A stretch of 64,000 bases of DNA, from contig JAZBOH010000208.1 in the NCBI GenBank assembly GCA_036351055.1, forward strand, positions 2,935-66,934, read 5' to 3'. Position 1 is the stretch's first letter, and each line of letters starts with the position of its first letter. A program made the position numbers and the translations under genes. Positions 1 to 64,000 of the stretch are shown piece by piece. The notes below the pieces were generated by a model. The model made no database searches. It was not told where the DNA came from and saw only the letters and a program-made list of their open reading frames with translations. This stretch comes from Lysobacterales bacterium. GTDB taxonomy: Bacteria; Pseudomonadota; Gammaproteobacteria; Xanthomonadales; SZUA-36.

Positions 1-1
1 C

Positions 2-178
2 GCGGAACCCAGCCTGTGGGTGGCGCGCGCCATGCTCCAGGAGGCAAACGGTTCACGCCATATGGCCCTGGCATCGGTCAACTATGCGCTGGCCATCTGG
101 GCCGACGCTGACCCCGATTACCAGGATTACCGGGAAGCACTGGCCCTGAGACAAAAGCTAGAAAAACATCAGGAATAG
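2..178 (+). CDS. 3' end of an upstream gene (C-terminal fragment, unknown function, possibly helical-repeat protein)
   Basis: Open frame from the window edge to TAG at 176-178 (..NYALAIWADADPDYQDYREALALRQKLEKHQE*). No family recognised. Confidence 0.35.
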   Translation, partial: AEPSLWVARAMLQEANGSRHMALASVNYALAIWADADPDYQDYREALALRQKLEKHQE

Positions 179-243
179 AAAGCACCATTTTTCGCAGGAC
201 TTCAGTACAATACGCGGTTCCCATCGCTCAGGTAGCGTAGTCG

Positions 244-2127
244 ATGCTGTATCCGAAGAGGTTTGATGTCATTGTCATTGGTGGCGGCCACGCCGGCACC
301 GAGGCGGCGCTCGCCTCGGCGCGCAGCGGCGCCAGTACGCTGCTGGTCACGCACAGCATCGAGACAATCGGCCAGATGAGTTGCAACCCGGCTATAGGCG
401 GCATCGGCAAGGGTCACCTGGTAAAGGAAATCGACGCCATGGGCGGGGTGATGGCGCGGGCGGCCGATGCGGCCGGCATCCAGATGCGCACGCTCAATTC
501 CAGCAAGGGGCCTGCAGTGCGTGCAACACGGGCCCAGTGCGACCGCAACCTGTACCGTGCATATATTCGCCGCATGGTGGAAACTCAGGAAAACCTCCTG
601 GTATTCCAGGCCGCGGTTGATGACCTGTTGCTCGACGGCGATCGCGTTTCCGGCTGCAAGACAGCGGGCGGCCAGGCGTTCCATGCACAAGCCATTGTCC
701 TGACAACCGGCACCTTCCTGGGCGGCAAGATCCACGTCGGTGAAACACAGTCTGCCGGCGGCCGGGCCGGTGATCCCCCCTCCATTGCACTCGCCTCGCG
801 CCTGCGCGAATTGCCTTTCGCGGTGGCCAGGCTGAAAACGGGCACACCGCCGCGGATCGATGGCAAAACGGTTGATTTCAGCGTGATGAAGGAACAACCC
901 GGTGACGAGCCCCGTCCCGTTTTTTCCTACCGGGGCAGCACCGCAGATCATCCCGAGCAGGTGTGTTGCTGGATCACACACACCTCCGAAAAAACACACG
1001 GCATCATCCGCGATGCGCTGCACCGCTCGCCCCTGTTCGCGGGTGCAATCGAGGGCGTCGGGCCACGCTACTGCCCGTCGATCGAAGACAAGGTGGTGCG
1101 CTTCGCTGAACGGGACAGCCACCAGATTTTTGTCGAACCCGAAGGTCTGTTTACCCGGGAGTTGTACCCCAACGGGATTTCAACCAGCTTGCCCTTTGAT
1201 GTTCAGCTGGATGTCGTGCATTCCATCCGTGGTTTTGAAAATGCACACATCACTCGTCCGGGTTATGCAATCGAATACGACTTTTTTGACCCGCGTGAGT
1301 TACACGCCTGGCTGGAAACCAAGCATATTCACGGGCTGTTTTTCGCAGGCCAGATCAATGGTACGACCGGGTACGAAGAAGCCGCCGCGCAGGGCCTGGT
1401 GGCAGGTATCAACGCCGCACGCCAGGTGCGCGGTGAATCGAATTGGTCGCCCAGGCGTGATGAGTCCTACATGGGTGTGATGGTCGACGATCTCATTACC
1501 CAGGGAACCCAGGAACCCTACCGAATGTTCACCAGCCGTGCTGAATACCGCCTGCAATTGCGCGAAGACAATGCGGACCTGCGCCTGACCGGGACGGGAC
1601 GAACACTCGGCCTGGTGGGTGACGATCAGTGGAATGCGTTCTGTACCAAGCGGGATGCCATCGAAGCGGAACGCACACGGCTTGGCGGAATCTGGGTTGC
1701 TCCAGGCAACCGCCACGCTACATCCCTTGAAGCCCTGCACGACGTGAGTCTCAGCAGGGAAAGCACGGCGCTTGACCTGCTCAAGAGACCGGAAATGGAC
1801 TACGGCAAGCTGGTCTCGGTCGAGGGAATCGGTCCCGGAGTCGACGATCCCAAGGTTGCGGAGCAACTGGAGATCCAGGTTCGCTACGCCGGTTACCTGG
1901 GGCGCCAGCAGGATGATATCGATCGCCGCCGCAAGCACGAAAGCACCCTGATACCGGAGGGATTCGATTATGGCCGGGTTCGGGGACTGTCGTCCGAAGT
2001 GCGTGAAAAGCTGGAGCGCGTTCTGCCGGATACCGTCGGCCAGGCTTCACGAATTCCCGGAATGACCCCCGCGGCGATTTCCCTGTTGTTGGTTTACCTC
2101 AAGAAAAGCCGCCAACAGGTTGCCTGA
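244..2127 (+). CDS. mnmG: tRNA uridine 5-carboxymethylaminomethyl modification enzyme MnmG (GidA)
   Basis: 627-aa ORF with N-terminal FAD fold [14 protein letters not shown]. Full-length pattern ([47 protein letters not shown]) is typical of MnmG. Confidence 0.97.
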
Positions 2128-2204
2128 ACACCCATTTCGGCAGGAATACTTCGAAATCACGAATTCGAAACAATCCATTTACCTTTTTTTAACGCGGAAT
2201 GGTT

Positions 2205-2327
2205 ATGCTGAATGCGTAAGTTGACTGTGCCTAGCGTATCGCCCCTCTAGACAGGCAGTCCCCACACTTCTATGCCTTACGCGATACGCTTTGAAGCCCC
2301 AAGAGATAATCTTGGGGCTTTTTTTTC
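2205..2327 (+). ncRNA. Candidate small RNA or 3'UTR-derived RNA ending in an intrinsic terminator
   Basis: Complementary segments 2214-2220/2276-2282 and 2233-2242/2281-2290. Three CCCC motifs. Terminator hairpin 2295-2303/2311-2319 plus T8. No downstream + strand gene. Confidence 0.3.
2295..2327 (+). terminator. Rho-independent terminator
   Basis: Perfect 9-bp stem AGCCCCAAG / CTTGGGGCT, 7-nt loop, followed by TTTTTTTT (2320-2327). Confidence 0.8.
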
Positions 2328-2328
2328 T

Positions 2329-2492
2329 GAATCGCTGGATGGGCCAAGTTCACGGGCATTGGCTTGTCCGGGGACGCCTGGGTACCGGTCTTCACTCGTT
2401 ACGTAGCGGCGCTACGCGCCTCGCTCCAGATCGGCACCCAGTCGCACCTGTCCGGCGCCACTGCTCCGCGAATCTGGCCCATCCAGCGATTC
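2329..2492. repeat. Inverted-repeat-bounded 164-bp element (MITE/REP-like)
   Basis: Perfect 18-bp terminal inverted repeat GAATCGCTGGATGGGCCA (2329-2346) / TGGCCCATCCAGCGATTC (2475-2492) flanking a 128-bp GC-rich core with an internal GTAGCG-G-CGCTAC palindrome. Confidence 0.6.
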
Positions 2493-2624
2493 GGGTCTTT
2501 TCGTAGCCCGATGAGCGCAGGCGACGAAAGCGGAGCGGTTTTGCCGAAGGCAGAGAAGTACTGCTTGAGTGCCGTCGCGCGTGCAGCCGCCTTCCGCCGA
2601 AGGCGGGAGCAGGGAAGCGAAACT

Positions 2625-3398
2625 CTACTTATTGTTGCCGTAGTCGCTGGCTTCAGGCATGTATTTGAGCATCCTGTTGTGGCCTGTCTTGAAGGACGAG
2701 CCCCAGTCGGCCATGAAGGCGTTGAACTCGTCTTCCCCGCCCAGTTCCTTGCTCATGAGGTCATAAAAAGACGGGTCTGCATCTGCCATGCCGGCCCAGC
2801 CTTTAACGGGTGAAATCAACTGGATTTCACCACCGTGCCCACCGGATGCGAGCCGTGTGAAGCCGAAGTGGTGTGGGAACCCGCCGGCTTTCAGAGTTTC
2901 GACGATGCGCGTCAGGCCCTTGTTGAACCTGGCGTACTGCCCGTTATGGATATACCAGGTTTCGATCTGGATGTGGCTGTAGCCCTCCCAGTTTTCGGGC
3001 CAGTGACTGACCTTTTCCATATCCGTGTGCATGCTGCGTTCTGCGCTTTCGACATGCGGTGCGATGTTGGTTCTAAAAACCTCCGCGGCTTTTTCCTGCC
3101 AGTCGTATTTGGCGTCGAAGTCAGCCCAGTCGTGGTTGCCGGAATGGGCGTAGTACATGCCTGTCTCGGGCCCCGTCAGCACTTCCCACCAGGTATACTC
3201 CATGTGCCCCTCGAAGTTGGCAATCCAGTGGTGGTAGTCCTTGACGCCTTTCAGCAGGGCTTCATCGTGGCCATCCTTGGGCGTGATCTTGACCAGTACG
3301 GCCACACCTTCGTTCTCTTCTTCCTGCGCCTGTACCGGCGCCAGCCAGAACAGACAGAGGAATGCGCAGATCAAAAGCAGTTTTGCTTTGATGTTCAT
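2625..3398 (-). CDS. Secreted hypothetical protein with an internally duplicated alpha/beta domain
   Basis: ORF trimmed to the Met preceding a clear signal peptide (MNIKAKLLLICAFLCLFWLAPVQAQ). The two halves share a pattern (..W.DFDA.. / ..WAGMADADP..). No named family recognised. Confidence 0.7.
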   Translation of the reverse strand: MNIKAKLLLICAFLCLFWLAPVQAQEEENEGVAVLVKITPKDGHDEALLKGVKDYHHWIANFEGHMEYTWWEVLTGPETGMYYAHSGNHDWADFDAKYDWQEKAAEVFRTNIAPHVESAERSMHTDMEKVSHWPENWEGYSHIQIETWYIHNGQYARFNKGLTRIVETLKAGGFPHHFGFTRLASGGHGGEIQLISPVKGWAGMADADPSFYDLMSKELGGEDEFNAFMADWGSSFKTGHNRMLKYMPEASDYGNNK

Positions 3399-3634
3399 GT
3401 GAAAAGTTCTCCCAGTAGTTTCAATAGTCGTTGTAATTATTACTCCGGGGCCCGGAAATCGGCCTCGAAGCATCTCCTGATTATAGACAGTGATTGAAAT
3501 AATTCAGGAAACGGTGGCTGACGTGGTCTGCGATGCAGTGGCCGTTAAGAGGATTGCGGGGTTTTCTGGCAATGAATGCGTTAGAATCCGACGCTTGTTG
3601 AATACAATAACCACTTGTCAGCAGGAACAGAGCC

Positions 3635-5335
3635 ATGAGTAGCGAAGCGCCGGTCGTGCCCACCAATTTCATCCGCAATATCATCATCAGCGACCTGGAA
3701 TCCGGGAAACACCAAACCATCATCACCCGCTTCCCGCCGGAACCCAACGGGCACCTGCATATCGGCCATGCCAAGTCGATTTGCCTGAACTTTGGCGTTG
3801 CTGATGAGTTTGGCGGCAAGACCAACCTGCGTTTTGACGATACCAACCCGTTGAAGGAAAACGAGGACTTCATGAATGCCATCATGGAAGACGTCCGCTG
3901 GCTGGGTTTCGAGTGGGACAACCTGTTTCATGCTTCGGATTATTTCGAAGACCTCTACCAGTACGCCATTCACCTGATCAAGACCGGTAAGGCCTACGTC
4001 GAGGAACTCAACGCGGACCAGATCATCGAGTTCCGCGGGGACTGGAAAAACAATGAGCCCGGGAAAGACAGCCCCTGGCGCGACCGGCCGGTCGAAGAGA
4101 GCCTGGACCTGTTCCGGCGCATGAAAGCCGGTGAATTCGAAGACGGAAAATACGTGCTGCGCGCGAAGATCGACATGGCGTCTCCCGACCGCTTCATGCG
4201 TGACCCGGTAATGTACCGCATCCGCAACGCCAGCCATCACCGGACCGGTGACGAGTGGCATATTTACCCGATGTACGACTGGGCGCACGGTATTTCCGAT
4301 GCGATTGAAGGCATTACACATTCACTGTGTACGCTCGAGTTCGAAGAACATCGCCCCCTGTACGAGTGGTTCCTGGAAAACATCCCTTCGCCGAGCAATC
4401 CGCGCCAGATCGAATTTGCCCGTGGCAACCTCGATTACACCGTCATGAGCAAGCGCCGCCTGCGCGAATTGGTCGAGGAAGGCCACGTCAGCGGTTGGGA
4501 TGATCCGCGCTTGCCGACGCTGGCCGGTCTGCGCCGCCGTGGTTTCACGCCGGAGGCGATCCGGGCGTTCTGGACCGAGATGGGCGTCTCCAAGTCCAAC
4601 AGCATCATTTCCATGGGGGTGCTGGAAAACGCCGTGCGCAACGACCTCAACGTCCGTGCGCCGCGCACCATGGCCGTGCTCGACCCGCTGAAGGTAGTGC
4701 TGAGCAATTTCCCGGAAGGCGAAACAGACTGGGTCGAAGCCGCGGTGCATCCGCAAAACCAGGAAATGGGCAACCGCAAGGTGCCTTTGACCCGCGAGAT
4801 CTGGATTGAACGCAGCGACTTCATGGAAGAGCCGCCGCGTAAGTTTTTCCGGCTCAAGCCCGGAGGGGAAGTGCGGCTGCGTAACGCCTTTATCGTCAAA
4901 TGCACAGACGTGATCAAGAACAAGGACGGGGACATCGTCGAACTGCATTGCGAATTCGACCCGGAAACACGCTCCGGCATGCCGGGCGCGAGCCGTAAGG
5001 TCAAGGGTACGATACACTGGGTTTCCGCCGAACACGGCGTACCGGTGGAAGTGCGCCTGTGCGACCGCCTGTTTACCGTGCCCAACCCGCTCGGTGACAA
5101 GGACCGTGATTTTCGTGAATTTCTCAACCCGCATTCCCTCGACGTGCTGAAGAACGTCATTGTCGAGCCAGCAGTGGCGGAAGGCGGGCCGGGTGACCTC
5201 TACCAGTTCGAGCGCACCGGGTATTTCTGCCATGACAACGTGGATTCGAACCCCGGCCGTCCGGTCCTGAACCGTATCGTGACCCTGCGTGATTCATGGG
5301 CACGCATTGAGAAAGAAATGGCGCAGGCCAGGTAA
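3635..5335 (+). CDS. glnS: Glutamine--tRNA ligase
   Basis: 566 aa with class I HIGH (HLHIGHAKS) and KMSKS-like (VMSKRRL) motifs. GlnRS length and C-terminal anticodon-binding region. Confidence 0.97.
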   Translation: MSSEAPVVPTNFIRNIIISDLESGKHQTIITRFPPEPNGHLHIGHAKSICLNFGVADEFGGKTNLRFDDTNPLKENEDFMNAIMEDVRWLGFEWDNLFHASDYFEDLYQYAIHLIKTGKAYVEELNADQIIEFRGDWKNNEPGKDSPWRDRPVEESLDLFRRMKAGEFEDGKYVLRAKIDMASPDRFMRDPVMYRIRNASHHRTGDEWHIYPMYDWAHGISDAIEGITHSLCTLEFEEHRPLYEWFLENIPSPSNPRQIEFARGNLDYTVMSKRRLRELVEEGHVSGWDDPRLPTLAGLRRRGFTPEAIRAFWTEMGVSKSNSIISMGVLENAVRNDLNVRAPRTMAVLDPLKVVLSNFPEGETDWVEAAVHPQNQEMGNRKVPLTREIWIERSDFMEEPPRKFFRLKPGGEVRLRNAFIVKCTDVIKNKDGDIVELHCEFDPETRSGMPGASRKVKGTIHWVSAEHGVPVEVRLCDRLFTVPNPLGDKDRDFREFLNPHSLDVLKNVIVEPAVAEGGPGDLYQFERTGYFCHDNVDSNPGRPVLNRIVTLRDSWARIEKEMAQAR

Positions 5336-5425
5336 ACCGGTCCGGGCCATGCATGACTACCTTCACCCTTAAAACAGGGCGAGGGTCTGCTACACTTTTT
5401 ACAGGCCTCACACGGGAGAAATGAA

Positions 5426-6010
5426 ATGGGTGGTTGGATTATCCTCGCGATCCTTGCGGCGCTGGTCTTTTTTGCGATCACGATCTACAACCGGCTGGTC
5501 GCCGGGCGCAACCGGTTCAAAAACGCGTTTGCTCAGATTGATGTGCAACTGACACGGCGTCATGACCTGATTCCCAACCTGGTCGAAACCGCCAAGGGGT
5601 ACATGAAACACGAGCGCGAGACCCTCGAGGGGGTCATCAATGCGCGCAATACGGCCGTCAGCGGCCTGAAGGCGGCAAGCGCCGACCCGTCCAATCCCGA
5701 GGCCATGAAACAACTGGCTGCAGCGGAGCAGGGGCTTTCCGGCGCACTGGGACGGCTTTTTGCGCTGTCCGAGGCATACCCGGACCTGAAGGCCAATGAA
5801 AACATGATGCAGCTGTCGGAAGAGCTGACCACCACGGAAAACAAGGTGGCGTTCGCACGGCAGGCTTACAACGATTCGGTCATGGACTACAACACGCTGC
5901 GTGAATCGTTCCCGAACAACCTGTTTGCCGGCTGGTTCAGTTTCAAGCCTGCAGAATTGCTCGAGATCGAAGACGAGGCCAAGCGCGAAGTACCCAAGGT
6001 CAGCTTCTAA
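5426..6010 (+). CDS. lemA: LemA family membrane protein
   Basis: 194 aa with an N-terminal TM helix, then YNRLV..RN....AFAQIDVQLTRRHDLIPNLVETAKGY, characteristic of LemA. Confidence 0.9.
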   Translation: MGGWIILAILAALVFFAITIYNRLVAGRNRFKNAFAQIDVQLTRRHDLIPNLVETAKGYMKHERETLEGVINARNTAVSGLKAASADPSNPEAMKQLAAAEQGLSGALGRLFALSEAYPDLKANENMMQLSEELTTTENKVAFARQAYNDSVMDYNTLRESFPNNLFAGWFSFKPAELLEIEDEAKREVPKVSF

Positions 6011-6025
6011 GCAGGGAGCCAGGCT

Positions 6026-7927
<1,902 letters not shown>

Positions 7928-7948
<21 letters not shown>

Positions 7949-8097
7949 AATGGCCCCGTCCCTTCGGGTTGCACTCCAAATCGCGCCATGCGGCGTTGAT
8001 CGTCGTTCGTTTGGTGTTACCAAACTTCACTCCTCGCGCCTTGCCTGGCGCGATTTGGAGTGGCAACGACACCATTTCAATAGGTGTTCACAGGCCT
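7928..8097. repeat. 170-bp palindromic (long hairpin) intergenic element, probable bidirectional terminator
   Basis: Outer arms 7928-7953 / 8072-8097 match 25/26. Inner arms 7973-7988 / 8046-8061 match 16/16. Apical hairpin GTTTGG-TGTTA-CCAAAC lies near 8010-8026. Confidence 0.7.
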
Positions 8098-9656
8098 CTA
8101 TTCGCGGCGAATTTCTCAGCGATCATGATGGTCGGTGCGTTGGTGTTCCCGGACACCAGCGTGGGCATGACCGAAGCGTCTACCACGGACAGACCCTCCA
8201 GTCCCCTCACGTTCAGATCGGGGTCGACCACGGCCAGCTCATCGTTACCCATCTTGCAGGTGCCGATTGGATGGTAGATGGTTTCGGCTTTCCTGCGGAT
8301 CACGTCGAGGACCTGTTGCTCGGTTTTTTCGCTTTCACCCGGGAACACTTCCTCCCCCGCGTAGGGCTCGAACGCCTTCTGCGCGAACAGTTCGCGGGCG
8401 ATTCTTACACATTCAAGCATCAGCTTGCGGTCGTATTCCTTCGCCATGTAGTTCGGCTGGATTGCCGGTTGCTCGAGCGGGTTGGTCGATTTGAGTTTCA
8501 GGTAGCCGCGGCTTTCTGGCCGCAGCGCACAACCGTGGATGGTCATTCCGTGGCCAGGCAGGCGGTTTCTGCCATGATCATCCAGAAAGGCGGGGACAAA
8601 GTGTAACTGGATATCCGGGCGGTCATCTGTCGCATGGCGGCTCAGGACAAAGGCGCCAGCCTCGGCGATGTTGGAACTTCCGGGTCCCTGGCGCCCGAAC
8701 AGGTAGCGCAGGCCCACGGCCAGGTCATTCAGCTTGTCATAGCTGATGGGCTGTTTGTAGTGCACCAGGGTGCAGAAATCCAGGTGGTCCTGCAGGTTGT
8801 AGCCGACCCCGGGCAGTTCGTGGCGGGCTTCAACACCGGCCGCTGCCAGTTCGTCGGGCCGGCCGATGCCCGACAACATCAGCAGCTGCGGCGAGTTGAC
8901 GGCGCCGCCGGACAGGATCACGCGCCCTGCGCTCGCGGTGACGCTTTTACCGCCTTTCCGGTATTCGACCCCCGTGACCCTGGGTCCATCAAATTGCAGT
9001 TTGACCACATGGGCACCGGTCATGACGGACAGGTTGGACCGTTCAAGCGCGGGGCGCAGGTAGGCGACAGCCGTGCTGCAACGCTTGCCGTCGCGTTGCG
9101 TCACCTGGTAGAGGGCGAAACCTCTCTGGTGCGGGCCGTTGAAATCGTCGGTTTGGCCGTAACCGGCCTGCACCCCGGCCTCGATAAATACCGAGGAAAG
9201 CGGATTGCTGTAACGCAGGTTCTGCACGCTGAGGGGGCCGCCCACGCCATGGTACTCGGATGGGCCGTTTTCCTGGTCTTCCGACTTGATGAACCAGGGC
9301 AGAACGTCGGAAGAGCCCCACCCCTCGGCGCCGCCATCGGCCCAGGAGTCGTAGTCTTTCCGGTGGCCGCGGCAATAACACATCGCGTTGATGGAGCTTG
9401 ACCCGCCCAGCACTTTGCCGCGCGGCCAGTACATGCGCCGTCCGTTCATTTCAGGCTGAGGTTCGGTTTCGTAAGACCAGTTGATGCGGGATATGCTGAT
9501 CAGCTTGGCCAGACCGGCCGGCATGTGAATGAAGGGGTGCCGGTCTTTGCCGCCGGCTTCCAGCAACAGAACACGGTTGTTGGGGTTCTCGGAGAGACGG
9601 CTGGCAAGTACGCAACCGGCCGAGCCTGCTCCGACAATGATGTAATCAAAATCCAT
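8088..9656 (-). CDS. GMC family oxidoreductase (choline dehydrogenase-like)
   Basis: 522 aa with N-terminal FAD motif DYIIVGAGSAGCVLASRLSE and GMC signature regions, including the C-terminal ..HP.GTCKMG.. active-site segment. Confidence 0.9.
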   Translation of the reverse strand: MDFDYIIVGAGSAGCVLASRLSENPNNRVLLLEAGGKDRHPFIHMPAGLAKLISISRINWSYETEPQPEMNGRRMYWPRGKVLGGSSSINAMCYCRGHRKDYDSWADGGAEGWGSSDVLPWFIKSEDQENGPSEYHGVGGPLSVQNLRYSNPLSSVFIEAGVQAGYGQTDDFNGPHQRGFALYQVTQRDGKRCSTAVAYLRPALERSNLSVMTGAHVVKLQFDGPRVTGVEYRKGGKSVTASAGRVILSGGAVNSPQLLMLSGIGRPDELAAAGVEARHELPGVGYNLQDHLDFCTLVHYKQPISYDKLNDLAVGLRYLFGRQGPGSSNIAEAGAFVLSRHATDDRPDIQLHFVPAFLDDHGRNRLPGHGMTIHGCALRPESRGYLKLKSTNPLEQPAIQPNYMAKEYDRKLMLECVRIARELFAQKAFEPYAGEEVFPGESEKTEQQVLDVIRRKAETIYHPIGTCKMGNDELAVVDPDLNVRGLEGLSVVDASVMPTLVSGNTNAPTIMIAEKFAANRGL

Positions 9657-9806
9657 GCGCTGGTGCTCCAGGGCGGGTTCTAGCTCTTTTTAAAGATACG
9701 CCTAATGCCGCCTGCCGCAAAGCTTGCGAACCAGATATTGCGCGCTGCCTGATCGCGGTCAATAAAGGGTATAATTGCCGGCCCGATTGTATTCAGGATA
9801 GTCACC

Positions 9807-12800
9807 GTGACGCTGACCAAGATTTCCCTGTCGAACCCGGTTGCGGTCGTTGTGGCCTGCATCCTGGTTGGCATATTCGGCCTCATCAGCCTGAGTCGCC
9901 TGCCCATCCAGATGGCGCCGGACATTGCGCGGCCGGTCATCTCGATCGAAACGGCGTGGCGAGCCGCGGCGCCAAACGAAATCGAGTCCGAAATCATCGA
10001 ACAGCAGGAAGACGTGCTTCAGAGCACGCCAGGCTTGCTGAAAATGTTGTCGTCGGCCAATTATGGCCGCGGTTCCATCAACCTCGAGTTTGTTATCGGC
10101 ACCGATATGAACCGGGCCCTTATCGAAGTCATGAACCGGCTGAACCAGGTGCCGCGTTACCCGGTGGACGCCTTCGAACCGGTGATCAGTGTCGGTGGCA
10201 ACGACTTCGACAAGGTGATTGCGTGGTTTACGCTGACGACCAAGCCGGGCAACGACAGGGACATCTCAAGTTACCAGGATTTTGTTGACGACTCGGTTCT
10301 CACCCGGATCGAGCGCGTGCCGGGGGTTTCCAGGGCAGGCGCTTTTGGCGGTCGCCAATACGAGGTCCGGATCACTTTCGACCCGTTCAAGGCTGCAAAC
10401 ATCGGGGTTGACCTGACCCGGGTCCAGGCGCAACTGGGGTCAAACTCAGATGTTTCCGCCGGGCTCAACGAGGTGGGGAGGCGCGACTACACGATCCGTT
10501 TCAGCGGCAAGTATGAAGTCGATGACCTGGGTGAACTGGTGCTGGAATGGCGTGACGGCAAACCGGTTTTCCTACGCGATGTGGCCCGGGTCAGCATGGA
10601 AATGATCGACATCAATAACATGCTGACCAAGAATGGAGAACCTTCCATTGCCTTTTTCGTCATCCCGGAATCGGGCGTAAATGTTTACGAGGTGATGAAC
10701 GGCGTCAAGGCCACGGTTGCCGACCTGCAGGCCAATGAATTCGAACGCGCCGGCCTGGATGTCAGTCAAAGTTCCGATAACACCATCTACATAACAGCCT
10801 CGGTTGGCATGGTGCGTAACAACCTCCTGCTCGGTGTGTCGCTGGCCATCGGCGTGCTCTGGTGGTTCCTGCGCAAGTTCCGTGCCACCCTGATCGTTGC
10901 CCTGTCCATCCCGTTCTGTGGCCTGATGGCTTTCATGGTGTTGGATTTTGCCGGCAGGTCGCTGAATATCATTTCCCTGGCTGGCCTGGCCTTCGCCACC
11001 GGCATGGTGCTCGATGCCGCCATCGTGGTGCTGGAGAACATTTTCCGCCAGCGTGAAGCGGGCCTGAACGGCGACGAGGCTTCCATGCGCGGTGTTTCCC
11101 AGGTGTGGGGCGCATTGCTGGCATCGACAGCGACCACCGTCGCCATCTTCATGCCGGTCATTTTCCTGGAAAACGAGGCAGGTCAGTTGTTCAGCGACCT
11201 TGCCGTCACCATTTCAGCCGCGGTGGTCGCATCCCTGCTGGTGGCAGTCACCGTGTTGCCGACAGCGGCTTCCAACTGGATCAAGGGCGAGGCCATCGAC
11301 GACCACCACCGCCACTGGTGGCGCTGGGTTACCGACCACATCATGAACTGGACCGATACGCCGCGCAGACGCTGGACCTGGGTTGCGTCCCTGACCGTGA
11401 TCCCGGTCGTGATAGCCCTGTCGATGATTCCGCCGGCGGATTACCTGCCTGAAGGGAAGCGGAACTTCTTCTTCGGGGTGATGATCACGGCTCCGGGCCT
11501 GGGCATGGAGACGGCCAAGGAAGAGATGGTAAGAGTCGTCGCCGATCGCCTCGAGCCCTATCTGAGCGGGGAAAAACAACCGCAACTCGAACAGTATTTT
11601 CTGGGCACGGCCAGGGGTTGGGGCACCTTTATGGGAGGCGAGGCCAAGAACAGTGACGAGTTTGACGAATTGCTGGGTGTGTTCAACCGGGACATCATGT
11701 CCGGCTTCCCGGACACCTTTGGTTTTGTCGGGCGTGCCCCGGTTTTCGGCGGTTCACGCGGCGGGCGCAAGATTGATATCGACCTTTCCGCCGAGTCGTT
11801 CGAGTCACTGCTGGCAGCGGGGCGGACCGGGTTTTATGTGCTGATGCAGGAAATGCCGGAAGCCCAGATCCAGCCTCAGCCCGGCCTGGAACTTGCAGAG
11901 CCGGAAATTCGACTGATCCCGGATGACCGCAAGATCGCCGAAGTGGGCTGGAACCGGACCATGTTGTCCACGGCTATTCGCGCCATGGGCGATGGTGCAT
12001 TCCTGGGTGAATACTTTGATGGTACGCGACGCTACAACGTCGTGATGCGGGCCGAAGGCTGGTATTCACCGGAAGAACTGGGCGCCATTCCGGTCTACAC
12101 CGCCGAGGGCGGGGTCCATTCCCTGGGTGAACTCGTGCGGGTCACGCGGACAGCGGGTCCGTCGAGCATCAGGCGGATCGACCGCAAGCGCACGCTGACT
12201 CTGGAAGTCAAACCGCCTGCGCAAATGCCCATGGAAGAGGCACTGAGCATCATCAGGGAAAAGGTGGCTCCGGCCATTCTCGCCAGCATGCCGGAAGACG
12301 GCACGGTGAAATACCGGGGTACGGCCGAAGCGCTCGACGAGGCCCTGGCCAGCATGACCGGCAGTTTCGTCCTTGCCGTGGTGATTCTCTACCTGCTGAT
12401 TTCGGCCCTGTTCCGTTCCTTCAAGGATTCCCTGCTGGTCATTCTGACCATTCCGATGGCCACGGTCGGTGGCATTATCTCCCTGCGGCTGGTCGACCTG
12501 GCGCTGTCTGCCAGTGGCGGTCAGGCGATGGACCTGCTGACCATGATCGGTTTCGTGATCCTGCTGGGCCTGGTGGTCAATAACGCGATCCTGCTGGTTT
12601 ACCGGGCGCGCGACGCCGAACGTGAAGGCATGGACCGCCGCGATGCCGTGGAAAGCGCGGTTCGTCTGCGTCTGCGCCCCATCCTGATGAGTACAACGAC
12701 CAGTGTCTTTGGCATGTTGCCATTGATGCTCATGCCAGGCGCTGGCACGGAGCTGTACCGCGGGATGGCGGCTGTCATCGTCGGTGGCATGCTGGTCAGC

Positions 12801-12890
12801 ACCCTGTTCACCCTGGTTCTTCTGCCCAGCCTGCTGCGCATGAACGAGGAGCGGCACGCAGCGGGAAATACGGTCCCCGAGGCGGTTTGA
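9807..12890 (+). CDS. Efflux RND transporter permease subunit (AcrB/HAE family)
   Basis: 1027 aa with GTG start. Twelve-TM architecture with two large periplasmic loops. The N-terminus (ISLSNPVAVVVACILVGIFGLISLSRLPIQMAPDI) is typical of RND pumps. Confidence 0.93.
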   Translation: MTLTKISLSNPVAVVVACILVGIFGLISLSRLPIQMAPDIARPVISIETAWRAAAPNEIESEIIEQQEDVLQSTPGLLKMLSSANYGRGSINLEFVIGTDMNRALIEVMNRLNQVPRYPVDAFEPVISVGGNDFDKVIAWFTLTTKPGNDRDISSYQDFVDDSVLTRIERVPGVSRAGAFGGRQYEVRITFDPFKAANIGVDLTRVQAQLGSNSDVSAGLNEVGRRDYTIRFSGKYEVDDLGELVLEWRDGKPVFLRDVARVSMEMIDINNMLTKNGEPSIAFFVIPESGVNVYEVMNGVKATVADLQANEFERAGLDVSQSSDNTIYITASVGMVRNNLLLGVSLAIGVLWWFLRKFRATLIVALSIPFCGLMAFMVLDFAGRSLNIISLAGLAFATGMVLDAAIVVLENIFRQREAGLNGDEASMRGVSQVWGALLASTATTVAIFMPVIFLENEAGQLFSDLAVTISAAVVASLLVAVTVLPTAASNWIKGEAIDDHHRHWWRWVTDHIMNWTDTPRRRWTWVASLTVIPVVIALSMIPPADYLPEGKRNFFFGVMITAPGLGMETAKEEMVRVVADRLEPYLSGEKQPQLEQYFLGTARGWGTFMGGEAKNSDEFDELLGVFNRDIMSGFPDTFGFVGRAPVFGGSRGGRKIDIDLSAESFESLLAAGRTGFYVLMQEMPEAQIQPQPGLELAEPEIRLIPDDRKIAEVGWNRTMLSTAIRAMGDGAFLGEYFDGTRRYNVVMRAEGWYSPEELGAIPVYTAEGGVHSLGELVRVTRTAGPSSIRRIDRKRTLTLEVKPPAQMPMEEALSIIREKVAPAILASMPEDGTVKYRGTAEALDEALASMTGSFVLAVVILYLLISALFRSFKDSLLVILTIPMATVGGIISLRLVDLALSASGGQAMDLLTMIGFVILLGLVVNNAILLVYRARDAEREGMDRRDAVESAVRLRLRPILMSTTTSVFGMLPLMLMPGAGTELYRGMAAVIVGGMLVSTLFTLVLLPSLLRMNEERHAAGNTVPEAV

Positions 12891-12893
12891 AAC

Positions 12894-13952
12894 ATGAAGA
12901 GACATAATATGAAAATTTTGCTCAAAGGCCTGGTGATAGGGCTGGTGCTGACGATGCCCCTGCTATCCTCGGCGCAGATGGGCGGTCCGGCCCTGGTAAA
13001 AGTGGCCATGGCCGAGGTCAAGGACATCGCACCGGTGACCACCGTTCCGGCCACCGTGGTCAGCCGCAACGATGCGCGCCTTTCCGCCGAGGTCGCGGGG
13101 CAGCTGATTGACGTGGTGGATGTCGGTACCGTTGTGCGCAAGGGCGATGCCGTCGCTTCCATCGAGGACACCGTGCTGCGCCTGCGAGATACGGAGCTGG
13201 AGGCACAGGTAAGACGTGCGGAAGCCGAGCTCCGCTTTCTCGAAAGCGAGGAAAAACGGTTTGCCCAGCTCGCCGAATCCAACCTCGCCGCCGCGACCCA
13301 GCTTGAGCAGACCCGGTCGGACCGCGATGTTTCTCGTGGCGACCTGGCCGTAGCGCGTGCCCGGCTTGATCAGAACAAAGACCTGTTGGCGCGTACCCAG
13401 ATACTGGCTCCTTATGATGGTATTGTGGTTGAACGGCTGATGACGCGTGGTGAGCGAGTGGTGGTAGGCAGCAACGTGGTACGCCTGGTCGACCAGGAGA
13501 ACCTGGAGGCGATAGCCCGCGCGCCACTTGAGTATTTTGAGTTTGTCCGGCGCGGACAGGTGCTGGACCTGCGTTCCGCTTCGCGCACGGTGAAAGGGAC
13601 CGTGCGCACCGTCGTGGCCGTCGGCGACCAGAACACCCACCAGTTCGAATTGCGGCTGGACATGGAAGGCAAGCTGTTCCCGGTAGGGCAGACCCTGCGC
13701 GTATCGATCCCGGTTTCCGAATCACGTGAAGTACTGACGGTGCCGCGTGACGCCCTGGTATTGAGGCCTGAAGGCATGAGCGTTTTCGTGATCGAGAGCG
13801 ACAATAGCGCACGGCAGGTGCAGGTGACGGCCGGGGTCGGCCAGGGTGACTATATCGAGGTCAGCGGAGAGGTATCAGCTGGCGATCGGGTCGTTGTTCG
13901 TGGCAATGAACGCCTGCAGCCCGGCCAGGAAGTCAGCATCATGGAGGGCTGA
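12894..13952 (+). CDS. Efflux RND transporter periplasmic adaptor subunit (HlyD/MFP family)
   Basis: 352 aa with signal sequence, coiled-coil hairpin region and beta-barrel segment (ILAPYDGIVVERLMTRGERV). Located 4 nt after the RND permease. Confidence 0.88.
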   Translation: MKRHNMKILLKGLVIGLVLTMPLLSSAQMGGPALVKVAMAEVKDIAPVTTVPATVVSRNDARLSAEVAGQLIDVVDVGTVVRKGDAVASIEDTVLRLRDTELEAQVRRAEAELRFLESEEKRFAQLAESNLAAATQLEQTRSDRDVSRGDLAVARARLDQNKDLLARTQILAPYDGIVVERLMTRGERVVVGSNVVRLVDQENLEAIARAPLEYFEFVRRGQVLDLRSASRTVKGTVRTVVAVGDQNTHQFELRLDMEGKLFPVGQTLRVSIPVSESREVLTVPRDALVLRPEGMSVFVIESDNSARQVQVTAGVGQGDYIEVSGEVSAGDRVVVRGNERLQPGQEVSIMEG

Positions 13953-15238
13953 TGGGGCAGGGTAAACCCCAGAACCTGCTCGAGCGACTGGTCAAGGTCG
14001 AGCATGGCGAATGGCCCAGGCTGGCTATCGCGTTTTTCTATTTTTTTTTCCTGCTGGGCGGGTACTTCATGCTGCGCCCGGTGCGTGGCACGGTTGCAGC
14101 CAATAACAGCGATATCCTGCACTGGCTGTACACAGCGACCTTCATCACCATGCTGGCCATCGTACCGGTGTTCGGTTTCCTGGTCTCCCGTTTCCGGCGT
14201 GGGCAGTTTATTCCCGGAATCTACCTGTTTTTCATAACCAACCTGCTGCTTTTTGCAGCGGGTTTCCAGGACGATGCAACGCCGCAATGGATCCAGCGGG
14301 CGTTTTACGTCTGGCTGAGTGTCTTCAACCTGTTCGTGGTGTCCATTTTCTGGAGCTTCATGGCCGACATCTTCAGGCCGGGGCAGGCCACCCGTCTGTT
14401 CGGCTTCATCATGGCAGGCGGTAGCATCGGGGCGATACTGGCCCCTTCCGTGACCCGCGCCATTGTGGGCGGCCACGGCGCCAGCGGGGTCATGCTGGCG
14501 GCGGTCGGGGCGCTGATGGTTGCGACCCTGCTCGCCATGCTGCTGGCAAGGTACACCCGGATGCAGCAGAAAAAGCCGAGTGCTGTGATCGGTGGCAGTA
14601 TCTGGGAAGGCGCGGTGCGGGTTTTTCGCTCCGAGTACCTGCTGTACGCCTGCCTGTTGATGCTGTTGCACAACCTGACTTCCACCTTCCTGTTCAACGG
14701 CCTGTCGGTCCTGGTAGATCAGCAAATCATCGGTTTTGACGAGCGCACGACATTTTTCAGCCAGGTCGACCAGGTGGTACAGGTGCTCGCCTTCCTGTTC
14801 CAGTTTTTCATCACTTCGCGATTGATTTCCCTGCTCGGTATGTCACGCACCCTGACCATGGTGCCGCTGGTCCTGGCCGGCGGATTCATCATTCTTGGCA
14901 GTTCCATGGGCCTGGTTCTGTTCGCCGCGGTGCAGGTCGCCCAGCGTTCACTCAATTACGGCGTCATCGGGCCGGCCAAGGAAATGCTGTTCACGGTGGT
15001 GGACCGTGAAACCAAGTACAAGAGCAAGAACTTCATCGACACGGTCGTTTACCGCGGCAGCGACGTAACGGCAAGCTGGATTTTCAAGGGGCTGATCTCG
15101 GCCGGGCTGCCCCTCGCCAAGATGGCGTGGCTTTACGTTCCGATTTTGGGTCTGTGGGGTTTTGGCGCCTGGCGCCTGGGTAAGATCTATACACAGATGC
15201 GGGCTAAGCTGGCACAGGATGAAAGCGGGGGCCGCTAG
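13952..15238 (+). CDS. Npt1/Npt2 (TLC, ATP/ADP-translocase-like) family MFS-type transporter
   Basis: 428 aa polytopic membrane protein. N-terminal motif E.WPRLAIAFFYFFFLLGGYFMLRPVRGT resembles nucleotide-transporter-like MFS proteins. TGATG start-stop overlap with the adaptor gene. Confidence 0.6.
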   Translation: MGQGKPQNLLERLVKVEHGEWPRLAIAFFYFFFLLGGYFMLRPVRGTVAANNSDILHWLYTATFITMLAIVPVFGFLVSRFRRGQFIPGIYLFFITNLLLFAAGFQDDATPQWIQRAFYVWLSVFNLFVVSIFWSFMADIFRPGQATRLFGFIMAGGSIGAILAPSVTRAIVGGHGASGVMLAAVGALMVATLLAMLLARYTRMQQKKPSAVIGGSIWEGAVRVFRSEYLLYACLLMLLHNLTSTFLFNGLSVLVDQQIIGFDERTTFFSQVDQVVQVLAFLFQFFITSRLISLLGMSRTLTMVPLVLAGGFIILGSSMGLVLFAAVQVAQRSLNYGVIGPAKEMLFTVVDRETKYKSKNFIDTVVYRGSDVTASWIFKGLISAGLPLAKMAWLYVPILGLWGFGAWRLGKIYTQMRAKLAQDESGGR

Positions 15239-15977
15239 CGCTTTCGAGGCGTTCAACAGGGCATCCGTACAACCTTTCCAGGCTGCTTTCGTTCAGTATT
15301 TCACCGGTTTGCCCCGCGCACCACTCGCCGTTGCCAAACAGCATGAGCAGGTGGCTGCAAAATCGGGCGGCCAGGTTGATGTCATGCAATGCGCAGAAGG
15401 CCGAGCGCCTGCCCCGGTCCGTGTGTTCGCGGATCATTTGCATGATGCGGAGTTGGTGGCGCAGGTCCAGGTGGTTGGTCGGTTCGTCCAGCAGCATCAG
15501 GTCCGGCTCCTGTACCAGCAGCGTGGCGAAGGCGAGACGCCTCGCCTCGCCGCCCGAGAGCCCGGTAACGCTGCGGCCGGCGAATCCTGCCAGGTCGACC
15601 GCATCGAGCGCTTCATTGGCCTTGCGGAAATCCTCCGGCCCTTCCCGTTCCCAGTAACCCAGGTGTGGATGCCGGCCGGTCAGTGCGGTTTGCATCACGC
15701 TGGAGTCGAACACGTAAACGGTGTGTTGCTGGAGCATTCCGATGTGCCGCGCCAGCAATTTACGTGGCAAGGCGTCGATATCCTTTGATTCCAGTTGCAC
15801 CCTGCCGCTGGCAGCCTCGTCGAGCCCGGCCAGGCACTTGAGCAGGGTGGTCTTGCCAATACCGTTTGGCCCCAGCATGCCCCAGAATTCGCCCGGCCTG
15901 ATCTCGAGGTCCAGGCCGTCCACGACCCGGATCCCGGCTATCCGGACAGCCAGATTCTTGCAAGCCAGCATGCTCAT
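15204..15977 (-). CDS. ABC transporter ATP-binding protein (iron-siderophore/cobalamin type, BtuD/FecE-like)
   Basis: 257 aa with Walker A GPNGIGKTT, signature LSGGE and Walker B LMLLDEPT. 4-nt overlap with the upstream FecCD permease gene. Confidence 0.9.
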   Translation of the reverse strand: MSMLACKNLAVRIAGIRVVDGLDLEIRPGEFWGMLGPNGIGKTTLLKCLAGLDEAASGRVQLESKDIDALPRKLLARHIGMLQQHTVYVFDSSVMQTALTGRHPHLGYWEREGPEDFRKANEALDAVDLAGFAGRSVTGLSGGEARRLAFATLLVQEPDLMLLDEPTNHLDLRHQLRIMQMIREHTDRGRRSAFCALHDINLAARFCSHLLMLFGNGEWCAGQTGEILNESSLERLYGCPVERLESASGPRFHPVPA

Positions 15978-16957
15978 TGCTTCACCCGCGCACGGTTCAG
16001 GAGCAGCAGGAACAACGGGACGCCGAGCAAGGCTGTCACCACGCCCACCGGAAGTTGGCGCGGCGCCAGGACCGTTCTGGCCAGGGTGTCCGAGAACACC
16101 AGGAAAAGGCCGCCAAACATCGCAGCCGCCGGGAACAGAACGCGGTGGTCGGAACCGACCAGCAAACGCATGAGGTGGGGCACGATCAGGCCGACAAAGC
16201 CGATATTACCGGCAATGGAAACCGCCGTCGCTGTCAGGACAGAGGCCAGCAGGTACACCACCCACAGCAACTTGCGGGTCGGTTCGCCCAGCAGGCGTGC
16301 CGTGGTTTCACCCATGGCCAGTACGTTCAGGCTGCGGGCCATGCCGAGGCAGACCATGAATATCGTCACCAGGATGGCCAGTGCCCAATAAGGCAGGCGC
16401 GCATAACTCAGGTCACCGATCAGCCAGAAAAGCATGCCGCGTAGGCTGCCGTCTGGTCCTAGGGTCAGCAACAAGCTGATCAAGGCGGCCCAACCTGATG
16501 CCGTAACGACACCGGTCAGCAGCAGGCGAGTGCCGCTCCAGGGACCCTCGCCGCGAGCCAGGCTGAATACCACCAGGATGGAGACCAGGGCCCCTGACCA
16601 GGCCAGCGCCGGCAACAAGGCTGCCGATACGCCGATGGTCATGCCCAGCAGGGCGGCAAAGGACGCACCACCCGAAACACCGAGTATGTAGGGATCAGCC
16701 AGGGGGTTGCGTAACAGCACCTGCATCAGGCAGCCGGAAAGCGACAACAAGGCGCCCACGGTCCATGCCGCTGCCGCCCGCGGCAGCCGCAGGCGCCAGA
16801 CCAGGTCACCGAACTCGGAGCCGGGATCGAGCAGGGCACTCCACCACTGTGCCCAACCCAGGTTTACCGAGCCGATCGACGTCGCCATCATGATGCTCGC
16901 GGCGGAGATCAGCGCGAGCAGCAGAAACAGCAGTCGGCGTTGTGCTGTTGGCATCAT
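15974..16957 (-). CDS. FecCD family ABC permease (BtuC-like)
   Basis: The long ORF is trimmed to [31 protein letters not shown].., giving 327 aa. The sequence is all hydrophobic and typical of FecCD/BtuC. The upstream part of the ORF overlaps rppH on the other strand. Confidence 0.88.
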
Positions 16958-17035
16958 GAGGAAGAAACGATTAACATTCCGGAAACAGAGTATGGAAGTA
17001 TCACACGCCCCAATCCGGGCAGGCAAGCGATAGCG

Positions 17036-17524
17036 ATGATCGATCCTGACGGTTTCAGACCGAATGTAGCAATAGTGCTGATGAACGAGCAAAGGCGCGT
17101 TTTCTGGGCACAACGATCCAACAGCGACGGGTGGCAATTCCCGCAGGGTGGCATGCGCACAGATGAAACGCCGGTCGAGGCGATGTACCGCGAGTTGGAA
17201 GAAGAAACCGGCTTGAGGCCGGAGCATGTCCAACTGGTTGGTTCCACTCCTGGTTGGCTTCGTTACCGTCTGCCAAGGCGTTACCAGCGGCATTACAGCA
17301 AACCTCTCTGCGTTGGTCAGAAACAGGTCTGGTTCCTGCTGCATTTTATAGGCGAGGAGTCTGCATTCAGCCTGGATGCCAGTGACCAACCTGAATTCTG
17401 CCGCTACAAGTGGGTTGATTTCTGGTATCCCGCGGAAAATGTCATCACGTTCAAACGGCGTGTTTACCAGAAAGCCCTGCGCTTGCTGGAACCGATGGCC
17501 GAGACCCACCTGGCGTCTGGTTGA
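17036..17524 (+). CDS. rppH: RNA pyrophosphohydrolase RppH (NudH)
   Basis: 162 aa from [15 protein letters not shown].. with Nudix box [23 protein letters not shown]. Typical RppH N-terminus. Confidence 0.9.
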
Positions 17525-17571
17525 GCCGCCCGGCTTGAGATTCCGAACCGCAGCCCGCATTTCTCTGAGCA

Positions 17572-18123
17572 ATGTTCTCTCATACCAGCCAGCCCTGCAC
17601 CTTTGAGCGCGATTGCGAGGTCGTGATGATCCCGGTCGGTGACCGCGTCACCATTCCCGCGGGCACCGTGGCTTATATCACCCAGGCGCTGGGTGGCAGC
17701 TTCACGGTGTTCGTGGACGGAAACCTGTTTCGTGTTGCCGGCATCGACGCCGACGCCATCGGAAAGCAACCCGTGCTTCCGCCAAGCCTGCCCGATAACG
17801 CGACCGAGGACGATATCGAAAACCTGCTCTGGGAGCAGATGAAGACGGTTTACGACCCGGAAATTCCTGTCAACATCGTCGACCTGGGCCTGATTTACCG
17901 TTGCGATATGCGCCGGGGCGATGACGGGGATCGTGTCGTCGATGTGTCCATGACCCTGACGGCACCGGGCTGTGGCATGGGCGACATCCTGGTTGACGAT
18001 GTGCGTTCGAAACTGGAATTGGTTCCGTCCATCGACCAGGTCAACGTGGAACTGACATTTGATCCGCCGTGGAACCACAACATGATGTCGGAAGTTGCGC
18101 GGCTCGAAACCGGTATGTTTTAA
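17572..18123 (+). CDS. sufT: Putative Fe-S cluster assembly protein SufT (DUF59/MIP18 family)
   Basis: 183 aa. The C-terminal DUF59 pattern is YDPEIPVNIVDLGLIY ... TLTAPGCGMG ... The N-terminal domain is typical of SufT. Confidence 0.8.
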   Translation: MFSHTSQPCTFERDCEVVMIPVGDRVTIPAGTVAYITQALGGSFTVFVDGNLFRVAGIDADAIGKQPVLPPSLPDNATEDDIENLLWEQMKTVYDPEIPVNIVDLGLIYRCDMRRGDDGDRVVDVSMTLTAPGCGMGDILVDDVRSKLELVPSIDQVNVELTFDPPWNHNMMSEVARLETGMF

Positions 18124-18135
18124 GGACCCCCGACC

Positions 18136-19170
18136 CTAGAAGCCGGCGATCTCGGCTTCCGTTCCCTCAAGCAGTTCGATCCGCTCGCCCATGCGCCGCG
18201 TCATGTAGACCGTTCCTGCCTCGTCCACCAGCATGACCTGGTCCAATTCCAGCCTGCGGGCAAGCTGTTCCCATTCCGGCAGGCCGGCCACGGTAATCGC
18301 GGTGGCTGCCGCGTCGGCCATCAGCCCTTCCGGGGCGATGACCGTGACCGATGCCAGTTCCGTCACCGGCCAGCCTGTCCGCGGGTCCAGGATATGCGGG
18401 TAACGTTGTTCATTTTCCTGGCGGAAGCGCTCGTAGTTGCCCGACGTGAAGATGGCTTCATCCTTCCCGGTATCCAGGCTGCCGATGATGCCGCCTGCAG
18501 GTGACCTCACCGCGATTTTCCAGGGCCGCTCGCCGTGGCTGCCGATGGCCCGCAGGTCGCCTCCTGCATTGACGATTGCATTTTCTATACCCTGGCTGCG
18601 TAACATGGCGCAGGCAATATCGATGGCGTAACCCTTGGCGATACCGCCGAAATCCAGCTGAACGGCCGGGTTGGCTGACTGCAGGTTCAGCCCGTCGATG
18701 CGGATGTCGAGACTGGACGGGCTGGCCTCCAGGAGCCTGTCGATGTCTTCCCGCGCAGGCGGCGGGCCCAGGATAGGGTAATCGGACGTATGGAAACCCC
18801 ACAGGTGGATCAGCGCGCCGATGGCGGGGTTGAAGCGGCCGTCCGTGGCCTTTTCCAACTGCTGGGAGCGCTGGATCATTTCGATGATTTCTTCATTGGC
18901 CTCGACCGTTTCGCCCTGGCTGAAGGCCTGGTTTATCCCGGTCAGCAAGCCCGGGTTCCAGGCGTGCCAGTCGACGTGCATGCCCTGGAAGCGGTCCTGC
19001 AGGCTGGCAAAGGCTTTTCGCGCCTGCTGGTCGTTGTCCGCCCACAGCGTGACCCCCATTACCGTGCCAAAAATGTAGAAGTCCTGGTGATACTTTTGCG
19101 GCGGCCCGGAGCAGGCGGTCAGCCAGAGAGAAAGCAACAGGGCGGTGAGTGCTGTTATCAGTGTTTTCAT
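18136..19170 (-). CDS. apbE: FAD:protein FMN transferase (ApbE family lipoprotein)
   Basis: 344 aa with lipobox LWLTAC. ApbE-like pattern (FNPAIG..., DFGGIAKGYA, HILDPRTG). Confidence 0.88.
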   Translation of the reverse strand: MKTLITALTALLLSLWLTACSGPPQKYHQDFYIFGTVMGVTLWADNDQQARKAFASLQDRFQGMHVDWHAWNPGLLTGINQAFSQGETVEANEEIIEMIQRSQQLEKATDGRFNPAIGALIHLWGFHTSDYPILGPPPAREDIDRLLEASPSSLDIRIDGLNLQSANPAVQLDFGGIAKGYAIDIACAMLRSQGIENAIVNAGGDLRAIGSHGERPWKIAVRSPAGGIIGSLDTGKDEAIFTSGNYERFRQENEQRYPHILDPRTGWPVTELASVTVIAPEGLMADAAATAITVAGLPEWEQLARRLELDQVMLVDEAGTVYMTRRMGERIELLEGTEAEIAGF

Positions 19171-19237
19171 ACGGGGTCAGAGAATAACAAATCGGCGTCC
19201 CAGGTGCTGTATCCCTTGGCTCCCTTGATGCGGGTCA

Positions 19238-19265
19238 AATAGATGTATCAAAAATACCGCTATTA
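19238..19265. promoter_or_regulatory. Imperfect palindrome resembling an NsrR-type operator upstream of ygbA
   Basis: AAATAGATGTATCAAAAATACCGCTATT. The 10-bp arms ATAGATGTAT / ATACCGCTAT match 8/10, about 10-35 nt upstream of the ygbA ATG. The left half resembles the AGATGCAT half-site. Confidence 0.25.
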
Positions 19266-19273
19266 TTCCGGTC

Positions 19274-19651
19274 ATGAAAGAACTTGAAGGCAGGTTGAAA
19301 CGCGAGCACCAGACGCTGGTCTGCATGACCGGAATTTACTGCTCACATCACCACCGGGGGCACCCGGGTGTCGCCCTGTGCCCGGACTGCCAGGCATTGA
19401 TGGCCTATGCGGAACGCAGGCTGGCCAAATGTCCCTACGGTACGGACAAGCCGACCTGCGCCAAGTGCCCGGTACATTGCTACAAGCCCGCGCAACGGGA
19501 AGAGACCCGGAAAATCATGCGATTTGCCGGACCCCGGATGAGTTGGCGTCACCCGGTTCTTTCACTGTTCCACCTGTTGGACAAGTTCCGCAAGGTGGAT
19601 CACCCGATGGAACTGCGTCGCCGCGCTAGGGGATCCAGGCCAGGGAAATAA
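19274..19651 (+). CDS. ygbA: Nitrous oxide-stimulated promoter family protein (YgbA-like)
   Basis: 125 aa with a Cys-rich pattern (YCSHHH...LCPDCQALMAYAERRLAKCPYG..KPTCAKCPVHCYKP...MRFAGPRM.WRHP) matching the YgbA family. Confidence 0.8.
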   Translation: MKELEGRLKREHQTLVCMTGIYCSHHHRGHPGVALCPDCQALMAYAERRLAKCPYGTDKPTCAKCPVHCYKPAQREETRKIMRFAGPRMSWRHPVLSLFHLLDKFRKVDHPMELRRRARGSRPGK

Positions 19652-21422
19652 ACCAGGACCTGCCTGGTGCATTGAAGCCGTAAACCGGTTCGTACACCTC
19701 GCCGGCCAGGTTTTCACCCCTGAGTTCCACCCGCCAGGCCGGGGTGAAATGCCACCCCGCAAACAGGTTGACCAGTTGGTAGCTGTCCAGGGCAATGCCT
19801 GCAAAGTCGTAGCGGCCCCCGCTATATACCCATTCCAGGCCGAGCCAGGAACCGTTCTCAAAACGGCGGTCAAGTGAAAGGAACGCTTTTTCATCCGGCC
19901 GGCGCAGAAGTGGCTCGCCAGTGTCGCTGTCCTTCGCGTCCTGCAGGGTGGCGTTGGCGCTGAAATCCCAGTTTGTTCCCTGGTATTGGTAGTCGAACTC
20001 CAGGCCTTTCAGCCGGGCTTCCTTGATATTGATAGCCTGGAACCCCTCACCATTGAAAGCGATCAGGTCTTCGACCTCGGTCCGGTACGCCGATACAGAC
20101 AGCGCGCCGGCCTGTGAATGCTGCCAGCGCAGTCCGAGTTCAGCGGAAGCTGATGATTCGGGATCGAGATCCGGGTTACCGGCAAAGAGCCCGGCCCAGC
20201 CGGGTGAATACTGCTCATTCAGGTTTGGTCCGCGGAAGGCGCTGCCGTAACTCGCCATGAACTGCCATGATTCGTTGATCTCGAATCCAAACGCTGCCTG
20301 CCCGGTGAACTGGCTGCCAAACACGCTGTTGTCATCCCAGCGCCCGCCAAGTTGTGCATGCAGTCTTCCGAAGTAATGGTCCCAGGTGCCGTAGAGCCCC
20401 GTGTTGCGGCGTTTTTCATCCCAGGAGTAGAGCGACTCGCCGTTCTCGCTGATCCAGTCCAGGCCAAAGCTGAGCACGCCGGTTGTGCCGGTGTCGAATT
20501 GGTTCTGCCAGGCGAACTGGAACCGATTGGAGTCGAAACCGGTAGCGTAGAATCCAAAATCGGACTCCAGTTCTTCACGGGTGTAACCGGCCAGCAGCTG
20601 GTAGTCCCAGTTTGCAGTCATGCTGCCGTGAAGGCCCAGGGCTGCGATCGTCTGCCTGGTTTCGGAAACGCCCTGGTCGAATTCAGACTCGCTCTCCAGT
20701 GCCAGCAGGCTGTAAGTCCAGCGGCCTTCACCCATGGTGGTCGCGCCCTTGATGCCCAGGTTGGCTGACTCGAAGCCGTCGTCGTCGGGGTGGTAACTGA
20801 AGCCGTCGGGATTCTGGGCGGAAAAACCATCGACATTCCGGTACCCGGCGTTGACGCTGATCTGTGTATTCTCGCCTTCATAGCCCAGCCCGCCTTCAAA
20901 CCCGGCAGTGCCATAACTGCCCGTGGTGATCCTTGCGTATGGGGCCGGGCTGCTGCGCGTAATGATGTGGATGACGCCACCGATGGCGTCTGATCCGTAC
21001 ATGCTGCCACGCGGCCCGCGAACCACTTCAATCCGTTCGATCTGGTTGACCGGAAGTTGCTCCCAGGCGTATGCGCCGGTATTGGACGAACTGGTGCGCA
21101 CACCGTCCACCAGCACCAGTACATGGTTGGAGTTACTGCCACGCAGAAAAATGCTGACCTGTGATCCCGGGCCGCCCGAGCGGACCACGTCGACCCCGGG
21201 CAGGGTCCGTAGCAGGTCGGACAGGTCCTCAGCCGCGGACTTTTCAATATCCTCGCGGGTCAGCAGGCTGATCGCAGCGAGCGACTCGCTGAGTGACTCA
21301 GCGCGGCGCGAAGGCGTCACCACAAGGTTGGGTTTCAGTTCGTAGGTTTCTTCCGCCCCGGCCTGGCCAGGCACAATGGTTGCCACCAGCACCAGGGCCA
21401 GTGTATTCAGCTTGTTCTTCAT
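19626..21422 (-). CDS. btuB: TonB-dependent vitamin B12 receptor BtuB
   Basis: Trimmed to MKNKLNTLALVLVATIVPGQAGA (598 aa). It has a TonB box region, plug domain, beta-barrel and terminal aromatic residue. A cobalamin riboswitch lies directly upstream. Confidence 0.88.
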   Translation of the reverse strand: MKNKLNTLALVLVATIVPGQAGAEETYELKPNLVVTPSRRAESLSESLAAISLLTREDIEKSAAEDLSDLLRTLPGVDVVRSGGPGSQVSIFLRGSNSNHVLVLVDGVRTSSSNTGAYAWEQLPVNQIERIEVVRGPRGSMYGSDAIGGVIHIITRSSPAPYARITTGSYGTAGFEGGLGYEGENTQISVNAGYRNVDGFSAQNPDGFSYHPDDDGFESANLGIKGATTMGEGRWTYSLLALESESEFDQGVSETRQTIAALGLHGSMTANWDYQLLAGYTREELESDFGFYATGFDSNRFQFAWQNQFDTGTTGVLSFGLDWISENGESLYSWDEKRRNTGLYGTWDHYFGRLHAQLGGRWDDNSVFGSQFTGQAAFGFEINESWQFMASYGSAFRGPNLNEQYSPGWAGLFAGNPDLDPESSASAELGLRWQHSQAGALSVSAYRTEVEDLIAFNGEGFQAINIKEARLKGLEFDYQYQGTNWDFSANATLQDAKDSDTGEPLLRRPDEKAFLSLDRRFENGSWLGLEWVYSGGRYDFAGIALDSYQLVNLFAGWHFTPAWRVELRGENLAGEVYEPVYGFNAPGRSWFISLAWIP

Positions 21423-21494
21423 GAACGCTCCGTAACGCACACCCGCGTCTGCGATGCGTTGCGAAGGAGGGGGGCCGGAGGACAATCCACAGAC

Positions 21495-21712
21495 CCAGGT
21501 TGCCCTCCGCAACGCGGTTACTGTGAACTCTGGGCCGGTCTCCGGACTTGCGAGTCATTCACTGGGTGAAGCCCGGCGGCGCCTTCCCACACTTACGTGC
21601 AGTGGCCTGGCCGCAGGTTGCCGGCTAACCGGCATACTCGCTCACCGTTGCGGGGGCAGTGCCGGACTTTAACCGGCTTCCCGTTTCACCCGGCAGCCTC
21701 CTGGTTTGATTC
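21495..21712 (-). promoter_or_regulatory. Cobalamin (B12) riboswitch
   Basis: The minus strand reads GGTGAAACGGGAAGCCGGTTAAAGTCCGGCACTGCCCCCGCAACGGTGAGCGAG ... GCCACTG ... TGGGAAGGC ... B12 box AGTCCGGAGACCGGCC (complement of 21533-21548). It lies in the 5' leader of btuB. Confidence 0.9.
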
Positions 21713-21801
21713 CAGCATGCTGTTTTTCCGGGCACCCAAAGCAATGGTCCCGCCGCGACCCGGAAAGGGCGACGGCGGGACCGAAAGTATAACAGCTGGA
21801 G

Positions 21802-24270
21802 TCAGGCTGCGTGTTTCGAATTGAGCGGCGGTTCGGGTCGGCGACCCGCGCGCAGGTCTTCGGTATCGAATTCGTCAACCGCGACGATTTCGGCCACCAG
21901 GCTCCGCACGTGGCGGAGGATGTCCGCCTCCTCCTTGGTGACGACTGATTTATCCAGCGCATCCTGCAACTGCTCTTCCCAGGTGAAGCCGTCGATCTCA
22001 CCCAGCTTCAGCGCTTTCAACAGCTTGCGATCCAGCGGTTCAGCCTGGATCACCTGGGGCAGGGCTTCTTCCATGGTGTTGACGGGGTGGCCGGAAGCAG
22101 CGGAAGTGAATATTCCCTGGGTCAGGCGCTCGCGGGTATCGGAAGGCGCCAACATCAGTTGGGCCACGCGGTGGGTCAACCGATCACCAGGAGCCTTTTC
22201 GCGTCTGCCGAAGGGGAAGACCACGAAGCGCAGCATGAAGCGCATGGGGCGGTTCGGGAAGTTGTCGATGACCTTCTGCAAGGCGACCTGGATCCGGTAA
22301 ATTGAATTGTGGAAACTCCACGCGAGGATCGCCTGGTCTGCCGCGGGCCGGCCCTGCGCCTCGTATCGTTTGAGCATGGCGGAACAGATGTACAGGTTGC
22401 TGAGCACGTCGCCGAGCCGGGCCGACAGGTGCTCTTTCTGTTTCATCTTGCCACCCAGGATCAACATGGAAATATCGGATACGAAGGCCAGGGCTGACGA
22501 GTAACGGGTCAGTTTCTTGTAGTACCTGGCAGTTTTCCGGTCATGCGGGACACTGGCGAACTTGCCGAAACTCAGGCCGAGCACCAGGCTGCGGACCGCA
22601 TTCCTGATCGAGTAGCCGACATGGGAGAACAACAGGTCGTCGAATACCTTTATTCGCTCACCGGCATTCTCGATGCGTGCTGCCTGCATTTCTTTCAGTA
22701 CGTAGGGATGGCAGCGTATGGCGCCCTGGCCGAAAATCATCAGGTTACGGGTCAGGATGTTGGCTCCTTCAACCGTGATCGATACCGGTATACCTTCCCA
22801 GCCACGCCCCAGGTAGTTGCGCGGGCCGAGGATAACGCCCTTGCCGCCGTGGATGTCCATGGCGTCGGTGATGACGTCACGCGCCATCTCGGTGCTGTGG
22901 TACTTGGCGATCGCCGATGGAACGGCAGGTTTTTCACCCAGGTCCACGGCTGCCGCCGTCATGCGTGACAGGGCCGTTGTGGCATAGGTATTGGCGGCGA
23001 TCCGGGCGAGCCCGGCTTCGATGCCTTCAAAACGGCCAATTGGCAGGTTGAACTGCTTGCGGATTCTTGAATAAGCGCCGGTGGCCCTGGCGATCATCTT
23101 GCTGCCGCCGCTGGATGTCGCGGGCAGGGTGATCGCGCGGCCGACGGACAGGCATTCGATCAGCATGCGCCAACCCTGGCCGGCCATATCGACTCCGCCG
23201 ATAAGCGCGTCCAGCGGGACAAAGACGTCTTTGCCGCGAACCGGCCCATTCAGGAATGGCAGGTTGACCGGGAAGTGACGTTTTTCGGCCTCCAGACCCT
23301 TGGTGCCGCGCGGAACCAATGCGAGGCTGATACCCAGTTCCTTCTTGTCACCGAGCAGGCCGTCCGGGTCGTACATGTGGAACGCCACGCCCAGGATGGT
23401 CGCGATCGGTGAGAGGGTGATGTAACGCTTGTCAAAATTCAGGCGCAGTCCGAGGACTTCCTTACCCTTGTATTCCTGCTTGCAGACGACTCCGTAATCC
23501 GGAATCGACGTGGCGTCTGACCCGGCCATCGGGCCGGTCAGGGCAAAGCAGGGAATTTCCTCGCCGCGGGCGAGGCGCGGGAGGTAGTGATTCTTCTGTT
23601 CATCGGTGCCGTAGTGCAGGAGTAACTCAGCAGGACCGAGCGAATTGGGTACGGCGACCGTCGAGGAAGTAACGGCGCAGACCGATGCGATTTTCTGCAG
23701 AACCGCGCGGTGGGCGAGGGCGCTGAAGCCGAGCCCACCGTATTCCTTGGGAATGATCATTCCGAAGAAACGGTTCTTCTTCAGGAATTCCCAGGTCTTA
23801 GGATTCAGGTCCGTGTCGACATGGGTGATTTCCCAGCTGTCGGTCATGCGGCAAAGCTCTTCCACCGGACCGTCCAGGAATTGTTGTTCCTCCAGGGTGA
23901 GTTCAAGGTAGGGCTGTTTTTTCAGGATTGCCCAGTCGGGCTTGCCACCGAACAACTCGCCTTCCCAACCTACCGTGCCGGCGTCCAGTGCCACCTGCTC
24001 GGTTTCTGAAATCTCCGGCAGCATGCGGCGGAACTGCTTCAGGAACGGTGCACTGATGAACTGTTGACGCCAGGGAACGAAGTTCAGCGGTATGGCAATC
24101 ACGGCAAAGATCACGGTGACCACGGCCAGGCTGAGCAGGGGGACGGACCCCGTGGCGCCCAACACGACGATGCCGGCGGCCATTGCGATGGTCCACATCA
24201 GCAAGGTGGTGCCGTAAAACGCGCAGGCCAGCGAGATGGCGAGAAGAGTCAAGATCAATAACCAGGTCAT
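21802..24270 (-). CDS. fadE: Large acyl-CoA dehydrogenase FadE
   Basis: 822 aa with N-terminal TM helices, a central acyl-CoA dehydrogenase core and a C-terminal extension, as in FadE-type enzymes. Confidence 0.92.
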   Translation of the reverse strand: MTWLLILTLLAISLACAFYGTTLLMWTIAMAAGIVVLGATGSVPLLSLAVVTVIFAVIAIPLNFVPWRQQFISAPFLKQFRRMLPEISETEQVALDAGTVGWEGELFGGKPDWAILKKQPYLELTLEEQQFLDGPVEELCRMTDSWEITHVDTDLNPKTWEFLKKNRFFGMIIPKEYGGLGFSALAHRAVLQKIASVCAVTSSTVAVPNSLGPAELLLHYGTDEQKNHYLPRLARGEEIPCFALTGPMAGSDATSIPDYGVVCKQEYKGKEVLGLRLNFDKRYITLSPIATILGVAFHMYDPDGLLGDKKELGISLALVPRGTKGLEAEKRHFPVNLPFLNGPVRGKDVFVPLDALIGGVDMAGQGWRMLIECLSVGRAITLPATSSGGSKMIARATGAYSRIRKQFNLPIGRFEGIEAGLARIAANTYATTALSRMTAAAVDLGEKPAVPSAIAKYHSTEMARDVITDAMDIHGGKGVILGPRNYLGRGWEGIPVSITVEGANILTRNLMIFGQGAIRCHPYVLKEMQAARIENAGERIKVFDDLLFSHVGYSIRNAVRSLVLGLSFGKFASVPHDRKTARYYKKLTRYSSALAFVSDISMLILGGKMKQKEHLSARLGDVLSNLYICSAMLKRYEAQGRPAADQAILAWSFHNSIYRIQVALQKVIDNFPNRPMRFMLRFVVFPFGRREKAPGDRLTHRVAQLMLAPSDTRERLTQGIFTSAASGHPVNTMEEALPQVIQAEPLDRKLLKALKLGEIDGFTWEEQLQDALDKSVVTKEEADILRHVRSLVAEIVAVDEFDTEDLRAGRRPEPPLNSKHAA

Positions 24271-24491
24271 GAGAAACCTCCTGTTTCCGGGTGTATTGCC
24301 CGGTTTGTTACCCCCAGAATTTCAAGCGAACAACCGTCAGAAGGTGGGTGCCAGGGCTGGAAGCACTACCCTGCTGCGGTTACCATACGGTAGAGTATGG
24401 AAAACAGGATGGCTCAAGTCAACCGTCAATTCAAAAAGCGGTACACTATTCGCCGCAAAGATCGAATTCACGCACAGATCATGGGATCGCA

Positions 24492-25064
24492 GTGAAAAGG
24501 AACGACAGAGAAACACTGACAGCAGCAGACTGGGAGCAGGAAGCCCTTGAACTGGTGTCTGAAAAAGGCGTGCAGGCCCTGGCCATCGAACCTCTGGCTC
24601 GCCGGATGGGTGTCACGAAAGGCAGTTTTTACTGGCATTTCAGCGGTCGCGAAGCCCTGCTCGACCAGGCGCTGCTGCGCTGGGAAGAGCACGACAGCCG
24701 TAACCTGAGCAGGTCCCTGGGCGACATCAGTGACCCCCGCGAACGCCTGGTTTCCTTTTTCAGGCGGGTAGGCCGGGAAAAACTCACCCACGAGGTTTAC
24801 AGCGAGCTGTGTGCCGCCGCTGGCCACCCCCAGGTCGAGCCGGTCCTTGAACGTGTGGCAGAACGGCGCATGCAGCACCTTTCGGCCGCTTTCCAGGAGC
24901 TTGGCATGCCGGAAGACACCTCGCGTTACCGCGCCCGCCTGACCTATTCCGTCTACCTCGGCTTCCTGCAGCTGCAAAGACAACACCAGGCCCCCCCCTT
25001 GAGCAGCGAAGCCTTCGAGTCCTACATAGAACACGTCATCGAAACTTTAATTCCCGGAAGGTAG
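24492..25064 (+). CDS. TetR/AcrR family transcriptional regulator
   Basis: HTH region (LVSEKGVQALAIEPLARRMGVTKGSFYWHFSGREALL). A GTG start at 24492 is chosen because the ATG at 24291 would add a 67-aa non-TetR extension. Divergent from fadE. Confidence 0.8.
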   Translation: MKRNDRETLTAADWEQEALELVSEKGVQALAIEPLARRMGVTKGSFYWHFSGREALLDQALLRWEEHDSRNLSRSLGDISDPRERLVSFFRRVGREKLTHEVYSELCAAAGHPQVEPVLERVAERRMQHLSAAFQELGMPEDTSRYRARLTYSVYLGFLQLQRQHQAPPLSSEAFESYIEHVIETLIPGR

Positions 25065-25105
25065 CAGGCAAGCACAGCCGGTGTTCTATACTCCCTTTAA
25101 ACCTA

Positions 25106-25708
25106 ATGGGACTACCCCCCATCAAACTAATCATGACGGGAGCTGCAGTGGCAAGGCCTGGTCCGGTGACCACACATCATGATGATGACCGTGAACTGGT
25201 CCTGCAGGCCAGGGAAGGCGGACGGCTGGCTTTTGAAAAGCTCTATCAGCGGCACCGCAACAGGGTATATGGCCTGGTCTGGCGCTTGTGTGGTGGCGAC
25301 AACGCCCTTGCCGAGGACCTGTTGCAGGAAGCGTTCGTTCGTGCCTGGCAGAAATTGCACAGCTTCCGCGGTGAAAGCCGCTTTGCGACCTGGTTGCACC
25401 GGCTGTCGGTCAACGTGGCGCTCAGCGACAGGCGGATCCGGATTCGGCGCCTGGAACGGGAAACGGCACTCGAAGGCACCGCAGAGCGAGCGGCCACGGG
25501 CGAAAAAGACGTCTACGCCGGCGACAGGATGGATTTGGAACAGGCGATTTCAAAATTGCCCGAACGGGCCCGGACGGTGCTGGTGCTCTACGATATTGAA
25601 GGTTACAGCCACGCGGAAATCGCGGAAATCGCCGGCATGGCTGTCGGGTCGTCAAAGGCTCAATTACACCGGGCGCGGAAACTCGTCCGGCAGGAACTGG
25701 ACAGGTGA
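25106..25708 (+). CDS. ECF (RpoE-like) RNA polymerase sigma factor
   Basis: Region 2 (LVWRLCGGDNALAEDLLQEAFVRAWQKLHSFRG.SRFATWLHRLSVN) and region 4 (LPERARTVLVLYDIEGYSHAEIAEI). The start may be the Met at 25133. Confidence 0.88.
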   Translation: MGLPPIKLIMTGAAVARPGPVTTHHDDDRELVLQAREGGRLAFEKLYQRHRNRVYGLVWRLCGGDNALAEDLLQEAFVRAWQKLHSFRGESRFATWLHRLSVNVALSDRRIRIRRLERETALEGTAERAATGEKDVYAGDRMDLEQAISKLPERARTVLVLYDIEGYSHAEIAEIAGMAVGSSKAQLHRARKLVRQELDR

Positions 25709-26292
25709 GTTCGAATATGAACGAACAGGAACTATTGAAGAGAATTGCAGCGCTTCCGCGCGAAATGCCCCCCGAGCGTGACCCGTGGGCGCAGATCTCG
25801 AGGCGCCTGGATGACCGCGTTGGCGCACCGGATGCTCCCGCGTTGATGGTTCGCCGCGGTTCCTGGCTGCAGTCCTGGCCGCTCAGGGCAGTGGCTGCGG
25901 TGGCTGTCGTGGCCATCGCTATCGTGCTGATGTCCGGTCCGGAGACCGTCCAGCAGCAGCCGGTCGTCAACCAGCCAGTGAATTCGGCCGTGGTTTCGTC
26001 CACCGCAATACCCGTGGTTTTGGCCGGAAGCGAGGCGGAATACCAGGCGGCTTTCAGGGAATTTATCGCCATTGGTGATTCCCGCAACCAGATTCCCGCC
26101 GTAACGGTTGAAAAGATCGAAACCGGTTGGGCAGAGCTGCTCCAGGTCGAAACGGCGCTTTCAGACGCACTGGCGCAGAATCCAAATGATTCGTTTTTAA
26201 ACAAGAGAATGCTGGAATTGAGGGCGCGACAACTGGGCTTTCTCAGGCAACTGGCCTCACTTGATCACAGCAACAGGAGATTGACCATATGA
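25705..26292 (+). CDS. Putative anti-sigma factor (single-pass membrane protein)
   Basis: 4-nt overlap with the sigma gene. About 50-aa cytoplasmic N-terminus, one TM helix (AVAAVAVVAIAIVLM) and a periplasmic domain. The call rests on position only. Confidence 0.5.
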   Translation: MSSNMNEQELLKRIAALPREMPPERDPWAQISRRLDDRVGAPDAPALMVRRGSWLQSWPLRAVAAVAVVAIAIVLMSGPETVQQQPVVNQPVNSAVVSSTAIPVVLAGSEAEYQAAFREFIAIGDSRNQIPAVTVEKIETGWAELLQVETALSDALAQNPNDSFLNKRMLELRARQLGFLRQLASLDHSNRRLTI

Positions 26293-27185
26293 ATACCCGT
26301 TTAATGAACCGCGTCATGCGATGGTCCTGCGGGATGGCGATTGTACTTCCGCTGGCTGCTTTGGCGGCCGAAGACATCGACAGTACGCACGAAATACCCG
26401 GCGATGGATTGGTGCAGGTCGAAAACCTGGCAGGCAGCGTGGCATTCACCACCTGGGACCGCAACGAGGTTCAGGTGCGTGGCAAAGTCGGTGACGATGT
26501 CGAGGAGGTCGAAATTGAAGCCACTTCCAACGGGATACGGATCCACGTTCAGAACAGGAAAAACCGCAATCGAATCGACCCAACCCACCTGCACCTGAAG
26601 GTTCCCGAAGGGGCGAGTATCGAGGCGGAAGGGGTTAGCGCGGATTTCAAGGTCAGTGGCAGCAAAGGAGACAGCATCAGGCTCGAAACGGTCAGCGGCG
26701 ATGTCGAGATAAGTGCTGAATCGCACAAGGTAGATATCTCTTCGGTCAGTGGCGATGTGGAATTTGAAGGTGTGGCGGACCGGGTCACCGCGGAGTCGGT
26801 CAGTGGGGACGTAACCCTGGTGGGGATGAAAAATGAAGTGGAAGCCAGTACGGTATCCGGCGACGTAGCGCTCGAGGGCGGCCGCATCGAAAGTGGTCGC
26901 TTTGAGACAGTCTCTGGTGAATTGAACCTGATGCTGGAACTGTCGGATGACGGGCGGCTCAATTGTGATTCCATGAGTGGTGATATCAGCCTGCGGCTTC
27001 CGGCTTCGCAGCAAGCGTCTTTTTCGGCCCAGAGTTTCAGTGGAAAAATCACGACGGAGTTCGGTGACCCCAGGCTGCATTCAAAGAGCCCTTCAGGTTC
27101 CATCCTGAAAGCACAGGTCGGTGACAACGGCGCCAGGATTCGTCTCGAGACTTTCAGCGGGGACGTTTCCATTCGCGCCAGGTAG
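26289..27185 (+). CDS. DUF4097 family beta-strand repeat protein (putative adhesin-like), secreted
   Basis: Signal peptide followed by about 9 repeats of the (V/M/F)SGD(V/I) motif at roughly 18-20 aa spacing. 4-nt overlap with the upstream gene. Confidence 0.75.
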   Translation: MNTRLMNRVMRWSCGMAIVLPLAALAAEDIDSTHEIPGDGLVQVENLAGSVAFTTWDRNEVQVRGKVGDDVEEVEIEATSNGIRIHVQNRKNRNRIDPTHLHLKVPEGASIEAEGVSADFKVSGSKGDSIRLETVSGDVEISAESHKVDISSVSGDVEFEGVADRVTAESVSGDVTLVGMKNEVEASTVSGDVALEGGRIESGRFETVSGELNLMLELSDDGRLNCDSMSGDISLRLPASQQASFSAQSFSGKITTEFGDPRLHSKSPSGSILKAQVGDNGARIRLETFSGDVSIRAR

Positions 27186-27201
27186 TAGGATTTCGCGATA
27201 G

Positions 27202-27231
27202 AAAAACCGCAGCTGGGTCTGCGGTTTTTTT
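27202..27231. terminator. Bidirectional rho-independent terminator
   Basis: AAAAA-CCGCAG-CTGGGT-CTGCGG-TTTTTTT between convergent genes. It abuts or overlaps the stop of the minus-strand GTPase gene. Confidence 0.75.
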
Positions 27232-28576
27232 ATTTCTTCACGCGGGCGTAAATGTCTTCACGGGCGGTTTGCAGCAGGGCGTCCCTGTCCAGCGAGGCCA
27301 GGATGGCTTTTGCCGTTTCACGCGGTCCGGAGTTGCCCCAGGATTTACCTTTACTGAACCAGGACTGGGCCATTTTCCCGGTCAGGTAAGTCGCGTACCA
27401 GGCGAGTGCACCCTGGGAGGTCGCCGTCAGCACCGTGGACAGCCCGACACTTGCGGTTTTCAGTGCGCTGGCCGCGAGGTTCACACCCCAGTAGGCGCCC
27501 ATCAAGGCGACCAGTTGTGCCGAGATGGTGAGCAAGAGTTTCGAAGCCTCCCTGCGGGACAGGCGAAACCCGTAAACTTCGCCCAGGTGGATCACCAGCG
27601 CGATGTCCGTGCCGGCAGCCGCCAGCAGGTCTGCCACAGGCACCGGATTGAAGGCGACCAGAAGGCCCTTGGCAACGCAGTACTTGCGGATTATTTTCTC
27701 GGCGACTGTCTTCCGGGCAGCGACGATGCGCGTCGCGACTTTCTCGTCCAGTTCGCTGGCAAAAAGTGCCGCGTTCAGGGCCGCAAGTGCCTCCCCCCTG
27801 GATTCGATATGGGCCCACAGCTGTTCCTTGAGTTCGGCGGTTTCCGGCGGCCGATCACGCAGACTTTCATGCTCCCCGCCGTTGGCATCGACAACGATGA
27901 CCGTTTCTGGCCGGGGGTCTGCACTGGCGGGGATAATGCACTCCTGCGTCAAAATGCCGTCGCAGCGCGCCAGCAGCCGCTCCCGCAGCAGTCCGAGTTC
28001 ACCCGCCGTGTAACGGTCCGCCTTATTGAGCACCAGGAGAACCGCGCGGTTGCTGTTGACAAGTTGTTCCAGTGACTGGAATTCGGACCGGGTCAGGTCA
28101 CCCTCACATACCATCAGGACAATATCTGCTCGCCGGCTGATACGCCGGGCCAGTTCGGACCGTTCCTCGCCGTCCATCTCATCGATACCGGGCGTGTCGA
28201 TCAGCACCACGTTGCCGTCACGGTGTGACCGCCATGCGGCACGATCTTCTTGCCGGGTCTCGCCATGCAGCGGGCTGGTACTGAATGACGCTTTCTGCAG
28301 AAGTGCGTTCAGCAGGGATGATTTGCCGACGCCCACGCGGCCATAGGCGGCGATGTGGATTTCGCTGTCGTGCAGCTTGTTTGAAATGGCCGCAATCTCC
28401 TCGAACTCTTCGGCCAATTCGGCCCGTACCGAAGCGGGGATGTGCGTATCCTCGATCAGTTCGCGAATATTGCGGTTGGCCTCCAGCAGGTGCTGGTCAG
28501 GTCTTGTCTCGTTCTTTTCCCGTCCTGGAGACTGCCATTTTTGCAAAATGGACTGCACCTGATTCCAGATGTTCAT
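27230..28576 (-). CDS. GTP-binding protein with C-terminal hydrophobic DUF697-like region (GTPase B)
   Basis: 448 aa with G1 GRVGVGKSS, G3 DTPG and G4 NKAD, plus a C-terminal hydrophobic region (NPVPVADLLAAAGTDIALVIHLGEVYG). GAGGA lies 9-13 nt upstream of the ATG. Confidence 0.8.
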   Translation of the reverse strand: MNIWNQVQSILQKWQSPGREKNETRPDQHLLEANRNIRELIEDTHIPASVRAELAEEFEEIAAISNKLHDSEIHIAAYGRVGVGKSSLLNALLQKASFSTSPLHGETRQEDRAAWRSHRDGNVVLIDTPGIDEMDGEERSELARRISRRADIVLMVCEGDLTRSEFQSLEQLVNSNRAVLLVLNKADRYTAGELGLLRERLLARCDGILTQECIIPASADPRPETVIVVDANGGEHESLRDRPPETAELKEQLWAHIESRGEALAALNAALFASELDEKVATRIVAARKTVAEKIIRKYCVAKGLLVAFNPVPVADLLAAAGTDIALVIHLGEVYGFRLSRREASKLLLTISAQLVALMGAYWGVNLAASALKTASVGLSTVLTATSQGALAWYATYLTGKMAQSWFSKGKSWGNSGPRETAKAILASLDRDALLQTAREDIYARVKK

Positions 28577-29963
28577 GCAAGAGGTCCTCGAATGCTTCAG
28601 CGGCCGGGTATGCGCGCAGTTCGCCGCGGCTGGCCATGGTGGCGGCCGCGGCCCGGCCGAGGCTGTCGAAAATCATGCCGTAGGCCACCGCGTGCACCAC
28701 GCCGCCCGAGATGGTCCCAAGGCCCGGGAAGGCCTTGAGCGCGTTGCCGGTAATAGCCAGCGTCAGGGCCGTCATGTTTTTTACCTTGTTACCCGCCAGC
28801 TGGATAAAAGATTCGATCTCGATTTCCTTGACCGGCACGTCGTACAAAGCCGACAGTTCCCTGATCAGCTTCGTGGCCAGTACGCCCTGGATGACCAGGT
28901 CCGAGCCGGGCGCAACCGCGGCGAGAGCACCGATCACCGCGCGGCGCGAGTATTTGCCGACCAACTCGTCGGCCTTGTCTTCCCGGTGCCGGTCTTTCGC
29001 CTCGTCGAGCTTTTCGCTGGCCAGGGTCAATACGGCCGTTTCACGCAGGGATTCCATCAATTCCTGGTCCTGGTCCAGGTGCCGCTGCACGGTTTTACGT
29101 AAACGGTCGATGTCCGGCCGGCGCTCACGCGTGTCGCGTTGCTCGATGCCTTCCCCCAGCATGCGGATGACTTCCTCGCGCCCGCCCGTACTGATGGCGA
29201 TGACATCGTTTCTGGCCAGGCCGGTCTTTCGGCTGATTTCGGCCAACAGTGTGCCCAGCTCGTCATCAGAGAAGCGATCCGACTTGTTCAGGGCCAGGAC
29301 CAGCGGTTTCTGCAGGTCCCGCAAGAGTTGTACCTGCTCCGCCTGGCTTCCCGTCAGGTCACTGTCGCAAAGAAAAATGACCAGGTGCGCGCGCCGTGCT
29401 TCCTCGAGTGCTTCACTGTCATTGTCCAGGTTGAAGCCGGGGAGGTCTGCGATCACCACCCGGTCACCGGACGGCGCCTGCCAGGAATAGTGGTGGATCG
29501 CCATGGTGGTTCCGGCGCGCGGATCGGACTCGGCTTCGGCATCTGGCAGCAGGGCCTTGACCAGGCTGCTCTTGCCGCTGCTTACTTCGCCAAAGACCGC
29601 TACGTAGATTTCACCGCTGCCGCGGCGGCGGCGTTGTTCCTGCAACTCCTGCAGTGCGCCGGATACATCGACTCCCTGGCGCGCCGACTCGACCAGTTCC
29701 TGCTGCAGGGCTTCCGTGTTGAGTTCCCTTTTTTCTTCCCGGGCCGGCTTTTTTTTCGCCGGGCGAAACCAGTTCCAGAACAGCACCAGGGTCAGCAGGG
29801 GCAGGCCCGCCAGGACGACGCCATAGCCGATCTGGACCCATAAAGGCGCCTGTTTCAGGTAGTGCCAAACCGTCAGGGCCGTTTCCGAGGCTATCAGCAC
29901 CAGGAACAGGACCAGGAAAGACAGGATCAGGATGGCGACCGAGATGAGTAAACGTAGGGGCAT
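28497..29963 (-). CDS. Membrane-anchored GTP-binding protein with DUF697-like C-terminal region (GTPase A)
   Basis: 488 aa with two N-terminal TM helices, G1 GEVSSGKSS, G3 DLPG and G4 NKSD. The C-terminal region (AVAPGSDLVIQGVLATKLIRELSALYD) is paralogous to GTPase B. Confidence 0.8.
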   Translation of the reverse strand: MPLRLLISVAILILSFLVLFLVLIASETALTVWHYLKQAPLWVQIGYGVVLAGLPLLTLVLFWNWFRPAKKKPAREEKRELNTEALQQELVESARQGVDVSGALQELQEQRRRRGSGEIYVAVFGEVSSGKSSLVKALLPDAEAESDPRAGTTMAIHHYSWQAPSGDRVVIADLPGFNLDNDSEALEEARRAHLVIFLCDSDLTGSQAEQVQLLRDLQKPLVLALNKSDRFSDDELGTLLAEISRKTGLARNDVIAISTGGREEVIRMLGEGIEQRDTRERRPDIDRLRKTVQRHLDQDQELMESLRETAVLTLASEKLDEAKDRHREDKADELVGKYSRRAVIGALAAVAPGSDLVIQGVLATKLIRELSALYDVPVKEIEIESFIQLAGNKVKNMTALTLAITGNALKAFPGLGTISGGVVHAVAYGMIFDSLGRAAAATMASRGELRAYPAAEAFEDLLHEHLESGAVHFAKMAVSRTGKERDKT

Positions 29964-30125
29964 GGTGTCCGAATTTGCTGATCTGGGTCGAGAATATCAT
30001 GTACCAAACGTCACGGTCGCGGTTGATTCCCCCCGGCAAGGGCTGTAAATTTATTCCCTGTGGGCACCGCGCGCCCCGCATGCCCTCCCTGGCGGGAGGC
30101 TGATTCGCGGTGCAGGGGGACTCAA

Positions 30126-31199
30126 ATGGGGCAATCTTCAAACCACGCTAACACGGCCGTTTTCACGGTATCCGACCTTTCCGTACTCAGGCACGAACTG
30201 GCCAATGTCCTGAACGGACTTACCGGTATGGCAGGCCTGTTGCGGTCAGCGGGTCTGCCACCGGAACAGGAACGATGGCTGGACGCCATCGAGCAGTCTG
30301 CGCAACAGATGCAATTCCTGGTGCACAGCGAAATGCAGCCGGGCGGCGAGTGTGTTGCCGCGGATGCTCCGGTCCGCTGCAAATTCAATGGCGTCAGCCT
30401 GCTCGAACGGGTCATTACTGCCCATACACCGCTTGCCGGGGCAAAAGGACTGAAGTTGCTGCTGCTTGTCTCGCCGGACCTTCCGGTTTACTGGCGGGGG
30501 CATGAACGCCTCTTGCGGCAGTTGCTGGATAACCTCCTGGGCAATGCCATCAAGTTCACCGACAGCGGCCGGGTGTCGCTTGAAGCCCGGCCTGCAGAAA
30601 ACCGGGCGCTAAAGCTGCTCGTCCGGGACACGGGAACAGGTATCCCCGCTGCAGACAGGGAGCGGGTTTTCGAGGCCGGCGCGAGGGGAGGCAACGCTGT
30701 GGGCCGGCCTGGCCGTGGCCTGGGCCTTGCGCTGTGCCGGAAGATCGCAGGGTTGATGGGTGGCCGGATCAGCTGCGCTCCAGCAGCGAAAGGTGGTACA
30801 CGTTTCGAAGTCACACTGCCCGGAATGACGCTCCAGGGCGACGGGAGACGACTGCCCTCGCTCGCATTGTCATCGGTTTCCTGTACCTTGCAACTTGAAC
30901 GGCCACTGGGGACCATGACAGCCAACTTTCTGGAGCGCATCGGTGTCAGCTGGCATCACCGCGGGACGCAGTCAGCCGGCAAGGCCGGCGCCAGGCTACT
31001 GGTTTCTATCAGCGAGTGCAGGCCGCAAGAGAAAACGGCCTGGCCGGGACTTGTCCTTCGGGTCAATGGTTACCCGGAAATTTCCGACCCGGTCTTGCTG
31101 CGGCCGCCGATACTCGAGTCAGCGCTCGAACAGTGCTTGCTGCGCCTTGCACTGGCCTGGCGTTGGCACGGAATCAGCCCTGGTGATAGGCGGGGCTGA
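30126..31199 (+). CDS. Cytoplasmic histidine kinase with degenerate receiver-like C-terminus
   Basis: HisKA H-box [12 protein letters not shown]. HATPase N box (LLGNAIKF) and G boxes (DTGTGI, GLGLALC). No TM or sensor domain. An alternative GTG start exists at 30060. Confidence 0.75.
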
Positions 31200-32238
31200 G
31201 TTCCCGTACTGCGTCGACCAGGGCCGCCAGGTGTTCCGGGTTGACGTCCGGCGTAATGCCGTGCCCCAGGTTGAAAACATGACCTTCGCCGTGTCCGAAA
31301 CTGGCCAGGGTTTGACCTGCTTCCCGGCGAACGACTTCCGGGCTGGCCAGCAGGATGGAGGGGTCGAGGTTGCCCTGCAGCGCGACGCGGTCGCCGACGC
31401 GTTGCCTGGCCTCAGACAGGGTGATGGTCCAGTCGACACCCAGCGCATCGCAGCCACTGTCGGCCAGCGCCTCCAGTTGCGTATTGCAGCCCTTGCTGAA
31501 CAGGATGACCGGTATCTTGCGTCCTTCATGTTCCCTTTTCAGGCCGGCGACGATCTGTTGCATGTAGCGCAGAGAGAACTCACGATAAGCATTGAAGGAC
31601 AATGCACCGCCCCATGTATCGAATATCTGCACGCCCTGGGCGCCGCTCTCGATCTGTGCGTTCAGGTAATCGGTTACCGTGTCGGCCAGTTTGCTCAGCA
31701 GAAGATGCGCAGTTTCCGGTTCCTGGTAAACCAGTCTCTTGGCCTTGCCAAAAGTCTTGCTTGAGCCGCCTTCGATCATGTAGGTGGCAAGCGTCCAGGG
31801 ACTGCCGCTGAAGCCAAGAAGGGGGACCTTTCCGCCAAGCTCTTTGCGTGTCAGGGAAATGGCGTCCATCACGTATTGCAGCGAAGACGCGATATCCGGT
31901 CGTGGCAGTTTTTCGATCTCGGCGCGGGAGGAGACCGGGCGTTCAAACTTGGGCCCTTCTCCGGTTTCAAAATACAGGCCCATGCCCATGGCGTCGGGTA
32001 TGGTCAGGATGTCGGAGAAGATGATCGCCGCGTCCAGTTCAAAGCGGCGCAGGGGTTGCAATGTCACTTCACAGGCCAGTTCGGGGTTCTGGCAGAGGTT
32101 CATGAAACTGCCGGCTTCTGCACGGGTTTTCAGGTATTCGGGCAGGTAGCGCCCGGCCTGGCGCATGATCCACACCGGCGTGCGATCGACCGGTTGGCGC
32201 AACAGGGCTTTCAGCAGAAGGTCGTTTTTCAGTTCCAT
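31174..32238 (-). CDS. hemE: Uroporphyrinogen decarboxylase
   Basis: 354 aa. N-terminus ([28 protein letters not shown]) is the HemE signature. Confidence 0.96.
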
Positions 32239-32266
32239 AGTTTTTTCCTCAATGTTCTGCGCGGCT

Positions 32267-33346
32267 TCAGCCCATGCTGTTCTGTATCGCGGCGCTTATT
32301 TCCCGGTGCGAACTACCATTATCCACCACGGCCTTGCCGATCGAGTGCAGCAGAACCAGGCGCAGGCCGCTGGCAATGGCCTTCTTGTCCAGGGCCAGGG
32401 CTTCGCCCAGGCCTTCTGCCGACATGTTCCCCGGAATGCTCACGGGCAGGCCGAATGACTCCAGTAGCGCCGCCAGGCGTTTTGCGGTGCCGCTTGCACA
32501 GAGGCCCCGGCTTTCACTCAGGCGGGCGGCTGTGACCATTCCGATAGAAACGGCTTCGCCGTGCAGGAACTTGGAATAGGCGGTTTCGGATTCCAATGCG
32601 TGGCCGAAACTGTGTCCGAAGTTCAACAGGGCCCGGACCCCAGCCTCCTTCTCATCCTGCCGTACGATGTCGGCCTTGTTCAACACGGAACGTTCGATCA
32701 GGTAGTCGACGGCCCAGTTTTCACGGGCCGAGATGGCCGGGGCATTGTTTTCAAGCCACTCAAAAAATGGCTTATCGCAGATGGCGCCGTACTTTACCAC
32801 TTCAGCCAGGCCGGCGTTGAATTCCCGGGCCTGCAGGGTATCGAGCGTGGCCGAATCGATCAAGACCGTGGCCGGTTGGTGGAAAGCGCCAACCAGGTTT
32901 TTGCCGCGTACGTGGTTGACCCCGGTCTTGCCGCCAACCGAGGCGTCGACCTGGGCCAGTAGCGTGGTCGGCACCTGTAAGAATCGTATTCCACGCATAT
33001 AGCTGGCCGCGGCGAATCCGCTGATATCGCCCACCACACCGCCACCCAGGGCGACGATACTGGCGTCCCGGCGGGCCTGCATCTCCACCAGGCGGTCCAG
33101 GATGCCCTGCCAGGTTTCGACGGTCTTGAATTGTTCTCCGTCCGGTATGACGTGGACCTCGCAGCCACGGCTTCCAATCGTGCTCAGCAGGGTTTCCAGG
33201 TAGAGCGGCGCCACGGTCTCGTTGCTTACGACCAGTATTTTTCCGTTACCAAGGTGTTGGTCCCAAAGCCCGCTTTCCAGGAGCAAGCCCCGGCCCAGGT
33301 AGACCGGGTAGGAATTGGCAGGCAGTTCGATATTTATGGTTTTCAT
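32267..33346 (-). CDS. aroB: 3-dehydroquinate synthase
   Basis: 359 aa with the motif series [25 protein letters not shown] and NFGHSFGHA. Confidence 0.96.
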
Positions 33347-33897
33347 TCAGTATTCCCGTACGAAAGGATAAGCCGCGCCAGGTCGGCCGCTACGGCGTCC
33401 AGCCCGCGGTTCTGGGCCGGAAACTCGATGTCGGCGATTTCCCGGTACAAGGGGTTTCTCTGCTCGGCGAGGCGCGTCAGTCTGTCTCTGCGGTCAGGCG
33501 TTTGCAACAGTGGCCTGGATTTGTCGCGGCCCAGCCGGCGCAGCTGCTGCTGCACCGAGGTCCGCATATAGACGACCAGGCCGGTTTCGCGGAGTATTTT
33601 CCGGTTTTCCTCTCTGAGGATGGCGCCACCCCCCGTTGCAATCAGAACGCCCGGTTGGGCGGTCAGTTCCTGCAGCATACGTGTCTCACGTGCGCGGAAT
33701 CCTTCCTCGCCTTCCACGTCGAAAATAAGGGTAACGCTGGCGCCGGTCTGGGCTTCGATTTCCTGGTCGCAGTCCAGGAAGCGCAGTCCGAGCCGCGCCG
33801 CCAGGCGCTGTCCGATGGTCGTTTTTCCGGAACCCATCGGTCCGATGAGGTAAATGTTGCGCTCAAGCCTGTCCACGGAGCCCCTCATAGCGTGCAA
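33343..33897 (-). CDS. aroK: Shikimate kinase
   Basis: P-loop IYLIGPMGSGKTTIG, then LGLRFLDCD and GGGA motifs. 4-nt overlap with aroB. The start may be a few codons downstream. Confidence 0.93.
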   Translation of the reverse strand: MHAMRGSVDRLERNIYLIGPMGSGKTTIGQRLAARLGLRFLDCDQEIEAQTGASVTLIFDVEGEEGFRARETRMLQELTAQPGVLIATGGGAILREENRKILRETGLVVYMRTSVQQQLRRLGRDKSRPLLQTPDRRDRLTRLAEQRNPLYREIADIEFPAQNRGLDAVAADLARLILSYGNTE

Positions 33898-33956
33898 CCG
33901 GCCCAGAACTTGGGTAACATTGCCGGCATTCCGGGATTTCCCCGTGGCAGAGTCCT

Positions 33957-34511
33957 ATGATCCGCTTTTTCGTTTTATTTACAGTCTTGTTGGTTGGCCT
34001 ATTCACGCTGGAGATTCTACAGACGGCGGAAATCTACGTCATCCTGCCATTTACATCCTTTATCGCAGATATCAGTGCATGGCTTATCCAGTTATTCGAT
34101 GACAACGTGGTTTCCGTTTCCAACGTGATCCGCGATAAGACCACCGGGTTCGGTGTGCGGGTCGAACGCGGGTGCAACGGGGTGGAGGCGCTGATCATTC
34201 TGTTTTCCGCCATATTTGCGTTTCCCGCGCCTCTGAAAAACAAGTTGATCGGTTTTGTCATCGGGTTTTTCGCAATCCAGGGCTTGAACCTGGTGCGGAT
34301 CGTCAGCCTCTTTTACCTTGGACAGTGGAACCAGGTGGCATTCGAGTGGTTCCACCTTTACCTGTGGCAGGCGCTGATTATCCTCGACGCCCTGGTGGTT
34401 TGGCTGATTTGGCTGCGAACCCTGCCGCAGGCCAAGGCCCGGCGGGCGCGGGAGGCAGAGGAAAGAAGCGAGGCTGAGGCATCCCAGGCGGATCAAACTC
34501 CGCAGGAATAG
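33957..34511 (+). CDS. Exosortase/archaeosortase family protein, short form (exosortase H-like)
   Basis: 184 aa polytopic protein with the sortase-like triad context: Cys in ERGCNGVEAL, Arg in GLNLVRIV and His in FEWFHLYLW. Charged C-terminal tail. Confidence 0.65.
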   Translation: MIRFFVLFTVLLVGLFTLEILQTAEIYVILPFTSFIADISAWLIQLFDDNVVSVSNVIRDKTTGFGVRVERGCNGVEALIILFSAIFAFPAPLKNKLIGFVIGFFAIQGLNLVRIVSLFYLGQWNQVAFEWFHLYLWQALIILDALVVWLIWLRTLPQAKARRAREAEERSEAEASQADQTPQE

Positions 34512-34514
34512 GCA

Positions 34515-35099
34515 ATGCTGCTCAGCGACGAAATCATCAGCGAGTTCAATCGCTTCTATAAAAAGGCGCGCGTTTCCGGTGAGCAGGAGCCGACGGCGAT
34601 GGTCCTGGCGACCAGTGACGGTAAGGGCCTGGTGTCCTCACGCACCGTGTTGCTCAAGGCCCTGGATGAAAACGGATTTGTTTTTTTTACCAATACCCGC
34701 AGCCGCAAAGGCCGGCAGATGGATCAGTGCCCACGCGCCTCGGCCACGTTCCTGTGGAAAGCCAGCGGTTGCCAGGTGCAACTCGTGGGAACGGTTGCTC
34801 GGGTTGACGACGAGGCGGCAGACGCCTATTTCAGCACCCGCGACCGCGGCAGCCAGATTGGTGCCTGGGCATCCGACCAGTCGGCTCCGCTGGAGAGCAG
34901 GGAAGCCCTGATCGCCCGGGTAAAAGAACTCGAAGAAAAATATGCTGGCCAGGAAGTTCCCCGTCCTCCGCACTGGACCGGTTACGTGCTCAGCCCGGAA
35001 ACGGTCGAGTTCTGGACCCAGCGCGAGTTTCGCTTGCATGATCGTTTCCTCTACAGTCAACAGGATGGTCGCTGGGTAAAACAGCGCCTGAATCCCTGA
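34515..35099 (+). CDS. pdxH: Pyridoxamine 5'-phosphate oxidase
   Basis: 194 aa with motifs RTVLLK, FFTN..SRKG, EFWQ-type (VEFWTQREFRLHDR) and C-terminal RLNP. Confidence 0.93.
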   Translation: MLLSDEIISEFNRFYKKARVSGEQEPTAMVLATSDGKGLVSSRTVLLKALDENGFVFFTNTRSRKGRQMDQCPRASATFLWKASGCQVQLVGTVARVDDEAADAYFSTRDRGSQIGAWASDQSAPLESREALIARVKELEEKYAGQEVPRPPHWTGYVLSPETVEFWTQREFRLHDRFLYSQQDGRWVKQRLNP

Positions 35100-35106
35100 G
35101 TCCGCT

Positions 35107-35526
35107 ATGCCGTCCGGCACGACAACTATCGAAATCCGCACGCTGGGGCGCGGTTTTCAGAACATCGGGCAAGAACTCCAGGACGCCGTGCGCCAGAGCG
35201 AAGTATGCGATGGCTTGTGTCATGTTTTTCTGCGCCACACCAGCGCTTCGCTGCTAATAACCGAAAATGCCGACCCTGACGTCCGGGTTGACCTCGAAAA
35301 CTTCATCAGCAAGCTGGCCCCCGACGGCGACCCGGTGTATATCCACTCAATGGAAGGCCCCGACGACATGCCGGCTCACATCCGTTCAGTCCTGACCGCC
35401 TCGGAACTGAGCATCCCGGTCCGCAACGGCCGGCTCGCCCTCGGCACCTGGCAGGGCGCCTACCTCTGGGAACACCGGACCCGGCCGCACCACCGCCGCC
35501 TCGACATCACCATCATCGGCGTGTAA
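35107..35526 (+). CDS. yjbQ: Secondary thiamine-phosphate synthase enzyme YjbQ (UPF0047)
   Basis: 139 aa with the motifs GLCHVFLRHTSASLLITENADPDV and PAHIRS...GTWQG. Confidence 0.88.
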   Translation: MPSGTTTIEIRTLGRGFQNIGQELQDAVRQSEVCDGLCHVFLRHTSASLLITENADPDVRVDLENFISKLAPDGDPVYIHSMEGPDDMPAHIRSVLTASELSIPVRNGRLALGTWQGAYLWEHRTRPHHRRLDITIIGV

Positions 35527-35637
35527 GCCCCCCAGGGGCCCACTGGTGAGTGCAATATTTGCTTACGATTGGTGGCCACGGTTTCTAAACCCGGGCGTGG
35601 TGGCGTATACAGAAGCGCTGAGTGTTCCAAACAAAAT

Positions 35638-35683
35638 GGGGCCGGATACATTTTCCGTCAATAAATGTATCCGGCCCCTTTTT
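35638..35683 (+). terminator. REP-like hairpin acting as probable terminator of the xrt-pdxH-yjbQ operon
   Basis: Perfect 14-bp stem GGGGCCGGATACAT / ATGTATCCGGCCCC, 13-nt loop, then TTTTT. Confidence 0.65.
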
Positions 35684-35777
35684 CAAAACTTCATCACCGG
35701 CATCGGCCAGAGTTCACCAGGTGCTGTTGTGACGCGCTTTTCAGGGTGTATCAAGGTAAAAATGATGATGCGCCAAT

Positions 35778-35826
35778 AAAAGGTACCGGATCCATTTTTC
35801 GCCAATTAATGTATCCGGTACCTTTT
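35778..35826. terminator. Second copy of the same hairpin family, probable bidirectional terminator for yggT
   Basis: AAAAGGTACCGGATCCAT / ATGTATCCGGTACCTTTT (one mismatch), flanked by A and T runs, 26 nt downstream of the yggT stop. Confidence 0.65.
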
Positions 35827-35851
35827 TAATAGCAGGTAGTTCAGCAGTTCT

Positions 35852-36394
35852 TCAGCGCCCAATCAGAAGCAGCAGGAACCTGATAATGATCAGCGCCAGC
35901 AGCGGTGAAAGGTCGATGCCGGAGATCGGCGGGATGATCTTGCGGAAAGGGCGCAGCACCGGTTCGGTGAGCTGGTAAACCAGTGGAATGATCGGGTGCC
36001 GGAATTTCTGGCCAAACCAGCTGAGAATGACCGTCACGATGATCAGGATGAAATAGGTCCATAACAGCTTCGCCAGCAGGTTAATAGCGGCGAGCAGGAA
36101 TATCTGCGCCGGCGCCCAGCTTAGCGGGCTCATCAGGCCCAGGAACCAGACGCTGACAGCTTCCAGCGCCAGCATCAACACCAGCGAAGCCGTGTCGAGT
36201 TTTCCAACCGAGGGAATCACCCTGCGCATCGGCACCAGTACCGGGCTGGTGACCTTGACCAGGAACTGGCATACGGGGTTGTAGAAATCAGCGCGCACCC
36301 ATTGCAACAGCAGTCGCAGCATCACCGCGGTGACATAGAGGCTGATCAGCGTGCTGACGAGATAGGAAAATGCGGTGGCCATGCTGGAACTCAT
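35852..36394 (-). CDS. yggT: YggT family membrane protein
   Basis: 180 aa with two YGGT-type repeats (..NP..QF...T.P...P.RR.IP..G..D.S..). Sits in the conserved yggS-proC-yggT context. Confidence 0.88.
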   Translation of the reverse strand: MSSSMATAFSYLVSTLISLYVTAVMLRLLLQWVRADFYNPVCQFLVKVTSPVLVPMRRVIPSVGKLDTASLVLMLALEAVSVWFLGLMSPLSWAPAQIFLLAAINLLAKLLWTYFILIIVTVILSWFGQKFRHPIIPLVYQLTEPVLRPFRKIIPPISGIDLSPLLALIIIRFLLLLIGR

Positions 36395-37200
36395 GATGAT
36401 TCACCTGACAGTTCACGGCTTCGTTTGCGTGCGGCTTCGGCAGCCCGTTTGACCAGTTCAGAATAGCCTTCTGTTTCAAGGAGCCTCATTGCGGCGTGGG
36501 TTGTGCCGTTGGGCGAAGTGACGCGCCGCCGCAGTTCGGCTGCTTCGCCGGGGCTGCTGGCAAGCATGGCGCCGGCGCCAAAACAGGTGACGCAGGCCAG
36601 GCGGTCGGCGGTTTCATCCGGCAGCCCCATTTCACGGGCCGCATCGGCCAGTACCTCGGCCAGCAGGAAAAAGTATGCCGGTCCGGTGCCCGAGATGGCT
36701 GTTACGGCGTCCATCAGTGACTCGTCTTCCAGCCAGACGACGTCGCCGGCGGCCATCAGGATTTCCTCGGCCTGTTGCTGCTGTTGCTTGCTGCAGTTGC
36801 TGCCTGCAACGACCCCGGTGATGCCGTGCCCGATCAGGGCCGGTGTATTCGGCATCGAGCGAACAACCTGGATCTCATCACCGAGATGTTTCCGGATCCT
36901 GTTGATGGTCGTGCCCGCGGCGATCGAAAGCACCATCTGTCCGGGCTTGACCAGACCCCTCAACTCGTCCAGCACCAGCGTCATAATCTGGGGCTTGACG
37001 GCCAGCAGGATGACGTCCGCGCCATCCACCGCAGCCTGGGAGTCTGTGAAGGTCGGGATTCTGAACGTGGATTCCAGGTGATTTCTCGCCTCTTCACTGG
37101 GATCAGAGACCCGGATCTTGATATGGGCGCGTGGCGGGTTGACCAGGCCGCTTATCAAGGCGGCAGCCATGTTTCCCCCGCCAATAAAAGTAATCAACAT
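36391..37200 (-). CDS. proC: Pyrroline-5-carboxylate reductase
   Basis: 269 aa with N-terminal Rossmann FIGGGNMAAALISGL and C-terminal VTSPNGTT motif. Confidence 0.95.
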   Translation of the reverse strand: MLITFIGGGNMAAALISGLVNPPRAHIKIRVSDPSEEARNHLESTFRIPTFTDSQAAVDGADVILLAVKPQIMTLVLDELRGLVKPGQMVLSIAAGTTINRIRKHLGDEIQVVRSMPNTPALIGHGITGVVAGSNCSKQQQQQAEEILMAAGDVVWLEDESLMDAVTAISGTGPAYFFLLAEVLADAAREMGLPDETADRLACVTCFGAGAMLASSPGEAAELRRRVTSPNGTTHAAMRLLETEGYSELVKRAAEAARKRSRELSGESS

Positions 37201-37203
37201 ACG

Positions 37204-37899
37204 TCAGTTTCCTGCAGGCGGCCGTTGGCCGAACAGATCGGTGCCAATACGCACCATGGTACTGCCATGGCGAACCGCGGCTTCCAGATCGGCAGACATG
37301 CCCATCGATAGGGTATCCAGCGCCAGGCCCTTTTCCAGTAACTCATCGTACAACTCCTTCATGCGCCGGTAGCTGTCGGCCGGGTCATGGTCGTCCGATG
37401 CGATATGTGGAATGCTCATCAGCCCGCGAAGCCGCAATCCCGGTAACTCGGTGCACAGGCGCGCCAGGCTCTCCGCAGCTTCCGGCAGCACGCCGGCTTT
37501 TTGCGGTTCCCTGTCGATATTGACCTGGATACAGACATTCAGCGCTTGCATCGTTTCAGTCCGTTGCGAGGAAAGGCGACGCAGGATTTTCTCACGATCC
37601 ACGCTCTGTACCCAGTGGAAATGTTGCGCGACTTCGCGGGTCTTGTTCGATTGCAGCGGGCCGATGAAGTGCCACTCGATATCCAGGCTGGACAATCGCT
37701 GCATCTTGTCAAGCGCCTCCTGTACATAATTTTCGCCAAAACAGGTTTGGCCAAGCGCATGCAGTTCGGCAATTTTTTCGACGGAATGACGTTTGCTCAC
37801 CGCCAGCACGACCACTTCAGAAGGTGGTCTGGCTGCCGTTCGGCAAGCAAAATCAACCCTTGAACGAATATTGTTAAGATTTTCTTTTAAGTTATTCAT
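37204..37899 (-). CDS. yggS: YggS family pyridoxal phosphate homeostasis protein
   Basis: Trimmed to MNNLKENLNNIRSRV.. (231 aa). Motifs are LAVSKRHS (PLP lysine), FGENYVQE, WHFIGPLQSNK and LSMGMS.D. Confidence 0.92.
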   Translation of the reverse strand: MNNLKENLNNIRSRVDFACRTAARPPSEVVVLAVSKRHSVEKIAELHALGQTCFGENYVQEALDKMQRLSSLDIEWHFIGPLQSNKTREVAQHFHWVQSVDREKILRRLSSQRTETMQALNVCIQVNIDREPQKAGVLPEAAESLARLCTELPGLRLRGLMSIPHIASDDHDPADSYRRMKELYDELLEKGLALDTLSMGMSADLEAAVRHGSTMVRIGTDLFGQRPPAGN

Positions 37900-38021
37900 C
37901 TTGCAGGCAGACTTAGCTTGATCTATGGTTATGATTGTTGCGTGTGATACATGGATTGAAAATGTGCCTTCCGTTGTGGTTTTGACGCATTGTAACGCGA
38001 CAACGTCTTGAAGGAGGGAAT

Positions 38022-39059
38022 ATGGATATTGCTGAACTGCTCGCATTTGCGGTCAAAAACAACGCTTCGGACCTTCACCTGTCTTCGGGCCTGCCCCCGA
38101 TGATTCGTGTGGACGGTGATATCAGGCGGCTGACCCTGCCTGCGCTGGACACGGCACAGCTCCAGGAGTTGATTTACAGCACGATGAGCGACCAGCAGAG
38201 GCGCGACTACGAAGCCAACCTGGAAGTCGACTATTCCTATGCTGTTCAGGGGCTTGCCCGCTTCCGTGTCAACTGTTACCACCACGATCGAGGGGTCGGC
38301 GGAGCTTTCCGCACCATCCCGGATTCGGTTTGGACACTCGAAGACATCGGGGCGCCGCCCATTTTCAGGGACATCATCGACGCTCCGCGTGGACTGATCC
38401 TGATGACGGGGCCAACCGGTTCCGGTAAGTCAACCACACTCGCGGCCATGATCGACCACCTGAACAACCAGGTCGAGGGCCACGTGCTGACGATCGAGGA
38501 CCCAATCGAGTTCGTACACCGCTCCAAGCGTTGCGTCATCAACCAGCGCGAGATACATCGTGATACCCACGGATTCAACCAGGCGCTCAGAGCCGCGCTG
38601 CGTGAAGACCCGGATATTATCCTGGTCGGCGAAATGCGCGATATCGAAACGATCCGCCTGGCACTGACCGCGTCCGAGACCGGTCACCTTGTGTTCTCCA
38701 CGCTGCATACGAGCTCGGCGCCCAAGACCGTGGACCGCATCATCGATGTCTTCCCGACCGGTGAGAAGTCCATGGTCCGTTCCATGCTGTCCGAGTCTTT
38801 GCGGGCGGTGATCACCCAGACCCTGCTGAAGCGTATCGGCGGAGGCCGCGTGGCGGCCTGGGAAATCATGGTGGCCACGCCAGCCATCCGGAACCTGATC
38901 CGGGAAGACAAGGTGGCGCAGATGTATTCCGCCATCCAGACCGGACAGAACGCCGGCATGCAGACTCTTGACCAGGCGCTTGAAGCCCTGGTCCAGCGCG
39001 GCATCATCAACAAACTCGAAGCGGCCCGGAGGGCTGTTGACAAGAGAATGTTCCAGTAG
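38022..39059 (+). CDS. pilT: Type IV pilus twitching motility ATPase PilT
   Basis: 345 aa. N-terminus (MDIAELLAFAVKNNASDLHLSSG.PPMIRVDG), Walker A GPTGSGKST and the AIRNLIRE motif. Confidence 0.96.
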   Translation: MDIAELLAFAVKNNASDLHLSSGLPPMIRVDGDIRRLTLPALDTAQLQELIYSTMSDQQRRDYEANLEVDYSYAVQGLARFRVNCYHHDRGVGGAFRTIPDSVWTLEDIGAPPIFRDIIDAPRGLILMTGPTGSGKSTTLAAMIDHLNNQVEGHVLTIEDPIEFVHRSKRCVINQREIHRDTHGFNQALRAALREDPDIILVGEMRDIETIRLALTASETGHLVFSTLHTSSAPKTVDRIIDVFPTGEKSMVRSMLSESLRAVITQTLLKRIGGGRVAAWEIMVATPAIRNLIREDKVAQMYSAIQTGQNAGMQTLDQALEALVQRGIINKLEAARRAVDKRMFQ

Positions 39060-39070
39060 GAGACGGGAAC

Positions 39071-40198
39071 GTGAAAATTGTAGATACCTGGCTCAAGCAA
39101 CTTCATGACGAGGTTGGTTCCGACCTGTTCATCACCGTGGACGCACCGCCCTGCATCAAGGTTCATGGCAAAATCAAGCCGATTTCAACGGACCTTCTAA
39201 CCGCAGACAAGTGCCGCGAGATCGTGCTGAGTGTCATGCACGAGCGGCAAAAGGAAGAGTTCCGTAATACCCAGGAACTACAGTTTGCCTACTCGCTCGG
39301 GCCGGATGTGCGTTACAGGATCAGTGCCTTCGTGCAGCAGGGCATGACCGGCATGGTCGCACGCCGCATCGAGACACGCATTCCGAATTTCGAAGAACTG
39401 GGCTGCCCCGACGTGATGCACGAACTGGCGCTTGAAAAGCGCGGAATCATCCTGTTCGTGGGTGCGACCGGCACCGGTAAGTCGACCTCCATGGCCGCCA
39501 TGATCGGTTATCGCAACCACCGTATGACGGGCCATATCATCACGATCGAGGATCCGATTGAATACGTGCACCAGCACGGCAAAAGCCTGATCACGCAACG
39601 TGAGGTTGGCATCGACACCGAGTCGTTCGAGGTCGCCCTGAGAAATACACTGCGCCAGGCGCCGGACGTGATCCTGATCGGTGAGGTTCGGACGCGGGAA
39701 ACGATGGAGCACGCGATCACGTTTTCCGAGACCGGTCACCTGGTGCTGGCCACGCTGCACGCGAACAACGCCAACCAGGCCATGGACCGCATCCTGCATT
39801 TCTTCCCGGAAGATCAACGGGAACAGATTCTGCTGGACCTTTCCTTCAACCTGAAGGCGACAATTGCACAGCAGTTGATCCCCTCGGTTGACGGTTCCCG
39901 GCGCTTTGCCGCGTTCGAGGTGCTGATGGCGACCCCGCTGGTCAAGGACCTGATCCGAAAGGGCGAGATCGGAGAACTGAAGCTGGTGATGCGGGACTCT
40001 GGCCACCACGGAATGATTACCTTCGACCAGTGCATGTTCAATATGTACAAGGCCGGCCAGATTTCATACGATGACGCTTTACGTTACGCCGATTCTGCCA
40101 ACGAAGTCCGCCTGATGATCAAACTCGATGAGGGCGGTGACGCCGAGACACTGGCAAAGGGACTGGAAGGCGTAGAGGTACTGGGAAACGAATTTTAG
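39071..40198 (+). CDS. pilU: PilT/PilU family type IVa pilus ATPase PilU
   Basis: 375 aa with GTG start and Walker A GATGTGKST. PilU-like paralog directly after pilT. Confidence 0.92.
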   Translation: MKIVDTWLKQLHDEVGSDLFITVDAPPCIKVHGKIKPISTDLLTADKCREIVLSVMHERQKEEFRNTQELQFAYSLGPDVRYRISAFVQQGMTGMVARRIETRIPNFEELGCPDVMHELALEKRGIILFVGATGTGKSTSMAAMIGYRNHRMTGHIITIEDPIEYVHQHGKSLITQREVGIDTESFEVALRNTLRQAPDVILIGEVRTRETMEHAITFSETGHLVLATLHANNANQAMDRILHFFPEDQREQILLDLSFNLKATIAQQLIPSVDGSRRFAAFEVLMATPLVKDLIRKGEIGELKLVMRDSGHHGMITFDQCMFNMYKAGQISYDDALRYADSANEVRLMIKLDEGGDAETLAKGLEGVEVLGNEF

Positions 40199-40201
40199 TC
40201 C

Positions 40202-40888
40202 ATGCGAGTTTTGATAATCGAAGACAATCCGGATATTGCCGCCAACCTCGGTGATTACCTGGAAGATCACGGCCATACCGTGGATTTTGCTGGTGACGGC
40301 ATCACCGGACTACACCTGGCGGTTGTTAACGACTTCGACGCGATTGTCCTGGACCTGGCCCTGCCGGGTATGGACGGTCTCGAGGTCTGCCGCAAACTGC
40401 GCACCGAGGCCGGCAAAGATACGCCGGTACTGATGCTGACGGCGCGTGACCGGCTCGAGGACAAGCTGGCCGGATTCGATACCGGCGCCGACGATTACCT
40501 GGTCAAGCCATTTGAACTGCAAGAGGTCGCTGCGCGGCTGAAGGTTCTGTCCGGCCGTGGCCGGCGGCGTAACCGGCGGGAGTTGAAAGTCGGTGACCTT
40601 ACTTACAACATGGACACGCTGAACGTCGACCGGGGCGGCGAGGAGATCTACCTGAACCCGATTGGCCTGAAACTATTGCACTGCCTGATGAACGCCTCTC
40701 CCAACGTGGTTTCGCGTGCGGAACTCGAGATGGAAGTCTGGGGTGAGGAAATGCCAGACAGTGACAGCCTGCGTGTGCATATTCACTCGCTGCGCAGCGC
40801 CATAGACAAACCCTTCGGTAGCAACATGATCCAGACCCGTCACGGAATCGGTTACCGCCTGGTCGAGCCGGATGCAGTATCGTCGTAG
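40202..40888 (+). CDS. OmpR family response regulator
   Basis: Receiver (MRVLIIEDN.., DAIVLDLALPGMDG, LTAR, KPF) plus a winged-helix C-terminus (..TRHGIGYRL). Confidence 0.92.
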   Translation: MRVLIIEDNPDIAANLGDYLEDHGHTVDFAGDGITGLHLAVVNDFDAIVLDLALPGMDGLEVCRKLRTEAGKDTPVLMLTARDRLEDKLAGFDTGADDYLVKPFELQEVAARLKVLSGRGRRRNRRELKVGDLTYNMDTLNVDRGGEEIYLNPIGLKLLHCLMNASPNVVSRAELEMEVWGEEMPDSDSLRVHIHSLRSAIDKPFGSNMIQTRHGIGYRLVEPDAVSS

Positions 40889-42149
40889 GCTTCGCAGCCG
40901 GATCGTTCTCTCATTCCTGGTATTTGGAACCCTGCTGAGCGCTCTGTTCGCGCTCAGCACGCTGTTGCTGCAGGATTACGTCGAAGACAAGCTCATCGGC
41001 GATACCATCGAACAGGAACTGGACGACTACGTAACGCAGTTGCGACTGGATCCCTCGGTAGTCGAGCCGTTTTACACCCGCATCCAGGGCTACATCACGA
41101 GACCCGGTGATCCCAACCAGACCGTTACCCCGGAGGTCCGTGACCTGCCGAACGGTGTTCACGACGTTCGTATCGCGGGCGGTGTTTTCAAGGCGGCCGT
41201 GCGCAAGGAGGACGATCTCTGGGCGTTCCTGATTTACGACGTCAGCGACAACCAGCGCATCGAAAGGCTGCTGATAATCGGTCTTATCGGGGTTGTCCTG
41301 TTGTTTTCACTCATGTCTTTCATGCTGGGCGTGTCTTCCTCCAGGCGGGTCATGAAACCCGTGACCGACCTGGCCGCGCGCCTGGACACCCTGAGTGAGG
41401 AAGGCAAGCCGGAAAAGCTGTCCGAACATTTTGCCGATGATGAAGTCGGCCAACTCGCTAACGCCCTGGACAGTTATGCCGACCGCCTGCACCACCTGGT
41501 TGAGCGCGACCGGGAATTCAACGCCGATGTCAGCCACGAACTGCGCTCGCCGCTAACCGTCATCACGGGTGCCACCGAACTCCTTCTCACCCAGCCGGAC
41601 CTGGACGAAAAAGTGCGGACGAGGTTGTTGCGGATCGCCCGCGCGGCGCGCCAGTCGGCTGATATTACGACGGCGCTGCTCCATCTCGTGCGGGCCGAAC
41701 AGGGTGTCGACCAGGACAGCAGCGCCCACAATATCGGTCGTATCGTCAACGAAGTTGTGCACCTCTACGAGCCCCTGGTTGGCAACAAGGACCTCGTGCT
41801 GCGGGTTGCAGAGGAAGACCGTGTGAGCGTTATTGCACCCGAGTCAGTGGTCGCCGTGACGGTTGGCAACCTGATCGGCAACGCAATGCGCTACACGACG
41901 GAAGGCGAGGTGGTCATCACCATTGGTAAAGGGCGAGTCACTGTCGAAGACACGGGGCCGGGAATTCCTGAAGAAGACCTGGAACGCGTGTTTGAGCGCC
42001 ACTACCGTGGCCAGAATATATCCGGCAAGGGTTCTGGCCTGGGGCTGGCGATTGTCAAGCGGCTGTGTGAACTGTATGGCTGGTCCGTGCACTTTAGCAA
42101 CCGTGAAAGCGGTGGTTTGCGTGCGGAATTGAAATTCTTCGGAGAATAG
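40872..42149 (+). CDS. Sensor histidine kinase (two TM segments, HAMP, HisKA, HATPase_c)
   Basis: H-box FNADVSHELRSPLT, N box GNAMRY and G boxes DTGPGI / GLGLAIV. Overlaps the response regulator gene by 17 nt. Confidence 0.9.
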   Translation: MQYRRRLRSRIVLSFLVFGTLLSALFALSTLLLQDYVEDKLIGDTIEQELDDYVTQLRLDPSVVEPFYTRIQGYITRPGDPNQTVTPEVRDLPNGVHDVRIAGGVFKAAVRKEDDLWAFLIYDVSDNQRIERLLIIGLIGVVLLFSLMSFMLGVSSSRRVMKPVTDLAARLDTLSEEGKPEKLSEHFADDEVGQLANALDSYADRLHHLVERDREFNADVSHELRSPLTVITGATELLLTQPDLDEKVRTRLLRIARAARQSADITTALLHLVRAEQGVDQDSSAHNIGRIVNEVVHLYEPLVGNKDLVLRVAEEDRVSVIAPESVVAVTVGNLIGNAMRYTTEGEVVITIGKGRVTVEDTGPGIPEEDLERVFERHYRGQNISGKGSGLGLAIVKRLCELYGWSVHFSNRESGGLRAELKFFGE

Positions 42150-42150
42150 A

Positions 42151-42528
42151 ATGAGCATCATCTCCTGTCCCGAATGTGGCAAGAAAGTTTCCAGTCTGAC
42201 ACCTATCTGCCCCCATTGCGGACACCAGGCCGGGGAAGTCTCAGAGGAAGACCTGGCGATTTTTCGGGCCCGCAAGCTGCGTGACCGGATTTATCGCCTT
42301 AACATGGCCAGTTACCTGGTGATCACGGTATTCCTGGCGGCGTTTGGCTGGTACTGGTGGGATTCAAGCGGCTTTAGCCAGGCGTCATCAGCCGGCCCTT
42401 TCATCCTGATGGCCATCGCGGCGATTGCTTACCTCACCGTCCGCGGTTTGCTGTTCCACGCCCGCAGCCAGCAAAAGGTCATGCGCCAAAGCCGTAAAAT
42501 GAGCAGCGACCTGCGACGAAACCTGTAG
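42151..42528 (+). CDS. Zinc-ribbon membrane protein, unknown function
   Basis: 125 aa with N-terminal CPECG...CPHCG zinc ribbon followed by two TM helices. The ATG is 1 nt after the kinase stop. Confidence 0.6.
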   Translation: MSIISCPECGKKVSSLTPICPHCGHQAGEVSEEDLAIFRARKLRDRIYRLNMASYLVITVFLAAFGWYWWDSSGFSQASSAGPFILMAIAAIAYLTVRGLLFHARSQQKVMRQSRKMSSDLRRNL

Positions 42529-42614
42529 AACGAAAAGCCAGGTTACTGGGGAGACGAAAGGGCTGCGGCTTTACCGCAGGCAAAAAAGCGCGTCCGCAGT
42601 GCCGTAGCCCAAAC

Positions 42615-43136
42615 TTATTGAATTCGCTTGACCTTACACTCTGATTTGTAGCCCTCGATATGCAAACTCCAGGAGCTGAACAGGCCGGGTTCGATCACAG
42701 CAACCGGGTTTTCCAGGTCCTTCACGTAAAACTTGTCGCGATCGTCCTGTACCCAGATCATGCCATTTTCAAGCTTGAAAATGGTCTGGCCATCCCAGCC
42801 ATCGAACTCGCCCACGATCGCACTCCTGATGGGCGAATCGTCTTTTTTGTCATCCGAGGCCAGGCCGCGGCGATCGCCACCGGCAACGGCGGCTTCAGAG
42901 GTTGCAGCGGCGGTTGATGTTGCGGCCACGGCCCCGGCCGGTGTATCCAGCGTGCCCAGTGAATGTGCTCGGATCCAGGCATTCAGGGCGTCCAGTTCCT
43001 GTTGCGATAATTTGCCCAGCCCCGCGGCCATGAACTCCTTGCCGGTCATTTGTTCTTCGAGCGAGGAAAATCCATCTGCGGCCATGGCGGACACGCTGGT
43101 GGTCAGGGCGAGGAGGGCAACAAGAATTTTTTTCAT
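42615..43136 (-). CDS. Secreted hypothetical protein
   Basis: 173 aa with signal peptide MKKILVALLALTTSVSAMA, an Ala/Thr-rich linker and a C-terminal beta-rich domain. No family recognised. Confidence 0.6.
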   Translation of the reverse strand: MKKILVALLALTTSVSAMAADGFSSLEEQMTGKEFMAAGLGKLSQQELDALNAWIRAHSLGTLDTPAGAVAATSTAAATSEAAVAGGDRRGLASDDKKDDSPIRSAIVGEFDGWDGQTIFKLENGMIWVQDDRDKFYVKDLENPVAVIEPGLFSSWSLHIEGYKSECKVKRIQ

Positions 43137-43253
43137 TTCATCAACCTTAAAACGCGGAACCGCGAAAGTCTAACATGGACCATGAAAGCATGGCGATCGT
43201 TCCGGGAACGGTTTTTGGCAAAGGCGAAAGACGGGAAGAGCAGCTCTCTGGAT

Positions 43254-44441
43254 CTACAGGTCCTGCTTGTAACGCACGTATGGAATCCGGCCGTAAATGG
43301 ATTCCAGCGGATCGACCGGCGTGTTCTCAACACTGCTTACGTTTTCAGCCCCTGCATTGGTCAGGTTACTGGCGCCAACGGTCAGGTTGGCATTCCATGG
43401 AGTTCGCCAGGTGAAGTGCACGTCGAATGTCGTCAGGCTGTCCACGCTATTGCGGTTCAGGAAGTCAACAGAGTCGCGATAGAAGCCCTGGATGCCGCCA
43501 CTGAATGAACCACGGCTCCACTCGAGGTTCATCTGGGCCGAGTTGAAGGGTTCGGCTACGGTCCATGACAGGGCTTCGGCGCTGCTGGCGTAAATGCCCT
43601 GGTACTCGGCTTCGAGTATGTGAGAAAACGCAAGCCCGAGCTGGATGTCACCGCTGTTGTCGGTAGTGATTCCAACCTTGAAATTCAGGTCCACGCCACT
43701 GGCTTCACTGTTCAGGTACTGAAGCGGATCGCCGCCTGAATTCGGAACGAGCGGGTTACCCAGGTTGGGTGACAGCAGTGGGCCTGCCAGGGTTGCCTGG
43801 CCTTGAACCTGATTGAACGGTTGCACGCCGGCTTGGCGGACAGCTGCATCCTGGTTAAACCAGTTGATCGAGGTCGAGGCATTGGAGAAGTCCATTTTTG
43901 CCCCGAGGTCAATCCGCCGTTGCTCGCTTGTTGCAATGGGCTCATTGACAAAGCGGCAACCAGAGGCTGTATAGGAATCTGCGCGCAAGACCCCGTTCAT
44001 ACACTGAATGCTGCCCAGGGACTGGAACCGGGCTGTGCCCACTTGCTTGTCGACGCCCGCGGTCAGGCTGAAATTATCGGCAACGGGAACATTCAGGGTT
44101 GCATCCAGGCCAAGCAGGTTGCTGCCGTTGTCCAGCACCCGCGCCCGTGTTCCGCCATGCAGCGACAGGGGCTGTCCAAGCTGGAGTTGAAGCTTCTGTG
44201 TTTCACTGCCGCCGAGGTCAAAATCAAGCCCGGCGTTCGGATCCATGACCAGGGGATACGACTGCGTGCCCACATTTACCGGCGTGCTGCTTTCGGAAAT
44301 GAGCTTCAGCGTACCGTTGGGCAGGATTGGCGTGACCGTCGCCTGATCGGCAGCCTGGGTTCCACTGGTCCCCAGGCACAGCAACAAGACGGGCATGAAA
44401 ATCCCGATCCTTATTTTCTTGTTGGCCTGGATGGTGCGCAT
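43254..44441 (-). CDS. Outer-membrane beta-barrel protein resembling the C-terminal barrel of TonB-dependent receptors (no plug)
   Basis: 395 aa with signal peptide and alternating amphipathic strands. The C-terminal ..NLTVGASNLTN......GRIPYVRYKQDL is like TBDR barrel ends. Confidence 0.55.
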   Translation of the reverse strand: MRTIQANKKIRIGIFMPVLLLCLGTSGTQAADQATVTPILPNGTLKLISESSTPVNVGTQSYPLVMDPNAGLDFDLGGSETQKLQLQLGQPLSLHGGTRARVLDNGSNLLGLDATLNVPVADNFSLTAGVDKQVGTARFQSLGSIQCMNGVLRADSYTASGCRFVNEPIATSEQRRIDLGAKMDFSNASTSINWFNQDAAVRQAGVQPFNQVQGQATLAGPLLSPNLGNPLVPNSGGDPLQYLNSEASGVDLNFKVGITTDNSGDIQLGLAFSHILEAEYQGIYASSAEALSWTVAEPFNSAQMNLEWSRGSFSGGIQGFYRDSVDFLNRNSVDSLTTFDVHFTWRTPWNANLTVGASNLTNAGAENVSSVENTPVDPLESIYGRIPYVRYKQDL

Positions 44442-44647
44442 TATTCGTTTTGCCTGAACTAATTATCCGTCCGGATTCCGCTCACTGCTGCCTTAGAGGG
44501 CTGACACAACTAAAAGTTTAGTTCAATCTTAACAAATTTCTACACCCCGGGCCTTAAAAAGCATACAAAAAACAGGGCCCAGGTAGAGCGCCGCAATGAT
44601 ACAAGGCTGATATACTTTCAGAAATTCAACTGGAATGGATTTGAGTC

Positions 44648-45211
44648 ATGGTCAGCACCTACACCCCCGTTTGCGATTTCGGAATTTCAGCCCCCGGATT
44701 TTCACTGCCCGGTGTGGATGGACGCACCTGGACCCTTGAAGACTGTGCGGGTCCGAACGGGCTTCTCGTCATGTTTATCTGCAATCACTGCCCCTATGTC
44801 AAAGCCATCAACCACAAACTTGTTCGGGACGCGGGCGAGTTAAGAACGCTGGGTATCAGCAGTGTCGCTATCATGTCCAACGACCCTGCGGATTACCCGG
44901 AGGACTCGTTTGACAACATGAAAAAAGTGGCTGACAAATTTGGCTATCCTTTCCCCTACCTGATCGACGAGTCGCAACAGACAGCCCGTGACTACGGTGC
45001 GGTCTGCACGCCAGATTTTTTTGGGTATAACGGCAAGTTGGAATTGCAATACCGGGGACGGTTGGATGCGAGCGGGCGTGAACCGGATACCGGAGACGCG
45101 AGGCGGGATCTTTTCCTGGCCATGAAGCAGGTCGCCGAGACGGGGCGCGGCCCGGAAGAACAGGTGTCCTCGATCGGTTGTTCGATCAAGTGGCGGGCAG
45201 ACTCCGCTTGA
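44648..45211 (+). CDS. Thioredoxin-fold protein (redoxin/AhpC-TSA-like thiol-disulfide oxidoreductase)
   Basis: 187 aa with CxxC-type motif FICNHCPYV and ...IMSNDP..YPEDSF..M. Typical of this thioredoxin-like family. Confidence 0.85.
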   Translation: MVSTYTPVCDFGISAPGFSLPGVDGRTWTLEDCAGPNGLLVMFICNHCPYVKAINHKLVRDAGELRTLGISSVAIMSNDPADYPEDSFDNMKKVADKFGYPFPYLIDESQQTARDYGAVCTPDFFGYNGKLELQYRGRLDASGREPDTGDARRDLFLAMKQVAETGRGPEEQVSSIGCSIKWRADSA

Positions 45212-45276
45212 TACCCGGCCAGGGGAGACACTATGCTCTTCCGGAGTAAAGCACCTTATCAACGAGGTACACGAAA

Positions 45277-45711
45277 ATGAGTAAAGTTTTGCTGGTTGGC
45301 GTCGACTGCAGTGACTGCAGTAACCGCGCCCTCGATTACGCGGCAAAGGGCGCTGAGAAATCGAAGCTGCAGCTGATCGTCGTTCACGTGATCGACTGGT
45401 CGCCGTTCACGTTCAGCACACCGAAAGAGAATGAAGCCCGGCATCAACGGCGGGAAGAAGAACTCGAGCGCGCCCACAAGGAGATCGTTGATCCGGTAGT
45501 GAGCGAGTTGAGAAAGCAGGGGCATTATGCACGCGGCGTGGTTCGTCACGGGCACCCGGCGGAAACAATTAACGCGGTGGCAAAGGAGTTTGGTGCGACC
45601 AATGTCATTATCGGCAAAACAGGGTCATCGCGGCTCAAAACCCAGCTCTTTGGCAGCGTTGCCAATACGCTGGTGCAGATCTGTGAATTGCCGGTAACCG
45701 TCGTACCCTGA
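45277..45711 (+). CDS. Universal stress protein (UspA family)
   Basis: 144 aa with VLLVGVDCSDCSNRALDYA ... and the C-terminal ATP-binding motif IIGKTGSSRLK..LFGSVA.. Confidence 0.9.
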   Translation: MSKVLLVGVDCSDCSNRALDYAAKGAEKSKLQLIVVHVIDWSPFTFSTPKENEARHQRREEELERAHKEIVDPVVSELRKQGHYARGVVRHGHPAETINAVAKEFGATNVIIGKTGSSRLKTQLFGSVANTLVQICELPVTVVP

Positions 45712-45742
45712 AAAACAAAAAACCTACTGACTGGAGAGTCTG

Positions 45743-47314
45743 ATGCGGTTGCAAAAACCGGGGCGCTGGTGCGTTCCCGCCCTGCTGTGGTGGCTGTTCC
45801 CTTCCCCGCTGTTTGCCGTGGAGGGTGTCGATTCACAGATCAACGAAGCCATCAAACCCTGGGCCGACGCGGTATCGGGATTTGTTTTTTCCTCGTTCCC
45901 GGTGGCTGGCGTTGATATTCCGTTTGTTCTTGTCTGGCTAATTTTTGCAGCCATATTTTTTACGTTCTATTTCAGGTTCATCAACGTCCGTGCGTTCAGG
46001 CACGGATTCGAACTGGTCCGGGGCGACTACAGTGATCCGCTGGCTGCCGGTGAGGTCTCTCACTTCCAGGCGCTGACCACGGCGCTGTCCGGAACCGTGG
46101 GGCTTGGCAACATCGCGGGTGTGGCGGTCGCGGTTTCCCTCGGTGGCCCAGGTGCGACTTTCTGGATGATACTGGCCGGTCTGCTTGGCATGTCCTCAAA
46201 GTTCGTCGAGTGCACGCTGGGTGTGAAGTACCGCAACGAATACACGGACGGCACCGTTTCGGGCGGTCCCATGTACTACCTCTCCAAGGGTCTGGCCGAG
46301 CGCAGCGACAAACTGAGAACCCTGGGCCGTGTCCTGGCGGTCCTGTTTGCAATATTCTGCGTGGGCGGTTCCTTCGGCGGCGGCAACATGTTCCAGGCCA
46401 ACCAGAGCTTCATGCAGGTCCTGGCGGTGACCGGCGGTGAGGCCAGCTGGCTGGCCGGTAAGGGCTGGCTGTTTGGCATTGTCGTCGCGCTGCTGGTGGG
46501 CCTGGTTATCATTGGCGGTATCCAGGGCATCGCCCGGGTGACGTCGAGAATCGTGCCCGTGATGGCGCTGGTATATGTGCTTGCCGGCCTGGTCGTCATT
46601 TTCATGCACCTTGGCGAGGTGCCGGCCGCGATTGCTTCGATCCTGTCCGGTGCGTTCAGCCCAGAAGGTGTGGCCGGAGGTGTGGTCGGCGTTCTCTTCC
46701 AGGGATTCAAGCGCGCCGCGTTCTCCAACGAGGCGGGTATCGGCTCGGCCGCAATTGCCCATTCAGCAGTGCGTACCAGTCGACCTGTAACCGAGGGTTT
46801 CGTGGCGCTTTACGAGCCGTTTGTCGATACCGTGGTGGTGTGCACGATAACCGCGCTGGTCATTGTCATTACCGGCTCATGGAACCCCGCAGTGGATCCG
46901 GGCCAGGGCGTTGCGCTGACCTCTGCCGCCTTCGAATCCACGATCTCCTGGTTCCCCTGGGTACTGACCGTCGCGGTCGTTCTGTTTGCCTTTTCCACAA
47001 TGGTTTCCTGGTCCTACTACGGGCTCAAGGCCTGGACCTATCTTTTTGGGGAGTCGGTCATCACCGATGCCATTTACAAGTTCCTGTTCCTGGTTTTCAT
47101 CGTATTGGGTTCGTCCATGCAACTCGGCTCCGTGATCGACTTTTCGGATGCCATGATTTTCGCGATGGCTTTTCCCAACATACTCGGCATCTATTTCCTG
47201 TTACCGGTGGTCAAAAAAGAACTGGACAGCTACTGGGCTGACTACAAGCAGGGCAGGCTGCAAAAATTTGGCAAAGCGGCCATGCGCGAGAGAATGACGC
47301 GGGTCAAATCGTAA
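45743..47314 (+). CDS. Alanine/glycine:cation symporter (AGCS) family transporter
   Basis: 523 aa. Signature is [35 protein letters not shown] ... [14 protein letters not shown]. Confidence 0.9.
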
Positions 47315-47456
47315 TTGGTCAGACCAGTGTATGCTGCGCCTGCGCTTGCTGCATAGAGCAATAGATTGCACAATTACCAGTTGACCTTCTTTTTCCAGCT
47401 GTAAACCGTCGACGCGCGTCGCGTCGGCCGCCTGGCTCTGTAAATAAGGAACTCCG

Positions 47457-49463
47457 ATGCCTGACCGAAAACAACTTGCCAACGCTATTCGATTTTTAAC
47501 AATGGATGCCGTGCAGAGGGCCAATTCCGGGCACCCGGGCGCGCCGATGGGGATGGCGGACCTGGCCGAGGTCGTGTGGCGCAGCAACCTCAAACACAAT
47601 CCGCTCAATGCAAGTTGGGCCGACCGGGACCGTTTCGTCCTTTCCAATGGTCATGGCTCGATGCTGCTTTATTCCCTGTTGCACCTGAGCGGATATGACC
47701 TGTCCATTGACGATATCAAGGATTTTCGCCAGTTACACTCCAAGACCCCGGGTCACCCTGAATTTGGTGACACGCCAGGTGCGGAAACCACCACCGGGCC
47801 ACTTGGCCAGGGCATTGCCAACGCCGTTGGCATGGCGTTGGCGGAGAAAGTCCTGGCAAACCGTTTTAACCGTGGCGGGCATGAAATTGTTGATCACCAC
47901 ACCTGGGCCTTCATGGGTGACGGTTGCCTGATGGAAGGCATTTCCCATGAGGCCTGTTCGCTGGCCGGACGTTTTGGCCTGGGTAAGTTGATCGCCTTCT
48001 GGGATGACAACGGAATTTCCATCGACGGTCATGTCGAGGGCTGGTTCACCGATGACACGCCGGCACGTTTCGAAGCATACGGCTGGCAGGTTATTCGTGG
48101 TGTCGACGGTCACGATCCGGTCGAGATCCAGCAGGCCATCGATACGGCCAGGGCGGAAAAAGACCGCCCGACCCTGATCTGCGCCCGTACCGTCATTGGA
48201 TTCGGGTCGCCCAACAAGCAGGGAACGGAATCGGTACATGGTGCGCCCCTGGGTGACGCGGAAATCGCCGCGGCCCGGGAATACCTCGACTGGCCATATG
48301 CTCCGTTCGATATTCCTGAAGACATTTATGCCGAGTGGAATGCCCGGGAGTCCGGTACCGAGGCCGAAACAGCCTGGCAGGAAAAGTTCGAAGCCTATCG
48401 CAAGGACTATGCCGGCCTGGCCGAGGAGTTCGAACGGCGCATGAGCGGCCGGCTGCCCGGCAACTGGGCAGAAGAAACGAGTCGGATCGTTGGAGAACTG
48501 CAGGCTGCGGGTGGCGATGTCGCCACGCGTAAATCCTCCCAGATCGCCTTGAACGCATTCGGGCCGCTGCTGCCCGAACTGATTGGCGGCTCGGCAGACC
48601 TGGCGGGCTCCAACAATACAATCTGGTCCGGCAGCGTAGACGTGAACGACGGCAGCGAGGACGGCAACTACATCTATTTTGGCGTGCGCGAGTTCGGCAT
48701 GACGGCCATTTGCAACGGGCTGGGTCTGCACGGCGGTTTCGTGCCCTACAACGCGACTTTCCTGGTGTTTTCAGACTATGCGCGCAACGCGGTGCGCATG
48801 TCGGCGCTGTTGCCGGTTCAGAACATTTATGTCTACACCCACGATTCCATCGGGCTGGGCGAGGATGGGCCGACCCACCAGCCTGTTGAACACGTCGCCA
48901 GCCTGCGGCTGATTCCGGGGCTGGATGTCTGGAGACCATGCGACACGGTCGAGTCCGCGGTGGCATGGAAGTGCGCAATCGAAAAACAGAATGGGCCATC
49001 GGCGCTTATCCTGACTCGCCAGGGCTTGCCGCAACAGCCGAGAACGGCTCAGCAATTGCATGACGTGGCCCGTGGCGCTTACGTGCTCAGCGCTGGGGAA
49101 GGGCAGCCCGAGGCCTTGATCGTCGCAACGGGCTCCGAGGTGAAGCTGGCGGTTGAAGCTGCAAACAAGCTGTCATCAGAGGGCGTTAAAGTTAACGTTG
49201 TTTCGATGCCCAATCCTGGCCTGTTCCTGCAACAGGATGAGAATTATCGCGAATCCGTCCTGCCTTCCTCAGTGAAGGCAAGGGTCGTGGTCGAAGCCGG
49301 CGTTACCGCCTGCTGGGCCGCGATCGCCGGGGACCGGGGTCGCGTAATAGGTGTGGACACGTTTGGTGCTTCGGCGCCGGCGCCCGCACTGTTCGAATAT
49401 TTCGGGCTGACGGTAGAAAACGTCAGCCAGGCCGTCAGGGATTCCCTGGCGGAAACCGGTTAA
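47457..49463 (+). CDS. tkt: Transketolase
   Basis: 668 aa. N-terminus ([28 protein letters not shown]) and TPP motif [13 protein letters not shown]. Confidence 0.97.
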
Positions 49464-49493
49464 TTTCAACCAATAGCAAGGAGAAATCTAGCA

Positions 49494-50498
49494 ATGACCA
49501 TTAAAGTAGCAATCAACGGCTATGGACGTATCGGCCGTAACATCATGCGTGCGGTTCATGAGTACGGCTGGGGAGACAGGATCGAAATCGTAGCTATCAA
49601 TGACCTGGGTGACGCGGCAACCAATGCCCACCTGACCAAGTACGACACGGCTCACGGTATTTTCGCGGCCGACGTTTCCGTCGAAGACGGTGACCTGGTC
49701 GTCAACGGCAAACACGTCAAGGTTTTCGCAGAACGCGACCCCTCCAAGCTGCCCTGGGCAGAGCTGGGTGTAGACGTGGTTTACGAGTGCACCGGTCTTT
49801 TCCGCAGCAAGGCAACGGCAGGCGCCCACATCGCTGCCGGCGCCAAGAAAGTCATCGTTTCCGCTCCGGGCCAGAACGTGGACAACACGGTCGTCTTCGG
49901 TGTAAACGACGGTGACCTGAAGGCGAGCGACGAAGTCATTTCGAACGCTTCCTGCACGACCAACTGCCTGGCGCCCGTGGCGAAGGTTCTGGATGAAAAC
50001 ATCGGCATCGAGAACGGCCTGATGAACACCATCCACGCCTACACCAATGACCAGGTTCTGACCGATGTATTCCATTCAGACCTGCGCCGTGCGCGTTCCG
50101 CCACCATGAGCATGATCCCGACCAAGACCGGTGCCGCGGCCGCTGTTGGACTGGTTCTGCCCAAGCTGAACGGCAAGCTCGATGGCTTCTCGTTGCGCGT
50201 CCCGACCATCAACGTCTCCGTGGTCGACCTGAGCGTCATCACCAGCCGCCCGACGACCGTTGAAGAAGTCAATTCGCTGATGAAAGCCGCCGCAGAAGGT
50301 GAGCTGAAGGGCGTCCTGGCTTACAACGATCTGCCACTGGTGTCGATTGACTTCAACCACAACCCCGCGTCATCTTCCTTTGATGCAGGCCTTACCCGCG
50401 TCAACGGGAACCTGCTCAAGGTGCTGGCGTGGTACGACAACGAGTGGGGTTTCAGCTGCCGTATGCTGGATACCACCGTTGCCCTGATGAATGCCTGA
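49494..50498 (+). CDS. gap: Type I glyceraldehyde-3-phosphate dehydrogenase (an Epd-type enzyme cannot be excluded)
   Basis: 334 aa with [10 protein letters not shown] and catalytic [12 protein letters not shown]. Sits in the tkt-gap-pgk context. Confidence 0.93.
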
Positions 50499-50504
50499 GG
50501 AAAC

Positions 50505-51683
50505 ATGAGTTACTTACGCATAGAAGACCTGGATCTGGCCCGGAAACGGGTCATGATCCGCCAGGATCTGAATGTCCCGGTCAGCAATGGCCGGGTCACA
50601 TCAGACGCGCGCATCCGCGCCTCACTACCCACGATTGAACTGGCGCTGGAAAAGGGCGCGGCAGTGATCCTGCTATCGCACCTGGGGCGCCCCGTGGAAG
50701 GCGAACCGGATCCGAAGTTTTCGATGCAGCCGGTTGCCGATCGCATGGCCGAGCTCCTGGGCCGGCCCGTCAGGCTTGAAAAAGACTGGCTGGGTGGCTT
50801 CGAAGTTGCTCCGGGTGAAGTTGTGCTCTGTGAAAACGTCCGCTTCCATGCAGGCGAGAAGGAGAACGACGAAGATCTCGCGCGCAGCTACGCATCATTG
50901 TGTGATGTTTTCGTCATGGATGCGTTCGGCACAGCTCACCGTGCCCAGGCCTCCACCGAGGGCGTTACCCGTTTTGCTCCGGTCGCGGCGGCCGGGCTGT
51001 TGCTCAGCCGGGAACTTGATGCACTTGAAAAAGGGCTTAAAAATCCTGAGCGGCCGATGCTGGCTATCGTTGGCGGATCCAAGGTTTCCACCAAGCTGAC
51101 GGTTCTTGACACACTGCTCGACAAGGTGGACGAGTTAATCGTTGGCGGCGGTATTGCCAATACCTTCATCGCGGCATCCGGTTACAACGTCGGTAAATCG
51201 CTGTACGAGGCCGATCTTCTCCATGATGCCCAGCGGTTGATCAAGAAAGCCCACCAGCGCGGCGGTTCGATCCCGATTCCCAGGGACGTCGTCGTGGCCA
51301 AGGCCTTCGAGAAAGACGCCGCAGCGTTTGTCAGGAAGGTCGATAAGGTTGGTGACGATGAAATGATCCTGGATATCGGCCCGCTGACCGCTATCGAATA
51401 CTCCGAGATCATCGCGGGCGCCGGCACGATCATCTGGAATGGCCCCGTTGGCGTGTTCGAGTTCAAGAATTTTGCAGCGGGCACGCGTTCACTGGCCGAG
51501 GCCATCGCCCTTTCATCGGCCTACAGCATTGCAGGTGGTGGTGATACATTGGCCGCTATCGACCAGTTCGGTATCCGCGAGGATATCAGTTATATTTCGA
51601 CCGGAGGCGGTGCATTCCTCGAGTTTGTCGAAGGAAAAACGCTGCCTGCCGTGGCTGCGCTTGAAGCCATCGCTGCGCGCTGA
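50505..51683 (+). CDS. pgk: Phosphoglycerate kinase
   Basis: 392 aa with R.DLNVP, LSHLGRP and FGTAHRA motifs and C-terminal [10 protein letters not shown]. Confidence 0.97.
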
Positions 51684-51693
51684 AATACATACT

Positions 51694-51730
51694 CCCGTAC
51701 GGCCGGGTTTCCGGCCGTACGGGTCCTTTT
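51694..51730 (+). terminator. Rho-independent terminator after pgk
   Basis: Perfect 13-bp stem CCCGTACGGCCGG / CCGGCCGTACGGG, GTTT loop, then TCCTTTT. Confidence 0.85.
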
Positions 51731-51797
51731 GCTCTAAACAGATGACCGGCGGCACATCCGCTGGTACGATGTGTCTGTCTTTCTTCGGGAGCGATCG

Positions 51798-52397
51798 ATG
51801 AGCTTCAAAGTCAAAACTCCATCCGCTGGCCTTCTGGCCTCGATACTGGTTTCGGCTATCTTGTTGTCGGCCTGTGCGCCAAGCGTCAAGGTCCGCAGTG
51901 ATGCGGCTCCGGACGTGAACCTGTCGCAGTTCCAGACATACAATTTCTTCAGCCAATTGGGCGTGGAAGATGACGGCTATTCGAGCCTGCTTGGGCAGCA
52001 TTTCCGTGATGCGGTTTTTTCCGAGATGGATGTCCGGGGTTACAAGATTTCAGAAACACCCCAGTTGCAGGTCAATGTTTCCATTGGCGCGCAAGACAAG
52101 GTAAAAGTGAACACCTACCAGGATCCATACCTGTACGGCGGTGCATATGGGTACAGGGGTTACGGTTATTACGGCAGCCCCTGGCATGGGGGAGGCACGC
52201 GGACCACGGTGCACCAGTATACCGAGGCCAATGTGTACATCGATTTTGTTGACGCCAAGGAACACAAGCTGGTGTGGCAGGGTGTAGCGACTTTTACCCT
52301 GACCGACAAGATGCAGGAACAGATCAGGGAGACCGTGCAACTTACCGTATCGAAGGTGTTCGAGCAGTTTCCCGTGCCCGCGCCCGGCCAGCAATAA
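51798..52397 (+). CDS. DUF4136 domain lipoprotein
   Basis: ATG at 51798 is preceded by GGGAG. Lipobox LLSAC. Pattern is VKVRSDAAPDVNLSQFQTYNF ... VYIDFVDAKEHKLVWQG. Confidence 0.75.
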   Translation: MSFKVKTPSAGLLASILVSAILLSACAPSVKVRSDAAPDVNLSQFQTYNFFSQLGVEDDGYSSLLGQHFRDAVFSEMDVRGYKISETPQLQVNVSIGAQDKVKVNTYQDPYLYGGAYGYRGYGYYGSPWHGGGTRTTVHQYTEANVYIDFVDAKEHKLVWQGVATFTLTDKMQEQIRETVQLTVSKVFEQFPVPAPGQQ

Positions 52398-52409
52398 CGG
52401 AATAGACCA

Positions 52410-53006
52410 TTGACCAAATACCCTTTCAAGCGGGCCGCCAGGCCCGCTTTAGTTTTATTGTCCGTTCTCCTGCTGTTGTCGGCCTGCTCTTCGGGTATCG
52501 AGGTCAGGAGTGATGTCGATCCCAGGGCGGATTTCAGCCGTTACCAGACATTTGATTTTTTTGACACGCTGGGGATCGAAGGCGGCTACAACTCGCCCGT
52601 TTTCGGTGAGCATTACCGGGAGGCTATCGCCAACGAGATGACCCGCAGGGGGTACCGTCAATCGGCTAATCCGGACCTGTACGTCAACGTGACATTCCGC
52701 GCTGATGACAAGGTCAAGATGACGTCTTACACCCGGCCCTATATGAGCGGCGCCTACTACGGGCGGCCGGGTGGGGCATCCTACGGCTCAGCATTGGGTG
52801 TCGGCGTCGGTGTCAGTCAGAGGGCGACCAAGGTGACCGAGGCCTCGGTGTTCATCGACCTGGTGGATAACGGCACGGACCGCCTGGTCTGGCAGGGTGT
52901 TACCGTTGTCGAGGCCAACGACAAGGTGGCCCAGCAGCTCCGTGACGCCATCTACACCTCCGTCAACATGGTGTTTGAGCGCTACCCTTATTCAGACGGC
53001 CAGTAG
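52410..53006 (+). CDS. DUF4136 domain lipoprotein (tandem paralog)
   Basis: TTG start and lipobox LLSAC. Same pattern (IEVRSDVDPRADFSRYQTFDF ... VFIDLVDNGTDRLVWQG). Confidence 0.7.
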   Translation: MTKYPFKRAARPALVLLSVLLLLSACSSGIEVRSDVDPRADFSRYQTFDFFDTLGIEGGYNSPVFGEHYREAIANEMTRRGYRQSANPDLYVNVTFRADDKVKMTSYTRPYMSGAYYGRPGGASYGSALGVGVGVSQRATKVTEASVFIDLVDNGTDRLVWQGVTVVEANDKVAQQLRDAIYTSVNMVFERYPYSDGQ

Positions 53007-53132
53007 GCCGCCTGGCCCCGTATCCGTTTCAACCGGATATCCCCTGCCTGGTTCAGGGCCCATGGGTCGCTACACCTTTCTTTGGTAAAAAGATACCCTT
53101 TCTGTCATCAATTGCCTTTATAATCGCACGCC

Positions 53133-54620
53133 ATGAATGTAGACATCAGCAAGAATGTAAGCCACAGGCGGCGGACCAAGATCATTGCGACCATGGGCCC
53201 CGGAACCGACGACCGCGAAGTTCTGGAGGGCCTGATCCGCGCCGGAGTCGATGTATTCCGGCTGAACATGTCACATGGCGATCCGGAGCAGCATGTGCGC
53301 CGCGCCCGCATGGTGCGGGAGGTTTCCAAGCAGCTTAGCTGGCAGGTGGCGATCCTTGTCGACCTGCAGGGGCCAAAAATCCGCGTCGAGTCATTCCGGG
53401 AAGGAAGTGTGGAGCTGGAAAGCGGTGATCACTTTACCCTTGACGCGGACAGACCCGAACTACCCGGCGACCGACACCGTGTCGGCGTCAGCTACTCCGG
53501 CTTGCCAAACGACGTTTCACCCGGTGATACGCTATTGCTGGACGATGGCCTGATATCAATGCAGGTCCAGTCGATCCGTGGCGGGCAGGTCCAGTGCCTG
53601 GTCGAAAACGGCGGCAAGCTTTCCGACCGAAAAGGCTTGAACCTGCATGGCGGCGGGCTCTCCATCGCCGGCCTGGCTGAACATGATTTTCCCAATATCG
53701 AACTGGCTGCGGAAATGGGCGCTGACTACGTTGCCGTTTCATTTGTCAGCAACGCGGAAGACATCGAACATGCCCGCAGGCTGCTGCGCAAAGCAGGCAG
53801 TGAAGCCGCCTTGATAGCCAAGGTCGAGCGCATGGAGGCGATCGAGAACCTGGAGGAGATCTGTGAGGCTGCCGATGCGATCATGGTGGCCAGGGGTGAC
53901 CTGGGGGTCGAAATCGGTGACGAGGAGTTGCCCGGTTTACAAAAGCACATCATTCGAACGGCCATCAGGCACAACCGGATCACGGCCACCGCAACACAGA
54001 TGATGCAGTCCATGATCGAAAACCCCATTCCGACCCGGGCCGAGGTGCTCGACGTGGCGAACGCGGTACTCGATGGCACCGATGCCGTCATGTTGTCGGC
54101 CGAAACGGCCGTCGGAAAACACCCGGTCAAAGTGATCGAGGCGATGAATCGCATTTGCCTGGGCGCCGAGCGGCATTTCGAGTCGGAAGGCGGCGGGGAC
54201 TGCAGCCATCTGAATATCCGTTTCGAACGGATCGACCAAGCCATCGCGATGGCTGCCATGTTCCTTGCGACCAATGTCTCTGTTCAGGCCATCGTCGCGC
54301 TGACAGAATCGGGTTCAACCGCCCAGTGGTTGTCCCGTATCCAGTCTGCTGTGCCGATTTTTGCATTTTCCACCAATGAAAGAAGTCGCAGGCGGATGGC
54401 CATGTTTCGCGATGTCTTTCCCGTCAAGCAGGTGATGGACAGTGATGACGCCGACAAGGTCGTGTCAGAGGCCCTGAAAACCCTGATGGCGCATGGCGCC
54501 GTAAAAGAAAACGACCGCGTTCTGGTCACCATGGGTGACCAGATGTGCCGGTCGGGTGGAACCAATACACTTCGTTTCGTAAAGCTGGATGCGGCGGAAA
54601 GAGCCCGCTACGGCATTTGA
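53133..54620 (+). CDS. pyk: Pyruvate kinase
   Basis: 495 aa with RRTKIIATMGPGT, FRLNMSHG, VDLQGPKIR and MVARGDLGVE motifs. Confidence 0.95.
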   Translation: MNVDISKNVSHRRRTKIIATMGPGTDDREVLEGLIRAGVDVFRLNMSHGDPEQHVRRARMVREVSKQLSWQVAILVDLQGPKIRVESFREGSVELESGDHFTLDADRPELPGDRHRVGVSYSGLPNDVSPGDTLLLDDGLISMQVQSIRGGQVQCLVENGGKLSDRKGLNLHGGGLSIAGLAEHDFPNIELAAEMGADYVAVSFVSNAEDIEHARRLLRKAGSEAALIAKVERMEAIENLEEICEAADAIMVARGDLGVEIGDEELPGLQKHIIRTAIRHNRITATATQMMQSMIENPIPTRAEVLDVANAVLDGTDAVMLSAETAVGKHPVKVIEAMNRICLGAERHFESEGGGDCSHLNIRFERIDQAIAMAAMFLATNVSVQAIVALTESGSTAQWLSRIQSAVPIFAFSTNERSRRRMAMFRDVFPVKQVMDSDDADKVVSEALKTLMAHGAVKENDRVLVTMGDQMCRSGGTNTLRFVKLDAAERARYGI

Positions 54621-54629
54621 GGAAACCAG

Positions 54630-57302
54630 ATGAACCAGGATATCGACAAAACTAAAAACGATTCCGACCAGGAAGAAACAAGAGAGTGGCTTGAATCGCT
54701 GCAGGCGGTTATCGAGCGCGAGGGCCCGGAGCGGGCGCATTACCTCATTGAGCATCTCGTGGAATATACCCGCCGCTCTGGCGGTTACCTGCCATACAAG
54801 GCGACCACGGCCTATATCAACACCATTCCAGCGCAGCTTGGCAAGAAACACCCGGGTAATAACGAACTGGAACGCCGCATCAAATCGCTGATCCGCTGGA
54901 ACGCCATGGCGACGGTCGTGCGTGCCGGCAAGCGGGGTGGAGAACTGGGCGGCCACATCGCCAGTTTTGCCTCGGCCGCCAGCCTTTACGACGTTGGTTT
55001 CAACCATTTTTTCCGGGGGCCGGACCACCCGGGCGGCGGCGACCTGGTTTACATCCAAGGTCACTCGTCCCCTGGCATTTATGCCCGCTCCTACCTCGAA
55101 GGGCGTATCAGCGAAGAGCAGCTGGACAGCTTCCGCGAGGAATCAGACGGCAACGGTCTGAGTTCTTACCCACACCCCTGGCTGATGCCCGATTACTGGC
55201 AACTGCCCACCGTTTCCATGGGGCTCGGCCCGATCATGGCGATCTACCAGGCGCGTTTCCTGAAATACCTGCATAACCGCGGCATCGCCGACACATCCGA
55301 CCGCAAGGTCTGGTGTTTCATGGGTGACGGCGAATCCGACGAGCCGGAATCCCTGGGTGCGATATCACTCGCGGGGCGGGAGAAGCTGGATAACCTGATT
55401 TTCGTGATCAACTGCAACTTGCAGCGACTGGACGGCCCGGTGCGCGGCAACGGCAAGATCATCCAGGAACTGGAAGGTGTATTCCGCGGCGCGGGCTGGC
55501 GCGTGATCAAGGTGATCTGGGGTTCGTACTGGGACAAACTGTTCGCCAAGGACAAGGATGGCCTGTTGCGTCAGCGCATGGAAGAAGCCGTTGACGGCGA
55601 CTACCAGAATTACAAGGCCAAGGGTGGCGCGTACACGCGTGAGCACTTCTTCGGCAAGTACCCCGAGTTGCGCGACATGGTTGCCACCATGAGCGACCAG
55701 GACATCTGGCGCTTGAACCGTGGCGGGCACGATCCGCATAAGATCTATGCGGCCTATGCTTCCGCCGTGGCTTCACCGGAACAGCCGACCGTGATCCTGG
55801 CCAAGACCGTCAAAGGCTATGGCATGGGCCTGGCAGGAGAGGCCCAGAACATAACGCACCAGCAAAAGAAGATGGATATCGATTCGATCCGCCAGTTCCG
55901 TGACCGTTTCGGCGTACCGGTGCCGGACGAAGAGCTGGAAAATGTTCCGTACTACCACCCGGGTGAAGACAGCGAGGAAGTTCGCTACCTTCTTGAGCGC
56001 CGCAAAGAGCTGGGTGGCTTCATCCCCCAGCGCAGGCGGCAGGACGGTTCCATCGAAGCGCCGGAGCTTGGCGTGTTCGACACGCTTCTCAAATCTTCGG
56101 CTGACCGGGAGTTCAGCACGACGATGGCCTTCGTACGTTCGCTTTCGCTGTTGCTGCGCGACAAGCGCATCGCGGACCGTATCGTGCCGATCGTGGCCGA
56201 CGAGGCGCGGACTTTCGGCATGGAGGGCATGTTTCGGCAGCTGGGCATCTACTCGTCCGTGGGGCAGCTTTACACGCCGGTCGATTCCGACCAGCTCATG
56301 TTTTACAAGGAAGACCAGAAAGGCCAGATCCTGCAGGAGGGCATCACCGAGGCCGGCGCCATGTCATCCTGGATTGCCGCAGCGACCAGTTACTCTGCTT
56401 CCGGCGAGACCATGATTCCGTTTTACATTTTCTATTCGATGTTTGGTTTCCAGCGTATCGGGGATCTCGCCTGGGCGGCAGGCGACATGCGTGCGCGAGG
56501 TTTCCTGATCGGTGGCACGGCTGGGCGTACCACGTTGAATGGTGAAGGCCTTCAACACGAAGACGGCAATAGCCACATGATCTCGTCCATGATCCCCAAC
56601 TGCATTTCCTACGATCCGACATTTGCCTACGAACTGGCCGTGATCGTGCAGGACGGCATGCGCCGCATGTTCCAGGAAGGTCAGGATGTTTTCTATTACA
56701 TCACCGTGGAGAACGAGAACTACACGCACCCGGAAATGCCCGCGGGCGCCGAAGAAGGTATCCGCAAGGGCATGTACCTGTTGCGCCAGGGCGGGGACAG
56801 CACGAAGAAAGTACAGTTGCTCGGCAGCGGTGCGATTCTGCGCGAGACGATAGCTGCTGCGAACATTCTCGAGCAGGACTTCGGTGTCACGGCGGACGTC
56901 TGGAGCGCCACCAGTTTCAGCCAGTTGCGCCGGGACGGTGTTGACAGCGCCCGATGGAGTCGACTGAACCCGGAGCAAGAACCGAGAGTTCCATGGGTCA
57001 CGGAGTGCCTGCGCGACCGCCCGGGCCCGGTGGTCGCCGCGTCTGACTATGTGCGGGCGTTTGCAGACCAGATCCGTGGCTTCCTGCCGCAGGAGGATTA
57101 CATCGTCCTGGGCACCGACGGCTTTGGTCGGTCAGATACCCGGGAGAAATTGCGGCGGTTCTTTGAAGTGGACCGTCACAACATAGCCTATGCCGCGTTG
57201 TATGCACTTTACAGGCGTGAATTGCTCAGCGTGGGCGAACTGATTTCGGCCCGCGAATCGCTGGGAATCGATCCTGCAAAAGCGAACCCGGTTGATGTAT
57301 AA
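54630..57302 (+). CDS. aceE: Pyruvate dehydrogenase E1 component (homodimeric type)
   Basis: 890 aa. E1o-type N-terminus (D.DP.ET.EWLESL..V) and TPP motif GDGESDEPES. Confidence 0.97.
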   Translation: MNQDIDKTKNDSDQEETREWLESLQAVIEREGPERAHYLIEHLVEYTRRSGGYLPYKATTAYINTIPAQLGKKHPGNNELERRIKSLIRWNAMATVVRAGKRGGELGGHIASFASAASLYDVGFNHFFRGPDHPGGGDLVYIQGHSSPGIYARSYLEGRISEEQLDSFREESDGNGLSSYPHPWLMPDYWQLPTVSMGLGPIMAIYQARFLKYLHNRGIADTSDRKVWCFMGDGESDEPESLGAISLAGREKLDNLIFVINCNLQRLDGPVRGNGKIIQELEGVFRGAGWRVIKVIWGSYWDKLFAKDKDGLLRQRMEEAVDGDYQNYKAKGGAYTREHFFGKYPELRDMVATMSDQDIWRLNRGGHDPHKIYAAYASAVASPEQPTVILAKTVKGYGMGLAGEAQNITHQQKKMDIDSIRQFRDRFGVPVPDEELENVPYYHPGEDSEEVRYLLERRKELGGFIPQRRRQDGSIEAPELGVFDTLLKSSADREFSTTMAFVRSLSLLLRDKRIADRIVPIVADEARTFGMEGMFRQLGIYSSVGQLYTPVDSDQLMFYKEDQKGQILQEGITEAGAMSSWIAAATSYSASGETMIPFYIFYSMFGFQRIGDLAWAAGDMRARGFLIGGTAGRTTLNGEGLQHEDGNSHMISSMIPNCISYDPTFAYELAVIVQDGMRRMFQEGQDVFYYITVENENYTHPEMPAGAEEGIRKGMYLLRQGGDSTKKVQLLGSGAILRETIAAANILEQDFGVTADVWSATSFSQLRRDGVDSARWSRLNPEQEPRVPWVTECLRDRPGPVVAASDYVRAFADQIRGFLPQEDYIVLGTDGFGRSDTREKLRRFFEVDRHNIAYAALYALYRRELLSVGELISARESLGIDPAKANPVDV

Positions 57303-57335
57303 GGCCGCGAAACAAGAGAAACAGCGGAGCGGAAT

Positions 57336-58682
57336 GTGAGCAATACGATAGAAATCAAGGTGCCCGATATCGGCGATTTCGGCGATATCCCCGTCATCGA
57401 GCTGCTGGTTGCCGAAGGGGACAGCGTTGCTGTCGATGACGGCCTGGTGACGCTGGAAAGTGATAAAGCGACGATGGAAGTCCCGTCGTCTGCCGCTGGC
57501 GTGATTCGGGAACTGCGGGTCAAGCTGGATGACACGGTCTCCGAGGGCGACGTGATCGCCGTGCTGGAAGTATCCGGTGATTCGGCGGCGGGTGACGAGG
57601 CGGCCACGCCGGCCGTCGAAGAAAGCCCGCGAGTAGAGGTGCAGGAAGCGGTAAGTGAAAAACCGGAACAGGTGTCCCGGCCAGAACCGCCCGCTGCAGA
57701 GGCGGCGGCGCCAGGCAAGTCGCAGAAACGCGAAACGGGTGCAGCAGCCGCAGACCCGTCCAAGACCCCTTATGCCAGCCCTGCGGTACGCAAGTTTTCG
57801 CGTGAACTGGGCGTCGACCTCTCCGGTGTACAGGGCACGGGCAGTAAAGGACGCATCACGCGCGACGATGTGGCGGGCCATGTCAAGCAGGCCATGAGCA
57901 GCGGAGGCCCCAGGGCTGCTGGCGGCGGTATTGGCGGCTTGACACTGGATTTCCCGGAACTGCCGAAAGTGGATTTCACCCGTTATGGCGAGATCGAGCG
58001 GCTGCCCATGACACGAATCCAGAAAATCTCCGCGGCGCACCTGCACCGCAACTGGCTTGGTATTCCGCATGTCACGCAGAGCGATGAAGCGGACATTACC
58101 GACATGGAGGCGTTTCGGCTGGCCAATGCCGATGACGCCAAGGCAAAGGGATTCAAGCTGACGCCGCTGGTTTTCCTGATCAAGGCCATGGTGGCTTCAC
58201 TGAAGGCTTTTCCGCGCTTCAACGCCTCGCTTGAAGCGGATGGTGAGAACCTCGTCCTGAAAAAATACTTCAATATCGGGGTAGCCGTGGATACGCCCGA
58301 CGGGCTGATCGTGCCGGTTATCCGGGACTGCGACCGCAAGGGCATCATGGAACTGGCGGCCGAACTGGCCGTGACCAGCGCCAAGGCACGCGAAGGAAAA
58401 CTGAAGCCCCAGGATATCCAGGGTGGCTGTATTTCAATTTCCAGCCTGGGGGGTATTGGCGGCACCGGTTTCACACCCATTATCAACGCGCCCGAGGTGG
58501 CCATCCTGGGTGTCTCGCGGTCCCTGATGAAACCGGTGTGGAACGGCAGTGAGTTCCAGCCGAGATTGATGTTGCCCTTGTCCCTGTCGTACGACCACCG
58601 GGTGATCGATGGAGCCGCTGCGGCGCGTTTCACGCGTTTCCTGGCCAGTCGACTGGAAGACCTGAGGCGCTTGACGCTTTAG
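57336..58682 (+). CDS. aceF: Dihydrolipoyllysine-residue acetyltransferase, PDH E2 (single lipoyl domain)
   Basis: GTG start. Lipoyl motif LESDKATMEVPS, Ala/Pro/Glu linkers, a subunit-binding domain (ASPAVRKFSRELGVDL) and catalytic DHRVIDGA. Confidence 0.95.
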   Translation: MSNTIEIKVPDIGDFGDIPVIELLVAEGDSVAVDDGLVTLESDKATMEVPSSAAGVIRELRVKLDDTVSEGDVIAVLEVSGDSAAGDEAATPAVEESPRVEVQEAVSEKPEQVSRPEPPAAEAAAPGKSQKRETGAAAADPSKTPYASPAVRKFSRELGVDLSGVQGTGSKGRITRDDVAGHVKQAMSSGGPRAAGGGIGGLTLDFPELPKVDFTRYGEIERLPMTRIQKISAAHLHRNWLGIPHVTQSDEADITDMEAFRLANADDAKAKGFKLTPLVFLIKAMVASLKAFPRFNASLEADGENLVLKKYFNIGVAVDTPDGLIVPVIRDCDRKGIMELAAELAVTSAKAREGKLKPQDIQGGCISISSLGGIGGTGFTPIINAPEVAILGVSRSLMKPVWNGSEFQPRLMLPLSLSYDHRVIDGAAAARFTRFLASRLEDLRRLTL

Positions 58683-58695
58683 GCTGGACGGGTCA

Positions 58696-59223
58696 ATGAA
58701 TGAACAACCCGGGCCGGCACAGCCTCGTCCACGAGCCGTTCGCTATTTCGCCTGGATCGCCGTGATCGGCCTGATGTTCGGACTGACCGCGTTTTACCAG
58801 GCCCTGATTCCGGAGCGTGGAGGGCTGGTGCAAAGTACCGGGCAGGGCGGCCAGGCGAAGATCGTGCTCAAGCAGGATCGCAGCGGTCACTACCGGGTCA
58901 GGGGTGAGATCAACGGCCAGGCGGTAAATTTCCTGGTCGACACCGGTGCGACGGACGTTGCGGTTTCTGATCAGGCGGCGCGGGCGCTGGGCCTGGATTT
59001 TGGTCCGCGGGTGGTCGTGATGACCGCGGCTGGTCCGGTAGAGGCCTGGAAGACGCGCCTGGCAACCGTGAGCGCCGGCAGCCTGGAACGCGAGAACGTG
59101 CGCGCGACCATCACGCCGGGGTTGGGCGGTGAAGCCCTGCTCGGCATGAGTTTCTTGCGCCATTACAGCATTCGCCAACAGGGCGACGAACTGGTGATCG
59201 AGAGCGCCGGTCGGAATGACTGA
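58696..59223 (+). CDS. Membrane-anchored retropepsin-like (clan AA) aspartic protease, TIGR02281-like
   Basis: 175 aa with one N-terminal TM helix and the HYRVRGEINGQAVNFLVDTGATDVAVS active-site motif (DTGA). Confidence 0.8.
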   Translation: MNEQPGPAQPRPRAVRYFAWIAVIGLMFGLTAFYQALIPERGGLVQSTGQGGQAKIVLKQDRSGHYRVRGEINGQAVNFLVDTGATDVAVSDQAARALGLDFGPRVVVMTAAGPVEAWKTRLATVSAGSLERENVRATITPGLGGEALLGMSFLRHYSIRQQGDELVIESAGRND

Positions 59224-59236
59224 GGAATCGTAAAGA

Positions 59237-60658
59237 GTGAACGAAAAATCTGCCTTCGAATTTGACGTACTGGTCATTGGCGCCGGTCCGGGTGGTTACA
59301 CCGCTGCTTTCCGTGCGGCGGACCTCGGCCTGAACGTCGCCCTGGTCGAGCGCTTTGATGCGCTTGGCGGAGTCTGCCTTAACGTGGGCTGTATTCCGTC
59401 CAAAGCACTGCTGCACACGGCCGCCGTGATCGAGGAAGCCGCGGCCATGGAAAAGCACGGTGTCAGCTTCGGCGCGCCGGTCATCGACATCGACAAGCTG
59501 CGTGCTTTCAAAGATGGCGTGGTCAAAAAACTCACCGGCGGACTGGCCGGCATGGCCAGGCAGCGCAAGGTGGAAGTGATCCAGGGCCTGGCAGAATTTA
59601 CTGGTAGTCATGAAGTAGAGATCAACACCGGCGACGCGGCGCGTCGGCTTACCTTCAACAACGCCATTGTCGCAGTGGGTTCCCGTTCACTGGAACTGCC
59701 CAATATGCCCTGGGGAGATCCGCGGCTGATGGATTCAACGGCGGCGCTGACCCTCGAGGAAATTCCCGGGCGCTTGCTGGTGGTTGGCGGCGGCATCATC
59801 GGGCTGGAGATGGCCTGTGTATACGATGCGCTGGGCAGCGAGGTCACGGTGGTTGAACTGACGGCAGGATTGATGCCGGGCTGCGACGCCGACCTGGTCC
59901 GCCCCCTGGAACGTCGTATCAAAAAGCGTTACAAGGCGATCCACCTTGAGACCAGGGTGACCGGGGTCGACGTCGCTGACGATGCACTGGTCGCCCATTT
60001 CGAGGGGAAGCATGAGGGATCAGAGAAATTCGACCGGGTCCTGGTAGCCGTGGGCCGCTCGCCGAATGGCAAACGGGTCAATGCCGAAGCCGCCGGCGTC
60101 GAGGTTGATGAACGGGGTTTCATCGAGGTCGATAAGCAGATGCGGACCAATGTGCCGCATATTTTCGCCATCGGTGACGTGGTTGGCCAGCCGATGCTGG
60201 CGCACAAGGCAACCCACGAGGGTAAAGTGGCTGCCGAAGTCTGTGCAGGCGAAAACAGCGCTTTCGATGCACGCGTGATCCCCTCGGTAGCCTATACGGA
60301 CCCGGAAATCGCCTGGGTTGGCATGACCGAGGCAGAAGCGAAGGAAAACAGCATGGACTACGGGGTGGGCAAATTCCCCTGGGCAGCCAGTGGTCGCGCC
60401 CTGGGCAATGACCGGACCGAAGGTTTCACCAAACTGCTCTTTGACAACAAGACGTCACGCATTATCGGCGCCGGAATCGCCGGGCCCCATGCAGGTGACC
60501 TGATCGCCGAATGCGCCCTGGCCATCGAAATAGGTGCCGAAGCCGGGGACATCGGCCTGACCGTGCACCCGCACCCGACGCTTTCCGAAACCGTGGCCCT
60601 GGCTGCCGAGGTCTTCGAAGGCACCGTCACCGACCTTTACATCCCGAAAAAGAAATGA
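59237..60658 (+). CDS. lpdA: Dihydrolipoyl dehydrogenase (E3)
   Basis: 473 aa with GTG start, FAD motif VIGAGPGGY, redox-active GGVCLNVGCIPSK and C-terminal HPHPTLSE. Confidence 0.96.
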   Translation: MNEKSAFEFDVLVIGAGPGGYTAAFRAADLGLNVALVERFDALGGVCLNVGCIPSKALLHTAAVIEEAAAMEKHGVSFGAPVIDIDKLRAFKDGVVKKLTGGLAGMARQRKVEVIQGLAEFTGSHEVEINTGDAARRLTFNNAIVAVGSRSLELPNMPWGDPRLMDSTAALTLEEIPGRLLVVGGGIIGLEMACVYDALGSEVTVVELTAGLMPGCDADLVRPLERRIKKRYKAIHLETRVTGVDVADDALVAHFEGKHEGSEKFDRVLVAVGRSPNGKRVNAEAAGVEVDERGFIEVDKQMRTNVPHIFAIGDVVGQPMLAHKATHEGKVAAEVCAGENSAFDARVIPSVAYTDPEIAWVGMTEAEAKENSMDYGVGKFPWAASGRALGNDRTEGFTKLLFDNKTSRIIGAGIAGPHAGDLIAECALAIEIGAEAGDIGLTVHPHPTLSETVALAAEVFEGTVTDLYIPKKK

Positions 60659-60663
60659 ACAAA

Positions 60664-60753
60664 GAACCCGGGATGTCTGGGGTCAGAGCAAAAAACACTT
60701 TTTTAGAAATCGTGGGCAAGGCATGAACCGGGTTTTTACTCTGACCCCGGTTC
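60664..60753. repeat. REP-like palindromic element of the GGGGTCAGAG family
   Basis: GGGGTCAGAG (60679-60688) pairs with CTCTGACCCC (60739-60748). GAACCGG (60725-60731) pairs with CCGGTTC (60747-60753). The same 10-mer recurs at 19173-19182. Confidence 0.5.
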
Positions 60754-60803
60754 TTCGAGATTAACGGTTGCATTAACCTTGGAAATTACTTAAATTCAAG
60801 CGC

Positions 60804-60884
60804 ATGATCAAATTACGGGCAAACAACGGTTTTCGCCACCTGCGCCGACGCCGGACGAATACTCCGGGCTGGGTTGCCATGTAG
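60804..60884 (+). CDS. Candidate arginine-rich leader peptide of the arg operon (MIKLRANNGFRHLRRRRTNTPGWVAM)
   Basis: 26 codons with 6 Arg, including four consecutive Arg codons CGC CGA CGC CGG (60843-60854). The 3' end overlaps the antiterminator segment. It lies 68 nt upstream of the argF' ATG. No clear SD, so it is possibly leaderless. Confidence 0.45.
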   Translation: MIKLRANNGFRHLRRRRTNTPGWVAM

Positions 60885-60909
60885 GTCATAAAAGTAGATT
60901 CACTAGAAA

Positions 60910-60934
60910 AACCCGGCCGAAGGCTGGGTTTTTT
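60910..60934 (+). terminator. Intrinsic terminator (candidate attenuator) immediately upstream of argF'
   Basis: AACCCGGCC-GAA-GGCTGGGTT (9 bp, one G-U) followed by a T run. It ends 17 nt before the argF' ATG. The 3' arm is duplicated at 60867-60875. Confidence 0.6.
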
Positions 60935-60951
60935 GCTTTGGAGAACAGTAA

Positions 60952-61965
60952 ATGCAGCATTTTTTGAGCACCATCGACTGGTCGCGCGGGGAATTGGACG
61001 AGCTCCTTAAAGCCGCCGCCGATCTCAAGCAGGATCCCATCCGGGACAGCATGAAGGGCAAGTCCATCGCCTTGCTGTTTCTCAACCCGTCGATGCGCAC
61101 GCGGACATCTTTCGAGCTCGGCATGCAGCAATTGGGTGGTATCGCCATCGTGCTGCAGCCCGGCAAGGACGCCTGGGGTGTCGAATTCGAGCCCGGGGCC
61201 ATCATGGACGGGGATGCCGAGGAACACATCGCTGAAGTCGCCGGTGTTCTGTCACGGTATTGCGACCTGATTGGTATCCGCGCCTTTCCCTTGTTCAAGG
61301 ACTGGTCAAGAGACCGCGAAGACCGGGTGATCAGGACCCTGGCGAAGTATTCCTCGGTGCCGGTCATCAACATGGAAACCATCGTGCATCCCTGCCAGGA
61401 GATGGCGTTGATGCTGACCCTGAAAGAACGCCTTGGTGTGGTGAAAAACCGCAAGTTCCTGCTGACCTGGACCTGGCACCCGCGCCCCCTGAACACCGCC
61501 GTGGCCAACTCGGCCCTGCTGATCGCCAGTAAATTCGGCATGGACGTCACCCTGCTATGCCCCGAAGAGGCCTACCGCCTGGATCCGCAGTTCGAAAACG
61601 CCGCAACACAGTTTTCCCGTGACAATGGAGGCAGCTTCGAGGTGACACATGACATCGAAGCCGCCTATACCGGGGCCGATGTCGTTTACGCCAAGAGTTG
61701 GGGCGCCCTTCCTTTTTACGGCCGTCCCGAGGACGAGTGGGAACGGCGTAAGAACTACCGGCATTTCATCGTTGACGAGGAAAAAATGGCGATGACCAAC
61801 AGCGCGCTGTTCAGCCATTGCCTGCCGCTTCGTCGCAATGTAAAAGCGACGGATGGTGTCATGGATGCCGACTATTGCGTCGCCATCGACGAGGCAGAAA
61901 ATCGTCTGCATGTGCAGAAGGCCATCATGAATCGCCTGCTTGGTGCCGCACCCAGGCGCTTCTAG
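60952..61965 (+). CDS. argF': N-acetylornithine carbamoyltransferase (AOTCase)
   Basis: 337 aa. It closely follows the Xanthomonas-type AOTCase pattern (DWSR.ELD, FLNPSMRTRTSFELG, LQPGKDAW..EF, INMETI.HPCQE, LTWT.HP.PLNTAVANSAL, FSHCLPLRRNVKATD, AENRLHVQKAIM). Confidence 0.92.
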   Translation: MQHFLSTIDWSRGELDELLKAAADLKQDPIRDSMKGKSIALLFLNPSMRTRTSFELGMQQLGGIAIVLQPGKDAWGVEFEPGAIMDGDAEEHIAEVAGVLSRYCDLIGIRAFPLFKDWSRDREDRVIRTLAKYSSVPVINMETIVHPCQEMALMLTLKERLGVVKNRKFLLTWTWHPRPLNTAVANSALLIASKFGMDVTLLCPEEAYRLDPQFENAATQFSRDNGGSFEVTHDIEAAYTGADVVYAKSWGALPFYGRPEDEWERRKNYRHFIVDEEKMAMTNSALFSHCLPLRRNVKATDGVMDADYCVAIDEAENRLHVQKAIMNRLLGAAPRRF

Positions 61966-62005
61966 GGCCAGGCAAAAGAATTCAAACAAGACAGAGTTGA
62001 CCGAC

Positions 62006-63205
62006 ATGAAAGAAAAAATCGTATTGGCCTTTTCCGGTGGACTGGATACCAGTTACTGCGTGCTGGACCTGGTGCAGAAAGGTTTCGAAGTGCATACCGC
62101 GTTTATCGATACTGGCGGGGTGGATGATGCCGAACGCGAGTATATCCACAACCGGGCCATCAGCCTGGGTGCGACAGAGCACTACGAGATCGACGTGGGT
62201 CAGGAAATCTGGGATGAATTTGTTGTACCCCTGGTTTGGAGCCACGCACGAATGCTGGGCGAGTATCCCCTTTTGTGCAGTGATCGATACCTCATTGTGA
62301 AAAGCTGCCTGGACCTCTGCGACGAGTTGGGAACGAAGAATTTCGGCCATGGTTGTACCGGTATGGGTAACGACCAACTGCGGTTCGACCAGACGGTCCG
62401 CAGCCTTGGTGACTACGTGATCCATGCCCCGATCCGCGACTTGCAGTCGAAAGTCCAGGCCGTGAGAGACTACGAGCTCGATGTCATGGCGAAGGCCGGA
62501 ATCGAGGTCGAGGCATCCGCAAGCCGGTATTCGATCAACGCGAACCTGCTGGGCACGACGATCTCCGGCAGTGAAATCGATGAATTTCTGCCGCCGGCTG
62601 ATGGTGCCTGGACACGGACCGCCGGCCGCGAAGACTGGCCGCAGGGCGCCCTGGAAATCCGCATCGCTTTTGAACAGGGTGAAGCGGTCAGCCTGGATGG
62701 CGAGGAAATGGCCGGGCCGGAAATTCTCCGCGCCCTCAACGACAGGCTCGGTGCCTGGGGCGTTGGGCGCCATATCTATACCGGCGACGTCACCATCGGC
62801 CTGAAGGGGCGTATCGCATTTGAATGCCCGGGCATCGATGGCCTGCTGACGGCCCACCAGGCCCTGGAAGACGCCGTTAACACCCGCTTCCAGAACCAGT
62901 TCCGCAAGCTGATCAGCGACCGCTGGGCCGAGCTCGTGTACAGCGGGTTTTTCTACGAACCGCACAAATTTGACCTCGAAGCTTACCTGGAAAACTCCCA
63001 GGAGATGGTGAGCGGTGAAGTTGTTATCCGCACCGAGGGCGGCTCCGTGATCGCGATCGCCGTGGACACCCCTTACCAGCTGAAAAACCCGGATGCCATT
63101 TACGCGCAGAGTGCCGACTGGACGCCGGAAGAAGCCGTGGGCTTTATCAAGCTGATCGGTCAGAGCACGACGCTAGCCGGAAAGGTGCGGGGCAGCAAGG
63201 AATGA
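62006..63205 (+). CDS. argG: Argininosuccinate synthase
   Basis: Trimmed to MKEKIVLAFSGGLDTSYCV (399 aa), the ATP-pyrophosphatase motif of ArgG. Confidence 0.96.
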   Translation: MKEKIVLAFSGGLDTSYCVLDLVQKGFEVHTAFIDTGGVDDAEREYIHNRAISLGATEHYEIDVGQEIWDEFVVPLVWSHARMLGEYPLLCSDRYLIVKSCLDLCDELGTKNFGHGCTGMGNDQLRFDQTVRSLGDYVIHAPIRDLQSKVQAVRDYELDVMAKAGIEVEASASRYSINANLLGTTISGSEIDEFLPPADGAWTRTAGREDWPQGALEIRIAFEQGEAVSLDGEEMAGPEILRALNDRLGAWGVGRHIYTGDVTIGLKGRIAFECPGIDGLLTAHQALEDAVNTRFQNQFRKLISDRWAELVYSGFFYEPHKFDLEAYLENSQEMVSGEVVIRTEGGSVIAIAVDTPYQLKNPDAIYAQSADWTPEEAVGFIKLIGQSTTLAGKVRGSKE

Positions 63206-64000
63206 GTTCAACGGCTCTCCTCGGTCACCTGGAGAAGCTGGTTGCTTGCGACACGCAGAACCCGCCGCGCGAGATAACAGGTGACTCGGACATTTTTCAG
63301 TACTGCTCCGGCGTGGTCGGATCCGGCTTCAGGGTGGAGGTCCGGGACCATGGTGAAGGCCACGTCAGCTGGTACGCGGTTCGGGGCGAGCCGGACATCC
63401 TGTTCAACGTCCACCTGGACACCGTTCCGGACGGTGAGGGCTGGAAGAGCGATCCTCATGCACTGCGGGTAAAAAATGGCAGGGCATACGGGCGTGGCAG
63501 TTGCGACATCAAGGGCGCGGCTGCCGCACTGCTCACGATCGCCCAGCAGGCTCCGCAGAATATGGCCTTGCTGTTTACTTCCGACGAAGAAGGCGCGGGC
63601 GGTTGCTGTATCGGGAATTTTCTGGAAACAGGGGAGGGTGAACGCTATCGCCAGGTCATCGTGGCCGAGCCGACAACCTGCCGGGCAGTGCTTGGCCACC
63701 GGGGCTTTCTTTCGGTGAAAACCCGTTTCAGTGGCGAGCCCGGGCATTCGTCCGAGGCCAGGGCGTTGACGGATAATGCAAACCACCAGGCGACGCGCTG
63801 GGCCGCCGCGGCGCTCGCTGTAGCGGAATCGAGAAAATCTGCTGCCGGCGACCCGGGGAGCTGCATGAATATCGGTATCGTGGATGGCGGCAGCAAGAGT
63901 AACGTGATTGCAGGCAGCGCTTTTATTCACTGGAGTGCGCGCCTGCAGCCGGGTGAGTCCAACGATGCATTTCTTGAAGAAATCCAGGCCTGTGCCGCAC
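63202..64000 (+). CDS. argE: ArgE-family M20 deacetylase (acetylornithine / N-acetylcitrulline deacetylase), 3' end outside the window
   Basis: ATGA start-stop overlap with argG. The frame is open to the window edge. Motifs are NVHLDTVP and GRGSCDIKG. Not in the ORF track because no stop falls within the window. Confidence 0.85.
   Translation, partial: MSSTALLGHLEKLVACDTQNPPREITGDSDIFQYCSGVVGSGFRVEVRDHGEGHVSWYAVRGEPDILFNVHLDTVPDGEGWKSDPHALRVKNGRAYGRGSCDIKGAAAALLTIAQQAPQNMALLFTSDEEGAGGCCIGNFLETGEGERYRQVIVAEPTTCRAVLGHRGFLSVKTRFSGEPGHSSEARALTDNANHQATRWAAAALAVAESRKSAAGDPGSCMNIGIVDGGSKSNVIAGSAFIHWSARLQPGESNDAFLEEIQACAA

Follow-up and report, generated by a model that had tools for sequence, protein, structure and literature searches.

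The DNA considered here, referred to as the window, is a stretch of 64,000 nt from a Lysobacterales bacterium (contig JAZBOH010000208.1, positions 2,935 to 66,934, forward strand). Within it are the arginine-biosynthesis genes argF'-argG-argE, with lpdA ending 250 nt upstream and on the same strand as argF'. The argF' product, an N-acetylornithine carbamoyltransferase (AOTCase), matches PDB 3kzc, i.e., the X. campestris AOTCase, with E = 1.5e-148. The argG matches all fall under curated cut-offs, these being NF003385 as the best at 551.1 bits (cut-off 603), the equivalog NF001770 at 274.7 (cut-off 334), and TIGR00032 at 257.9 (cut-off 268.2). As the profile match starts at residue 23 of the called ORF, and as the argG gene call of one relative (L085) begins 41 nt past argF', the true argG start probably is found at about 62006.

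Lying ahead of argF' are the elements with which this study is concerned: a promoter, a short ORF with a run of Arg codons, a pair of repeats, a hairpin, and the Shine-Dalgarno sequence of argF', with TGGAG kept before argF' in close relatives. An earlier note had listed these features, and all indeed are present (Table 1).

Table 1. Leader features and first arginine genes, in window coordinates
Feature	Coordinates	Strand	Basis or remark
-35 element TTGCAT	60768..60773	+	TTGCA(A/T) invariant in 17-relative alignment
-10 element TAAATT	60791..60796	+	TA(A/C/G)ATT conserved
Leader-peptide ORF MIKLRANNGFRHLRRRRTNTPGWVAM, 26 codons + TAG	60804..60884	+	Sequence, ORF list; in-frame homologues
Putative regulatory Arg codons: CGC (R11), CGC CGA CGC CGG (R14-R17)	60834..60854	+	Pattern in 59 loci
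Region 1, 5' strand of 1:2 helix over Arg codons	60842..60855	+	RNAalifold consensus
Region 2, 3' strand of 1:2	60863..60877	+	Core GGCTGGGTT (60867-60875) = upstream antiterminator strand
Region 3, AACCCGGCC, pairs with region 2 or 4	60910..60918	+	Folding, covariation analyses
Region 4, GGCTGGGTT (60922-60930) + T run TTTTGCTTT	60922..60939	+	Terminator; full stem 60906-60934
Shine-Dalgarno GGAGA of argF'	60940..60944	+	Direct reading of sequence
argF' (AOTCase), first gene predicted to be regulated	60952..61965	+	NCBIfam NF003384, 542.9 bits
argG (argininosuccinate synthase)	61940..63205	+	NCBIfam matches below curated cut-offs

No second copy of the leader element was found within the 64 kb of the window, and weak matches elsewhere to a covariance model (R1) were rejected, these being coding sequence or ordinary terminators. 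The sequence GGCTGGGTT has four copies in the window versus 0.55 expected, with the two copies other than those of regions 2 and 4 lying inside unrelated coding sequence and not taken as parts of the element. An inverted repeat at 60679-60748 was set aside as well, as its conservation does not track that of the leader and as it corresponds, in close relatives, to the hairpin which follows lpdA. A permissive Rfam scan of 58000-64000 returned no leader, riboswitch, or T-box family in the leader, the sole nearby match, CC0196 at 25.7 bits and below threshold, being the lpdA 3' end. Nor was an ARG box (TGAAT-N4-ATTCA, with up to three mismatches allowed) found upstream of argF' over 60659-60951, the nearest likeness being one ATTCA half-site, at 60794-60798.

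Promoter, leader ORF, and conservation among relatives

By hand count the window promoter possesses 7 of 12 sigma-70 consensus bases, a poor match, and a consensus promoter and terminator scan (promoter threshold of 9 consensus bases) reported neither promoter nor terminator. Our reading of the latter result is that the T run is base-paired with the A run flanking the hairpin, so that the stem would be lengthened and the T tail consumed. As the 7/12 promoter and this A/T-run pairing can explain what the scanner missed, its outcome is not counted as negative evidence. The -35 element with its 17-nt spacer is present in about 25 loci, and the leader ATG is found 6-8 nt past the -10 element, a position that is conserved across relatives. 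From this conserved -10 spacing, transcription in the window is predicted to start at about 60803-60804. The leader ORF, which in the window has no Shine-Dalgarno sequence, thus probably is translated from a leaderless mRNA. A leaderless start had been suggested by the earlier note and is consistent not just with the conserved ATG position but also with a RACE-mapped 5' end, that of sRNA-Xoo5, the Xanthomonas homologue (PMC3039613); this end lies 2 nt before the leader AUG and thereby supports leaderless translation. Leaderless mRNAs constitute 14% of Xanthomonas mRNAs. In a second group of loci the same promoter is followed by about 50 nt of 5' UTR, and GAGA stands ahead of the ATG.

The promoter, ATG position, Arg cluster, region 2, and terminator all align in 17 relatives. 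More broadly, about 57 of 77 related loci have the unit as a whole, that is, promoter, Arg-rich ORF, and the 1:2, 2:3, and 3:4 pairings, ahead of arginine genes, with the genera including Xanthomonas, Lysobacter, Pseudoxanthomonas, Wenzhouxiangella, and Marinicella. Held-out loci are recovered as well by the R1 covariance model, Marinicella at 34-37 bits. As the earlier note had envisaged, the regions upstream of the relatives' AOTCase genes contain a short ORF with clustered Arg codons and a stop in or beside the region complementary to the terminator 5' arm. In the lineage of locus L058 the unit sits before argG rather than argF'. In Xanthomonas it sits before argF', with which the local arg cluster begins; this cluster has been described as an eight-gene operon.

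This distribution bears on the possibility that there is no regulation at all, i.e., that the hairpin is instead the terminator of the pyruvate dehydrogenase operon aceE-aceF-lpdA, with the argF' promoter located elsewhere and the mini-ORF existing by chance. The earlier note itself had raised a role for the hairpin solely as lpdA operon terminator. The proximity of the lpdA end, upstream on the same strand, would fit with such a role, as would A and T runs flanking the hairpin in the manner of a bidirectional terminator. The upstream neighbour varies, however, with lpdA in just 7 loci and the hairpin plus leader found before arg genes in dozens of loci lacking an lpdA neighbour. Furthermore, a separate hairpin immediately follows the lpdA stop codon, in the window as well as in close relatives, and a conserved promoter is present between lpdA and the leader hairpin. 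With just 17 nt from the T run to the argF' ATG, there is no room for another promoter, and an absence of regulation consequently is scarcely credible.

Taken alone, the window makes a weak case for the Arg codons. Its leader has 6 Arg among 26 codons, four of which are consecutive (CGC CGA CGC CGG, 60843-60854), and the probability of at least 6 Arg in 25 codons is 0.01 at the window's Arg frequency. It is because the feature is conserved in relatives that it can be viewed as beyond chance. The run of four Arg, as emphasized by the earlier note, is present but is lineage-specific, with relatives whose AOTCases are 88-94% identical having instead RRPW, RRRW, or RRTR; the conserved core of the leader peptide is R-x-L-R-R. 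The patterns RRxRR, RRRRx, or similar are seen in 59 loci, a number which includes the window and three Xanthomonadaceae loci, with the CGN codons varying synonymously (at Arg codon position 1, CGC in 27, CGA in 19, CGT in 10, CGG in 2, and AGA in 1). In some lineages just three Arg codons are left, as R-x-x-R-R or R-A-R-R. Over the final 22 codons of the leaders the Arg share is 22.7%, versus 5.5% in AOTCase genes, and the CGA share of Arg codons is 29% in the leader versus 9% in the adjacent gene. There is a coding signature also in the choice of frame, as the Arg-richest frame is the open frame ending -9 to +15 nt from region 2 in 52 of these 59 loci, versus 29 of 118 non-Arg frames being similarly open to region 2. 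The leader stop is found inside region 2 or within 15 nt of it.

Conservation of an Arg cluster might reflect what the peptide does rather than what the codons do, with R-R-x-R-R-P or GMTSRARRP serving as a nascent-peptide sensor that arrests the ribosome upon free arginine or a pathway intermediate, rather than upon a change in tRNA-Arg charging. Pro or Thr often follows the Arg cluster, GMTSRARRP is identical across Xanthomonas, Lysobacter, and Pseudoxanthomonas, and R-L-R resembles a known drug-dependent stalling motif. Between groups, however, the peptide is variable save for Arg and the following Pro or Thr. Homologous ORFs, that is, have variable N-termini while conserving Arg cluster and stop position, their lengths range from about 16 to 40 residues, and the residue between Arg pairs can be L, V, E, D, P, or R. 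The nucleotides of region 2, in addition, are conserved in two reading frames, giving G-W-V or A-G-stop, and since the C-terminal GWVA vanishes upon a frame shift while the nucleotides persist, conservation here acts on the RNA. Were the ribosome arrested on the Arg cluster when arginine is high, lastly, then arginine would act as an inducer, the opposite of what a biosynthetic operon calls for. Sensing by the peptide, as opposed to by its Arg codons, is for these reasons quite improbable.

Competing RNA folds

The 1:2 helix, CCGGA/TCCGG, was described in the earlier note as weak and as overlapping the Arg codons. It does overlap those codons, but the helix is in fact longer, with GCGCC..A..CCGGA (of the Arg codons) pairing with UCCGG..U.GG.UGC (of region 2) and the fold of 60838-60880 coming to -14.3 kcal/mol. 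The core, CCGGA/UCCGG, covaries among relatives, 3 of 5 core pairs displaying double changes (RNAalifold), and almost every locus has a 1:2 hairpin in the corresponding position, the mean z versus shuffles being a modest -0.76. The terminator stem-loop, consisting of AACCCGGCC, GAA, GGCTGGGTT, and then TTTTGCTTT, has a folding energy of -18.0 kcal/mol. Among aligned sequences 96.6% of its cells are paired and 6 pairs have double changes, a covariation that is significant, being attained in 0 of 500 shuffles.

The 2:3 duplex is of 9 bp in the window and has an energy there of -15.3 kcal/mol, versus -14 to -20 kcal/mol in most loci, where shuffle p values for the most part are 0.03 or less. This antiterminator is 90% paired and is nearly invariant in sequence, so its covariation comes from divergent lineages only; in the 49-sequence alignment A1 its covariation was not above that of shuffles, and one antiterminator pair is replaced by a C·A mismatch in 9 of those sequences. 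As region 2 of L056 was misaligned by MAFFT, the divergent lineages were handled separately. Compensatory 2:3 variants are seen in L056/L070, L035/L041/L026, and L058. In Marinicella, regions 2 and 3 are complementary in another register, without beating shuffles (p 0.09-0.18).

It is conceivable that the repeated GGCUGGGU(U) of regions 2 and 4 is read by an RNA-binding protein, as in TRAP-, PyrR-, or Bgl-type attenuation, with Arg codons then being secondary. The motif, of 8-9 nt, is conserved far beyond a typical terminator stem, this among AOTCases which are only 68-85% identical, and it recurs in direct orientation after about 55 nt. For slow drift, however, a three-way constraint suffices, i.e., region 2 pairing with 3, region 3 pairing with 4, and region 2 also coding. 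Lineages in which the motif is altered, moreover, have changed all three strands together (CCAGGUU in L056/L070 and CCGGGUU in L035), and thus it is the pairing rather than the motif that appears to be kept. The region 2 sequence of Marinicella is unrelated as well, although its 2:3 pairing, as noted, does not exceed shuffles. With the Arg-codon ORF also left unexplained, mediation by a protein seems very improbable.

Folding confirms that there are two mutually exclusive structures, as had been proposed in the earlier note, with the nascent RNA forming 2:3. In a footprint model, region 2 stays available when the ribosome sits on the Arg codons, whereas a ribosome at the stop codon covers region 2 and the terminator forms. 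The ribosome-free thermodynamic fold already favours 2:3, and termination at high arginine therefore would depend on kinetics as well as on ribosome occlusion. Whole-leader fold z-scores, at -1.2 and -1.6, were not significant; given competing folds this is to be expected, and the z-score accordingly was dropped as a criterion.

Predicted attenuation by arginine, and the RNA Xoo5

Our interpretation, held with a probability of roughly 0.8, is that the leader is a ribosome-mediated attenuator which is predicted to sense arginine via charged tRNA-Arg and to control argF'-argG-argE. This is the interpretation of the earlier note, and it is supported by conservation in relatives of both the Arg ORF and the duplicated arm along with the exclusive folds. 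Transcription would start at about 60803 from the TTGCAT-17-TAAATT promoter, such that the 26-codon ORF would be translated from a leaderless mRNA. If Arg-tRNA were plentiful, then the ribosome would reach the TAG at 60882 and cover region 2, region 3 would pair with region 4 as the terminator, and RNA polymerase would halt at the T run, 17 nt before argF'. If Arg-tRNA instead were scarce, then the ribosome would stall on the CGC/CGA/CGC/CGG cluster (60834-60854), melting 1:2 and leaving GGCUGGGUU (60867-75) free to pair with AACCCGGCC. Upon formation of 2:3 there would be no terminator, and the arg genes would be transcribed. What we infer from the layout of these parts is that this organism translates the ORF, that ribosomes stall at its Arg codons, and that readthrough depends on arginine.

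A homologue of this leader is already known as an RNA. That is, sRNA-Xoo5 of X. oryzae pv. oryzae is encoded between PXO_00354 and the AOTCase gene, PXO_00353, and is seen in vivo on Northern blots, where it yields one band of about 130 nt and another of about 100 nt (Liang et al. 2011, PMC3039613). Its cloned 3' end (124 nt) falls about 10 nt short of the terminator hairpin, and the in vivo sizes fit only roughly with an expected terminated transcript of about 155-158 nt. The Rfam Xoo5 model (RF02242), which ends ahead of the terminator, matches the homologous X. campestris leader at 146.7 bits and those of Pseudoxanthomonas and Lysobacter at 76.5 and 32.5 bits, respectively (gathering threshold 50). 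With the window leader it gives no match at E <=10, and homology therefore is argued from synteny and shared parts. Like the window leader, Xoo5 is directly upstream of an AOTCase gene, on the same strand, and has the same promoter-to-AUG layout; shared too are an R-A-R-R-P cluster, GCUGGGU beside the stop codon, and a ACCCAGCC/GGCUGGGU terminator. The distance from terminator to argF' differs, being about 100 nt in Xanthomonadaceae versus 17 nt in the window.

Should Xoo5 be what its name implies, then the element would be a trans-acting sRNA with its own promoter and terminator, and with ORF and position either incidental or mattering through base-pairing with targets. The Xanthomonas homologue indeed bears the Rfam type 'Gene; sRNA', cells accumulate it as a discrete RNA of about 100-130 nt, and the terminator is both strong and conserved in sequence. 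An abundant short transcript is predicted by an attenuator as well, so the Northern result fails to separate these two explanations. An Arg frame that is open in 52 of 59 loci, by contrast, is unexplained by a non-coding RNA, which similarly offers no account of synonymous variation confined to Arg codons nor of the gain of an SD-like GAGA where a 5' UTR is present. The element, in addition, is always co-oriented with and immediately upstream of arg genes, even where, as in L058, the gene is argG. Action solely as a trans-acting sRNA is thus improbable.

Attenuation by arginine is preferred, and with it a reinterpretation of Xoo5 as a probable arginine leader-peptide attenuator. The suggestion that such an attenuator had gone undescribed holds insofar as no description of an arginine leader-peptide attenuator for arginine biosynthesis was found in the literature, and papers on Xanthomonas arginine enzymes make no mention of transcriptional control. 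The RNA itself, however, was already in Rfam, catalogued as an orphan non-coding sRNA without function, ORF, or cis role. There is a slim chance that the leader is dual, acting in cis as an attenuator while supplying in trans the terminated, Xoo5-type RNA and/or the Arg-rich peptide. Action in trans of this kind has been shown for rnTrpL and peTrpL, which derive from the trp attenuator of Sinorhizobium.

Leader-peptide attenuation is the textbook link between bacterial amino-acid operons and tRNA charging. To our knowledge, arginine has been a conspicuous exception, ascribed to its ArgR repressor. If the attenuator interpretation is true, then attenuation has been recruited for arginine too, in Xanthomonas, Lysobacter, Wenzhouxiangella, Marinicella, and many uncultured relatives. 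An orphan Rfam 'sRNA', in databases since 2011, would gain a function, plant-pathogen research would gain a testable regulator of arginine supply in Xanthomonas, and engineering would gain a natural Arg-tRNA-responsive switch. The codons CGA, CGC, and CGU are taken as read by inosine tRNA-Arg, and the leader's bias toward them hints at which isoacceptor may be monitored. Were the leader to be dual in function, then, with an ARG box absent, tRNA-Arg charging could be the main transcriptional signal of arginine across a bacterial order.

Comparison with known systems

Bacterial arg genes usually are controlled by the ArgR repressor with its ARG-box operators (E. coli type). The goal is the same as for the arginine leader, i.e., arginine-dependent repression of arg biosynthetic genes, but the mechanism is that of a DNA-binding protein. 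The fungal arginine attenuator peptide (the arg-2/CPA1 uORF) similarly is an upstream ORF exerting arginine-specific negative control over an arginine-pathway gene. It is translational and requires its nascent peptide sequence plus free arginine, differing thus from the arginine leader in being eukaryotic, independent of Arg codons, and without a terminator. Leaderless leader peptides are known from Actinobacteria, i.e., the trp/leu/ilv attenuators of Corynebacterium glutamicum and mycobacterial poly-Cys leaders. These too have an ORF at or next to the transcription start and no Shine-Dalgarno sequence, though in another phylum, for Trp, Leu, Ile/Val, or Cys, and with no sequence relationship.

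In the Salmonella speF leader, pausing of ribosomes at consecutive Arg codons of orf34/SpeFL when arginine is low refolds the mRNA leader (Ben-Zvi et al. 2019, PMC6386406). This is, as here, a bacterial upstream ORF with consecutive Arg codons, but it controls a polyamine (ornithine decarboxylase) gene rather than arginine biosynthesis, and does so through Rho-dependent termination, RBS unmasking, and RNase G sensitivity, with no intrinsic terminator/antiterminator pair (PMC6386406). The SpeFL nascent peptide, moreover, senses ornithine as well, and there is no sequence relationship.

The closest likeness is to the classical leader-peptide attenuators of the enterobacterial trp, his, leu, thr, ilv, and pheA operons, for which Rfam has families such as Trp_leader, His_leader, Leu_leader, and Thr_leader. 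Shared with these are a short ORF that is rich in codons for the end product, with the regulatory codons inside region 1; four regions with mutually exclusive 1:2, 2:3, and 3:4 pairings; a stop placed such that a terminating ribosome masks region 2; and an intrinsic terminator just ahead of the first structural gene (for classical attenuation, Yanofsky 1981, as cited in PMC8632094). From regulatory codons to T run the distance is about 80-90 nt, as in trp. Unlike those attenuators, the arginine leader is predicted to sense arginine and has no match to an Rfam leader family, probably is translated from a leaderless mRNA, is unusually conserved in the sequences of its regions 2, 3, and 4, and more commonly has two Arg pairs (RRxRR) than a single run. 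The arginine leader is a real element and a well-supported, probable addition to the class of leader-peptide attenuators.

The leader and its neighborhood

Between lpdA and argF' is a short leader (table) which, as read from sequence and predicted folding, I take to be an arginine-responsive, ribosome-mediated attenuator, with odds of roughly four in five. Strands are numbered here as regions 1 to 4, with 1:2 describing a helix over the Arg codons, 2:3 the antiterminator, and 3:4 the terminator. Reading the sequence directly, all features that the earlier note had listed were found where it had placed them. Upstream genes are aceE, aceF, and lpdA. Downstream is argF', encoding N-acetylornithine carbamoyltransferase (AOTCase; NF003384, 542.9 bits), and then argG, for which every NCBIfam match scores under its curated cut-off. 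The contig is labelled ‘MAG: Xanthomonadales bacterium’ at NCBI.

Features of the leader (window positions, forward strand) and of related loci
Feature	Position	Sequence or remark
Promoter	60768-60773, 60791-60796	TTGCAT, 17 nt, TAAATT, then 7 nt to ATG
Leader ORF, 26 codons (ORF listing)	ATG 60804, TAG 60882-60884	MIKLRANNGFRHLRRRRTNTPGWVAM
Arg run in leader ORF	60843-60854	CGC CGA CGC CGG
Repeat	60867-60875 and 60922-60930	GGCTGGGTT
Terminator hairpin		AACCCGGCC-GAA-GGCTGGGTT, then TTTTGCTTT
GGAGA	60940-60944	
ATG of following gene	60952	
Arg leader, region 2, and terminator in L058 (Wenzhouxiangella MAG)	4678-4850	MMIEAIALTLIDSPRPGRLPRRPRPRVPHSGQGVR, then stop; upstream of argG
Region 2/3 pair, related locus L056		CGCCAGGUU/AACCUGGUG, co-changed
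Region 2/3 pair, related locus L070		UGCCAGGUU/AACCUGGCA, co-changed
2:3 in related loci L035, L041, L026		C-G replaces U-A, co-changed

The window by itself is not statistically compelling. The chance of at least six Arg in 25 codons is P = 0.01, and leader fold z-scores are -1.2 and -1.6. In the window GGCTGGGTT occurs four times versus 0.55 expected, with the two further copies found in unrelated coding sequence. A consensus scanner missed both promoter and terminator, i.e., by my reading, as the promoter match is too weak and the T run is paired with an A run. Rfam models, scanned permissively over the window, gave no match in the leader. The case for an attenuator rests on relatives.

Conservation ahead of arginine genes

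Scanning a single genome per species gave 80 loci with AOTCases 68-85% identical to the window's. In most, the 150 nt before argF' share a layout, in order, of Arg-codon cluster, GGCTGGGT, stop codon, spacer of about 35 nt, and (A)ACCCAGCC-loop-GGCTGGGTTTTTT. Where upstream sequence suffices (77 loci), I count the unit in about 57. Other lineages with it are Xanthomonas campestris, Lysobacter antibioticus, and Pseudoxanthomonas, in which the leader peptide ends ...GMTSRARRP...AG and stop, and Wenzhouxiangella and Elongatibacter (Chromatiales according to NCBI) and Marinicella (Lysobacterales).

Across an alignment of 17 relatives TTGCA is invariant, followed by a 17-nt spacer and TA(A/C/G)ATT, with ATG or GTG 6-8 nt past this -10 element, in the frame of the Arg cluster, and a stop right after region 2. 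A second group has the same promoter (L015, L017-19, L022, L023, L027, L031, L032, L035, L037), with the ORF instead starting some 50 nt farther downstream and preceded by GAGA. That is, a Shine-Dalgarno-like signal is gained exactly where the ORF is not leaderless. Separately, spacer and -10 (60774-60803; GAAATTACTTAAATTCAA, in some relatives TTACGTAA) are kept far beyond the hexamers among the aligned promoters of L001-L045, perhaps as an operator at which a second regulator would act on the DNA. The stretch does not match an E. coli-type ARG box, and none was found upstream of argF'.

The gene preceding the unit varies between loci, being lpdA in only 7. In L058, argF' comes after another gene and the family covariance model places the element before argG instead, with six Arg inside twelve codons of the cluster and seven in total. 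The element, as judged from gene order, tracks arginine genes rather than lpdA. The earlier note would be refuted if the hairpin served only as the lpdA operon's terminator. This is contradicted by synteny, by lpdA's possession of a hairpin of its own, and by the conserved promoter found between lpdA and the leader hairpin.

Directly 3' of the lpdA stop codon is an inverted repeat, GGGGTCAGAG / CTCTGACCCC (60679-60748; loop of about 50 nt), an arm of which shows no above-chance repetition elsewhere in the window. As the close relatives L085 and L086 have at this place a compact hairpin, GGGTCAGGTTC-4 nt-GAACCTGACCC, the window's version seems to carry an insertion in its loop. At 60612-60677 there is a match to Rfam CC0196, a Caulobacter sRNA (25.7 bits, under the gathering score of 35). 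It spans the final lpdA codons (...FEGTVTDLYIPKKK, stop) plus a hairpin across the stop codon, and seems to take in conserved coding sequence from the 3' end of lpdA.

Arginine coding and alternative pairings

Comparison of these loci indicates that selection keeps the leader ORF coding for arginine. In 52 of 59 loci the Arg-richest frame runs open through 14 or more codons and stops -9 to +15 nt from where region 2 ends, versus only 29 of 118 other frames. Of the seven failing loci, six have their stop 14-19 nt upstream, a distance at which a ribosome footprint still reaches region 2. Of the final 22 leader codons 22.7% are Arg, versus 5.5% in adjacent AOTCase genes. Toward its N-terminus the peptide is free to vary in both sequence and length, and Arg positions keep Arg via synonymous changes (position 1: CGC 27, CGA 19, CGT 10, CGG 2, AGA 1). 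Among Arg codons in the leaders of 59 loci, CGA is three-fold enriched (29% versus 9% in AOTCase genes), with CGG (9% versus 25%) and AGG (0% versus 8%) depleted. Inosine tRNA-Arg decodes the enriched set, CGU/C/A. I take this enrichment and depletion to mean that the monitored species would be one tRNA-Arg isoacceptor, the inosine-containing one.

The run of four Arg highlighted by the earlier note is present but lineage-specific, with RRPW, RRRW, or RRTR seen in relatives whose AOTCases are 88-94% identical; the conserved core is R-x-L-R-R. An R-L-R or RRLRR core, found in the window, L001-L014, L019, and others, is reminiscent of the Arg-Leu-Arg motif in leader peptides whose stalling depends on macrolides (PMC8632094). 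The likeness is probably coincidental, as the middle residue differs among lineages (L, V, E, D, P, R). Arginine might instead be sensed by the nascent peptide. This is disfavored, since the peptide varies outside of Arg positions and its C-terminus is conserved as RNA: GCUGGGU is kept as nucleotides in two frames (Gly-Trp-Val or Ala-Gly-stop), i.e., a constraint on RNA, not peptide.

In an alignment of 49 sequences the 3:4 terminator is 96.6% paired, six of its pairs having double changes, and its covariation is reached by 0 of 500 shuffles. The 2:3 antiterminator is 89.6% paired, nine sequences having a C·A mismatch, and in that same alignment has no covariation beyond shuffles, since its sequence is almost invariant. 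Support for 2:3 comes from its duplex (-14 to -20 kcal/mol), better than shuffled upstream sequence in most loci, from the conservation of GCUGGGU as nucleotides, and from divergent lineages with region 3 changes matched by changes in region 2 (table). A protein binding the repeated GGCUGGGU could be proposed, but is disfavored because divergent lineages change the motif yet keep pairing. Marinicella has complementary GCUCUUUGG/CCAAAGAGC in a different register, pairing no better than shuffled controls (p 0.09-0.18).

From 16 full leaders, RNAalifold also predicts a 1:2 helix between the Arg codons (GCGCC.A..CCGGA) and UCCGG..U.GG.UGC in region 2, with double changes in three of five core pairs. 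A hairpin is at this place in nearly all loci, with modest z-scores per sequence. The helix does overlap the Arg codons, as the earlier note stated, and is longer than the weak one described there, at -14.3 kcal/mol in the window. In the untranslated full-length fold, 60804-60822 pairs with 60873-60889, i.e., leader 5' end AUGAUC...UACGGGCAA with UUGCC.AUGUAGGUCAU right after region 2. Complementarities of 5-6 bp were seen by eye in several relatives (such as ATGAC/GTCAT in L003 and GCTACC/GGTAGC in L007). In a leader that is not being translated, this pairing could serve as a further anti-antiterminator.

Constrained folding of the complete window leader gives -43.7 kcal/mol with the terminator versus -37.5 with 2:3 forced, and in RNA transcribed only to 60921 it is 2:3 that forms. 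With a ribosome footprint centered on any one of the four Arg codons, 60867-60875 stays free and 2:3 forms; with one at the stop codon, 60867-60896 is masked and the terminator forms. If the leader ORF is translated in the window organism, ribosomes would stall at the Arg codons and termination would be arginine-dependent. The geometry of promoter, ORF, and switchable hairpin previously proposed is supported by these exclusive folds as well as by relatives aligned upstream of argF', with the short ORF and its Arg cluster conserved and 2:3 arms co-changing in divergent lineages.

Transcripts and known systems

The homologous stretch of X. campestris matches RF02242, ‘Xoo5, Xanthomonadaceae sRNA’, at 146.7 bits (Pseudoxanthomonas 76.5; Lysobacter 32.5, under threshold). 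Between PXO_00354 and PXO_00353, the latter the AOTCase gene, sRNA-Xoo5 was described with its 5' end mapped by RACE, a clone of 124 nt, and bands of about 130 and 100 nt on Northern blots that varied with growth phase, its function left unassigned (Liang et al. 2011, PMC3039613). Rfam's consensus starts cuAUG, which places the mapped 5' end 2 nt ahead of the leader's AUG. A transcription start of the homologue is reported as well from X. campestris pv. vesicatoria, in which 14% of mRNAs are leaderless (Schmidtke et al. 2012, PMC3300014). Given these data, promoter and short leader transcript are real in vivo in a homologue; leaderless translation of the ORF is plausible. In L081 (X. campestris, 1740-1897), clone end nt 124 falls some 10 nt short of the terminator hairpin. 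For RNA ending at the terminator about 157 nt is expected, and the Northern bands are shorter, which may be due to trimming or processing of the 3' end or to imprecise sizing.

A purely trans-acting sRNA, as the family's name would have it, leaves unexplained the Arg-frame ORF, the synonymous variation, and the fixed position before arg genes, though a dual role, attenuator plus trans sRNA, is possible. The attenuator reading I class as a functional reinterpretation of Rfam Xoo5.

A full-text literature search, with older comparative-genomics literature incompletely covered, found no description of an arginine-biosynthesis leader-peptide attenuator, and Xanthomonas arginine papers contained nothing on arginine leader-peptide attenuation. 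Closest in function is orf34 of Salmonella speF, in which, at low arginine, pausing at two Arg codons remodels the leader. There, however, action is via Rho, RBS unmasking, and RNase G, and the gene controlled is a polyamine gene (PMC6386406). The window leader instead has the geometry of classical four-region attenuators, and I class it, from sequence comparison, as a putative arginine version of that known leader-peptide kind. Its 80-90 nt from Arg codons to T run are similar to the distance from regulatory codons to T run of the E. coli trp leader.
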